Source: a virus (taxonomy: Duplodnaviria > Caudoviricetes). Taken from it: DNA of 35,718 bases. This document shows positions 1 through 35,718 of this stretch, piece after piece; positions within the stretch are counted from its first letter, which is position 1; each line of letters begins with the position of its first letter. The DNA lies in IMG/VR virus record IMGVR_UViG_3300048578_000459, positions 1-35,718 of that record. The stretch is one strand, 5' to 3'. The notes below the pieces were generated by a model that saw only the letters and a list, made by a program, of their open reading frames with translations, had not been told where the DNA came from and did not search any database. The position numbers and the translations under genes are program-made.

Positions 1-306
1 GTGGCCCGCTTCGAGGCCAGGGTCGACCGCTCCGGCGAGTGCCACGTCTGGACCGGCGGGAAGCAGACGCGCGGCTACGGCTGGCTCGGCGCCTACCGTG
101 GCGGCAACTCGGGGCTCGCTCACCGCATGGCGTGGCAGCTCGAGCGCGGGCCCATCCCCGGCGATCTGACCGTCGATCACCTCTGCGGCAACAAGCTGTG
201 CGTCCGCATCGAGCACCTCGAGCTGGTGACGCGCGAGGAGAACACCAGACGCAGGAACCCGCGTCGCGCGCTCACCGTCGCCACCCACGCCGAGGTGTCG
301 CGATGA
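1..306 (+). CDS. HNH endonuclease (possibly 5'-truncated by the window edge)
   Basis: ECHVWTG..GYG..AHRMAW..GPIP..VDHLCGNKLCVRIEHLELVTREEN is the typical phage HNH_3 signature. Confidence 0.85.
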   Translation: MARFEARVDRSGECHVWTGGKQTRGYGWLGAYRGGNSGLAHRMAWQLERGPIPGDLTVDHLCGNKLCVRIEHLELVTREENTRRRNPRRALTVATHAEVSR

Positions 307-518
307 GGGCGCTCACGGTCGAGACCCTCGACGCGAAGCTGAGCCGCCTGCTGCCGGGCGCGGTGGTGCGCTACCGCATCGGCGTCCCCTCGGAGCACGC
401 GTGGCTGGTGGAGCAGAAGAGGCTGCACCGCAGCGAAGACCGCTTCTTCACCCTCGCCACCGGCGCGAGCAAGCGCGAGGCGATCGAGCGAGCCATCTTC
501 CTGTGGGGTGCGCGATGA
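303..518 (+). CDS. hypothetical protein (71 aa, MRALTVETLD...)
   Basis: ATGA overlap with HNH stop, GAGGT RBS upstream; C-terminal part of track ORF 39..518. Confidence 0.7.
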   Translation: MRALTVETLDAKLSRLLPGAVVRYRIGVPSEHAWLVEQKRLHRSEDRFFTLATGASKREAIERAIFLWGAR

Positions 519-1243
519 GCGGCGTCGAGCTCTACCGCCCCGCCGACGGCTTCCCGCACGGGACCAGGGCCCGCTACGTGGGCGGGAAGTGTCGGTGCGC
601 CTCGTGTCGTCGCGCGAACGCGGAGTACGCGAAGGCGCGCGCCCACAAGCCCTTCAACGGCCTTGTCGATGCGGCGCCCGCGCGTGCCCACCTCGAGATG
701 CTCTCGGCCAAGGGCATCGGCAAGCGAGCCGTGCGCGACGCCTGCGACGTGGCGCTGACGGTGCTCGAGGACATCCGCAGCGGGTTGAAGACGCGCATTC
801 GCGCGCAGACGGAGCGCCGCATCCTCGCCGTTGACGAGGGGGCGCGGGCGGATCACGGCCTCGTCAGCGCCAACGCCACGCGGACCGCCCTGCGCGAGCT
901 GCAGCGCCACGGTCTCACCAAGGGGGAGATCGCCGCGCGGCTCGGCTCCGAGGCGACCACGCCGCAGCTTCATCTCACCCGCCGGAAGGTCACCGCCGTC
1001 AACGCGCTGAAGGTGCAGCGTCTGCTGGCGGAGGTGCGCGCCGAGGTGGAGGTCGAGCGGCGCATCGGCACCATCTGCACCGCCTGCGGTGACTCCCACG
1101 AGCAGAGCCGTCGTCTCGAGTGGCTCCGTGCCCAGAAGGAGATGGATCGGCAGATCCTCCGCGAGCTCCGCCCCTGCTGGTACGGCGGGCACGGCGTCAC
1201 CCTCGCTCGCGATCTCGCGGTGCTTCGCAGAGGTGACGCATGA
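515..1243 (+). CDS. putative Zn-finger/HTH DNA-binding protein
   Basis: ATGA-coupled start; HGTRARY..CRCASCRRAN motif followed by HTH-like segments (GIGKRAVRDACDV; GLTKGEIAARLG) and CTAC. Confidence 0.65.
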   Translation: MSGVELYRPADGFPHGTRARYVGGKCRCASCRRANAEYAKARAHKPFNGLVDAAPARAHLEMLSAKGIGKRAVRDACDVALTVLEDIRSGLKTRIRAQTERRILAVDEGARADHGLVSANATRTALRELQRHGLTKGEIAARLGSEATTPQLHLTRRKVTAVNALKVQRLLAEVRAEVEVERRIGTICTACGDSHEQSRRLEWLRAQKEMDRQILRELRPCWYGGHGVTLARDLAVLRRGDA

Positions 1244-1386
1244 GCGCCCTCTTCGACGCCATCGACGCCAACGGCTGGCTCCTCGACGCCGCCTCCATCC
1301 TCGCGCTCGGGCTCGGCGTGCTGTGGCTGTGCGCGCTGGCGCTCCGCGACTTCGCTCGAGCGTGGCGTGACGGAGGTGACGTGTGA
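1240..1386 (+). CDS. small membrane protein (48 aa, MSALFDAIDANGWLLDAASILALGLGVLWLCALAL...)
   Basis: Not in ORF track (<60 aa); GAGGTG RBS, ATGA overlap at start, GTGA overlap at end; one hydrophobic helix. Confidence 0.7.
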   Translation: MSALFDAIDANGWLLDAASILALGLGVLWLCALALRDFARAWRDGGDV

Positions 1387-1883
1387 GGACCTCGGTGAAG
1401 TGGTTCCCCATCATGGGTGGGCGCGCGATTCCTTGGGCGCTGCTGCTGCCGCACGAGAAGCAGGCGCTGAAGAATCATGACGGCCAACACCTCGAACGTC
1501 TCGCCGCGCGCGGGGGTCTTGAGGCCTCAGAGGCCTGTGCTGTGCTTGAGGATCGCCCGTGGCGACCGATGACGCGCGAGGCTGCGGAGAACCAGCTTCG
1601 CGAGATCGTCTTCTCGGCGGCCCAGGAGGCCATCACGGAGCGCGAGGCGGCTGAGCGGGCTCTCGGAAAGGCGTGGCTTAAGGGCGCTACCTCGCTCGCC
1701 GACGCCATCGAACGAAAGACGCGCTCGCTCGAAGAGACGAACGCCGAGTTGCTGGCTGCTGCGCGGGACCTCGTTCGCTGGGACTGGACCAGCCTGCTCG
1801 TCGACGATCCGAACGCAGATGACGTCGTGCAGCAGATGAACCGCCTCGACGCCATCGTCGCGAAGTTCAGAGGTACGCCGTGA
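1383..1883 (+). CDS. hypothetical protein
   Basis: GTGA-coupled, GC3-rich codons; IPWALL.PHEKQALKNH.GQ.LERLAARGGL motif recalled from other phage hypotheticals. Confidence 0.75.
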   Translation: MRTSVKWFPIMGGRAIPWALLLPHEKQALKNHDGQHLERLAARGGLEASEACAVLEDRPWRPMTREAAENQLREIVFSAAQEAITEREAAERALGKAWLKGATSLADAIERKTRSLEETNAELLAAARDLVRWDWTSLLVDDPNADDVVQQMNRLDAIVAKFRGTP

Positions 1884-2095
1884 GCCGCCTCCCCATCGGC
1901 ACCACCGTGGAAATCACCGGCTCGACGTGGCGCGGCCGCACCGGCACCGTCGTCGGGCTCGACAAGGCGTGGCCCGAGTACCGCCGCGTGGAGTTCGACG
2001 CGCCCCACACCAACCCGCCCCAACTCGTCGCCGTCGAGAACCTCCGCGCCGTGCAGCGCGCGGGGCAGATGGGCCTCTTCGGGGGTGCGGCATGA
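1880..2095 (+). CDS. small SH3/KOW-like protein
   Basis: GTGA-coupled; IGTTVEITG..WRGRTGTVVG pattern resembles KOW motif. Confidence 0.6.
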   Translation: MSRLPIGTTVEITGSTWRGRTGTVVGLDKAWPEYRRVEFDAPHTNPPQLVAVENLRAVQRAGQMGLFGGAA

Positions 2096-2832
2096 TCACG
2101 CCCATCCACGGGAACGCGATGGATGAACTCGCATCGCACGCCCCCGAGAGCTTCGATGCCATCGTCACCGATCCGCCCTACGGCGAGACCTCGCTGAAGT
2201 GGGACCGCTGGCCTCGCGGATGGCTCAAGCTCTGCCTCCGGCTGCTGAAGCCTTCGGGCTCGCTCTGGTGCTTCGGCTCGATGCGCATGTTCCTCGCTGA
2301 GCGCGCCGAGTTCGATGGCTGGCGCTTCGTGCAGGACCTCGTGTGGGAGAAGCAGAACGGCACGAGCAGCGCGAACGATCGTTTCCGCCGCGTGCACGAG
2401 CTGGCCTGCCAGTTCATCCCCGAGGGTGCGAAGTGGGCCGACGTCTACAAGGCGCCGGTCACCACGCCCGACGCCGTGAAGCGGCAGGTTCGGCGCAAGA
2501 AGCGCCCGGCGCATTGGGGTGACATCGGCGAGCACAGTTTCAAGAGCGAGGACGGCGGGCCGCGCCTCATGCGCTCGGTCGTCTTCATGCGGAACATGCA
2601 CGGGCGGGCGATCCACCCGACACAGAAGCCCGAGGGGATCATCGAGCCGCTGCTTCGCTACTCGGTGCCGCCGGGCGGGCTGGTGCTCGACCCCTTCATG
2701 GGCAGCGGCACGACCCTCGCTGTTGCCCGCGAGCTGGGCATGGGCGCCGTCGGCATCGAGGCGAACGAGACCTACTACCGCGCGGCGCGCGATCGCCTCG
2801 CCGGAACGTTGGCGCTTGGAGGTGCGGCATGA
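2092..2832 (+). CDS. DNA methyltransferase (N6-adenine/N4-cytosine, beta class)
   Basis: Motif IV DPPY near N-terminus; HPTQKP and motif I VLDPFMGSGTT near C-terminus; ATGA-coupled start at 2092. Confidence 0.93.
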   Translation: MITPIHGNAMDELASHAPESFDAIVTDPPYGETSLKWDRWPRGWLKLCLRLLKPSGSLWCFGSMRMFLAERAEFDGWRFVQDLVWEKQNGTSSANDRFRRVHELACQFIPEGAKWADVYKAPVTTPDAVKRQVRRKKRPAHWGDIGEHSFKSEDGGPRLMRSVVFMRNMHGRAIHPTQKPEGIIEPLLRYSVPPGGLVLDPFMGSGTTLAVARELGMGAVGIEANETYYRAARDRLAGTLALGGAA

Positions 2833-3052
2833 GCCCGACCGATCAGTCGCTGGTCGACGCCATCAAGGGGGTAGAGCGGTCGCTGGCTCGCGTCCGCGCC
2901 GCTGCCACCACCATCGAGGATCTCGGCGCTCTCGGCCTCGCCACGGACCGCCAGCGCGGCCTGCTGCAGTCGCTGCGCAAGGTCGAGGGCGAGCTCACCG
3001 ACATGCTCAACAACTGCCGCTACCAGCTCCGTCACGGCCACGAGGTGCGCGC

Positions 3053-3056
<4 letters not shown>
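2829..3056 (+). CDS. hypothetical protein
   Basis: GGAGG RBS, ATGA overlaps at both ends. Confidence 0.7.
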
Positions 3057-4005
<949 letters not shown>

Positions 4006-4006
<1 letters not shown>

Positions 4007-4278
4007 TGCTGCACAACGTCAACAAGCCCGCCGCCATCACCTGCGCCGGATGCAAGTCCCCCAGCAACTGCACCATCTGGGAGCAGCCGGCGTGCTTCGA
4101 GTGCCACGCGCACTGGATTCGCGACGAGCGCTTCAGCGTCGGCGCCATCAACGACGCGCTGGGGCTCAGCAGCGACCCGGAGTCCTTCACCGAGGCCGGG
4201 CACAAGGCCTACGTCGCCGAGGCCACGAAGCGCACCAGGGCGTGGCTCGCCGAGCGCAAGACTGCGAGGGCGGCATGA
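4006..4278 (+). CDS. Zn-binding hypothetical protein
   Basis: GAGGAG RBS, TGATG overlap; CAGC...CFEC motifs. Confidence 0.7.
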
Positions 4279-4580
4279 GCAACGAAAAAATGGCCGCCCG
4301 CATCATCGAACTCGAGGCGCTGTTGGCCGTCGCCATCGACGAGCACCGAAGGACGCAACTCGACATCGCTCGCGCCTACGTGACGCTGGAGGAACTCGGC
4401 GCGTACCTGAAGCCCGACGAAGCTCGAGAGGCGATCCGTGGCGCGATGGCCTGCGAGGGAGGCGACAGCGCGCTCATCCACTGCGACGACGAGGACCCGG
4501 CGTGGAAGCACGTCGTCCCGACCTACAAGGTCTCCGAAGTCGTCGAGTACGCGAAGCGCTGCCTGCGGGGTGACTCATGA
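4275..4580 (+). CDS. hypothetical protein
   Basis: ATGA-coupled (MSNEKMAARIIELE...). Confidence 0.7.
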   Translation: MSNEKMAARIIELEALLAVAIDEHRRTQLDIARAYVTLEELGAYLKPDEAREAIRGAMACEGGDSALIHCDDEDPAWKHVVPTYKVSEVVEYAKRCLRGDS

Positions 4581-4744
4581 GCCCCCGCTGGCGCACCCTG
4601 AAGGACCTCCGCGCGCTGCTGGCGCAGTACCGCGAGTGGGAGGCGAAGCACGACGACGCGACGGTGACGGCGCTTATCCACGGGCGCACGGTGCCGGGCC
4701 CGTCGCTGGTGGAGCGCGTGCGCGCGCTGCGAGGTGGGCGATGA
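4577..4744 (+). CDS. hypothetical protein (55 aa, MSPRWRTLKDLRALL...)
   Basis: Not in ORF track; ATGA overlaps at both ends, GC3-rich codons. Confidence 0.65.
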   Translation: MSPRWRTLKDLRALLAQYREWEAKHDDATVTALIHGRTVPGPSLVERVRALRGGR

Positions 4745-5082
4745 GGCGCACCCTTGAAGCCATCGAACTCGCCGCTCGCGAGGAGTGGATCGTCTCGACG
4801 CGCGGCGCCGACTTGCCGCGCTGTGAGCCGGTCTTCGTCGCCCACCACAAGCGGCGACGCAAGAGAAGCCCCGAGGAGCAGGCGCGCGAGCTCGAGGCAC
4901 AACGCGAGCGCCGCGCGGCCCTGCGCGCGTCCACGACGGACGTGAAGGCGCTCCGTGCGTGGGAGATGCGCGCGGCTGGACACTTCATCAGCGCCATCGC
5001 AGCGGAACTCGGCACCTCCAACGCGCAGGCAGGGCGGTACGTCGCTCGCGGGGAGCGGCTGGCGAAGGGAGGTGCGCGATGA
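4741..5082 (+). CDS. putative HTH DNA-binding protein
   Basis: C-terminal AWEMRAAGHFISAIAAELGTSNAQAGRYV is HTH-like; ATGA-coupled. Confidence 0.65.
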   Translation: MRRTLEAIELAAREEWIVSTRGADLPRCEPVFVAHHKRRRKRSPEEQARELEAQRERRAALRASTTDVKALRAWEMRAAGHFISAIAAELGTSNAQAGRYVARGERLAKGGAR

Positions 5083-5690
5083 GCGACTTCCTCCAGCAGC
5101 GGTACGAAGCGATCGCCACGGTGCTCACCACGCAGCCACTCGCGCACTACGAGGTCCCGCTCAGGCTGATCAGCTTCTCTAACGGGCGCGGTGCCTCAAA
5201 GGGCGCTGCCTTCGCCAAGGCCGAGAAGGTCAAGACACAGCGCATGGCGGGCGAGCGCGCTGGGCGGCGCTTCTTCAGGCACCTCGCGCTCCCCGCTGCC
5301 TTCTTCGCAGTACGCGTCATCCGCATTGCGCCGCGCTCGCTCGACCCGCACGACAACATCGGCCACGCGTGCAAGGCGGTCATCGACGGCTGCGCTGAAG
5401 GTCTCGGCCTCGACGACCGCGACCCGCGCGTGCGCTACGTCGTCGATCAACGCAAGAGCGAGCTGGGCCAGCACCTCGTGCGCCTTGAGCTCTACGCCGC
5501 GCCCGCGAGCCGTCCGGAAATTCCGGAGAGTTCGCCCGCCGTCAACGCCGCCGAGGGACTGCACCAGCGCCACACCGACGAGTGCATCGAGCACCTCACC
5601 GACCCCGGCGCGACGTGCGTGTGCCGGCCGCCGGCGGTGGCGGAGCCGCTGGTGGGTCGGGTGACGCCCAACGTGAGGAAGCCCCGATGA
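5079..5690 (+). CDS. RusA-like Holliday junction resolvase
   Basis: LDPHDNIGHACKAVIDGCAEGLGLDDRD resembles the RusA D-x-DN..K..D....DD catalytic pattern; typical position. Confidence 0.7.
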   Translation: MSDFLQQRYEAIATVLTTQPLAHYEVPLRLISFSNGRGASKGAAFAKAEKVKTQRMAGERAGRRFFRHLALPAAFFAVRVIRIAPRSLDPHDNIGHACKAVIDGCAEGLGLDDRDPRVRYVVDQRKSELGQHLVRLELYAAPASRPEIPESSPAVNAAEGLHQRHTDECIEHLTDPGATCVCRPPAVAEPLVGRVTPNVRKPR

Positions 5691-5884
5691 GGCGCGACCG
5701 CCCGCTGTTCCTCGAAGAGCGCGTCGGCATCGCGCGCAAGATGATCAACGAAGACACGCTCCGCGTCTTCGGCAAGCTGACGGAGCGCCAGAGCGCATTC
5801 GTTTGGCGCCTCATCGGCGTGCTCGATGGCGACCGGCACGCGGTCCCGAGGAAGCACCGTCGCCTCGTGCGGAGGCCGCGATGA
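5687..5884 (+). CDS. hypothetical protein
   Basis: ATGA overlaps at both ends (MRRDRPLFLEERV...). Confidence 0.65.
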   Translation: MRRDRPLFLEERVGIARKMINEDTLRVFGKLTERQSAFVWRLIGVLDGDRHAVPRKHRRLVRRPR

Positions 5885-6456
5885 ACGCCGACATGTTCCC
5901 CGAGGCGAAGGTCGACCCCACCCTCGACAACGACCGCCGCTACACCACGCGCGACACGATGGACCTGTGCAAGCGCCTCGCTGGCGTCGACGGCTGGGAC
6001 CTCGACGTGGCGGCCGATGAGGAGAGCCATTGGGCGCCGCGGTTCTTCGACGTGAAGCGCGACGGGCTGGAGTGCTCATGGCTGCCCGACACGCCACCGC
6101 CGACCATGCGCGACGGCTCGCTGCCTCGCGGTGGCAATGGCAAGCGCTGGAACATCTGGTGCAACCCGCCCTACAGCGACATCGAGCCGTGGGTGGTGAA
6201 GGCGTGGGAGACCTCGACGCAGATCGACCCGCGCTTCGACTGGACGCTGGCGATGCTCCTCCCGTGCATCCGCACCGAGCAACCGTGGTGGCAAGAGCAC
6301 GTCGAGATCCACCGCGACGGCCGCGACCTGCCCGGCATGCTCGACACCCACTTCCTCCCCGGCCGCGTGAAGTTCGGCCACCCCGGCAACCGTGACGCCG
6401 TGGGCGTGGGCTCGCCTCCGTTCGGGTGCGTGCTGCTGGTGTGGAGGCGCGCTTGA
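5881..6456 (+). CDS. phage DNA N6-adenine methyltransferase (Dam-like family)
   Basis: RYTT...WDLDVAAD...DGL..W...IWCNPPYS..PWV.KA...MLLP..TE..WW..GRVKF..PPFG pattern. Confidence 0.88.
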   Translation: MNADMFPEAKVDPTLDNDRRYTTRDTMDLCKRLAGVDGWDLDVAADEESHWAPRFFDVKRDGLECSWLPDTPPPTMRDGSLPRGGNGKRWNIWCNPPYSDIEPWVVKAWETSTQIDPRFDWTLAMLLPCIRTEQPWWQEHVEIHRDGRDLPGMLDTHFLPGRVKFGHPGNRDAVGVGSPPFGCVLLVWRRA

Positions 6457-7022
6457 AGCGCTTCAAGTACGACGTCCGCGATCTCACCGACGAGACGCTG
6501 GCGAGCGCGAAGGCCGGCTCTCGCACAGCCATCGACGAGGTGTTCCGCGCCACCATGGGGCTGGTCCGTTGGCGCGCGAACACGTACCCGGTCGACAACG
6601 ACACGCGAGACGACCTCATCGGCATCGGCCACCTCGCCGTCTTCGATGCGGTCCGCACCTTCAGGCCCGGCAAGGGGCCCTTCGCGCCGTGGGTGACGCA
6701 GTGGATTCACGCGCGCATGTACACGGCCGTCCGCTCGGAGAGTCGCCGCGACGGCTGCCTGCGCGAGTACGAGGAGCACCTGCGCGAGCCCGAGCACCCG
6801 CCGTTGGCCGACGAGATGCTCGAGACCGAAGACGAGTCGGTGCGCCTGCTCCGCGCAGTCTCCTCGCTCTCGCCAAAGCTGCGCGGGGTGCTGCAGGGCC
6901 GACTGCGCGGGGAGACGCTGGAGCATGTTGGAGCGCAGATGGGAGTCACGAAAGAGGCGACGCGCCTGCGCGAGATGAGAGCCATTGCCCTGCTGGGCCG
7001 ACGACTGCGAGGTGCCGCGTGA
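6453..7022 (+). CDS. phage-encoded sigma-70-family RNA polymerase sigma factor (regions 2 and 4)
   Basis: TTG start overlapping upstream stop (TTGA) with GGAGG RBS; region 2 (DDLIGIGHLAVFDAVRTFRPGKGPFAPWVTQWI) and region 4 HTH (LSPKLRGVLQGRLRGETLEHVGAQMGVTKEATRLREMRAI). Confidence 0.85.
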   Translation: MKRFKYDVRDLTDETLASAKAGSRTAIDEVFRATMGLVRWRANTYPVDNDTRDDLIGIGHLAVFDAVRTFRPGKGPFAPWVTQWIHARMYTAVRSESRRDGCLREYEEHLREPEHPPLADEMLETEDESVRLLRAVSSLSPKLRGVLQGRLRGETLEHVGAQMGVTKEATRLREMRAIALLGRRLRGAA

Positions 7023-7077
7023 GCTCTCGTCTTCTTCAACCCGGCCCGGAGTCGGCCCTTATCCTTGGAGCTCGCTC

Positions 7078-7416
7078 ATGAAGAAGCGGTACTCCCCGCC
7101 GCAGGTCACGAGTCGCCCGCGCGAGTCCTGCCTTGTCGACGGGTGCCCCAACCTCGAGGAACTCGCCAACGGCCGGTCTGCGGGCGGGCTGTGTGCGGCC
7201 CACCGGAAGCGCAAGCAGCGCCGGCCGGATCGCCCCGACTTCACCACGCCCATCGACGCGAGCAAGTCACGGCGGTTGGGTCCGCGGGCGCTGCTGCTCG
7301 ACGCCGTGCTGGCGTGGGCTGACGCGGAGCCGGAGCAGCTGCCGGCGAAGACCTACACGCTTTTCAAGCGCATCCGCATCTACTCGCGCGCGGTGAGGGG
7401 CGGTCGCGCCCGCTGA
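7078..7416 (+). CDS. Zn-finger hypothetical protein
   Basis: GGAG RBS; CLVDGC...GLCAAH motif. Confidence 0.65.
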   Translation: MKKRYSPPQVTSRPRESCLVDGCPNLEELANGRSAGGLCAAHRKRKQRRPDRPDFTTPIDASKSRRLGPRALLLDAVLAWADAEPEQLPAKTYTLFKRIRIYSRAVRGGRAR

Positions 7417-7420
7417 GGTC

Positions 7421-7450
7421 GGGCTGACGTCCCAGCATCTGGCGACTCTG
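7421..7450 (+). promoter_or_regulatory. putative late promoter, copy 1 (upstream of terS)
   Basis: GGGCTGA-CGTCCCAGC-N7-GACTCTG-N5-GTG; same motif at three other operon starts. Confidence 0.75.
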
Positions 7451-7455
7451 TCCGG

Positions 7456-7980
7456 GTGTCACTGACGCCCAAACAGCAGGCCTTCGCCCGCGAGTACCTC
7501 GTCGATCTCAACGCGACGCAGGCCGCCATTCGCGCCGGCTACAGCCCGAAGACGGCGGGCTCTCAGGCTCATGACCTCCTGAAGAAACCTGAAATCCGTG
7601 CCCTCGTCGGCCTCTCGAATGCCGCCCGCATCGAGGCCGTCGAGCTCAAGGCGGAGACCGTCCTGCGGGAGATCGGCCACTTCGCCCACGCGGATCTCAT
7701 CGAGGCCTTCAACGAAGACGGCACGCTGAAGTCGGTGCACGAGATGCCGGAGCACCTCCGCCGGGCGATCAAGAGCATCGAATTCGAGGAGCTCTTCGAC
7801 GGCGCGGGCCAGGAGAAGCTCCGCATCGGCCGCACCGTGAAGATCGCCCTCTGGGACAAGCCCAAGGGGCTCGAGCTCGAAGGGCGGCACCTGAAGCTCT
7901 TCACCGACAAGGTGGAGGTCTCCGGCAAGCTGACGCTCGCGCAGCTCGTCGAGGCCGCCGTGAAGCCCGAGGGCGACTGA
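7456..7980 (+). CDS. terS: terminase small subunit
   Basis: LTPKQQAFAREYLVDLNATQAAIRAGYSPKTA is the Terminase_2-type N-terminus. Confidence 0.93.
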   Translation: MSLTPKQQAFAREYLVDLNATQAAIRAGYSPKTAGSQAHDLLKKPEIRALVGLSNAARIEAVELKAETVLREIGHFAHADLIEAFNEDGTLKSVHEMPEHLRRAIKSIEFEELFDGAGQEKLRIGRTVKIALWDKPKGLELEGRHLKLFTDKVEVSGKLTLAQLVEAAVKPEGD

Positions 7981-7981
7981 C

Positions 7982-9436
7982 GTGTCCGCCCTCGGCTCAG
8001 CCGTGCAGCACCTGCGTCGGTGGCGGGGCGATCCCGTCGCCTTCGTGCGCGAGTGTCTGCGCGCGTCGCCCGATGCGTGGCAGGTCGAGGTGCTTCGCGC
8101 CGTCGGCGGGGGCGTGCCTCAGCAGCGGTACGCGTTGAAGGCTTCGAAGGGCCCCGGCAAGTCGACGGTGCTGGCGTGGGTCGTCTGGTGGTGGCTCGCC
8201 ACGCGACTGCACCCGAAGGTGGTGTGCACCAGCATCACCGCCGACAACCTGCGCGACGGCCTGTGGACGGAGTTGGCGAAGTGGCAGCAGCAGAGCGACT
8301 TCCTCAAGGCCGCTTTCGAGTGGAAGAGCGAGCGCATCTCAGCGGTCGATCATCCCGAGACTTGGTGGGCCAGCGCGCGTCCGTGGGCGAAGGGCGCAGA
8401 CGCGAGCCAGCAGGCCAACACGCTCGCCGGCATCCACGCCGACGCGGTGCTCTTCATCATCGACGAGGCCGGTGGTGTACCTGACGCCGTCGCTGCCGCA
8501 GCAGAAGGTGGCCTCGCCAATGCCGACGCCGCGGAGGGGCGCGAGGCGAAGCTGCTGATCGCCGGCAACCCGACACACCTCGAGGGGCCGCTCTACCGCG
8601 CGTGCACCAGCGAGCGCGCGCTGTGGTGGGTGAAGGAGATCAGCGGCGACCCGGACGATCCGGGGCGCGCACCCCGTGTCTCTGTCGACTGGGCGAGGGA
8701 GCAGATCGCCAAGTACGGCCGAGAGAACCCATACGTCTTGGTGAACGTCTTCGGCCGATTCCCGCCGGCGAGCGCGAGCTCGCTCTTCGGGCCTGACGAC
8801 GTGTCGGCGGCCATGGCGCGCGTCATCGCGAAGGCTGAGTACGCGAGCGAGGTGAAGATCCTCGGCGTCGACGTCGCGCGCCAGGGGGACGATCGCACCG
8901 TCATCGCGCTCCGTCAGGGCCGCGTCGTCTTCGGGCCCCGCATCCTCCGCATCCCCGACACGATGGCCATCGCCGGCCAGGTGTCGATGGTGTTCGACAA
9001 GCACCGGCCCGATGCGTTGTTCATCGACCAGGCGACCTTCGGCTTCGGCGTGCTCGATCGCCTTGTGCAGCTCGGCTACCCGGCCATCGGCGTCGACTTC
9101 GGCGGGAAGCCCGTCACGCACGTGAAGTACGCCAACCGCCGCAGCGAGATGTGGTTCCTTATGGCCGAGTGGGTGAAGGCGGGCGGGGTGCTGCCGAAGG
9201 TGCCCGAGCTGACGGCCGAGCTGACGGCGCCGAAGTACTCCTTCGACGCGCACAACAAGCTGTTGTTGGAGAAGAAGAAGGACATCAAGGCGCGCACGGG
9301 CACGTCGCCCGACATCGCCGACGCCATCGCGCTCACCTTCGCCCAGCCCGTCCTGCCGCGAGACGCCCGCGAGCACCACCGCAACGCCGCCGGCGCCACC
9401 GCGGCCGCCGACTACGACCCACTCGAAGGAGCCTGA
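7982..9436 (+). CDS. terL: terminase large subunit
   Basis: Walker A-like ASKGPGKST, Walker B FIIDEAGG, GNPT coupling motif, nuclease ILGVDVARQGDD and SPDIADA. Confidence 0.95.
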   Translation: MSALGSAVQHLRRWRGDPVAFVRECLRASPDAWQVEVLRAVGGGVPQQRYALKASKGPGKSTVLAWVVWWWLATRLHPKVVCTSITADNLRDGLWTELAKWQQQSDFLKAAFEWKSERISAVDHPETWWASARPWAKGADASQQANTLAGIHADAVLFIIDEAGGVPDAVAAAAEGGLANADAAEGREAKLLIAGNPTHLEGPLYRACTSERALWWVKEISGDPDDPGRAPRVSVDWAREQIAKYGRENPYVLVNVFGRFPPASASSLFGPDDVSAAMARVIAKAEYASEVKILGVDVARQGDDRTVIALRQGRVVFGPRILRIPDTMAIAGQVSMVFDKHRPDALFIDQATFGFGVLDRLVQLGYPAIGVDFGGKPVTHVKYANRRSEMWFLMAEWVKAGGVLPKVPELTAELTAPKYSFDAHNKLLLEKKKDIKARTGTSPDIADAIALTFAQPVLPRDAREHHRNAAGATAAADYDPLEGA

Positions 9437-9438
9437 TC

Positions 9439-9759
9439 ATGGCCGTCACCCCCGTCACCCCGGAGCAGCAGGCGCAGTACGAGCTCGACAACGGGCAGAT
9501 CGACCAGGCGGAGTACCAGCGACGCCTGGAGCTCGAGGTCGAACGCCGTCGGCGCCTCATCGCCGGCCCCGCCTCGGCCGACAACACCTACGGTGGTGGC
9601 TTCGCGGCGCTTCCGCCTGATCAGGCCGACATCGTGGTGCGCGACACCATGTCGGGCCGCGTCCGCCGCACGCGCGGCGGGAGCACACGCAGCGCCATCC
9701 TGGGCTCCTTCTCGCCGTCGGCGCCGATGGGCGCGTCGTCGATTCTCGGAGGTGCGTGA
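9439..9759 (+). CDS. small hypothetical protein between terL and portal
   Basis: AAGGAG RBS, ATG at 9439; position matches the small pre-portal gene in podoviruses. Confidence 0.7.
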   Translation: MAVTPVTPEQQAQYELDNGQIDQAEYQRRLELEVERRRRLIAGPASADNTYGGGFAALPPDQADIVVRDTMSGRVRRTRGGSTRSAILGSFSPSAPMGASSILGGA

Positions 9760-11468
9760 TGGCGGCCCAGGTGAAAGCGGCCCCGGCGAAGGTGAAGAGC
9801 GCCGACGCCGAGCGCAAGGCGGAGCTTCGCCAGCGCTTCGAGGCCCTGAAGACGGAGCGCGCTTCGTGGCTGACGGAGTGGCGGGAGCTCGCCGAGCACA
9901 TGCGGCCGCGGGCCTTCCGCGAGTTCCGCGCCGACGCCAACAAGGGCGACAAGAAGCACCAGCGCATCATCAACTTCACGCCGCTGAAGTCGGCGCGCAC
10001 GCTGGCCAGCGGCATGATGGCGGGCATCACCTCGCCCTCGCGCCCGTGGTTCCGCCTCACGGTCGCCGGCGACGCGACGCTGACGGAAGCGCCCGGCGTG
10101 AAGGCGTGGCTCTCCGACAGCGAGCGGGTCATGAGGGAGGACCTGGCGAAGTCGAACATCTACAAGGCGCTGCACCTCGTCTACGCGGACCTCGGCCCCT
10201 TCTCGACGTCGGCCATGCTGGTCGACGAGGACGACGAAGACGGCGCCCGCGCCTACGTCTTCCCGCTGGGGAGCTACGCGCTGGCCTGCTCTGCGCGCGG
10301 CGACGTCGACACGCTCTTCCGTGAGGTGTCCCTGACGGTGCTGCAGCTGGTGAAGCTCTTCGGCGTCGAGGTCTGCAGCCAGACGGTGCAGCAGGCGTAC
10401 AAGGACAAGAAGTACGACACGCGCGTCGACGTGGTGCACGCCATCATGCCGAACGACGCGCACGAGCCCGGCGCCCTGGGCCCCGCGGGCAAGGCGTGGC
10501 TCTCGTACTGGTGGGAGGCCAACGCCGGCGAGGAGGTCGGCTTCCTCCGCGTGGGCGGCTACGAGGAGCGGCCGCTGATGTGCCCGCGCTGGGAAGTCAC
10601 CGGCGAAGACACCTACGGCCACGGCCCCGGCTTCGCTGCCCTCGGCGACTGCAAGGCGCTCCAGTTCCTCGAGCGGAGGAGCGCGCAGGCCACCGACAAG
10701 ATCGTCAACCCGCCGATGGCCGCGCCCACCGCTGCCTCGACGGCCGTGCTCGACCTGCTTCCCGGCAAGGTGAGCTACGTCGACGGGCTGGGGACGGGGC
10801 AGGCACTGCGGCCGGCCATCGAGATCGACGCCAACGTCATCACCATCTTCGACAACAAGGTGCAGCGCCACGAGCTCCGCATCCGCGAGGCCTTCTTCGC
10901 GGACCTCTGGCTGATGCTCTCCGAGAGCACCGGCCAGATGACGGCGCGCGAGGTCCAGGAGCGGCGCGAAGAGAAGCTGCTGCAACTCGGCACCGTGCTC
11001 GAGGCGCTGCAGGACGAGCTGCTCGACCCCCTCATCGACCGCCTCTTCGGCATCGCCCTCAGGCGCGGCCGCATCCCTCCGCCGCCCGAGGAGCTGTCGG
11101 GCCGTCAGCTCAAGGTCGAGTACATCAGCATCATGGCGCAGGCGCAGAAGCTGCTCAGCGTCACGGGCATCGAGCGCATCGCCACCTTCGTCGGCAACCT
11201 CGCCGCGCTGAAGCCCGAGGTGCTCGACAAGCTCGATCTCGATCAGCTGGTCGACGAGCTCGCCGACAGCCTCGGCGTGCCGCCCGCCATCATCCGCACC
11301 GACGAGGCAGTCGAGGCCCTGCGTCAGGCGCGTGCTCAGGCCCAGCAGCAGCAGGCCGCCACGGAGCAGGCCGTGCAGGCGGCACAGGCAGCGAAGACGC
11401 TCTCTGAGACGGACACCGAGGGCACCAACGGGCTCACCGAGCTGCTGCGCGGGGCGGGCGTGCGATGA
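9759..11468 (+). CDS. portal / head-to-tail connector (T7 gp8/BPP-1-like)
   Basis: LASGMMAGITSPSRPWF, RW....YGHGPG..ALGD, MTAREVQERREEK...LG motifs; ~570 aa. Confidence 0.93.
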   Translation: MAAQVKAAPAKVKSADAERKAELRQRFEALKTERASWLTEWRELAEHMRPRAFREFRADANKGDKKHQRIINFTPLKSARTLASGMMAGITSPSRPWFRLTVAGDATLTEAPGVKAWLSDSERVMREDLAKSNIYKALHLVYADLGPFSTSAMLVDEDDEDGARAYVFPLGSYALACSARGDVDTLFREVSLTVLQLVKLFGVEVCSQTVQQAYKDKKYDTRVDVVHAIMPNDAHEPGALGPAGKAWLSYWWEANAGEEVGFLRVGGYEERPLMCPRWEVTGEDTYGHGPGFAALGDCKALQFLERRSAQATDKIVNPPMAAPTAASTAVLDLLPGKVSYVDGLGTGQALRPAIEIDANVITIFDNKVQRHELRIREAFFADLWLMLSESTGQMTAREVQERREEKLLQLGTVLEALQDELLDPLIDRLFGIALRRGRIPPPPEELSGRQLKVEYISIMAQAQKLLSVTGIERIATFVGNLAALKPEVLDKLDLDQLVDELADSLGVPPAIIRTDEAVEALRQARAQAQQQQAATEQAVQAAQAAKTLSETDTEGTNGLTELLRGAGVR

Positions 11469-11761
11469 CGCCGGGCGAGCGTCGTCAGCAGGACGAGGAG
11501 GATCTGCAGGCTGTCCTCGGCTCGCCGGCGGGCCGCCGCTTCGTGATGCGGCTCATCACACAGGCGGGTCTCTACGGCTCGAGCTACGCCGAGTCGCCCA
11601 CGGCCACCGCCTTCAACGAGGGGCGGCGCTCCGTGGCCATCGCCATCGTCGGCGAGGCGCAGCGCGTGGCCCCGTCGCTCTACGCCCACGCGCTGCGTGA
11701 GGGGCTCGACGCGAGCGAGCTCGCGCAGCTCGAGGCCAAGAAGGACGCCGACACCGCCTAG
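11465..11761 (+). CDS. Bbp19-like conserved podovirus protein
   Basis: LQAVLGSPAGRRFV..L....G......TAFNEGRRSV pattern directly after the portal. Confidence 0.75.
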   Translation: MTPGERRQQDEEDLQAVLGSPAGRRFVMRLITQAGLYGSSYAESPTATAFNEGRRSVAIAIVGEAQRVAPSLYAHALREGLDASELAQLEAKKDADTA

Positions 11762-11763
11762 TT

Positions 11764-11793
11764 GGTCCGTCGTCCCAGCGCGGCCTGAGCCTG
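11764..11793 (+). promoter_or_regulatory. putative late promoter, copy 2 (upstream of scaffold/capsid)
   Basis: GGTCCGT-CGTCCCAGC-N7-GAGCCTG-N6-ATG. Confidence 0.75.
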
Positions 11794-11799
11794 CTGTGC

Positions 11800-12477
11800 A
11801 TGACGACGCCCGCCGCGCCCACCGCCCCGACCGCCGCTGCCCCGGCCGCACCTGCCGCTCCCGCGGCGACGCCTGCCACGCCCCCCGCCACCACGCCCGC
11901 GCCGGCGACGACGCCCCCGGCTGTGCCGACGTCGGCACCCTCGGCGCTCGAGACGGCCGGTTCCACGGCGCCGACCGAGACGAAGCCGGCGGAACCGAAG
12001 GTCGTCGAGCTCAAGGCCCCGAAGGGCCTCGAGCCGCACTTCGAGGCACTGGCGAAGCAGGCCAAGGAGCTCGGCCTCGAGGGCGAGAAGGCGCAGAAGT
12101 TCCTCGACACCGTCGCCACCGTCGACGCCGCTCGGGCGAAGCAGCTCGACGAGGCGCTCACCGCGCAGGATGCGAAGTGGGCGGCCGAGCTGAAGGCGGA
12201 CCCGGAGATCGGCGGCCCGAAGTTCGACGGCGCCATGAAGGACGCAGCCCGCGCGTTGGCCCGCTTCGGCGGCACGCCGGGCGAAGGACAGAAGGTCGCG
12301 CCGCTCGCCGTGCTGCTGCACCAGGCGGGGCTGGGCAACCACCCGTTGGTGCTGCGCGCCTTCGCCGCCATCGGTCGCTCCCTCAAGGAGGACTCGATCG
12401 CCGGCACCACGGCCGCGCCGCCGAAGGGCGATCGCCCCAGCGACGCCGCCGTCTTCTTCCCCACCGACCCCGCCTGA
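11800..12477 (+). CDS. putative capsid scaffolding/assembly protein
   Basis: P/A/T-rich N-terminus; ELGL...AQK, W..ELKADPEIGG, GLGNHP.V.RAF..IG..L.ED motifs; directly before the capsid gene. Confidence 0.75.
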   Translation: MTTPAAPTAPTAAAPAAPAAPAATPATPPATTPAPATTPPAVPTSAPSALETAGSTAPTETKPAEPKVVELKAPKGLEPHFEALAKQAKELGLEGEKAQKFLDTVATVDAARAKQLDEALTAQDAKWAAELKADPEIGGPKFDGAMKDAARALARFGGTPGEGQKVAPLAVLLHQAGLGNHPLVLRAFAAIGRSLKEDSIAGTTAAPPKGDRPSDAAVFFPTDPA

Positions 12478-12506
12478 CCACCCCTCTCACCTCTCGGAGT
12501 TAAACA

Positions 12507-13490
12507 ATGTCCACTCTCGCTTCAGGCGTTGGCACGCTGCTCGACATCCAGAAGCAGCTCGACCCGAACGGTGCGCCGGCGCGCATCATCGAGTCGCTCA
12601 CCCGCAACTCGCCGATCCTCAACGACATCCCCTGGATGCCGACGAACGGCGCCGACTCGCACCTCGTGACGACGCGGACCGGCCTGCCGAAGCCCACCTG
12701 GGTGAAGTACAACCAGGGCGTCACCCCGGTGAAGGGCACCACGGATCAGTTCACCGAGACGTGCGGCCGCGCTGAGGCGCGCATCTCCATCGACAAGGCG
12801 CTGGCGAAGCGGAAGGGCGCCGAGGCCTACAAGACGCAGCAGGTCTCCGCGGTCATCGAGGGCATGCGCCAGGAGGTCGCGACGGGCCTCTTCTACCACT
12901 CGACCAAGACGGCCCCGGAGAAGTTCATGGGCCTCTCGCCGCGCCTCGATGCGCTGAGCGGCATCCCGTACAGCGGGCAGATCATCCCGCACACCGGCTC
13001 GCCGTCGGGCAATGACCAGATGAGCATCTGGCTCATCGGCTGGGGCCTCAACACCGTGCACGGCATCTACCCGCAGGGCACCACCGCGGGCATCACGCAC
13101 ACGCCGCTGAAGGAGGACTACGAGGACGACGGCGCGGGCGGGAAGTACCTCGCCGAGCGCGCGCACCTCTCGTGGCAGTGCGGCCTCGCCGTCGAAGACG
13201 CGCGCTACGTCGTGCGCATCGCGAACATCGACTACTCGGCGCTCACCGGCACGGGGTCGACCATCATCAACGCGATGATCGACGCGGTCGAGCGCATCCA
13301 CTCGCTCGATGGCTGCACGCCGGTCTTCTACATGAACCGCACGCTGCGCTCGTTCCTGCGCAAGCAGATCAACGACACCGCGAAGACCATCACCATGCAG
13401 GAGGTCGGCGGTCGCCAGGTGATGCACTTCAGCGAGGTGCCCATCCACCGCGAAGACGCGCTGCTCACCACCGAGGCGCCGCTCACCTGA
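12507..13490 (+). CDS. major capsid protein
   Basis: 327 aa; IIESL....IL.DIPW...N....H.VTTRTGLP..TW..YNQGV, FMGLSPR, C-terminal VPIHREDALL.TEA; BPP-1-like MCP pattern. Confidence 0.9.
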   Translation: MSTLASGVGTLLDIQKQLDPNGAPARIIESLTRNSPILNDIPWMPTNGADSHLVTTRTGLPKPTWVKYNQGVTPVKGTTDQFTETCGRAEARISIDKALAKRKGAEAYKTQQVSAVIEGMRQEVATGLFYHSTKTAPEKFMGLSPRLDALSGIPYSGQIIPHTGSPSGNDQMSIWLIGWGLNTVHGIYPQGTTAGITHTPLKEDYEDDGAGGKYLAERAHLSWQCGLAVEDARYVVRIANIDYSALTGTGSTIINAMIDAVERIHSLDGCTPVFYMNRTLRSFLRKQINDTAKTITMQEVGGRQVMHFSEVPIHREDALLTTEAPLT

Positions 13491-13499
13491 TTCCACCTC

Positions 13500-13545
13500 T
13501 CGCGTAGCGCGGCGACGGAGCTCGTTCTCGTCGTCGTGCTCGCGA
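13500..13545 (+). other. intergenic RNA stem-loop after the capsid gene
   Basis: TCGCG-T-AGCGCGGCGACG-GAG...CTC-GTCGTCGTGCT-CGCGA pairs with several G-U pairs. Confidence 0.5.
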
Positions 13546-13573
13546 AGGCCTCTCTCTCGAAAAGGAAACCCAG

Positions 13574-14038
13574 ATGCTCCTCGACAAGCAGAACATGTTC
13601 AGCGACGCGCAGGCCGTCACCACCGGCACGCAGGTGTCCACCGACAAGGTCGACCTGCAGGGCGGCAGTTTCATCACCGTCACCACCGACAACCTGGGCA
13701 ACACCCCGGTGAAGGACGCCGGCCGCTCGCCGGAGGTCGACGTCGACGTGATGGTGGTGGAGGCCTTCACCGGCGGCACCAGCCTCCGCGTGGACCTCGT
13801 GGCCGACGACGATCCGGCCCTCGGCAGCCCCACGGTGCTCCAGTCGTCGGCCGTCATCGCCGAGGCGACGCTCAAGGCGGGCTACCGCTTCCGCCTCTCG
13901 CTGCCCCCCGGCATCGCGGTGGCGGATCGCTACCTCGGCCTGCAGTTCGTTTCCGTCGGCACCCACAGCACCGGGAAGATCACCGCCGGCATCGTGCCCC
14001 CGGGCTCGAAGCAGACCAGCCCCAACAGCTTCACCTGA
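13574..14038 (+). CDS. capsid cement/decoration protein (Bbp16-like)
   Basis: MLLDKQNMFSDAQAVT...STDKVDL N-terminus and RYLGLQF......GKITAGIV C-terminus; follows MCP; AAGGAA RBS. Confidence 0.75.
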   Translation: MLLDKQNMFSDAQAVTTGTQVSTDKVDLQGGSFITVTTDNLGNTPVKDAGRSPEVDVDVMVVEAFTGGTSLRVDLVADDDPALGSPTVLQSSAVIAEATLKAGYRFRLSLPPGIAVADRYLGLQFVSVGTHSTGKITAGIVPPGSKQTSPNSFT

Positions 14039-14080
14039 GCCGTCGCTGCTCGCGCGGGCTCTGTACTGGTGGAGCGAGCA

Positions 14081-14115
14081 GCACCCGGCGGGGATTGTCC
14101 CCGCCGGTGCAGTTT
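14081..14115 (+). terminator. GC-rich hairpin, possible terminator or processing signal upstream of the tRNA
   Basis: CCGGCGGGGA-TTG-TCCCCGCCGG (14085-14107) followed by TGCAGTTT; a second hairpin GCTGCTCGC/GCGAGCAGC spans 14045-14082. Confidence 0.45.
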
Positions 14116-14188
14116 AGCGGAGCAGAGCAGTTGGCAGCTCGTCGGGCCTACAGCCCGAAGGTCGCAGGTTCGATTCCTGCCTCCGCTA
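14116..14188 (+). tRNA. initiator (fMet)-like tRNA body with anticodon TAC (Val); non-canonical C8 and C33; CCA not encoded
   Basis: AGCGGAG/CTCCGCT acceptor stem, GAGC/GCTC D stem, TCGGG-CCTACAG-CCCGA anticodon arm, AGGTC variable loop, GCAGG-TTCGATT-CCTGC T arm, A73. Confidence 0.8.
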
Positions 14189-14216
14189 CTCACGCAGCAA
14201 ACGAAGGAGCGACACC

Positions 14217-14681
14217 ATGGCACCGCAGCCCCAGAAGCAGAACGAAGCGCCCAAGACGGAGATCCTCGCGCCGAAGGTCGAGGCGAAGGCGACCGAGAAG
14301 GCGGCCGAGCCCGTCAACCCGGAGCTCGAGCAACTCCGTGAGGAGAACGCGCGCCTCAAGCTGGAGCGCCGCCAGTTCGAAGCGGCCATGAAGGCGGCCG
14401 AGAAGGCCGTGTCCGAGGACGCGCAGATCGAGAAGATGGAGAAGCCCTTCCGCAACGCGGCCGGGCAGCTCGTCGACGAGAAGTACCGCGGCGTGAAGCA
14501 GTACCGCGTCGGCGCGGCCGGCGCGTACCGCGAGGGTCGCCACTACACCGAGGGGGAGATCATCACCCTCGTCGACGCGGTGCCCTCGCGCACCTGGACC
14601 CCGTACGAGAAGAAGGCGGCCACCGCGGCCGTCGAGGCGCCGCCGGCTGACACCGCGCGCGACGCCGACGCCGCCATCTGA
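14217..14681 (+). CDS. hypothetical protein in head-tail module
   Basis: AAGGAG RBS; GC3-rich; coiled-coil segment. Confidence 0.8.
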   Translation: MAPQPQKQNEAPKTEILAPKVEAKATEKAAEPVNPELEQLREENARLKLERRQFEAAMKAAEKAVSEDAQIEKMEKPFRNAAGQLVDEKYRGVKQYRVGAAGAYREGRHYTEGEIITLVDAVPSRTWTPYEKKAATAAVEAPPADTARDADAAI

Positions 14682-14689
14682 GGTGAGCC

Positions 14690-15295
14690 ATGGCCGCTGT
14701 CACGACGGAAGCCCAGGTCTGCAACATCGCCCTCGGCCTCGTCGGGCAGCGGCAGCTCATCGACCGACTCGACGAAGCCACCACCGAGGCGCAGCTCTGC
14801 GCGGCGTACTTCGCGACGGTGCGCAACGACCTGCTCGAGGCCTGGCACTGGCGCTTCGCCACGAAGCGCGCGGTGCTGGCCCTCACCAACGAGTCGCGCC
14901 TGGGCTGGGCCTTCTGCTACCGCTCGCCGGCCGACTGCCTCAAGGCGCGCCGCATCTGGGACGGTGACACGCAGCCCGGAGAGAAGCGCATCCCCTTCAC
15001 GCGCGAGCTCAACGACGCCGGCGACGGCCACCTCATCCTCACCAACCACCCCGAGGCCGAGCTCGTCTACACGGTCGAGCTGAAGACGGTCGCCCTCTGG
15101 CCCACGGCCTTCGTCAACGCGGTGGCCGCGGCGCTCGCCGTCGCCCTCGCGCCCGCGCTGGCCGCGAAGCCACAGCTGATTCCCACCTTCGAGCGACGTG
15201 CCCTGCTGGCCTTCCAGCGCGCGGCCGCGCTCGACGCCAACGAGACCGAGCCCGACGAGCAGGCTGAGTCGGAGATGATCAGCGAGAGGTACTGA
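14690..15295 (+). CDS. tail adaptor / tail tubular protein A-like
   Basis: VCNIALGLVG..I..LDE...A..C...F...R..LL..W.WRFA, Y..PADCL, WP..F..A motifs. Confidence 0.8.
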   Translation: MAAVTTEAQVCNIALGLVGQRQLIDRLDEATTEAQLCAAYFATVRNDLLEAWHWRFATKRAVLALTNESRLGWAFCYRSPADCLKARRIWDGDTQPGEKRIPFTRELNDAGDGHLILTNHPEAELVYTVELKTVALWPTAFVNAVAAALAVALAPALAAKPQLIPTFERRALLAFQRAAALDANETEPDEQAESEMISERY

Positions 15296-17589
15296 TGGCC
15301 ACCCTGCGCCAGACCTCCTTCGCAGCCGGTGAGTTGTCGCCGCTTCTTCACGGCCGGACGGACCTCGAGCTCTTCGCGCACGGGGCGCGTCGGCTCTTCA
15401 ACTTCGTCATCAACCAGCAGGGCAACGCGGTGTCGCGGCCCGGCATGGCGCGCGCCTGGGACGCGAAGCTGGCGAACGTGGTGCTCCTGCCCTTCTTCCA
15501 CGGCTCGGGCGAGTCGTACGTGCTCGAGTTCGGCCACCTGTACGTGCGCATCTACGACGCGCGCACGTTGGCCCTCGCCTCCGAGCTCGTCACGCCATTT
15601 CAGACACAGGACCTCGCCGAGCTGCAGTGGGCGCAGGTCGGCAGCGTGCTGGTGGTGACGCACTACCGTCGCCCGGCCCAGGAGATCCGCATCGAGGCCG
15701 TCGCCTCCATCACCCCGGTCCGCTACGCACCGCCCGGCGACATCGCAGGCGGGGCCCCGCTCGAGGCGGCTTTCCCGTCCATCGGCGGCAACGCCCCCTC
15801 GATGCCCGTGTTGGTGGCGTGGCAGCCCACCTCGCTCTTCGTCGTCGACGCCGCCCACCCGCCGAGGGAGTGGCGCTACAAGGTGTCGACGCTCCTGCGC
15901 CACAACGTCACGGGCGAGGTGATCGAGTCGCTGCCCCGCGACATCACGCAGTACGTCCTGGGCAACGTCTCGACGGGCACCGTCCCGGGTGCGCCGGGCT
16001 CGGCCGTCAACCTGCCGGCCGACAACCAGCTCGTGCTCTTCGCCGACGCGCCCATCTACATCGAGCCGGGGCTGGGGGCGGGCGTGGCGTTGCCGAGCAA
16101 CTGGACGCCGATCGAGAACCTCTACTACCGCGGGCGCGGCACGCTCTTCGGTCTCGTCGGCCGCTGCGCGACGAATGCCCGCTTCGCCGACTTCGGCGCC
16201 GAGCCCGACTACCTCACGCCCCCGCTGCGCGGGGAGTCGCCCTTCAAGGCGGGGGAGTACCCCGCGGCGGTGGCCTTCTTCCAGCAACGCCGGGCCTTCG
16301 GCGGTCCGACGCAGCGCTTCTGGGCCAGCGCCGTCGATGAATGGGCCAACCACGACGAGCCGATCCTCAACTGGCCCGGCCAACCGCTGGCTGCCACCCT
16401 CGTCAACCGCAAGCGCGAGCGTCTCGTGGCGATGGCGGCGCTCGAGCACCTCTTCGCCCTCACCGACACCTCGGTGTGGTGCATCGGGCGGCCCGACGTG
16501 CCGCTCGACTACGACACCTTCCCGTCGGTGACGCGCGTCGTCGACGAGGTCGGGGCGGCGCCGCTTCAACCGCTCCTCGTCGAGGGGACGGTCCTCTACG
16601 CTCGCGCACAGGGACGGGGCGTCCGTGGGCTGTCGCTCGGCCAGCAGGGCATCGTCGGCGGTGACATCTCCTGGCACGCCGAGCACCTCTTCCGGGGCGG
16701 GAGCCAGACGCCGACGGCGTCGTGGGTGTCGGCGCGCATCGTAAGCTGGTGCTTCCAGCGCGAGCCGTGGGGCGTCGCCTGGGCGGTGCGGAGTGATGGG
16801 GCGCTCCTCTCCGTCACGCGCACCGGCTCGGGCACCTGGGCGTGGGCGCGCCACGACACGGGTGGGGATCGAGTCCTCAGCGTCACCAGCGTCCCGCGCA
16901 ACGAGGCGGCCGGTGGGCTCGGCGGGTGGGACGACGTCTTCGTGGCCGTGGTGCGCGGCGGCGCGACGCGCATCGAGCGCATGACGCCGGGCGACATTCG
17001 CGGGCAGCCCAAGTACGTCAGCGATCCGACGTACATCGGCAACCCCATCGGCGCCGAGCAGCTCAGCTACCCGCTCGACAGCTACATCGTGGCCACGTGC
17101 AACAAGGCCGTCGGCGTCGAGGTGTCGGGGCTGGGGCACCTCGAGGGACGCGACGTGTGGGCCTCCTGTCCTGGTATCGACCCCATCGGTCCACTGCGCG
17201 TTGCCGGCGGCAAGGTGGTGACGCCTCCGGGGTGGGGGCCGACCGGCGCTACCTCCTTCAAGGCGGCCATCGGCCTGCCCTACGTATGCGAGCTTGAGCT
17301 GCTCGACGCCGCGCCCGGCAGCACCAACCAGAGGACGGTGGTGAGCGTGGGCTTTGAGGTCGACACCACCGCGGGACTCGAGGCGGGCGAAGACTTCGCG
17401 CACCTCGTGCCGTGGCAGCAGCGGCGGGTGGCGGACTCGTACGAATACCCGTCGGCCGCGTCCGCCCTCGTCGTCGTACAGGTGAGGGGCTCGTGGCGTC
17501 GCACCGGGCGTGCCGTCCTTCGGCAGGCGAAGCCGCTGCCCGTCACCGTGCTGGGCATCACTCGAGAGCTCGACGTCGGAGGGAAGTGA
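15295..17589 (+). CDS. tail nozzle / tail tubular protein B-like
   Basis: N-terminal QTSFAAGELSP.L.GRTDL, RPG, LEFG..Y.R, YP.AVAFFQQR, AWARH and GL.HLEG motifs; 764 aa. Confidence 0.85.
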   Translation: MATLRQTSFAAGELSPLLHGRTDLELFAHGARRLFNFVINQQGNAVSRPGMARAWDAKLANVVLLPFFHGSGESYVLEFGHLYVRIYDARTLALASELVTPFQTQDLAELQWAQVGSVLVVTHYRRPAQEIRIEAVASITPVRYAPPGDIAGGAPLEAAFPSIGGNAPSMPVLVAWQPTSLFVVDAAHPPREWRYKVSTLLRHNVTGEVIESLPRDITQYVLGNVSTGTVPGAPGSAVNLPADNQLVLFADAPIYIEPGLGAGVALPSNWTPIENLYYRGRGTLFGLVGRCATNARFADFGAEPDYLTPPLRGESPFKAGEYPAAVAFFQQRRAFGGPTQRFWASAVDEWANHDEPILNWPGQPLAATLVNRKRERLVAMAALEHLFALTDTSVWCIGRPDVPLDYDTFPSVTRVVDEVGAAPLQPLLVEGTVLYARAQGRGVRGLSLGQQGIVGGDISWHAEHLFRGGSQTPTASWVSARIVSWCFQREPWGVAWAVRSDGALLSVTRTGSGTWAWARHDTGGDRVLSVTSVPRNEAAGGLGGWDDVFVAVVRGGATRIERMTPGDIRGQPKYVSDPTYIGNPIGAEQLSYPLDSYIVATCNKAVGVEVSGLGHLEGRDVWASCPGIDPIGPLRVAGGKVVTPPGWGPTGATSFKAAIGLPYVCELELLDAAPGSTNQRTVVSVGFEVDTTAGLEAGEDFAHLVPWQQRRVADSYEYPSAASALVVVQVRGSWRRTGRAVLRQAKPLPVTVLGITRELDVGGK

Positions 17590-17590
17590 C

Positions 17591-18094
17591 ATGAATCCAC
17601 TCGGAGGACTCAGCGCCATCATCGGCGCTTTCGCGGAGGTCGACGCCTTCACGAAGCGGCGCGACGCCGAGCTGCAGAACATGGCCGAGCTCGAGCGCAG
17701 CGCCGCCATGGAGGAGCAGAACGCCACCGCGGTGCTGCAGCGCGGGGCGATGTCGGTTGGCGCTCAGCGACAGGCGGGGACGGCTCTCGCCGGCCAGCAG
17801 CGCCTGGCCTACGCGATGGGTAGCGTCGACTCGACCTCCGGCACGGCCGCGCAGACGCAGCGATCGAGCGCCATCTTCAACGAGCTCGACGCACAGACGC
17901 TGCAGAACAACGCGGTGCGCGAGGCCTTCGGGCACAAAGAGAGCGCCCGTCGCTACGCGGCCGCCTCGAAGAAGATCCGCGACTACTACCTCGCCCCGGG
18001 AAGCGCCTTCGGCTCTCCGGCTGACACCGAGTTCGGCCTGAAGCTGGCCTCGAGCGCGCTGATGTCGGCGGCCAGCTTCGGAATGGGGGGGTGA
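17591..18094 (+). CDS. small internal virion (ejection) protein, T7 gp14-like position
   Basis: Ala/Gly/Gln-rich helical protein with GQQR.AYA..G.VD..SGT motif; first of three genes of increasing size after the nozzle. Confidence 0.7.
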   Translation: MNPLGGLSAIIGAFAEVDAFTKRRDAELQNMAELERSAAMEEQNATAVLQRGAMSVGAQRQAGTALAGQQRLAYAMGSVDSTSGTAAQTQRSSAIFNELDAQTLQNNAVREAFGHKESARRYAAASKKIRDYYLAPGSAFGSPADTEFGLKLASSALMSAASFGMGG

Positions 18095-19902
18095 TGCGAG
18101 TCCCGGTGCTGAAGCAACAGAGCGTCGCCGCGCGGAACCCCTTCGGCGACACGTCGCCCAACCTCCAGCAGGCCAACCTCGGTACCGCCCAGGCTCTCGG
18201 CGCCGTCGCGCAGGACGTCGGCCAGCTCGGCCAGTCCATCGGCAACGTCATGGAGCAGCAGGCGCGCGAGGAGCGGCAGGCCAGCGCGAAGGCGCTGCAC
18301 GACGCCGAGGTCGCGAAGAGGCGCGCCGAGGAGCTGCAGGTCGCTGATGGACTGGTCGACCTCCAGCGGCGCGTCGGCGACGACGAGTCGAAGTTCCTCG
18401 GACGCAAGGGGCTCGATGCGGTGCGCGCCTCGGGCGGCACGCTCGACGCCTTCGACAAGTACGTCGAGGAGGGCGCGAAGCGGTACACGGACCCGACGCA
18501 GAAGCTTGAGTTCCAGGTGCGAGCGAAGCAGGCGCTCCTCGCTGCGCGTCGCTCGGTCGAGAGCCACACGACTCGCGAGTACGCTGCCGGCACCGCCACC
18601 ACCTTCGCGAACCTCCGCGACGCCGCGGTGCGGAATGCGGGCAGCGTCGACCTCTCGCCGGCTGAGATGGCCAGCGCGCTGGCGCCGGTGGATCAAGCCG
18701 CCGACGAGTTCTTCCCGGCCGAGCTGGCCAAGACCGCGAAGACGGAGCTGCGCGCCGACATGGCCGAGGCCGTCATCCAGCGGCATCTCGAGGCGGGCAA
18801 CATCGAGAAGGCCAAGGCCCAGCTCGAGGCGGATCGCAGCCTCTTCGCCCCCAAGCGCGCCACGCAGCTCGGCGCCGCCATCGACCGCGCCAACGCCGGC
18901 GCCGAGAAGGACCGCGTCGCCGGCGAGGTGGCCAAGCTGGTCGACACCTCGGCCGAGGCGGTGCGCACGCCCGACGGCTACGTCACCGAGGAGGCCCTGC
19001 GGAAGGCGGTGCCCGTCGAGGGCTACGAGGGCCAGCAGCGCGACCAGGTGGAGGCGGAGATTCGTCAGCGGCTGCAGCTCGAGCGCGCGAAGCTGAAGGC
19101 CGACGGTGACAAGCACCGCGACAACGTCAACCGCGCCGACCTGCAGGGCGTGCGGGCCGGCGAGAGCGAGGTGTGGCTGGAGAAGTACGACCCCGACTTC
19201 CTGCTGGCGCGGCAGGCGCGGAAGCGCGCTGAGTTCCGCGCGTGGAAGGCCTCGCAGGGCGATGCGAAGGGCAAGGCGGCAGAGGCGCGGCTGCAGAAGG
19301 CCGTCGATCAGGAGTTCCTCAACCGGCTCAACGCTGAGCTCATCAATGATCCGTCGACGAAACCCGACGACTTCCTCACCACCTTCATCGCCGAGAAGGC
19401 GAAGCAAGGCGACGACGTCATGGTGTCCGACGTCGCGCGTGCGCGCGCCGGCCTCGACGCCGCGAAGGCGGGGAAGCGCGCGGATAGCACCGAGGGGGCC
19501 ACCGAGCGCGCCGTGGCGAACCGCTTTGAGCGCACCCTCGGTGCGGCCTTCAAGCAGAAGGGCAAGCCCCTCGATCAGAAGCTGCTCAACGAGCGCGTCG
19601 GCCGTGCCCTCGGCCTGTATCGCGAGCGCCTCGATGCGAAGGGCAAGCCCCTCGATGAGGCCGAGCTCGCAGGTCTCGAGGCCGAGATGCTGCGCGAGGT
19701 CACCGTGTCGGAGCCCGGTCGCTTCTTGGGGACCAACGACGTGAAGAAGAAGGCGATCGACGCGCTCGTGACGGGGACCGAGCCCTCCAGGCCAATGCCC
19801 GCTGGGGGTGTCCGCCTCGATGCGCGGCCCACGGCCAGCGGCAAGAACGGCGAGCGGTACCGCCTCAGCGATGACGGAAAGTCGTGGGAGATCATCAAGT
19901 GA
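18091..19902 (+). CDS. internal virion (ejection) protein, T7 gp15-like position
   Basis: ~600-aa helical protein; MRVPV...V N-terminus and Gly-rich QALGAVAQDVGQLGQSIG; synteny. Confidence 0.65.
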   Translation: MMRVPVLKQQSVAARNPFGDTSPNLQQANLGTAQALGAVAQDVGQLGQSIGNVMEQQAREERQASAKALHDAEVAKRRAEELQVADGLVDLQRRVGDDESKFLGRKGLDAVRASGGTLDAFDKYVEEGAKRYTDPTQKLEFQVRAKQALLAARRSVESHTTREYAAGTATTFANLRDAAVRNAGSVDLSPAEMASALAPVDQAADEFFPAELAKTAKTELRADMAEAVIQRHLEAGNIEKAKAQLEADRSLFAPKRATQLGAAIDRANAGAEKDRVAGEVAKLVDTSAEAVRTPDGYVTEEALRKAVPVEGYEGQQRDQVEAEIRQRLQLERAKLKADGDKHRDNVNRADLQGVRAGESEVWLEKYDPDFLLARQARKRAEFRAWKASQGDAKGKAAEARLQKAVDQEFLNRLNAELINDPSTKPDDFLTTFIAEKAKQGDDVMVSDVARARAGLDAAKAGKRADSTEGATERAVANRFERTLGAAFKQKGKPLDQKLLNERVGRALGLYRERLDAKGKPLDEAELAGLEAEMLREVTVSEPGRFLGTNDVKKKAIDALVTGTEPSRPMPAGGVRLDARPTASGKNGERYRLSDDGKSWEIIK

Positions 19903-22900
19903 GCCTGCCTCCTCTGCCTGACGGTGCGACCCTCGACGCGCTGCCGCCTCTTCCCGAAGGCGCCACGTTGGATGCGCCGGAGAACACCGATCCCGCCTCC
20001 CGCGACGTGGCTCCATCGGTCACCGGTTTCACCGCCGAGGACGTGTCGGCCGATGTGCAGGCTGCCGATCGCACCGCGCGCCATACCCGCCTGCGCCTGG
20101 CCTTCGATGAGTCGCGGCGTACGAGCGAGGACGACGCCGCGACGACGCTGGCCGTGGCGAAGCAACTGGGCGTCCCTTTCGACAACGTGCGGAAGAACCT
20201 GCCCGCGTTCAAAGAGACGGCGGCCGCTGCCCAGTTCGATCCCGCGAGGTGGGAGCAGGAGAACCCCGAGCTCTCGAAGCTGGTGCTCTCGACCCCCGAG
20301 CTCGGCCCGCTGGTACTCCGATCGAAGGAGATCGGCCCCATTGTGCGCGCCTTCCGCGCCGCTGGCGACTGGACGAAGGACGCACTGCGAGCGGTCAACG
20401 AAGCGCTGACCGTTCCGGCCGACACGCTCGCTGAGCAGCAGGCGCAGATGCAGAGCTCAGACTTCGCGGCCGTCGATCCCTCGAAGCTCGAGCAGGCCAA
20501 CACCCCCCTCACTCCGGAGCAGGTGGCCGACGTCGAGCGGCAGCGCGCTCAGCGTGACGCTCCCAAGCTGGCCCAGGAGCGAGAGGACCCGAAGGCGCGC
20601 CTCGTGCGCGAGGACACCAGCTTCTCCGGCCGCCTTCTGCTCCTCGGGCTGCGAGCCGCCGAGACGAAGCAGTCGCTCGACCTCGCGCGCAAGCAGGTGC
20701 GGTTGATGTTGGCGGAGAACGGCATCGCCGGCGATCCCGCCGAACTCGCCGCCGAGCTCCATGACGCGAAGCTCGCCTCGACGCCTCGCTCGTACGGCGA
20801 CGACACCGGGTTGCTGCGCGATCTCACCGAAGGTCTGCAGGGCGCAGTTTCCACGGTCGACGTCGGCGCCGACGCCCTCAAGGGTGCTGGTGTCGCAGGC
20901 GCGGTTGGTTTCGTCGCGACTGCGGTACCGACCGCGGTGGTGACGAAGAACCCCGGAGCGGCCGTCAGGGCCGGCGTCGCTGGTGCTCGCGCCCTCGCAG
21001 GCAAGGGCGCACAGACCGCTGCTTTCCTTTCGGCGATGGAGCTCGAGACGGGGACCTCCTACGAGGCGCTGCGCGAGCTCACCACCGATGCGGGGCAGAA
21101 GCTCACCCCGGGTGAGGCGATGGGCGGAGCGGTCGTGCAGGGGCTCATCAAGGGCGGCCTCGAGTTCGTCAGCTTCGGCCAGCAGACGAAGGTGCTGAAG
21201 CAGGCGCTGCCGTCACAGATCACCGGTCTCATCACGAAGGACCCGACCTTCCGCGCGCTGCTGCGTCGCGTGGCGACCGAGTACGGGAAGAGCGTCGCGA
21301 CCGAGGGCATCACCGAGGGGCTGCAGGACGCGGTCGAGCAGATCGGTGACTTCGTCCAGGCGAGCATGAAGGACGAGGCCTTGCAGAAGCAGGCCTACGA
21401 CCCGACGCGCGGCCTCGAGGCCACACAGGGCGGCGTGCTGGGTGCGCTGCTCTCCGGCGGCGTCACCTCCGGTTTGGCCCTGGCCACGACGCGCACGACG
21501 GACGCGCGCACCGAGGTGGCTGATCAGCAGGTGGCGCCGCTGCTCGAGCTCGCGCAGCAGCCGACGGTGAAGGCGGCGCCGGAGGCCTTCGCGCAGCTCA
21601 TCGCCGAGACCTCGGCCGAGGGAGGCCACGCACCGCTCACGGCGCTGCACGTCGACGCGCACGCCGTCGTGAAGTACTTCCAGGAGCAGGGCTTCGACGG
21701 GCAGGCAACCAACGCCGCTGTCGCCGAGCTGCTCGGCCCCGACGCACCGGCGAAGCTCCTCGATGCGGCGGCCACCGGCGGCAAGCTCGAGGTGCCCGTC
21801 GAGGCCGTGCTGTCGAAGTGGGGCACCAGCGAGGCAGGGAAGGCCCTCGTCGACGACACCACCACCGATCCGTCGGCCCTCACTCCGCGCCAGCGTGCCG
21901 AGCAGAAGGCGGAGATCGAGGCGCGCGCCGAGGCCATCGCGAAGGAGGAGGAAGCGAAGGCGTCCGAGGCCGAACTGCTCGCCAACCGCACGCGTGAGCT
22001 CGAGCAGCAGCTGATCGATGCAGGGCAGTCGAAACAGGCGGCCAAGGCCAGCGCCGCCCTGGTGCGCGCGTTCTCGGCGACGATGGCGGCCGACTTCAAC
22101 CAGGCGCTCTCCGCCGTCTTCCCCGAGGCCCCTCTCGCTGTCGCCAAGGGCGACGAGCAGGCCGTCGGTGATGCGGCTCTCGCTCAGCTTCCGACCGACG
22201 CGCTGCAGGCTCGCGCAGAGACGATCGATGTTCCGACGCGTGCGGCCGAGCTCTTCACGGACACCGTCTCAGGGCTGCGCACCCGCCGCGCCTGGGACGA
22301 GTCTCCACGGCGGCCGGGCACGCAGGTCGCCGTCATCACGTCGCCCGACATCAAGGCGCTCAACGATCATCCAACCGGCGGCCACGACACCGCGAACGAG
22401 CTCCTGCGCCTCATCGGCGGCGTGCTGGGCGGCGTCGACGCCGAGGCCGCTCGCTCGGGCACGAACTTCCTGCTGCACGCGAAGAATCGCGAGGAACTGC
22501 GCGCGGCCGTCAACGCGGTGCGCGCGGCACTCCCCGCGGGACTGACCGTCGAGGGTGCGGTCGCGCCCGACATCGATGCCGCGTTCGCGAAGCTCGACAG
22601 CACCACCGCCGAGAAGCGGGCGGCTGGGAAGCTGCCGGGCCGCGGGGCAACGGCCTTCGACCTCTCGCAGCTCGGGCCCGAGACCTTCTCCGCGGGGAAG
22701 CCGGCGACGCCGAACGTGAGCCAAGCGCTGCTCGAGCGCGCGGCGCGCACGCAGGGGAAGGACTTCGCGCGCGAGGCCTACTTCGACAAGGACGTGCCGG
22801 GGGTGCTGTCGAAGACGGGCTTCGACGCCCTCGGCGAGCGCGCGTGGGTGTCCGCCTTCGACCTCAAGGGTCTGAAGCGGATCAACGACGTCTTCGGCAA

Positions 22901-25900
22901 GCTCGCGGGCAATGCCATCCTCAAGGCCTTCGGCGAGGCGGCGGCGCGCGCAGGCGGCGGCGACATCGCATTTGCCCACCTGAGCGGAGACGAGTACGCC
23001 GCGAAGCACGACGACCGCGCGAAGCTCGCGGAATTCGAGACCCGCCTCCGGGCTGAGTTGCAGAAGGTCGGCGTCTCGGTGATGTTCGGGGGGGCGCAGT
23101 TCGAGCTCACCCCGGACTTCCGCTCGGGGATCGGAGAGAAGACCTATGGCCGAGCCGACCAAGACCTCAACGCCCGCAAGCGAGCAGAAGCCGCCGCGCC
23201 GAATGACGTTCAGCGAGTTCGCGGACCTGATGGAGCAGCACCCGGAGACCAAGGCGGAGCCGCTCGCGGTGACGGTGGACGGCAAGCCGGCTTGGACGGC
23301 GCCCAAGAAGTAGCCCGCCTCAAGCAGGACACCGGCGCCACCCCGAAGGGCTACACCGAGCTGCCCGCCGGCCGCGCCCTGCAGTCAACCATCAAGGTCT
23401 TCCTCAACAAGAGTGCCGACGTCAGCACGGTGGTGCACGAGGCTGGGCACGCCTTCCTCGAGCAGCTCTTCGACCTCGCCGAGCGCCCCGACGCTCCCCA
23501 ACGCACGAAGGACACCGCGGCCGCGGCGCTCAAAGCGCTCGGTGTCGAGACCCGCGCCGAGGTGAAGCGCGAGCACCACGAAAAGTTCGCTCGCTCCTTC
23601 GAGAAGTACGTCTTCACCGGCGAGGCCCCCAGCTCTGGCCTGAAGCAGGTCTTCGCGCGCTTCACCCGCTGGCTCAGCGCCATCTACCGCACGCTGACCG
23701 GCATCCCCGGCGCCGAGCTCAGCGCCGAGCTGAAGCCCGTCTTCGACGCGATGCTGGCGACCGAAGATCAGATCGCCGCCCTGCGCCGCAAGCAAGGGCC
23801 CCAGCTCACCGCCGAGCAGCTGCAGGTGAAGGCCGAGGAGCGCCAGGCGCAGCTCGAGCAGGAGGCCGACGAGTACCGCGAGGGCAGCCACGCCGCGCAG
23901 CTCGCCGCCGTGAAGGACGCCCTGCGCGCCCGCGAGGCATGGTGGAAGAAGGGGCTGCAGCAGCTCGAGGCGAACTTCGCCGACGAGTACGAGCAGCTGC
24001 CCGCTCGACGTGCGCAGCGGCTGATCAGCGGCGAGGAGACGGGCGAGGCGATGGTGCTCGACCGAAAGCTGGTGCAGGAGGTGATCGGCGAGCTGAAGGT
24101 GCCGGGCCTGAAGACGGCAGAGACCGGCGGGGTCCGCCCGTCGCTGGTGGCGGAGATGGCCGGCTACGCCTCGCCTCGCGCCATGCTGGCCGAGCTCGCG
24201 GGCCTCCGGTCCAAGGAGACGTGGGTGCGCGCCCAGGCCGAGGCGACGATGCGGCAGCTCCACCCGGGCATCCTCGACGACCTCACGAAGTTCCGGGCTC
24301 TCCTCTCCGACGGGCTGCGCAGCGCCACCGAGAAACGCCTCATGCGCGAAGTGCAGGGGCTCGACAGGGAGGCGCTCAAGCGTGCGGCCGAGAAGCTGGT
24401 CGAGCGACGCGTCGTGGGCAAGCTGCAGCCGGGCAGGGCGCTGGCGCAGCAGCGCGCGGCGGCCGCGGCGAAGGCCCGCGCCATGGCGAAGGGCGACATC
24501 AACGCCACCCGCGAAGCGGCGCAGGCTGAGCTGCTCAACCACTACCTGCACCACGAGCTCACCGCGGCCGCGGCGGAAGTGGGCAAGGTCGAGGATCTGG
24601 CGAAGCGGCTCGGCAAGACCTCCGCGCGCGAGCGCCTGGGCAAGGCTTCACCGGCGTACCGCGATGCGGTCGACTTCCTGCGCGGCGCCCTCGGGTTCAG
24701 CGACCCGATCGACCTCGACGCAGGCACCCTCGAAGCGGCCGTCGCGCAGCTCGAGGGAGACGCCGTCACCATCGGCGATCCCGACTGGCTGGCCCCGCTG
24801 CGCGCCGCGCTCAGCAAGACGCAGGACTACCGGCAGCTCACCGTGGCCGAACTCGGCGCCGTGCGCGACGCGCTGAAGATGATCGAGACCGGCGCGCGGA
24901 ACCGCACCGAGATGTTGGTCGACGGAAGGAGGGCTGACTTCGAGGATGTGAAGGCGAAGGCGCTCAAGGAGATCGCCTCGACGCTCCCCGACAAGGGGCG
25001 GATCGTCGCGAAGAACCAGCGGACCGCCACCGAGAAGGTAAAGGCGAAGCTCTCGGCACTCGACGGCTTCTTGCTCACGCCGATCGACTTGGTGCGCGAC
25101 CTCACCGGAGACGACCAGCAGTCGACGCTCTTCAAGGTGGTGGTGAACACCATGCGGCGCAGCGCGGCGCTCGAGGCCGACTTGCTCGAGCAGCGCATCA
25201 AGCCCGTCCTCGACGTCTTCGAGAAGATGAGCCCGGAAGCCCGGAAGAGCCTCGGCGATCTCGTCGATGGGCGCGCGCTCTTTCCAACGTGGAACAGCGA
25301 TCTCGAGGCGCCTCGGCACGTCGACGAACTGCTCTCGCTCGCGCTGAACTTCGGCAGCGAGTCGAGCCGGAAGGTGGTGCTCGAGGGGTTCGGCATCACC
25401 GAAGACCAGGTGAAGGCAGCTCTCGATGCCCATCTGAAGCCCGAGCACATCGAGCTCATCAACGCGGTGTGGAAGACGCTCGATGCCTTGCGCGAGCCGG
25501 CCTTCGACCTCGAGGAGCGCGAGACCGGGCTACGCCCGAAGGCGGTCGAAGCTGTGCCCCTGCAGCTGAAGGCGGGCATGCTCGAAGGCGGGTACTTCCC
25601 GCTCAAGGCCAACCCTGAGGCGTCCACCGTCGGAGCGCGGCAGTTCGGCGAGGAGCAGCTCGCGTCGCTCTTCGACCCGACCTTCACCCGCCCGGGCACC
25701 GCACACGGCCACCTCAAGAGCCGCAAGGACGGCGCGCGCTACGCTGTGTCCCTTGATCTTGACGTCTTCCGAAAGCACCTGCTGCAGGTCGGCCACGATC
25801 TCGCATACCGCGAGGGAGTGAAGTCGGTCGCGCGCCTCGTGATGGACGGCGACATACAGCGCGAGCTCACGCGCAAGCTGGGCGCGGAGAAGACGAAGGA

Positions 25901-27143
25901 GTTCCTGTTCTGGCTGAAGGACATCGGCGGCGCGTCAGGGCTGCAGTCGACCCCCGCCGACTCGCTGCTGTCCTTCTTCAAGAAGAACCTCTCGACCTCG
26001 GCGCTGAGCGGCCTGAGCACCGCGGTCGGCAACTTCGCCAACCTCCCGGCCGCCGTCGCCTCAACACCCCTCAAGGCGAAGCACCTCGCCGCCGGCATCG
26101 CCCAGGTGATGGCCGCGCCGTGGGACATGGTGCATGGCACCTCGACCGCTCGGCAGGCGATGCTTGAGAAGAGCGGGGTGATGCGCTCCGAGAACAGCGA
26201 ACTGGTGCAGCAACTCCAGCGCGACATCGTGGGGCTGCGCGCCGGCGCCGTGCGCCGAGGCCTCGAGAAGATGCGCGAGGTCGGGATGATCGCCATGCGC
26301 GGAGTCGACGCCATCGTGTCGACCGCGGTGTGGACCGGCGCGTACCGCCAGGCGCTCGCCGAGGGACGTTCCGAGGCTGAGGCGGTGCGCTGGGCCGACG
26401 ACATCCACTCGAAGGTTCAGCCGTCGAAGAACGTCGCTGAGAAGAGCCGCATCCTCCGAGACAAGGGAACGTGGGTGGGCGCCGCGACCATCTTCTACAG
26501 CTACCTGAACGTCGCCTACCGAGCGCAGCACCGGCTCGCAGCGCCGCTCTTCACGCAGGCGTTCCGCGGCGCGTCGGTGACGAAGAAGGCCACCGTCGCC
26601 GCGGCTGTCGCCGGCAACCTGCTCGCGTTCTACGTCGCGGTGCAGGTGCTCGGTGACCTTGGCATGGGGCGCGGGCCCGAGGACGGGGACCGCGACGAAG
26701 AGGACCCGGAGAACAAGCTCCTGAAGTGGCGGAACTGGCTTGTGCGGAAGGTAGCGGTTGCTCCGCTCAGCACCATCCCCGTTCTGCCGCTCACGTCGAT
26801 CGTCGAAGGGGGCGTCCTCGGCAAGAAGGTGTCGCCGCGCGCCGAGCCCGTTACCGCCACGCTCTACCAGTTCTCGAAGTTGGTCGAACAACTGCGCCGC
26901 GACGAGGCAACGGAAGAGGACATCGCCAAGGCGGCGTGGCCGCTCGTCGGCGCCTTCACCGGTCTTCCAACGCGCCTGGTAGGCACAACGGGCAAGTACA
27001 TCTGGGAAACGACTGCAGGCGACCGCGAGGTACCCAACGCCGGACGCTTCGTAGGCGGCGTGATCTACGGCGAGAAGGACGGCCAGCCCGACAACCTACC
27101 GGCCGTTCTGGGCGACGGCCTCGACCCGCTCAAGGTCGAGTAG
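19899..27143 (+). CDS. giant internal virion/ejection protein (polyvalent-type) with tandem GGDEF-like domains and a zincin-like HExxH domain
   Basis: GTG start overlapping upstream stop (GTGA); ~2414 aa; hydrophobic Gly/Ala-rich segments; GGDEF-like motifs at 22248-23190; HEAGH at 23436-23450; GGYFPL motif in the C-terminal part. Confidence 0.85.
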   Translation: MSLPPLPDGATLDALPPLPEGATLDAPENTDPASRDVAPSVTGFTAEDVSADVQAADRTARHTRLRLAFDESRRTSEDDAATTLAVAKQLGVPFDNVRKNLPAFKETAAAAQFDPARWEQENPELSKLVLSTPELGPLVLRSKEIGPIVRAFRAAGDWTKDALRAVNEALTVPADTLAEQQAQMQSSDFAAVDPSKLEQANTPLTPEQVADVERQRAQRDAPKLAQEREDPKARLVREDTSFSGRLLLLGLRAAETKQSLDLARKQVRLMLAENGIAGDPAELAAELHDAKLASTPRSYGDDTGLLRDLTEGLQGAVSTVDVGADALKGAGVAGAVGFVATAVPTAVVTKNPGAAVRAGVAGARALAGKGAQTAAFLSAMELETGTSYEALRELTTDAGQKLTPGEAMGGAVVQGLIKGGLEFVSFGQQTKVLKQALPSQITGLITKDPTFRALLRRVATEYGKSVATEGITEGLQDAVEQIGDFVQASMKDEALQKQAYDPTRGLEATQGGVLGALLSGGVTSGLALATTRTTDARTEVADQQVAPLLELAQQPTVKAAPEAFAQLIAETSAEGGHAPLTALHVDAHAVVKYFQEQGFDGQATNAAVAELLGPDAPAKLLDAAATGGKLEVPVEAVLSKWGTSEAGKALVDDTTTDPSALTPRQRAEQKAEIEARAEAIAKEEEAKASEAELLANRTRELEQQLIDAGQSKQAAKASAALVRAFSATMAADFNQALSAVFPEAPLAVAKGDEQAVGDAALAQLPTDALQARAETIDVPTRAAELFTDTVSGLRTRRAWDESPRRPGTQVAVITSPDIKALNDHPTGGHDTANELLRLIGGVLGGVDAEAARSGTNFLLHAKNREELRAAVNAVRAALPAGLTVEGAVAPDIDAAFAKLDSTTAEKRAAGKLPGRGATAFDLSQLGPETFSAGKPATPNVSQALLERAARTQGKDFAREAYFDKDVPGVLSKTGFDALGERAWVSAFDLKGLKRINDVFGKLAGNAILKAFGEAAARAGGGDIAFAHLSGDEYAAKHDDRAKLAEFETRLRAELQKVGVSVMFGGAQFELTPDFRSGIGEKTYGRADQDLNARKRAEAAAPNDVQRVRGPDGAAPGDQGGAARGDGGRQAGLDGAQEVARLKQDTGATPKGYTELPAGRALQSTIKVFLNKSADVSTVVHEAGHAFLEQLFDLAERPDAPQRTKDTAAAALKALGVETRAEVKREHHEKFARSFEKYVFTGEAPSSGLKQVFARFTRWLSAIYRTLTGIPGAELSAELKPVFDAMLATEDQIAALRRKQGPQLTAEQLQVKAEERQAQLEQEADEYREGSHAAQLAAVKDALRAREAWWKKGLQQLEANFADEYEQLPARRAQRLISGEETGEAMVLDRKLVQEVIGELKVPGLKTAETGGVRPSLVAEMAGYASPRAMLAELAGLRSKETWVRAQAEATMRQLHPGILDDLTKFRALLSDGLRSATEKRLMREVQGLDREALKRAAEKLVERRVVGKLQPGRALAQQRAAAAAKARAMAKGDINATREAAQAELLNHYLHHELTAAAAEVGKVEDLAKRLGKTSARERLGKASPAYRDAVDFLRGALGFSDPIDLDAGTLEAAVAQLEGDAVTIGDPDWLAPLRAALSKTQDYRQLTVAELGAVRDALKMIETGARNRTEMLVDGRRADFEDVKAKALKEIASTLPDKGRIVAKNQRTATEKVKAKLSALDGFLLTPIDLVRDLTGDDQQSTLFKVVVNTMRRSAALEADLLEQRIKPVLDVFEKMSPEARKSLGDLVDGRALFPTWNSDLEAPRHVDELLSLALNFGSESSRKVVLEGFGITEDQVKAALDAHLKPEHIELINAVWKTLDALREPAFDLEERETGLRPKAVEAVPLQLKAGMLEGGYFPLKANPEASTVGARQFGEEQLASLFDPTFTRPGTAHGHLKSRKDGARYAVSLDLDVFRKHLLQVGHDLAYREGVKSVARLVMDGDIQRELTRKLGAEKTKEFLFWLKDIGGASGLQSTPADSLLSFFKKNLSTSALSGLSTAVGNFANLPAAVASTPLKAKHLAAGIAQVMAAPWDMVHGTSTARQAMLEKSGVMRSENSELVQQLQRDIVGLRAGAVRRGLEKMREVGMIAMRGVDAIVSTAVWTGAYRQALAEGRSEAEAVRWADDIHSKVQPSKNVAEKSRILRDKGTWVGAATIFYSYLNVAYRAQHRLAAPLFTQAFRGASVTKKATVAAAVAGNLLAFYVAVQVLGDLGMGRGPEDGDRDEEDPENKLLKWRNWLVRKVAVAPLSTIPVLPLTSIVEGGVLGKKVSPRAEPVTATLYQFSKLVEQLRRDEATEEDIAKAAWPLVGAFTGLPTRLVGTTGKYIWETTAGDREVPNAGRFVGGVIYGEKDGQPDNLPAVLGDGLDPLKVE
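23146..23313 (+). CDS. nested +1-frame small protein (55 aa) inside the giant virion gene
   Basis: GGAGA at 23133-23137, 8 nt before ATG; MAEPTKTSTPASEQKPPRRMTFSEFADLMEQHPETKAEPLAVTVDGKPAWTAPKK*; 51/55 codons end in G/C while the host frame becomes A/T-ending. Confidence 0.7.
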   Translation: MAEPTKTSTPASEQKPPRRMTFSEFADLMEQHPETKAEPLAVTVDGKPAWTAPKK

Positions 27144-27828
27144 GAGCTCCGAAGAAGCCCAACTCGGCCCGCTTCTTTCCGAGCGTGGCCGACACCGCGC
27201 CAGTGTCCTGATCTGCGGAGGCGTGCACACCGCCACGCCCAGCGCCAAGAATCAGGGTCGAGTTCCTGGTTTCTCCACTCTCAACACCGAGAATGGCTTC
27301 CGACATGTGGCCATCGCGCTTTGAGGTGAGTGAGACCATCGCGGTCTTCTCGGCGGCGAAGATGGTGACGCCTTCTTTCGGATCTTCGTCTGACTTCAAT
27401 GATACCGATGAGGAGAACCCGTTCGTTGCGATCTTCACCCGCGGTTCCTTGTCCTCGTTGAAGAAGACCAAGCTCGTCGCTCCTTTGGTGTCGGTCCGTA
27501 GCAACGAGCGAATCCTTCCGGAGGCGTCAGTTGTCGCAAACGCGGGCTCTCCGTCCAGGACGACCAGCCCTGCGTTCGATCCGCCATTCGGGTCCCGAAC
27601 GATGACCTTGGGCGTGTCCTTGTCGTCCATCGTCAGGAGCAACCCCATCCTTCCGCTCTTGTCCGCAAACCCCACCGCGGCAGTACCATCGTCCATCACC
27701 TGCATCACGATTCGCTGCCGGCCCTTCGCATCAACCAACTCGAGCCGCTGCACGCGGATGGTGTCGTTTGTGAGAGGGGCAGACCCACCGAAGAGAACCA
27801 ACGCCACCACCGGCCAGATCGATTTCAT
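27130..27828 (-). CDS. exported beta-rich protein, moron-like (antisense to late genes)
   Basis: GAGGGT RBS; MKSIWPVVALVLFGGSAP signal-like N-terminus; repeated L.F.D..G..R..L units; visibly lower GC; 14-nt tail-to-tail overlap with the giant gene. Confidence 0.75.
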   Translation of the reverse strand: MKSIWPVVALVLFGGSAPLTNDTIRVQRLELVDAKGRQRIVMQVMDDGTAAVGFADKSGRMGLLLTMDDKDTPKVIVRDPNGGSNAGLVVLDGEPAFATTDASGRIRSLLRTDTKGATSLVFFNEDKEPRVKIATNGFSSSVSLKSDEDPKEGVTIFAAEKTAMVSLTSKRDGHMSEAILGVESGETRNSTLILGAGRGGVHASADQDTGAVSATLGKKRAELGFFGAPTRP

Positions 27829-27901
27829 GCACTGACCCTCGCGCGGCCGAGCTCGGCCCGCAACGCAACGTGCGTTCAGGAAGGCGTGCGGACGTCGGCA
27901 C

Positions 27902-27931
27902 GGTCCGACGTCCCAGCAGCGGCTGACCCTG
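27902..27931 (+). promoter_or_regulatory. putative late promoter, copy 3 (upstream of tail fibre)
   Basis: GGTCCGA-CGTCCCAGC-N7-GACCCTG-N6-ATG. Confidence 0.75.
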
Positions 27932-27937
27932 CCGTGC

Positions 27938-29233
27938 ATGACGGTCCCCACGGAAGGCAGCCGCTCCCACTACGCAGGCAACGGCGTCACCACCGCCTTC
28001 TCGACGGGCTTCTACTTCCTCGCCGCGAGTGACCTGCGCGTCACCATCATCCCGGTGGGCCTCGCGCCCATCATCCAGACGTTGGGCGTCCACTACACGG
28101 TGACGGTGCCCGCGCCGGGCAGCGGTGCCGCGGGGACCGTCACCATGCTGACGCCCCCGGCCTCCGGCGCCGACGTCTTCATCGAGCGCACCGTGCCCTT
28201 CGTCCAGGACACGTCGTTCCGCACGCAGGGCTCCTTCAGCCCGGCGGTGCACGAAGATGCGATGGACCGGCTCGAGTTCCAGCTGCAGCAGCTCGACCGC
28301 CGCACGACGGACCTCGAGAGCGGCTTCGATCCCGGCGCCTTCTTCGCCGGCAACGGGCTGTCGATGGCGGGCGTCACCCTCAACGTCGGCGCCGGTGACG
28401 GCATCCTCTCGCTCGCCGACTCGGTGGCCGTCGACTTCGCCACGGGCGTCGTACCCGTGCGCGCCGACGGTGGCGCCGTGGGCACGGGCACCAAGGCCGC
28501 GCGCGACGATCACCGCCACGACGTGCAGACCGGCAACCCTGCGGCGCTCCATGTGGGCGACACCACCTCGGCCGGCGCCGCGACTTCACTCGCGCTGTCG
28601 GACCACCAGCACGCGGTGCCCACGGGTGTGCCGGCGAGCATCAGCGCCAACGCCAGCAACGAGGGCGTCAGCACCGCCTTCCCGCGCCTCGACCACACCC
28701 ACGAGGTGATGACGGCCGCCGGCGCGCTCGAATGCACGGATGCGACTGGCGTCGGAGGCGTCAGCGAGAAGCTGAGCCGCGGCGACCACCAGCACCCGCA
28801 TGGCGACCGCGGTGGCGGCACGCTGCACGCGCTCGCGACGACGACGACGCACGGCTTCATGCACTACGCCGACAAGGAGATGTTGGCGCGGCGGACTGAA
28901 TTCAAGGGCACCACCACCAACGCGACGCCGCAGACTCTCGCGGTGTGGACGCCGACCAACGGCGACAGCGAGACGGCGCTGGTGACGGTGACGGCGCGCG
29001 ACAAGGCGACGGCGAACGCGGCCAGCTACGGTAAGACCGTGCTCGTCTCGCGCCTCGCAGGTACCACCTCGATTCGCGGGGTGGTGCGCGACAGGTGGGC
29101 CGACATTGAAGACGTCGCTGGTTGGGACTGCGTCATCTCGACGGCCAGCCCCCAGGTCATCGTCACGGTGACTGGTGCTGCGGGCACCAACATCGACTGG
29201 GTCATCCTCGTCGAGCGCCACAAGACGCCCTGA
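27938..29233 (+). CDS. tail fibre protein
   Basis: T7 gp17-like N-terminal attachment domain (YAGNGVTTAF..GF.F....DLRV....QTLGVHYTV; F.PAVHEDAMDRL...QQL); repeated DHxH motifs. Confidence 0.85.
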   Translation: MTVPTEGSRSHYAGNGVTTAFSTGFYFLAASDLRVTIIPVGLAPIIQTLGVHYTVTVPAPGSGAAGTVTMLTPPASGADVFIERTVPFVQDTSFRTQGSFSPAVHEDAMDRLEFQLQQLDRRTTDLESGFDPGAFFAGNGLSMAGVTLNVGAGDGILSLADSVAVDFATGVVPVRADGGAVGTGTKAARDDHRHDVQTGNPAALHVGDTTSAGAATSLALSDHQHAVPTGVPASISANASNEGVSTAFPRLDHTHEVMTAAGALECTDATGVGGVSEKLSRGDHQHPHGDRGGGTLHALATTTTHGFMHYADKEMLARRTEFKGTTTNATPQTLAVWTPTNGDSETALVTVTARDKATANAASYGKTVLVSRLAGTTSIRGVVRDRWADIEDVAGWDCVISTASPQVIVTVTGAAGTNIDWVILVERHKTP

Positions 29234-29237
29234 CGTC

Positions 29238-29267
29238 GGGCCGACGTCCCAGCATCGGCCGAGCCTG
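29238..29267 (+). promoter_or_regulatory. putative late promoter, copy 4
   Basis: GGGCCGA-CGTCCCAGC-N7-GAGCCTG-N6-ATG. Confidence 0.75.
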
Positions 29268-29273
29268 CTGGGC

Positions 29274-29612
29274 ATGCGACACCTCATCTGCGCCGCCCTC
29301 ATCGCAGTGCTGCCCAACGTGGCCTTCGCTCGAGGCCTCGCGCTCGACCTCACCCGGCGCACCGAGTTCACCGACTGCGCGTCGGGAGGCAGCTCGGCGC
29401 AGGCGCTGGTGCGCGACACCGACTACCTGCTTCGCGTCACCGATGCCGACGTGTGGCTCTGCTTGACCGCATCGGGGAGCACGTGCGCCACCGGGGGCGA
29501 GCGCTTCCCGGTGGGCACCGTGCTTCATCTGAGCATCACGGGAGACCAAGTCTCAGCGAGTTGTAGGAGCTCGACGTCGACGGGAGACGCCACCTTCACG
29601 CGGGTGCAGTGA
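29274..29612 (+). CDS. small exported Cys-containing protein
   Basis: MRHLICAALIAVLPNVAFA signal peptide with AxA site; 4 Cys in the mature part. Confidence 0.75.
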   Translation: MRHLICAALIAVLPNVAFARGLALDLTRRTEFTDCASGGSSAQALVRDTDYLLRVTDADVWLCLTASGSTCATGGERFPVGTVLHLSITGDQVSASCRSSTSTGDATFTRVQ

Positions 29613-30865
29613 TGCTGCTCGCGCTCCTTCTCGCGCAGCTCGCACCGGCGAACCCGGCCGGGCCCATCGTCACCAACCCGGCGACGATGCGGCGGCTCGC
29701 CTTCTTCGAGGCCTTCCCCGCCAACGGCGCCGGCACCAACGGCGCGTGCTCGACGACGCCACCGACCGACGTGCGCGGCGGGGCCCTCATCTTCGCGCGC
29801 GCCAGCGTCGGCACCTGCACGAAGGGGACGGACGGGCTTCGCTCGAGCGCCATCGCCGACGGTGACCTCGTGTCGCTCAGCAACGACGTGCCGCGAGTGG
29901 AGCTCGACAGCGCCGGCGTCCCGAGCCTCCTCGCCGAGGGCAGCGACTCGCAGGTAGCCGTGCAGACGGCCAACGTGTGCAACGCGGCGTGGAGCGACGT
30001 CGGCACGCCCTCATGCACCGCCAACGCTGCGACCGGGCCGTGGGGCACTACCACCATGGCGCGCCTCACCGACGACGCGGCCGGTGCCTTCGAGGGGCGC
30101 TCGCAGGCCATTGTCACCACGTCGGCCACGAAGTTCACCACCTTCTGCTACGTGAAGGCCGGCACCCTCGCGGCCGCCAGCATCACCCTCGTCGGCGCGG
30201 GCTCCAGCACCGGCGACTGCACGGGCACGGTGACGGGGCTCAGCACCAGCACCAGCAGCATCGTCGAGTGCACCAGCTCGGCGGCGTACGCGGGCACCCT
30301 CACCGGCGTCACGGTGACGATTCGCGCGGGCACCGTCGTGGGCGACACGGGCACTGTCTTCGTCGAGTCGTGCGACGTGAAGCCTGCGAGCCGCGGCTAC
30401 CGGACGAGCCACATGCCGGCGGTCGCGAGCGGCACCACGCGCGCGAGCGAGGTGGGGGCGCGGTTCGCGCTCTCGGGCGTGTCGACCACCTTCTCGATGG
30501 CCGCCACCGCGCAGACCTCCTACGCGCAGACGACGACGGGCCCGCAGTGGCTCTCGCTCGAGACGAGCTACGGCGAGGCATCGCCCAAGGCGCTCGGCTA
30601 CAGCAACGCCGGGTTCGCCAACACCTTCATCAACGGCGGCGGGCTCTTCAGCACCGGCGTCGGGTGGATCGCGGGGCGACACCGCTTCTCGATGGACTCG
30701 AGCCGCGCCGCCCGCTTCGACGCGACGACGACAACGACGACGGCCGCGCTGCTGAGCGCTCCTCCCACCGTCGTGGTGCTGGGCGGCAACGGGGCGGCGG
30801 GGCTCCCGTGCGACTGCCTCATCAATCAGGTGCAGGTCGATCCTTCAGAAGCGAGGGCACGGTGA
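29609..30865 (+). CDS. exported Thr/Ser/Cys-rich protein with phage fibre/lectin-like motifs
   Basis: Hydrophobic N-terminus MLLALLLAQLAPA; FARAS....NDVPR.E......LLAEG and SHMP....TTRASE motifs recalled from phage carbohydrate-binding tail proteins. Confidence 0.65.
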   Translation: MMLLALLLAQLAPANPAGPIVTNPATMRRLAFFEAFPANGAGTNGACSTTPPTDVRGGALIFARASVGTCTKGTDGLRSSAIADGDLVSLSNDVPRVELDSAGVPSLLAEGSDSQVAVQTANVCNAAWSDVGTPSCTANAATGPWGTTTMARLTDDAAGAFEGRSQAIVTTSATKFTTFCYVKAGTLAAASITLVGAGSSTGDCTGTVTGLSTSTSSIVECTSSAAYAGTLTGVTVTIRAGTVVGDTGTVFVESCDVKPASRGYRTSHMPAVASGTTRASEVGARFALSGVSTTFSMAATAQTSYAQTTTGPQWLSLETSYGEASPKALGYSNAGFANTFINGGGLFSTGVGWIAGRHRFSMDSSRAARFDATTTTTTAALLSAPPTVVVLGGNGAAGLPCDCLINQVQVDPSEARAR

Positions 30866-31638
30866 CTCCAAAGCTGCGCAGCATGATCTTCATCGTCGGC
30901 ACGCTCGTCCTCGCTGGCGGCGTGGGCCTCAAGCTCTCGACGCCCGTGCCCGGCACGCGCACGATGGCTGAACTCCGCGACGCGGGCATCACGGACGGGC
31001 AGCGTTTCGTGCTGACGTGTCCCGAGCGCCTGACGCCACAGACGAAGCGACGCATCAACAACGGCCAGCCCGGCCTGTTGCGCCCGAAGCAGACGTACGG
31101 GCGCGTGGCTCGCACGGCGGTCTGCTTCAACCCCGACGGCGGCAACTGCTTCCGCCCGAGCGACGGCCTGCTGCGCATTACCGACGGCGAGGGTGAGGTC
31201 ATCGTGCCGAGCCTGCGCCGCGACCTCGTGGGCGTGGACCTCGATGCTGGCGACGACAGCGACGGTGGCGAGGACGGCGTTGACGACTCGCTCCAGTACC
31301 GCCTCGACGACTGCACCGTGACGACGTGCCCCAACTACGACGCGGGCGACGGCACCAACTTCTGCGGTCGCCTCAACCGGCTGCAGCTCGTCACCTCGCC
31401 CTGCATGCTGCCGCTCTGCCTCACCAGCGACGGCGGGTGGGACGACGAGCTCGGCGAGCCCGGCCACGAGCCCGCGGCGGACTGCCGCTTCACCGGCTTC
31501 CTCGGCACGCCCGACGGCGGCCCTCGGTGGCGCGGGTGTAACGCGGGGCCCGCGTCGATGGCGGTGGGCAGCGCGTGCGTGCCGGTCGAGTGCGGCACGC
31601 TGGGTGGTGAGGACGTCGCGGAGGAGTGGCGCCAGTGA
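30862..31638 (+). CDS. membrane-anchored/exported Cys-rich protein with PDGG/DAG motifs
   Basis: GTGA-coupled start; MTPKLRSMIFIVGTLVLAGGVGL N-terminal hydrophobic helix; 12 Cys. Confidence 0.75.
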   Translation: MTPKLRSMIFIVGTLVLAGGVGLKLSTPVPGTRTMAELRDAGITDGQRFVLTCPERLTPQTKRRINNGQPGLLRPKQTYGRVARTAVCFNPDGGNCFRPSDGLLRITDGEGEVIVPSLRRDLVGVDLDAGDDSDGGEDGVDDSLQYRLDDCTVTTCPNYDAGDGTNFCGRLNRLQLVTSPCMLPLCLTSDGGWDDELGEPGHEPAADCRFTGFLGTPDGGPRWRGCNAGPASMAVGSACVPVECGTLGGEDVAEEWRQ

Positions 31639-32006
31639 GCGAGGTCGCCGACAAGCCCGCAACCGCGTCCACCGTCCACGGTGAGGTGCTGGCCTTCGGG
31701 CGGCGCATCCTCGGCGGGCAGGCGCTCGCGACGCTGCTGCTGATGGGGCTGGCGATCGGCGGCTACCGCGCGCTCGCGCAAGAGGCCCGTGACGGTGGCG
31801 CGTCGGCGGTGGCGCCGGTGGCGACGGAGCTCGAGCGCGTGAAGGCGGCCGCGCAGGAGCAGGCGAAGGACATCGCCGAGCTGAAGCGCCGCATCGAGCG
31901 CACCGAGGTCGTCAGCGTCGAGACCAACGCCAACGTCCGCCTCCTCCTGCAGGACCGTGGCATCCGCCCGGTGACGACCCTCGAAACGCGCGACGGTGGC
32001 CGATGA
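31635..32006 (+). CDS. single-TM coiled-coil protein (lysis-associated; holin/spanin-like candidate)
   Basis: GTGA-coupled with GAGGAG RBS; ALATLLLMGLAIGGY TM followed by coiled coil; precedes endolysin. Confidence 0.6.
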   Translation: MSEVADKPATASTVHGEVLAFGRRILGGQALATLLLMGLAIGGYRALAQEARDGGASAVAPVATELERVKAAAQEQAKDIAELKRRIERTEVVSVETNANVRLLLQDRGIRPVTTLETRDGGR

Positions 32007-32512
32007 CTCCCTTCCCCTTGGGCTTCGATCCGCCGGGCGCGCGCCGCTACCGTTCGACGCTGCAGACCCGCTCGGCCGAGCTGCTGATCGACGTGCTGGC
32101 TGAGCACCAGTTCCGAGGGGCGAGCCGCTACCGCCCGCGCGACGTCGACGGCAACGGCACCACGGAAACTTTTTGCAACGTGCACGCGGCCGACGTCGCC
32201 GAGGCGATGGGCGTCACGCTGCCCCGGGGCAAGCGCGCCAACGAGCTCGCGCTGTGGCTCGCGTCGGGCGGCACTGAGCACGGCTGGGAGCAGGTCGACG
32301 AGCACACCGCGCGCGCCATGGCGGACGAGGGGATGCTGGTGGTGGCGAGTTGGTTCAACCCGCACGGTCCCACGGGGCACATCTGCCCGCTCGAGCCCTC
32401 GCTGGGCGAGCCCGGCATCTGGGTCAGCAACGTCGGCCGCACCAACTTTCTGCGCGGCACGCTCGCTCAGGCTTTCGGCGGTCTCGCCGTCGACTTCTTC
32501 GCTCACCCGTAG
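32003..32512 (+). CDS. putative endolysin, CHAP/NlpC-P60-like Cys-His peptidase
   Basis: ETFCN catalytic Cys, AN..W, LVVASW.N..GPTGH catalytic His; position among membrane-protein genes. Confidence 0.65.
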   Translation: MTPFPLGFDPPGARRYRSTLQTRSAELLIDVLAEHQFRGASRYRPRDVDGNGTTETFCNVHAADVAEAMGVTLPRGKRANELALWLASGGTEHGWEQVDEHTARAMADEGMLVVASWFNPHGPTGHICPLEPSLGEPGIWVSNVGRTNFLRGTLAQAFGGLAVDFFAHP

Positions 32513-32528
32513 ATCAAGGAATCACCCC

Positions 32529-33122
32529 ATGCGCATCCGCTTTTCGCTGGTCCTCCTCGCCGCCCTGTCGCTCCCCGCCGTCGCCCACGCCGCCCCCGTG
32601 TCGGAGAGGGCCTCGCTCGAGCGCCCGCTCCCCACGTCCACCGAGGTCGGCATCCCCGACGTCGTGCTGCTCGCGGGTGAGGCCATCCCCCCGGCGCCCA
32701 CCGCGGGCCAGTCCTTCCTCGCCAGCCTGGGCCCGTCGCTGCTCGACCTGCTCAGCGCGGCGGCCATCGCCGGCATCGGCCTCCTCGCCGCCTTCCTGCG
32801 CGCGAAGTCCGCCGAGTCGAAGGTGGCGAAGGTGTCGCTCGTCGTCACCGAGGCAGCCCGCGCGGCGGTGCTGGAGCTCGACGCGAGCATCAAGCCCAAG
32901 CTGAAGGCGTACCTCGCCGACGGCGTGCTGAGCGACGAGGAGAAGGCCGAGCTGAAGAAGATGGCGCTCGACCTGCTCAAGACGAAGCTGCCGGGCGGGC
33001 TGCTCTCCACCGCGGGCAGCGTCTTCGGCGCCTTCACCGACACCTACCTCGCCGGGAAGATCGAACAGGCCGTCGCCGAGAAGAACTCGGTGCAGGCGGC
33101 GGCGGTCCCTCCCTCGCCCTGA
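32529..33122 (+). CDS. holin-like membrane protein with N-terminal signal peptide
   Basis: AAGGAA RBS; signal MRIRFSLVLLAALSLPAVAHA; TM LLSAAAIAGIGLLAAFL; C-terminal YLAGKIEQAVAE reminiscent of LL-H-type holins. Confidence 0.55.
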   Translation: MRIRFSLVLLAALSLPAVAHAAPVSERASLERPLPTSTEVGIPDVVLLAGEAIPPAPTAGQSFLASLGPSLLDLLSAAAIAGIGLLAAFLRAKSAESKVAKVSLVVTEAARAAVLELDASIKPKLKAYLADGVLSDEEKAELKKMALDLLKTKLPGGLLSTAGSVFGAFTDTYLAGKIEQAVAEKNSVQAAAVPPSP

Positions 33123-33373
33123 GCGACGCTCCCGTTCGGGAGGCAGTTGCGGCAGGGCTCGAGCGTGTAGCGGACCTGGCCCCCGGCGCCGGCTACGTCG
33201 AGACGACGGCTGGGCTACGGGGGCTGGGCAAGGACTTCGCGGGCTACGTGCGCGGCGAGCTGGGCGCGCGGCTGAGCCTCAACGCCAACGTCTTTGCCTT
33301 CGGAGAGGCCACCTTCGCGCCGGCTGCGGCTCCGGGGTGGCAGGCTGGTGTTGGCGCGCGTCTGACGTGGTAG
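33119..33373 (+). CDS. unannotated 84-codon ORF ending in an outer-membrane beta-signal-like C-terminus; no canonical start
   Basis: LSDAPVREAVAAGLERVADLAPGAGYVETTAGLRGLGKDFAGYVRGELGARLSLNANVFAFGEATFAPAAAPGWQAGVGARLTW*; -1 frame relative to the upstream gene, CTGA overlap. Confidence 0.6.
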   Translation: MSDAPVREAVAAGLERVADLAPGAGYVETTAGLRGLGKDFAGYVRGELGARLSLNANVFAFGEATFAPAAAPGWQAGVGARLTW

Positions 33374-33417
33374 GCTGAAGCCTCGCGCCGGTGGCGCCGG
33401 CAAAGGGCTGCACCGCT

Positions 33418-33455
33418 GCCCCGCGTGCTCACTCAGGCGCGGGGCTTTCTCGTTT
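33418..33455 (+). terminator. rho-independent terminator ending the late operon
   Basis: GCCCCGCG/CGCGGGGC stem (33418-33445) followed by TTTCTCGTTT; lies at the convergence of the two transcription directions. Confidence 0.7.
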
Positions 33456-33534
33456 CCGCGGGCACTACGGCAGGCTCGAGCGGACCGATGCGCGAGCCGC
33501 AGACGTGGCAGCGGCGCGTGAGGGTGGCTGTCAC
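33433..33534 (-). CDS. 33-aa mini-ORF (MTATLTRRCHVCGSRIG...), possible gene remnant
   Basis: GTGA-coupled to the stop of 33531..34001; CxxC; ends inside the terminator hairpin. Confidence 0.35.
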   Translation of the reverse strand: MTATLTRRCHVCGSRIGPLEPAVVPAETRKPRA

Positions 33535-34001
33535 GGTGTGACCACCCGGAGTTTGCGGCGATGCGCCCAGCACTCGCACTCAGGGGCGCACTCGCGCGTC
33601 CCAGGAATCACCTTGTGGGCCGAGCGCGGATCGCCGGGTGGCGGATCGAGCGGGCTCACGTATGGCTCGTGTCGTGTCGCGTCGATGGCGGCGCGCGCGA
33701 TTTTGTCGAGTCTCGGGTTCTGCTCTGCCACCTGTGCCGCCATCGCCTCGCCTGACGGCGTGAGCGACAGCATGCCGTCGACTTCGCGCACGAGCCCGCT
33801 CGCCTTCGCGTTCTCGATCCACTCATCGACGGCACGGAGTTTCCGCGTGATCAGCGAGCTTCCGCGCTCGGCCGACAGAAACAGCGGCGGAGCGACGTAG
33901 CACTTCGTGGCAGATCTCGATGACTGTCCGAGGGCTACGCAGGAGTCGATGTGCGCGCAGTCGGCGCACGTCTTTCCGTTGGGCAGTTCGGCGGGCGTCA
34001 C
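33531..34001 (-). CDS. Cys-rich hypothetical protein
   Basis: GTGA-coupled; LPNGKTCADCAH...C...C and C-terminal CAPECEC. Confidence 0.7.
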   Translation of the reverse strand: MTPAELPNGKTCADCAHIDSCVALGQSSRSATKCYVAPPLFLSAERGSSLITRKLRAVDEWIENAKASGLVREVDGMLSLTPSGEAMAAQVAEQNPRLDKIARAAIDATRHEPYVSPLDPPPGDPRSAHKVIPGTRECAPECECWAHRRKLRVVTP

Positions 34002-34372
34002 GGTGTGCTCCCTTCGCGGATGAGCACGGGCGTGCGCATCACCCTACAGCCACCCTCAAGCCATGCGTCGAGCGCGACGAGCACCTGCGCCCAGACGTGC
34101 GCCGGAATCCCCTCGGGGCACATACGCTTTGATGACACGCGCCACGCACGCCACTTCTTCGGAACGAAGCTGCACGGCCGCCGCACCACGATGCGCGTGT
34201 CGGCCGCGTGCGCGTAGCAACGAAAGGGCTCCTGCAGGCCCTTGGCGGGCATCAGGTCAGCGAAGGCCCTCCAGCCAGGCCCCGTCAGCTTGGCCTTCCC
34301 GGCTGCTGCCGGCTGCTGCCCACGCCAGATGTCCACCTGCGTCCAGCCCAGCGCGGCGTCGGCGGGCGTCAC
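33998..34372 (-). CDS. hypothetical protein (MTPADAALGW...)
   Basis: GAGGTG RBS, GTGA-coupled start at 34372. Confidence 0.6.
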   Translation of the reverse strand: MTPADAALGWTQVDIWRGQQPAAAGKAKLTGPGWRAFADLMPAKGLQEPFRCYAHAADTRIVVRRPCSFVPKKWRAWRVSSKRMCPEGIPAHVWAQVLVALDAWLEGGCRVMRTPVLIREGSTP

Positions 34373-34593
34373 GGCGTCACCTCGAGGTCCTGGCCTCGCC
34401 GCCGCGCCTGCTCTGCCAGACGCCGGCACAGCCCGCACCGCACGGCATCGCCCTCGGGCATCCACGCCGCGAGCCGAACCACTCCGCAGGCGCTCAGGCG
34501 CGCGTAGGCGAAGCCGCGCTCGCGCTGCAGGCGCGCGACGAGGTGCGCACGGCCCGTGGTGCCCGCCTGCCGCCAGTCGTGTCGGAGGCTCAC
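34369..34593 (-). CDS. small Zn-binding hypothetical protein (MSLRHDWRQ...)
   Basis: GTGA-coupled; H...SACG...RCGLC pattern. Confidence 0.65.
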   Translation of the reverse strand: MSLRHDWRQAGTTGRAHLVARLQRERGFAYARLSACGVVRLAAWMPEGDAVRCGLCRRLAEQARRRGQDLEVTP

Positions 34594-35318
34594 GGCGTCA
34601 CCCTCCGAAAGTCGACGACCCACACCCACGGATTCGCCGCCCACGAGTCGGGCCCGTTGATGCTCTCCCAGAGCGAGCGGAAGAACCTGCGATGCTTCGT
34701 CGCCTCAGCGTGTGCCGTGTCGGAGGCTGACGGGTATCCAACTTCGCGAGGGTCCTCGCGGTCGTCAGGGTCGCAGGGCGTGAAGTCGCGGTCGGCCCCC
34801 TCCGCCTTCGCGTCCTCCTCGCTGATGTCGTTGAGTCGCTCCACGCGCACGCCCGTCACCTCCAGCGTGATGCGGCTGGCCCAGCGCGGCATGTGGATTG
34901 AGGGGCGCCAGCGAATGCCGTCGTCAGGGTCGTCGGCCCAGAGCTGCTCGGCCAGCGGCATCTCGCCATCGGCGCGGTACCACACGGCCACCATCTCGCC
35001 GTCCTCCGGTCGGCACACGATGCGATCACGGTGCTCGCGCGCCGTCGCTTCGTCCGTCGTTGGCTGAAGAAGCGCGTGCGTCTCGCGCACCCACAGCCGG
35101 TCGCCGGGCGTGCCGAAGGGGCACCGCACCCACTCGACATGCGCGGTCGCACCCTGATGCACCTCGCCGCTCTCCCACTCGCCGCGCGCCGCGTCGAACG
35201 CCCACACGTCGGCGCTGTCGAGGTGCGAGCCCTTCACCACGCGCCTGGTCTGCGTCTTCCGCCCGTCGAGGATGGCGCGCACCATCGCGCCGCTGAAGAG
35301 AATCGGTCGCTCAGTCAT
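34590..35318 (-). CDS. ASCH/PUA-like conserved phage protein
   Basis: MTERPILFSGAMVRAILDGRKTQTRR, CPFG..GDRLWVRET, WRPSIHMPRWASRITLEVTGVRVERL.DISEEDAKAEG, W.ANPWVWVV.F. Confidence 0.88.
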   Translation of the reverse strand: MTERPILFSGAMVRAILDGRKTQTRRVVKGSHLDSADVWAFDAARGEWESGEVHQGATAHVEWVRCPFGTPGDRLWVRETHALLQPTTDEATAREHRDRIVCRPEDGEMVAVWYRADGEMPLAEQLWADDPDDGIRWRPSIHMPRWASRITLEVTGVRVERLNDISEEDAKAEGADRDFTPCDPDDREDPREVGYPSASDTAHAEATKHRRFFRSLWESINGPDSWAANPWVWVVDFRRVTP

Positions 35319-35596
35319 GGCGTCACCTCGCACTCATCGCAGCCTTCAACGTTGCACCTGTCCTCGGGCTCCTCGCTCGTGCGCCAGTGCGCGCGCTCGC
35401 CATCAGCACTGACGTGGCCGGGGAAGCCGCACGTGAGGCAGCGCCCGCCGTCGCCGTCCCAGTACAACTCATCGGCGTCGGCGTAGATGGCGACGTCGCC
35501 GCAGTGGTCGCACTCCAGATGCTCAGGCCACCTAGCGGGCGTGACGCGCAGCTCGGCGGCGGGGCGGGAAGCGTGTTCGGGGTAGAGCGCGGTCAC
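35315..35596 (-). CDS. Cys-rich hypothetical protein
   Basis: GGAGG RBS; CDHC, CLTC and C....C..C motifs. Confidence 0.7.
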   Translation of the reverse strand: MTALYPEHASRPAAELRVTPARWPEHLECDHCGDVAIYADADELYWDGDGGRCLTCGFPGHVSADGERAHWRTSEEPEDRCNVEGCDECEVTP

Positions 35597-35718
35597 GACT
35601 TGCCTCCCACGAGCGCGTCGATGTCGATGGCGTTGGGGGTCCTGCCCTTGGCGATTTGAGCAAGCACCACCTCCCGCACCCGCTCCGCAATCGCACGGTC
35701 CCGCGCGGCCAGCCAGTC
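35593..35718 (-). CDS. partial CDS, 3' end only (runs off the window)
   Basis: Open frame ...DWLAARDRAIAERVREVVLAQIAKGRTPNAIDIDALVGGKS* with GTGA coupling to the next gene. Confidence 0.6.
   Translation of the reverse strand, partial: DWLAARDRAIAERVREVVLAQIAKGRTPNAIDIDALVGGKS

Follow-up and report, generated by a model that had tools for sequence, protein, structure and literature searches.

To our knowledge, bacterial translation starts with formyl-methionine brought by a CAU initiator tRNA, whatever the start codon. What, then, is a tRNA with the body of an initiator and an anticodon for valine doing among the head genes of a phage? The DNA analysed here (the window; 35,718 nucleotides) is a provirus record of 35.7 kb, about 82% complete and 70% GC, with head and tail genes like those of BPP-1 and phage AF; near-identical DNA was found in 20 of the 21 runs listed, all from wastewater and belonging to nine studies. 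An initial annotation had proposed that the tRNA is (a) a Val-charged initiator favouring GUG or GUA starts, (b) a decoy against tRNA-fMet anticodon nucleases or (c) a decayed tRNA kept as a processing site, and these readings are weighed here across the window, its relatives and unrelated carriers of the same kind of gene.

Identity and setting of the tRNA gene

The gene (14116..14188, + strand; 73 nt) is a genuine tRNA gene with an initiator body and a UAC anticodon. ARAGORN calls tRNA-Val(tac) at 14116-14189, the sole tRNA in the window, Rfam RF00005 matches 14116-14188 at 58.7 bits (E 2.2e-10; cut-off 29 bits), and the cloverleaf is the MFE fold, with a z of -3.1 and none of 200 shuffles equally good, all of which confirms the full cloverleaf like tRNA-fMet that the initial annotation described. 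Besides 1:72, all 20 stem pairs are intact. The initiator hallmarks it listed can each be read from the sequence: three G:C pairs in the anticodon stem (G29-G31:C39-C41), A11:U24 in the D stem (the R11:Y24 initiator feature), the minor determinants G2:C71, C3:G70 and A73, and at 1:72 a weak A:U pair, likewise present in one CAT-bearing relative (L044). A further minor determinant, G4:C69, is present too. Its description of the loop was equally accurate: reading and alignment give CC-TAC-AG, with TAC at 14149..14151 (+ strand) in place of the CAU of tRNA-fMet, C8 (14123) and C33 (14148) stand where canonical tRNA has U8 and U33, and CTC takes the place of an encoded CCA. Among ten aligned tRNAs the window copy alone combines C8 with C33, and its C32:G38 could pair, leaving a 5-nt loop. 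Annotations of the best 30 of 68 matches in phage records read tRNA-Met in 15 and tRNA-Val in none.

Because the anticodon is UAC, MetRS identity would be lost. The valine determinants A35, C36 and A73 and the minor determinant G45 are all present. The elongator tRNA-Val features G3:C70, U4:A69, G20 and an elongator D stem are absent, the window having C3:G70, G4:C69, C20 and A11:U24 instead, and the lack of the ValRS determinants G3:C70/U4:A69 speaks against valine charging.

Assembly error as the source of the TAC loop was ruled out, as contigs from three of four runs, from separate studies, span the locus; those of run X6 have gaps around the tRNA. T34, C36, C8 and C33 are retained in the spanning contig of X1, the only run so read, a deduction from change tables in which all C>T, T>C, G>A, C>G, C>A and T>G differences fall outside the tRNA.

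Placement within the head operon, as first annotated, was borne out. Upstream on the + strand lie the BPP-1/phage AF-like major capsid protein GP7 (PF20911; 12507..13490) and, directly before the tRNA cassette, Bbp16 (PF21190; 13574..14038); directly downstream is a syntenic 154-aa gene with an ATG start and no assigned function (14217..14681, + strand). A first GC-rich leader hairpin (14045..14082, + strand) follows the Bbp16 stop, a second (14085..14107, + strand) precedes TGCAGTT just before the tRNA, and a conserved, YTCACGCAGCA-like trailer with the SD of the next gene (14189..14216, + strand) closes the cassette. Neither a sigma-70 promoter nor a + strand terminator was found near the tRNA. 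Just before the late genes, window 5881-7022 encodes a Dam-like methyltransferase and a sigma-70-like factor with a TTG start, which may drive the operon that carries the tRNA. Elsewhere in the window, 19899-27143 encodes an ejection-like protein of 2414 aa whose LPD22 and GGDEF-like matches are weak, below the Pfam cut-off, and on the minus strand a gene whose start resembles a signal peptide (27130-27830) apparently lies within the late region. Genes read through under table 11, with no stop-codon reassignment (TAG/TGA plus suppressor tRNA) found in the window.

Descent from a phage CAT initiator

Of the 23 capsid-relative loci scanned with ARAGORN, three (L041, L042 and L044) have a tRNA, in each case a CCA-less CAT initiator in the same place and with the same leader and trailer as in the window. 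Since syntenic relatives carry the CAT initiator, we infer that the window tRNA descends from a phage tRNA-fMet whose anticodon was switched. The initial annotation had expected CAT in relatives to signify a simple pseudogene or assembly artefact; CAT did turn up, in these three, but that meaning does not follow, because TAC recurs in unrelated lineages with cognate starts, which argues for a switch. At L041:9591-9662 the CAT tRNA has 30:40 and 31:39 flipped to C:G, losing the three-G:C motif and keeping the pairing.

The main alternative, which we consider unlikely though still serious, is that the cloverleaf serves mainly as an RNase P/RNase Z processing or stability element splitting the head/tail late mRNA, its TAC being chance drift unrelated to the proposed GUA system of the Acidobacteriota prophage G001 described below. 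In its favour, the window differs from the CAT relatives by transitions only, at the unpaired positions 8, 9, 33, 34, 36 and 38, while the stems, G18G19 and the T loop are unchanged in kind and A6:U67 is a compensatory pair; by our own arithmetic, four transitions in a 7-nt loop yield TAC in 6 of 35 placements. At the tRNA's place L043 keeps, by eye, only shortened acceptor- and T-arm-like remains, but this mini-fold differs from the MFE structure (z -0.3). A hairpin at the place of the first leader hairpin is visible by eye in syntenic relatives, and the second is retained with compensatory changes in L041, L042 and L044. The tRNA is absent at the locus in L046, L048, L001 and L003, and the survival of the second hairpin in two of these (L046 and L048, by eye) again favours a processing role. 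Against that role, CAT is kept in all three full-length syntenic relatives despite stem drift, the anticodon stem is at its most canonical in the window among the syntenic group, T34 and C36 persist in run X1, and the same TAC-AG loop end is found in two unrelated carriers (L004 and L008/L010).

The four departures of the loop from the CAT relatives would also suit a decoy, a nuclease-proof imitation of tRNA-fMet that ties up an anticodon nuclease or acetyltransferase (VapC or AtaT types) with no part in decoding, and phage tRNAs do bear loop changes at nuclease sites (PMC10264068). The same text reports evasion of the synonymous type and phages that generally avoid encoding fMet when its anticodon is targeted; a decoy would leave the cognate GTA starts of other carriers unexplained and found no direct support in this analysis, and we regard it as improbable.

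Recurrence of initiator bodies with valine anticodons

Exact-pattern scans for initiator bodies with non-CAT anticodons outside the C-(not A)-T type showed that four unrelated elements, the window and three others, carry such a body with UAC. These are a prophage in a Polarisedimenticolia (Acidobacteriota) MAG (L004 = L007, record G001; relative L009), an element in a Verrucomicrobiia MAG (L006, in G002) and two related small-gene contigs (L008 and L010), L011 being one broken copy. The UAC tRNAs always lie inside or at the head of morphogenesis genes, a placement that the window tRNA shares. Ten aligned tRNAs are paired in 198 of 200 cells over 20 pairs, compensatory changes included (A6:U67 in the window among them), A11:U24 is present in all ten, and 1:72 is unpaired in eight and A:U in two.

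In viral contigs, 19 loci had other non-CAT loops, of which five were not tRNAs; the 14 tRNAs comprised TAC (1), GAC (1; L013), CAC (2, from one lineage; L029/L030), TAT (9) and CTA (1). Valine anticodons thus recur, though TAC and GAC lie two changes from CAT. Eight of the TAT tRNAs are near-identical, and this family (L014) was set aside from the class for its paired 1:72 and U73; its members in L014, L016-L019, L022, L024 and L025 (about 1479-1555) are phage tRNAs whose D and anticodon stems are of the initiator type. Other forms include an initiator body whose anticodon is CTA (amber) at L028:1479-1553, in a viral contig of 31% GC, and two tandem initiator-like anticodon arms without the remainder of a tRNA at L020:301-391. 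The UAC class is rare: no further NAC initiators were found in 401 + 401 genomes sampled from two host phyla. As the two MAGs yielded no host CAT initiator, it is an assumption that the UAC tRNA is an additional one there.

Predicted GTA starts in other carriers

In G001 the tRNA adjoins the terminase genes, just before them, and in 12 late genes the first codon after an SD core that resembles a start is GTA. These predicted starts belong to the portal (16090), protease (20052), capsid-like (21381), adaptor (23510) and tape measure (26881) genes and to further late genes at 24176, 25283, 28796, 31094, 31569, 37029 and 37320, with a lysis-like gene among the 12; the early genes, and roughly nine more late ones, start with ATG or GTG. 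When the gene junctions of 16 sequences were screened in the same way for GTA without a canonical alternative, 12 of 37 qualified in G001 as compared with 1 of 34 in the window (Fisher p 0.001), and the rest had 0-2 GTA-only junctions; counts of 1-2 in L041, L044, L048 and G006 were rejected for want of coding-like support. Given GTA usage of 18 in 7080 codons (0.25%), the binomial probability of the G001 starts is 7e-8. Homologues of the protease agree with its predicted start, as Met1 lies within -3..+4 codons of the GTA in 99 of 120, 34 of them exactly on it; the others start further upstream (14), at codon 19 (5, namely the G001 protease itself and close kin) or elsewhere (2). Two genomes of the same class, among 119 searched, start the protease homologue with GTG and ATG, and neither contains a tRNA-like NAC match.

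An out-of-frame NTG-TAR start-stop lies two bases upstream of 11 of the 12 GTA starts, as against 8 of 138 other GTA codons (p 6e-11). That ATG occupies this position in 8 of the 12 sites, together with the tRNA-Val label given by ARAGORN, might suggest an ordinary elongator tRNA-Val supplement, with the ATG-TAR-GTA sites read from ATG by frameshift, but this is very improbable in view of the A11:U24 in 10/10, the weak or unpaired 1:72 and C3:G70, a GTA share of only 0.25% of G001 codons, an SD core 6-7 nt from the GTA and 4-5 from the NTG in 8 of the 12 sites, and the lack of an NTG both at G001 37029 and at the L008/L010 sites. The DNA of G001:16090-37724 recurs as L031 and L032 and is the same as G003:C37, and further short SD-GTA frames occur in G001 at 12692 (also L009:1420), 19541 and 25558.

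In the L008 and L010 contigs, which on our reading are inovirus-like and for which no PHROG match was found, the first gene behind the tRNA and a coat-like gene each have an SD and a GTA with no NTG. One homologue of the L008 coat-like gene (P0249) has Met1 on the GTA; among the five homologues, one more is called with an extension and three from downstream. L008:439-1371 and L010:183-1051 run from an extended -10-like promoter through a hairpin and the UAC tRNA, whose T-stem differs by compensatory changes, to the GTA-start genes. Homologue N-termini thus back two proteins, the G001 protease and the L008 coat-like protein, and for the remaining GTA starts the grounds are SD, position and codon bias. 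In the G002 element a single GTA candidate (21509) lies directly after a stop, in a TTG-TAG context; this region (G002:C152:19400-27500) looks tail-less, with the UAC tRNA inside an operon and small membrane genes around a 369-aa gene that we would guess encodes a double-jelly-roll capsid. Cognate starts were not seen in GAC, CAC, TAT or CTA carriers by the SD-based test, which is weak in SD-poor genomes: those with GAC (G004) and CAC (G005) showed no enrichment and mostly ordinary ATG starts, and the TAT carrier G006 no ATA-start signal.

Start codons in the window

The 37 canonical starts in the window's ORF list include seven GTG and one TTG. The GTG starts that the initial annotation named (7456, 7982, 19899, 30862 and 31635) are present, but they fail as a sign of valine initiation, terS and terL having GTG in CAT carriers and tRNA-less relatives as well. 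A GUG preference was rejected: GTG is not enriched over relatives, ATG-for-GTG swaps are as frequent as the reverse, and some ATG starts of the window correspond to GTG in several relatives.

All GTA codons of the 35.7-kb window with an SD and an open frame were checked, and no convincing SD-backed GTA start was found, a lack of client starts that favours the processing element. The single GTA-only junction has no gene assigned to it, and a GTA at 15289 is accounted for by the TGATG-coupled ATG at 15295. The only candidate client was the conserved last late gene (33119..33373, + strand), which has no ATG, GTG or TTG before 33248 and could start at GTT 33134 or GTA 33167. One homologue (93%) has its annotated start at the GTA position, three of five others have theirs at the GTT position, and two DNA relatives have GTG at the candidate start position. 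This gene was rejected as a client, as an overlap of CTG with TGA common to all three DNAs explains its start without the tRNA. In these three phages the CTG overlaps the upstream TGA, so the gene may be reached by re-initiation at CTG or by a -1 frameshift out of the 32529 gene. G011 has only this last late gene in common with the window.

Proposed role and its strength

On balance, and with modest confidence, we read the window gene as a phage initiator tRNA whose anticodon went from CAU to UAC, within a recurring class that likely provides a private start tRNA for GUA. For the class the case is considerably stronger, and a phage Val-initiator tRNA that reads GUA as a natural form of orthogonal initiation is quite probable. 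The original proposal of a Val-charged initiator is thus strongly supported for the class on the 12 SD-backed GTA starts of G001, as a reader of GUA and not of GUG. Whether the window copy is active is rather doubtful; most likely it is an early-stage or weakened member, able at best to read the seven GUG starts through wobble. In its case the processing site of the initial annotation stays a serious rival, on account of C8, C33 and the remnant in L043.

Under the private-start reading, the tRNA would be cut from the late transcript, accepted by host ValRS and formyltransferase (as A35, C36, A73, G45 and the weak 1:72 suggest) and, valylated and formylated, would open late genes at GUA. Late genes would then depend on a tRNA from the same late transcript, which would silence them tightly in the lysogen, and late expression would be independent of host Met-tRNA-fMet; in G001 the overlapping AUG-UAA/UAG start-stop would absorb the host initiator. 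As the initial annotation held, ValRS reads A35, C36 and A73, and formylation is set by the acceptor stem, not the amino acid (both from PMC9976931). Its statement that anticodon-swapped initiators can start with other amino acids likewise agrees with 10.1101/2021.05.25.445580, in which E. coli proteins started by the engineered i-tRNA(AAC) bear Val and formyl-Val at their N-termini, initiation being about 100-fold below that at AUG (about 1%). Unmodified U34 can read all four valine codons in an A-site test (PMC11571807). More tentatively still than for the window gene itself, we suggest that diverse phages repeatedly evolved a private GUA start through a formyl-Val UAC initiator and an AUG-stop trap, of which G001 would be the finished form and the window a first step, its anticodon having switched before its starts were recoded.

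If this is true, phages would possess, as an exception to the fMet start, a natural second initiator that delivers valine at a codon of its own. It would be a novel means of controlling phage late genes and an evolved model for orthogonal initiation, something that engineering has so far achieved at low efficiency only. Gene callers would shorten such proteins, the G001 protease being on record from codon 19, and tRNA finders label such a gene plain tRNA-Val.

Comparison with known systems

The window tRNA is like bacterial and phage tRNA-fMet in its A11:U24, three G:C pairs, C3:G70, A73 and weak 1:72, and unlike it in its UAC anticodon, C8, C33, CCA-less end and an A1:U72 pair, albeit weak, rather than a mismatch. 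As far as its sequence tells, it fits neither tRNA-fMet, by the anticodon, nor elongator tRNA-Val, by the acceptor and D stems. No natural GUA-initiating tRNA was found in the literature, subscription papers lying mostly, and supplements with possible tRNA lists wholly, outside the scope of that search. The proposed start-codon recoding system is apparently undescribed, with its best evidence in G001 and L008/L010, not in the window.

The nearest counterparts are made in the laboratory. An engineered valine initiator, i-tRNA(GAC), has reportedly been built. The i-tRNA(AAC) of 10.1101/2021.05.25.445580 has the same combination of an initiator body with A35/C36 and is Val-charged at a non-AUG valine codon, and engineered valine initiator tRNAs are also the subject of 10.64898/2025.12.21.695813. 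Unlike these, the class reported here is natural, is predicted to read GUA and co-occurs with recoded start sites. Nuclease-evading phage tRNAs share a changed anticodon loop (PMC10264068), whereas the UAC change alters both the amino acid and the codon read. The proposed system also mirrors phage stop-codon recoding (10.1101/2021.08.26.457843), where late, structural and lysis genes, including those of prophages, are opened by a tRNA that the phage encodes, and a timing or lysogeny switch has likewise been proposed. The UAC class would differ from it in that its tRNA would work in the P site, at start codons and in GC-rich genomes, with no stop reassignment, and in the overlapping start-stop that marks the sites in G001.

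Follow-up and report, generated by a model that had tools for sequence, protein, structure and literature searches.

A tandem GGDEF module in a giant phage gene

The window, by which we mean the whole 35,718-nt stretch analysed, is a virus record of 70% GC in which genes for terminases, portal, protease, GP7 capsid, Bbp16, tail and internal virion proteins are followed by a giant gene and a tail fibre gene. Judged by this gene order, the uncultured phage is short-tailed (a podophage). No integrase is evident among the window ORFs scanned, and the window may be an incomplete genome. The giant gene (19899–27143, plus strand) is the last gene of the internal-virion block and most likely starts at GTG 19899, giving a polyvalent, ejection-type protein of 2414 aa (P0001). 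A phrog_9880 match runs along the length of this protein, and the backbone carries an LPD22-like N terminus (a weak match, E 4e-4, below the cut-off), two GGDEF domains in tandem and a zincin-like HExxH metallopeptidase domain (23340–23768, plus strand, with HEAGH at 23436–23450). Large, encoded in the late region after the internal virion genes, and combining an LPD and a peptidase with an unrelated enzyme domain, it resembles the late-region polyvalent proteins with LPD22, GGDEF and zincin-like HExxH domains in the main text of Iyer et al. 2017 (PMC5512222), where such phage proteins are proposed to be delivered with the virion and to make nucleotide signals.

Relatives are present in Myxococcota genomes: in genomes titled Archangium, Myxococcaceae, Archangiaceae and Myxococcales, and in 11 of 368 genomes of this class; three of these lie hundreds of kilobases into long contigs and are therefore likely prophages. 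We infer that the host of the phage is a myxobacterium. The GGDEF pair had no match among 50,697 GenBank phages, and a scan of 21900–23600 for sigma-70 promoter-like sites, uninformative at such GC, found none where none was expected.

The first GGDEF domain (GGDEF-1, 22230–22700, plus strand) is degenerate: RSGTNF replaces RxGGDEF and the first metal Asp has become Thr/Ser; the invariant K42, N45 and H52 are kept (numbering from 22230). The second (GGDEF-2, 22776–23180, plus strand) looks catalytic, with D211, N219 and HLSGDEY and a Pfam PF00990 score of 25.4 bits against a cut-off of 23.8. Its D211, G253, D254 and E255 are kept in 30/30 aligned loci, and SGDE is found in 59 of 61 homologues. 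AlphaFold2 models the pair as two ferredoxin-like, GGDEF-like repeats (pLDDT 94.6), for which Foldseek returned diguanylate cyclase GGDEF domains, GTP cyclohydrolase III and, at high rmsd, Csm1. With catalytic roles that we take to be those of PleD, each chain has by sequence one complete half-site, rather than two complete half-sites for c-di-GMP; the earlier label of ‘cyclase’ was too specific, since both metal ligands are missing from GGDEF-1. In appearance the pair is a pseudo-dimer with a single active site, closer in its logic to Cas10, which has a Palm1/Palm2 pair.

Canonical and Hypr GGDEF cyclases, as described in PMC6456294, share with the phage pair the fold and the metal and base residues of GGDEF-2. 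They are homodimers with one half-site and one bound nucleotide per domain, in which the Glu of one domain deprotonates the 3′-OH bound in the other, whereas the phage pair is a single chain whose GGDEF-1 is without metal ligands and general base. A chain with one working direction and no need to dimerise is predicted to be constitutively on, and its product may be linear or cyclic. GGDEF-2 domains of separate chains may also pair in trans.

An ORF nested in the +1 frame

The last helix of GGDEF-2 (TYGRADQDLNARK) carries the start of a second reading frame. Here the main-frame codons Gly(GGA)–Glu(GAG) make a Shine–Dalgarno (SD)-like GGAGAG (23133–23138, plus strand), and a 55-aa ORF in the +1 frame (23146–23313, plus strand) opens with an ATG taken from main-frame TAT-GGC and closes with a TAG taken from GAA-GTA-GCC. 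The first-pass annotation had described GGAGA at 23133–23137, an 8-nt spacer, ATG at 23146 and TAG at 23311–23313, and each of these elements is in place; as it had also said, the ORF begins inside the last GGDEF-2 helix and closes before the HExxH domain, which starts at 23340. The SD energy of −6.6 kcal/mol is similar to that of the capsid gene (−6.1 kcal/mol). A second ATG at 23203 was considered as the main start and rejected, as it is without an SD (−0.7 kcal/mol).

The length of the ORF is ordinary, 15 of the 50 stop-free +1 runs of the giant gene being at least 55 codons long. The G/C-ending codons reported earlier, 51 of 55 overall and 35 of the last 36, were reproduced, but the bias sits mainly in those last 36 codons, because the first 19 overlap the GGDEF-2 helix. 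By itself, moreover, the +1 GC3 is not significant (P 1.5e-4 per scan window, ~0.36 over 2400 scan windows). With ORF length and +1 GC3 each within chance, the informative signal is the collapse of GC3 in the main frame: over 23202–23312, 21 of 37 main-frame codons end in A/T, as had been claimed, against an AT3 of 0.117 for the gene (P 5e-11, ~1e-7 over 2400 scan windows), and the nested region is the deepest main-frame GC3 dip of the giant gene. The main-frame text under the nested core is a G/R/D-rich linker, and the pooled post-GGDEF segments of homologues contain many G and R but few K, L or aromatic residues, as is expected of text read out of frame. The Tyr codon that overlaps the start is TAT; all 25 Tyr codons of the giant gene outside the GGDEF-end region are TAC.

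Conservation of the frame and its start in relatives

Searching proteins with the module yielded 61 homologues. We took the DNA of 23 distinct tandem-GGDEF loci, window included, as a first set, to which 8 held-out loci and 2 found through a peptidase search were added, for a total of 33. Left out of the counts were duplicates or near-duplicates (L028, L031 and L021, of L006, L018 and L020) and loci on the same contigs as earlier ones (L100–L112, L114–L119 and L127); L019, with a single GGDEF and 54% GC, was left out of the codon statistics.

An open, biased +1 frame is found in all 33 tandem-GGDEF loci examined, and an ATG in 32. In the first set, 23/23 loci have an open +1 frame with GC3 of 0.81–0.96, against a main-frame GC3 of 0.34–0.54, and all have an ATG. 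The held-out loci fit in 8 of 8 cases, 5 of them making the ATG from GAT-G or CAT-G, and both loci found through the peptidase search have the biased +1 frame, one of them (L130) without an ATG in the range scanned. The nested frame of L015 runs off its contig.

Synonymous choices in the main frame follow the nested start. First, the overlapped Tyr codon is TAT in 20 of the 21 loci that have this Tyr, whereas TAT accounts for 37 of 759 Tyr codons in the rest of these genes. Second, the Gly within the SD is encoded by GGR in 16/16 loci in which the site could be placed; elsewhere the figure is 1066 of 3872. Third, an SD of −5.5 or stronger precedes 19 of 23 nested starts, against 72 of 227 other +1 ATGs. 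The P values of these comparisons are descriptive and overstate independence, as the loci are related. A stronger argument, read from the sequences, is the independent rebuilding of the start: where the Tyr has been lost, an ATG is rebuilt from different codons within ~20 nt, in the same helix. The replacement comes from GAT-G or CAT-G in L113, L120, L122, L123, L125, L015 and L016, and from an upstream TAT-G in L014; three first-set loci without TAT-G at the site have an ATG 18 nt upstream with a weak SD. Together with the main-frame collapse in the window, these patterns bear out the earlier reading that selection acts on the nested frame, and they show synonymous-site selection for its ATG and SD across relatives.

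Evidence on the amino acids themselves is mixed. A strain comparison, which drew on contigs of four runs, probably DNA, found three differences inside the nested ORF. Two of them (23255 and 23282) are silent in the main frame and alter the nested protein; the third, 23313 G>A, retains the nested stop. Between the window and L004, third-position substitutions are suppressed in the overlap (7/5/3 versus 34/27/111 in GGDEF), and between the window and L005 this suppression is absent in the core (7/6/12).

The ORF might be a mere product of composition, given a linker rich in G and R and a genome of 70% GC. This would agree with the frequency of long +1 stop-free runs in the giant gene, with a +1 GC3 that scanning makes unremarkable and with the two strain differences that favour the main frame. 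It is contradicted by the TAT and GGR choices, by start turnover and by the same codon switch in every tandem-GGDEF locus, and we give it hardly any credence. The nested ORF is almost certainly a real gene.

A divergent family of small proteins

One protein family fills the nested site in most loci. Its motif is a helix, [ST]-h-E-E...P, usually followed by a hairpin, h-x-h-x-G-x-x-h-W, and then by a further helix. First-set proteins are 53–126 aa long, and the C-terminal helix is missing from the window's copy, a soluble-looking 55-aa product with no Cys and no hydrophobic signal that includes the peptide MTFSEFADLMEQHPETK. Across the family the N terminus is Ser/Thr/Pro-rich, as dictated by the GGDEF helix. 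The folded core of the window's protein (23188–23310, plus strand) comprises a helix at ~23209–23238 and a β-hairpin at ~23266–23298 according to family alignment A7 and AlphaFold2, which folds the 41-residue core of the window's protein as helix plus hairpin with a pLDDT of 91.1 and a pTM of 0.60. The family is very divergent: mean column identity in the alignment is 16%, and its 36-residue variable core has no invariant residue.

Of 1.84 billion proteins searched by profile, 13 matched, 12 of them small proteins of 58–121 aa that share the motif. Ten matches were looked up: nine lie on contigs of less than 2 kb and no name among the ten is informative, as would fit if gene callers report the nested gene where the giant ORF is interrupted and overlook it otherwise. 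For one close relative within the family, P0063 (45-kb contig), the locus was not found in viral contigs. The nested protein has no Pfam or PHROG match, no Foldseek match at E 0.001 or better and no PDB match, and its ESM Atlas matches are all under 0.9.

The shared helix–hairpin motif also bears on whether the peptide matters at all. The +1 frame might be the stretch read after a programmed frameshift, which would cut the giant protein short behind GGDEF-2, or it might serve to control translation, the peptide being irrelevant; the frame does begin in the last helix and end at the module boundary. Selection for an ATG and an SD belonging to the nested frame itself is at odds with both versions, as is the motif, and in the window no in-frame codon for restarting translation lies close to the nested stop. 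We regard both versions as very improbable.

Linkage to the GGDEF module

The first-pass annotation had expected the nested ORF to be absent where the GGDEF insert is absent. Among 80 peptidase-selected loci, 26 were dropped (GC3 below 0.72 or short upstream sequence), leaving 54 high-GC relatives. Four of these have GGDEF; three, one of them on L005's contig, pass the nested-ORF threshold, and the fourth has a +1 ORF below it. Of the 50 GGDEF-free relatives, 39 are without a nested ORF, as expected, and the other 11 depart from the expectation in carrying unrelated nested ORFs. Several of these 11 lie directly behind DUF7178-type, P-loop-like or peptidase modules (names other than Pfam matches were assigned by eye). 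The arrangement also extends beyond GGDEF, in that unrelated nested genes are found behind other modules of these giant proteins.

Identity along the giant proteins changes in blocks. P0055–P0057 are 62–83% identical to the window's protein in the peptidase and the next C-terminal block, and 31–46% identical in the GGDEF pair and linker; P0004/P0005 are 62–66% identical in GGDEF-2 and linker, and 81–89% in GGDEF-1 and the downstream blocks. Backbone similarity to relatives resumes directly 3′ of the nested stop. With the drops in identity falling in the GGDEF/linker region, the module is a cassette exchanged between phage backbones, with the nested stop as its right edge. Its conservation in every tandem-GGDEF locus and these switches agree in tying the nested gene to the GGDEF module, with which it moves.

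Eleven giant proteins have a single HLSGDEF domain. By eye, a similar nested ORF follows it in six, is doubtful in one, is lacking in three and is unjudgeable in one; the three without a comparable ORF (L034, L037 and L039) have an intact SGDEF. In this single-GGDEF group the nested helix overlaps a conserved main-frame motif, RGxxPxG[VL], so its conservation may be partly forced. Four cellular cyclases have stops in the corresponding +1 frame.

The linker also takes passengers, as extra nested genes behind the first indicate: L013 and L016 have membrane-type, hydrophobic ones, and L096 has another. The first nested gene could be of the same kind, using a disordered linker as free coding space in which GIGEKTYG gives a ready SD and ATG, and doing an unrelated job such as superinfection exclusion or host takeover. 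Its very low sequence conservation and the three single-GGDEF proteins that do without it would suit such a gene. A start rebuilt within the same helix after loss of the Tyr, a single protein family at the site in most loci and the 39 GGDEF-free relatives without a nested ORF would not, and we think this unlikely.

A candidate inhibitor of the GGDEF enzyme

From its anatomy, the nested product is a candidate cognate inhibitor of the upstream tandem GGDEF enzyme, a role to which we give an even chance. Several points put this reading ahead: timing, in that the gene shares its mRNA with an enzyme made in bulk, its position, its exchange together with the module, the high variability of its product and the recurrence of nested genes behind enzyme modules of different kinds. 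If ribosomes initiate internally on the late mRNA, the 55-aa protein would be made alongside the 2414-aa virion protein, simultaneously and in one cell. Tethering of the GGDEF domains would leave the enzyme active with no control through dimerisation; the acceptor nucleotide would sit in GGDEF-1, metals and base would come from GGDEF-2, and the result would be a linear or cyclic dinucleotide. In the producing cell the helix–hairpin peptide would bind and silence the module. It would not travel on with the enzyme, being left behind or removed during packaging or ejection, and the enzyme would thus work only in the newly infected myxobacterium. Nesting would be a way to keep an immunity gene beside an effector located midway along a polyprotein, and an effector-plus-partner rule would predict the recurrence of nested ORFs behind DUF7178-type, P-loop-like and peptidase modules.

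Several observations count against inhibition: the two strain differences that change the nested protein, the missing suppression against L005, the high divergence, the C-terminal helix that the window's copy lacks, the single-GGDEF proteins without a nested ORF, the perhaps partly forced conservation in that group and the extra nested genes in the linker. To these is added that known phage peptides that bind a diguanylate cyclase, the YIP peptides of PB1-like phages, are described in PMC8085984 as raising, not lowering, c-di-GMP. They resemble the nested product as small phage peptides acting on such an enzyme; their target is the host's YfiN, and we suggest no sequence kinship.

The small protein might instead be a positive partner of the module (an activator, a folding or packaging chaperone or a co-ejected subunit), in the manner of Rz1 for Rz or Cas11d for Cas10d. 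Linkage, co-expression and co-transfer fit that role too, YIP peptides set an example, and in phage λ the embedded +1 gene encodes a working partner (Rz/Rz1, PMC6139136). A tethered pseudo-dimer with a confident stand-alone fold, however, needs no obvious helper, an obligatory activator could be fused in frame, and several unlike enzyme-type modules each have their own unrelated nested gene; a positive role is therefore rather unlikely.

A further way to protect the producer would be for the small protein to bind the enzyme's nucleotide product rather than the enzyme. The timing would be the same as for an inhibitor, and small phage proteins that sequester signalling nucleotides exist (PMC10680739). 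The nested protein is unlike any Pfam, PHROG or PDB entry, however, and a variable core without an invariant residue is less what one expects of a fixed pocket for a ligand than of a protein surface that co-evolves, which makes sequestration quite improbable.

Relation to known systems and implications

Precedents exist for each part. The small, highly variable RpnS arises from an internal start within the gene of the Rpn enzyme (RpnL/RpnS) and blocks that enzyme, a precedent for an intragenic antitoxin (PMC10327210). As described there, RpnS is in frame, is the toxin's own C terminus and belongs to a bacterial anti-phage system, whereas the nested phage gene lies in the +1 frame, in the middle of a virion protein, starts out of frame and follows a GGDEF enzyme rather than a PD-(D/E)XK nuclease, its product being a candidate inhibitor. 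λ Rz1 is likewise a phage gene fully embedded in the +1 frame and missed by gene callers, and its product is the partner of Rz; in the account of PMC6139136 it is an outer-membrane lipoprotein needed for lysis, whereas the nested product has neither a lipobox Cys nor a hydrophobic signal and the giant polyprotein gene is no spanin. As in type II toxin–antitoxin or effector–immunity pairs, the nested gene is tightly linked downstream of an enzyme module and moves with it.

Embedded +1 genes (Rz1), intragenic antitoxins (Rpn) and GGDEF domains in polyvalent proteins are thus known separately. In the main text of Iyer et al. 2017 (PMC5512222) we found neither a tandem, half-degenerate GGDEF pair nor a nested gene described, and in the open-access literature searched we found no description of the three in combination.

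A broader picture, which we put forward tentatively, is that giant ejection polyproteins may be strings of effector–immunity cassettes, each harmful enzyme module being followed by a linker whose +1 frame holds its antidote. In the window, the effector would be a single-chain GGDEF pseudo-dimer with one active site. Its product, a non-canonical nucleotide signal, would be made in the newly infected myxobacterium, and the hidden peptides would be the first family of protein inhibitors dedicated to such enzymes.

If the nested product is an inhibitor, it would explain how a phage mass-produces virion-loaded enzymes without harming the producer cell, a gap in the polyvalent-protein model. Nested genes would then mark which modules of giant proteins are harmful, and would represent both a class of genes missed by annotation and a natural source of peptides that inhibit GGDEF-fold enzymes. 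Should the function prove to be another, the locus is still a well-supported case of overprinting in tailed phages, in which an out-of-frame gene has been kept, with turnover of its start codon, across GGDEF modules that are 29–50% identical.

Nested genes in the giant genes

At several DNA loci carrying related giant genes, the first nested +1-frame gene is followed by a second. In L013 and L016, these second +1-frame genes (L013:6587–6865 and L016:6530–6760) lie directly 3′ of the first, start with GTG and have their own Shine-Dalgarno-like (SD) sites (−7.2 and −6.3 kcal/mol, respectively), and their predicted products are hydrophobic and of membrane type. Judged by sequence, the two nested genes in tandem form a hidden two-gene operon within the giant gene. 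In L096, a second nested +1 gene of 81 aa (3741–3986; ATG start, SD energy −5.9 kcal/mol) lies around 35 main-frame codons past the first.

In the homologue P0005 (locus L005), a GNAT-like domain (PF13508) is inserted with the nested stop on one side and the peptidase on the other, which confirms that insertions occur at this junction.

Unrelated nested +1 ORFs begin where DUF7178-type modules end (L011:10109–10324, L012:7358–7561, L133, L155, L175 and L193; Pfam E values of the modules, 6e-23 to 3e-3). Modules resembling the DUF7178 type precede nested ORFs in L149, L169, L176 and L186, and further nested +1 ORFs (L157:4489, L138:3658, L193:5476 and L177:4621) follow a P-loop-like module, HExxH peptidases or a module without assignment. 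The nested peptides of L155 (3472 onward) and L197 (2962 onward) have in common the motif F-P-x-x-x-x-[YF]-x-E-A-x-G-[YF]-W-Q, apart from which the two giant genes differ; by this motif they are a further predicted nested family.

Main-frame motifs and the tandem GGDEF pair

Past GGDEF-2, the main-frame motif R-G-x-x-P-Q-[GA]-[FY] recurs in the linkers of homologous giant proteins P0010–P0054, within or outside the nested ORF. Its loose form occurs, as a raw count, in 34 of 61 homologues, and the motif is missing from the linkers of the window, L004 and L005. It is similar to the tail behind GGDEF-1. A second motif, D-[TAV]-S-F-[DE], recurs at module junctions (P0014, P0017, P0022, P0035, L013, L030 and, in the window, the residue 238 region) and is a possible processing site.

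Elsewhere in the window, an N6/N4 (1927–2832) and a Dam-like (5803–6456) DNA methyltransferase gene lie upstream of the terminase.

GGDEF-1 is partially duplicated in the prophage-like copy L126 (G159). The tandem GGDEF pair of the window (22230–23180), with the motifs RSGTNF and HLSGDEY, forms a half-degenerate pseudo-dimer that is kept in the 61 homologues. With one active site, the dinucleotide that the pair produces may be linear or otherwise non-canonical.
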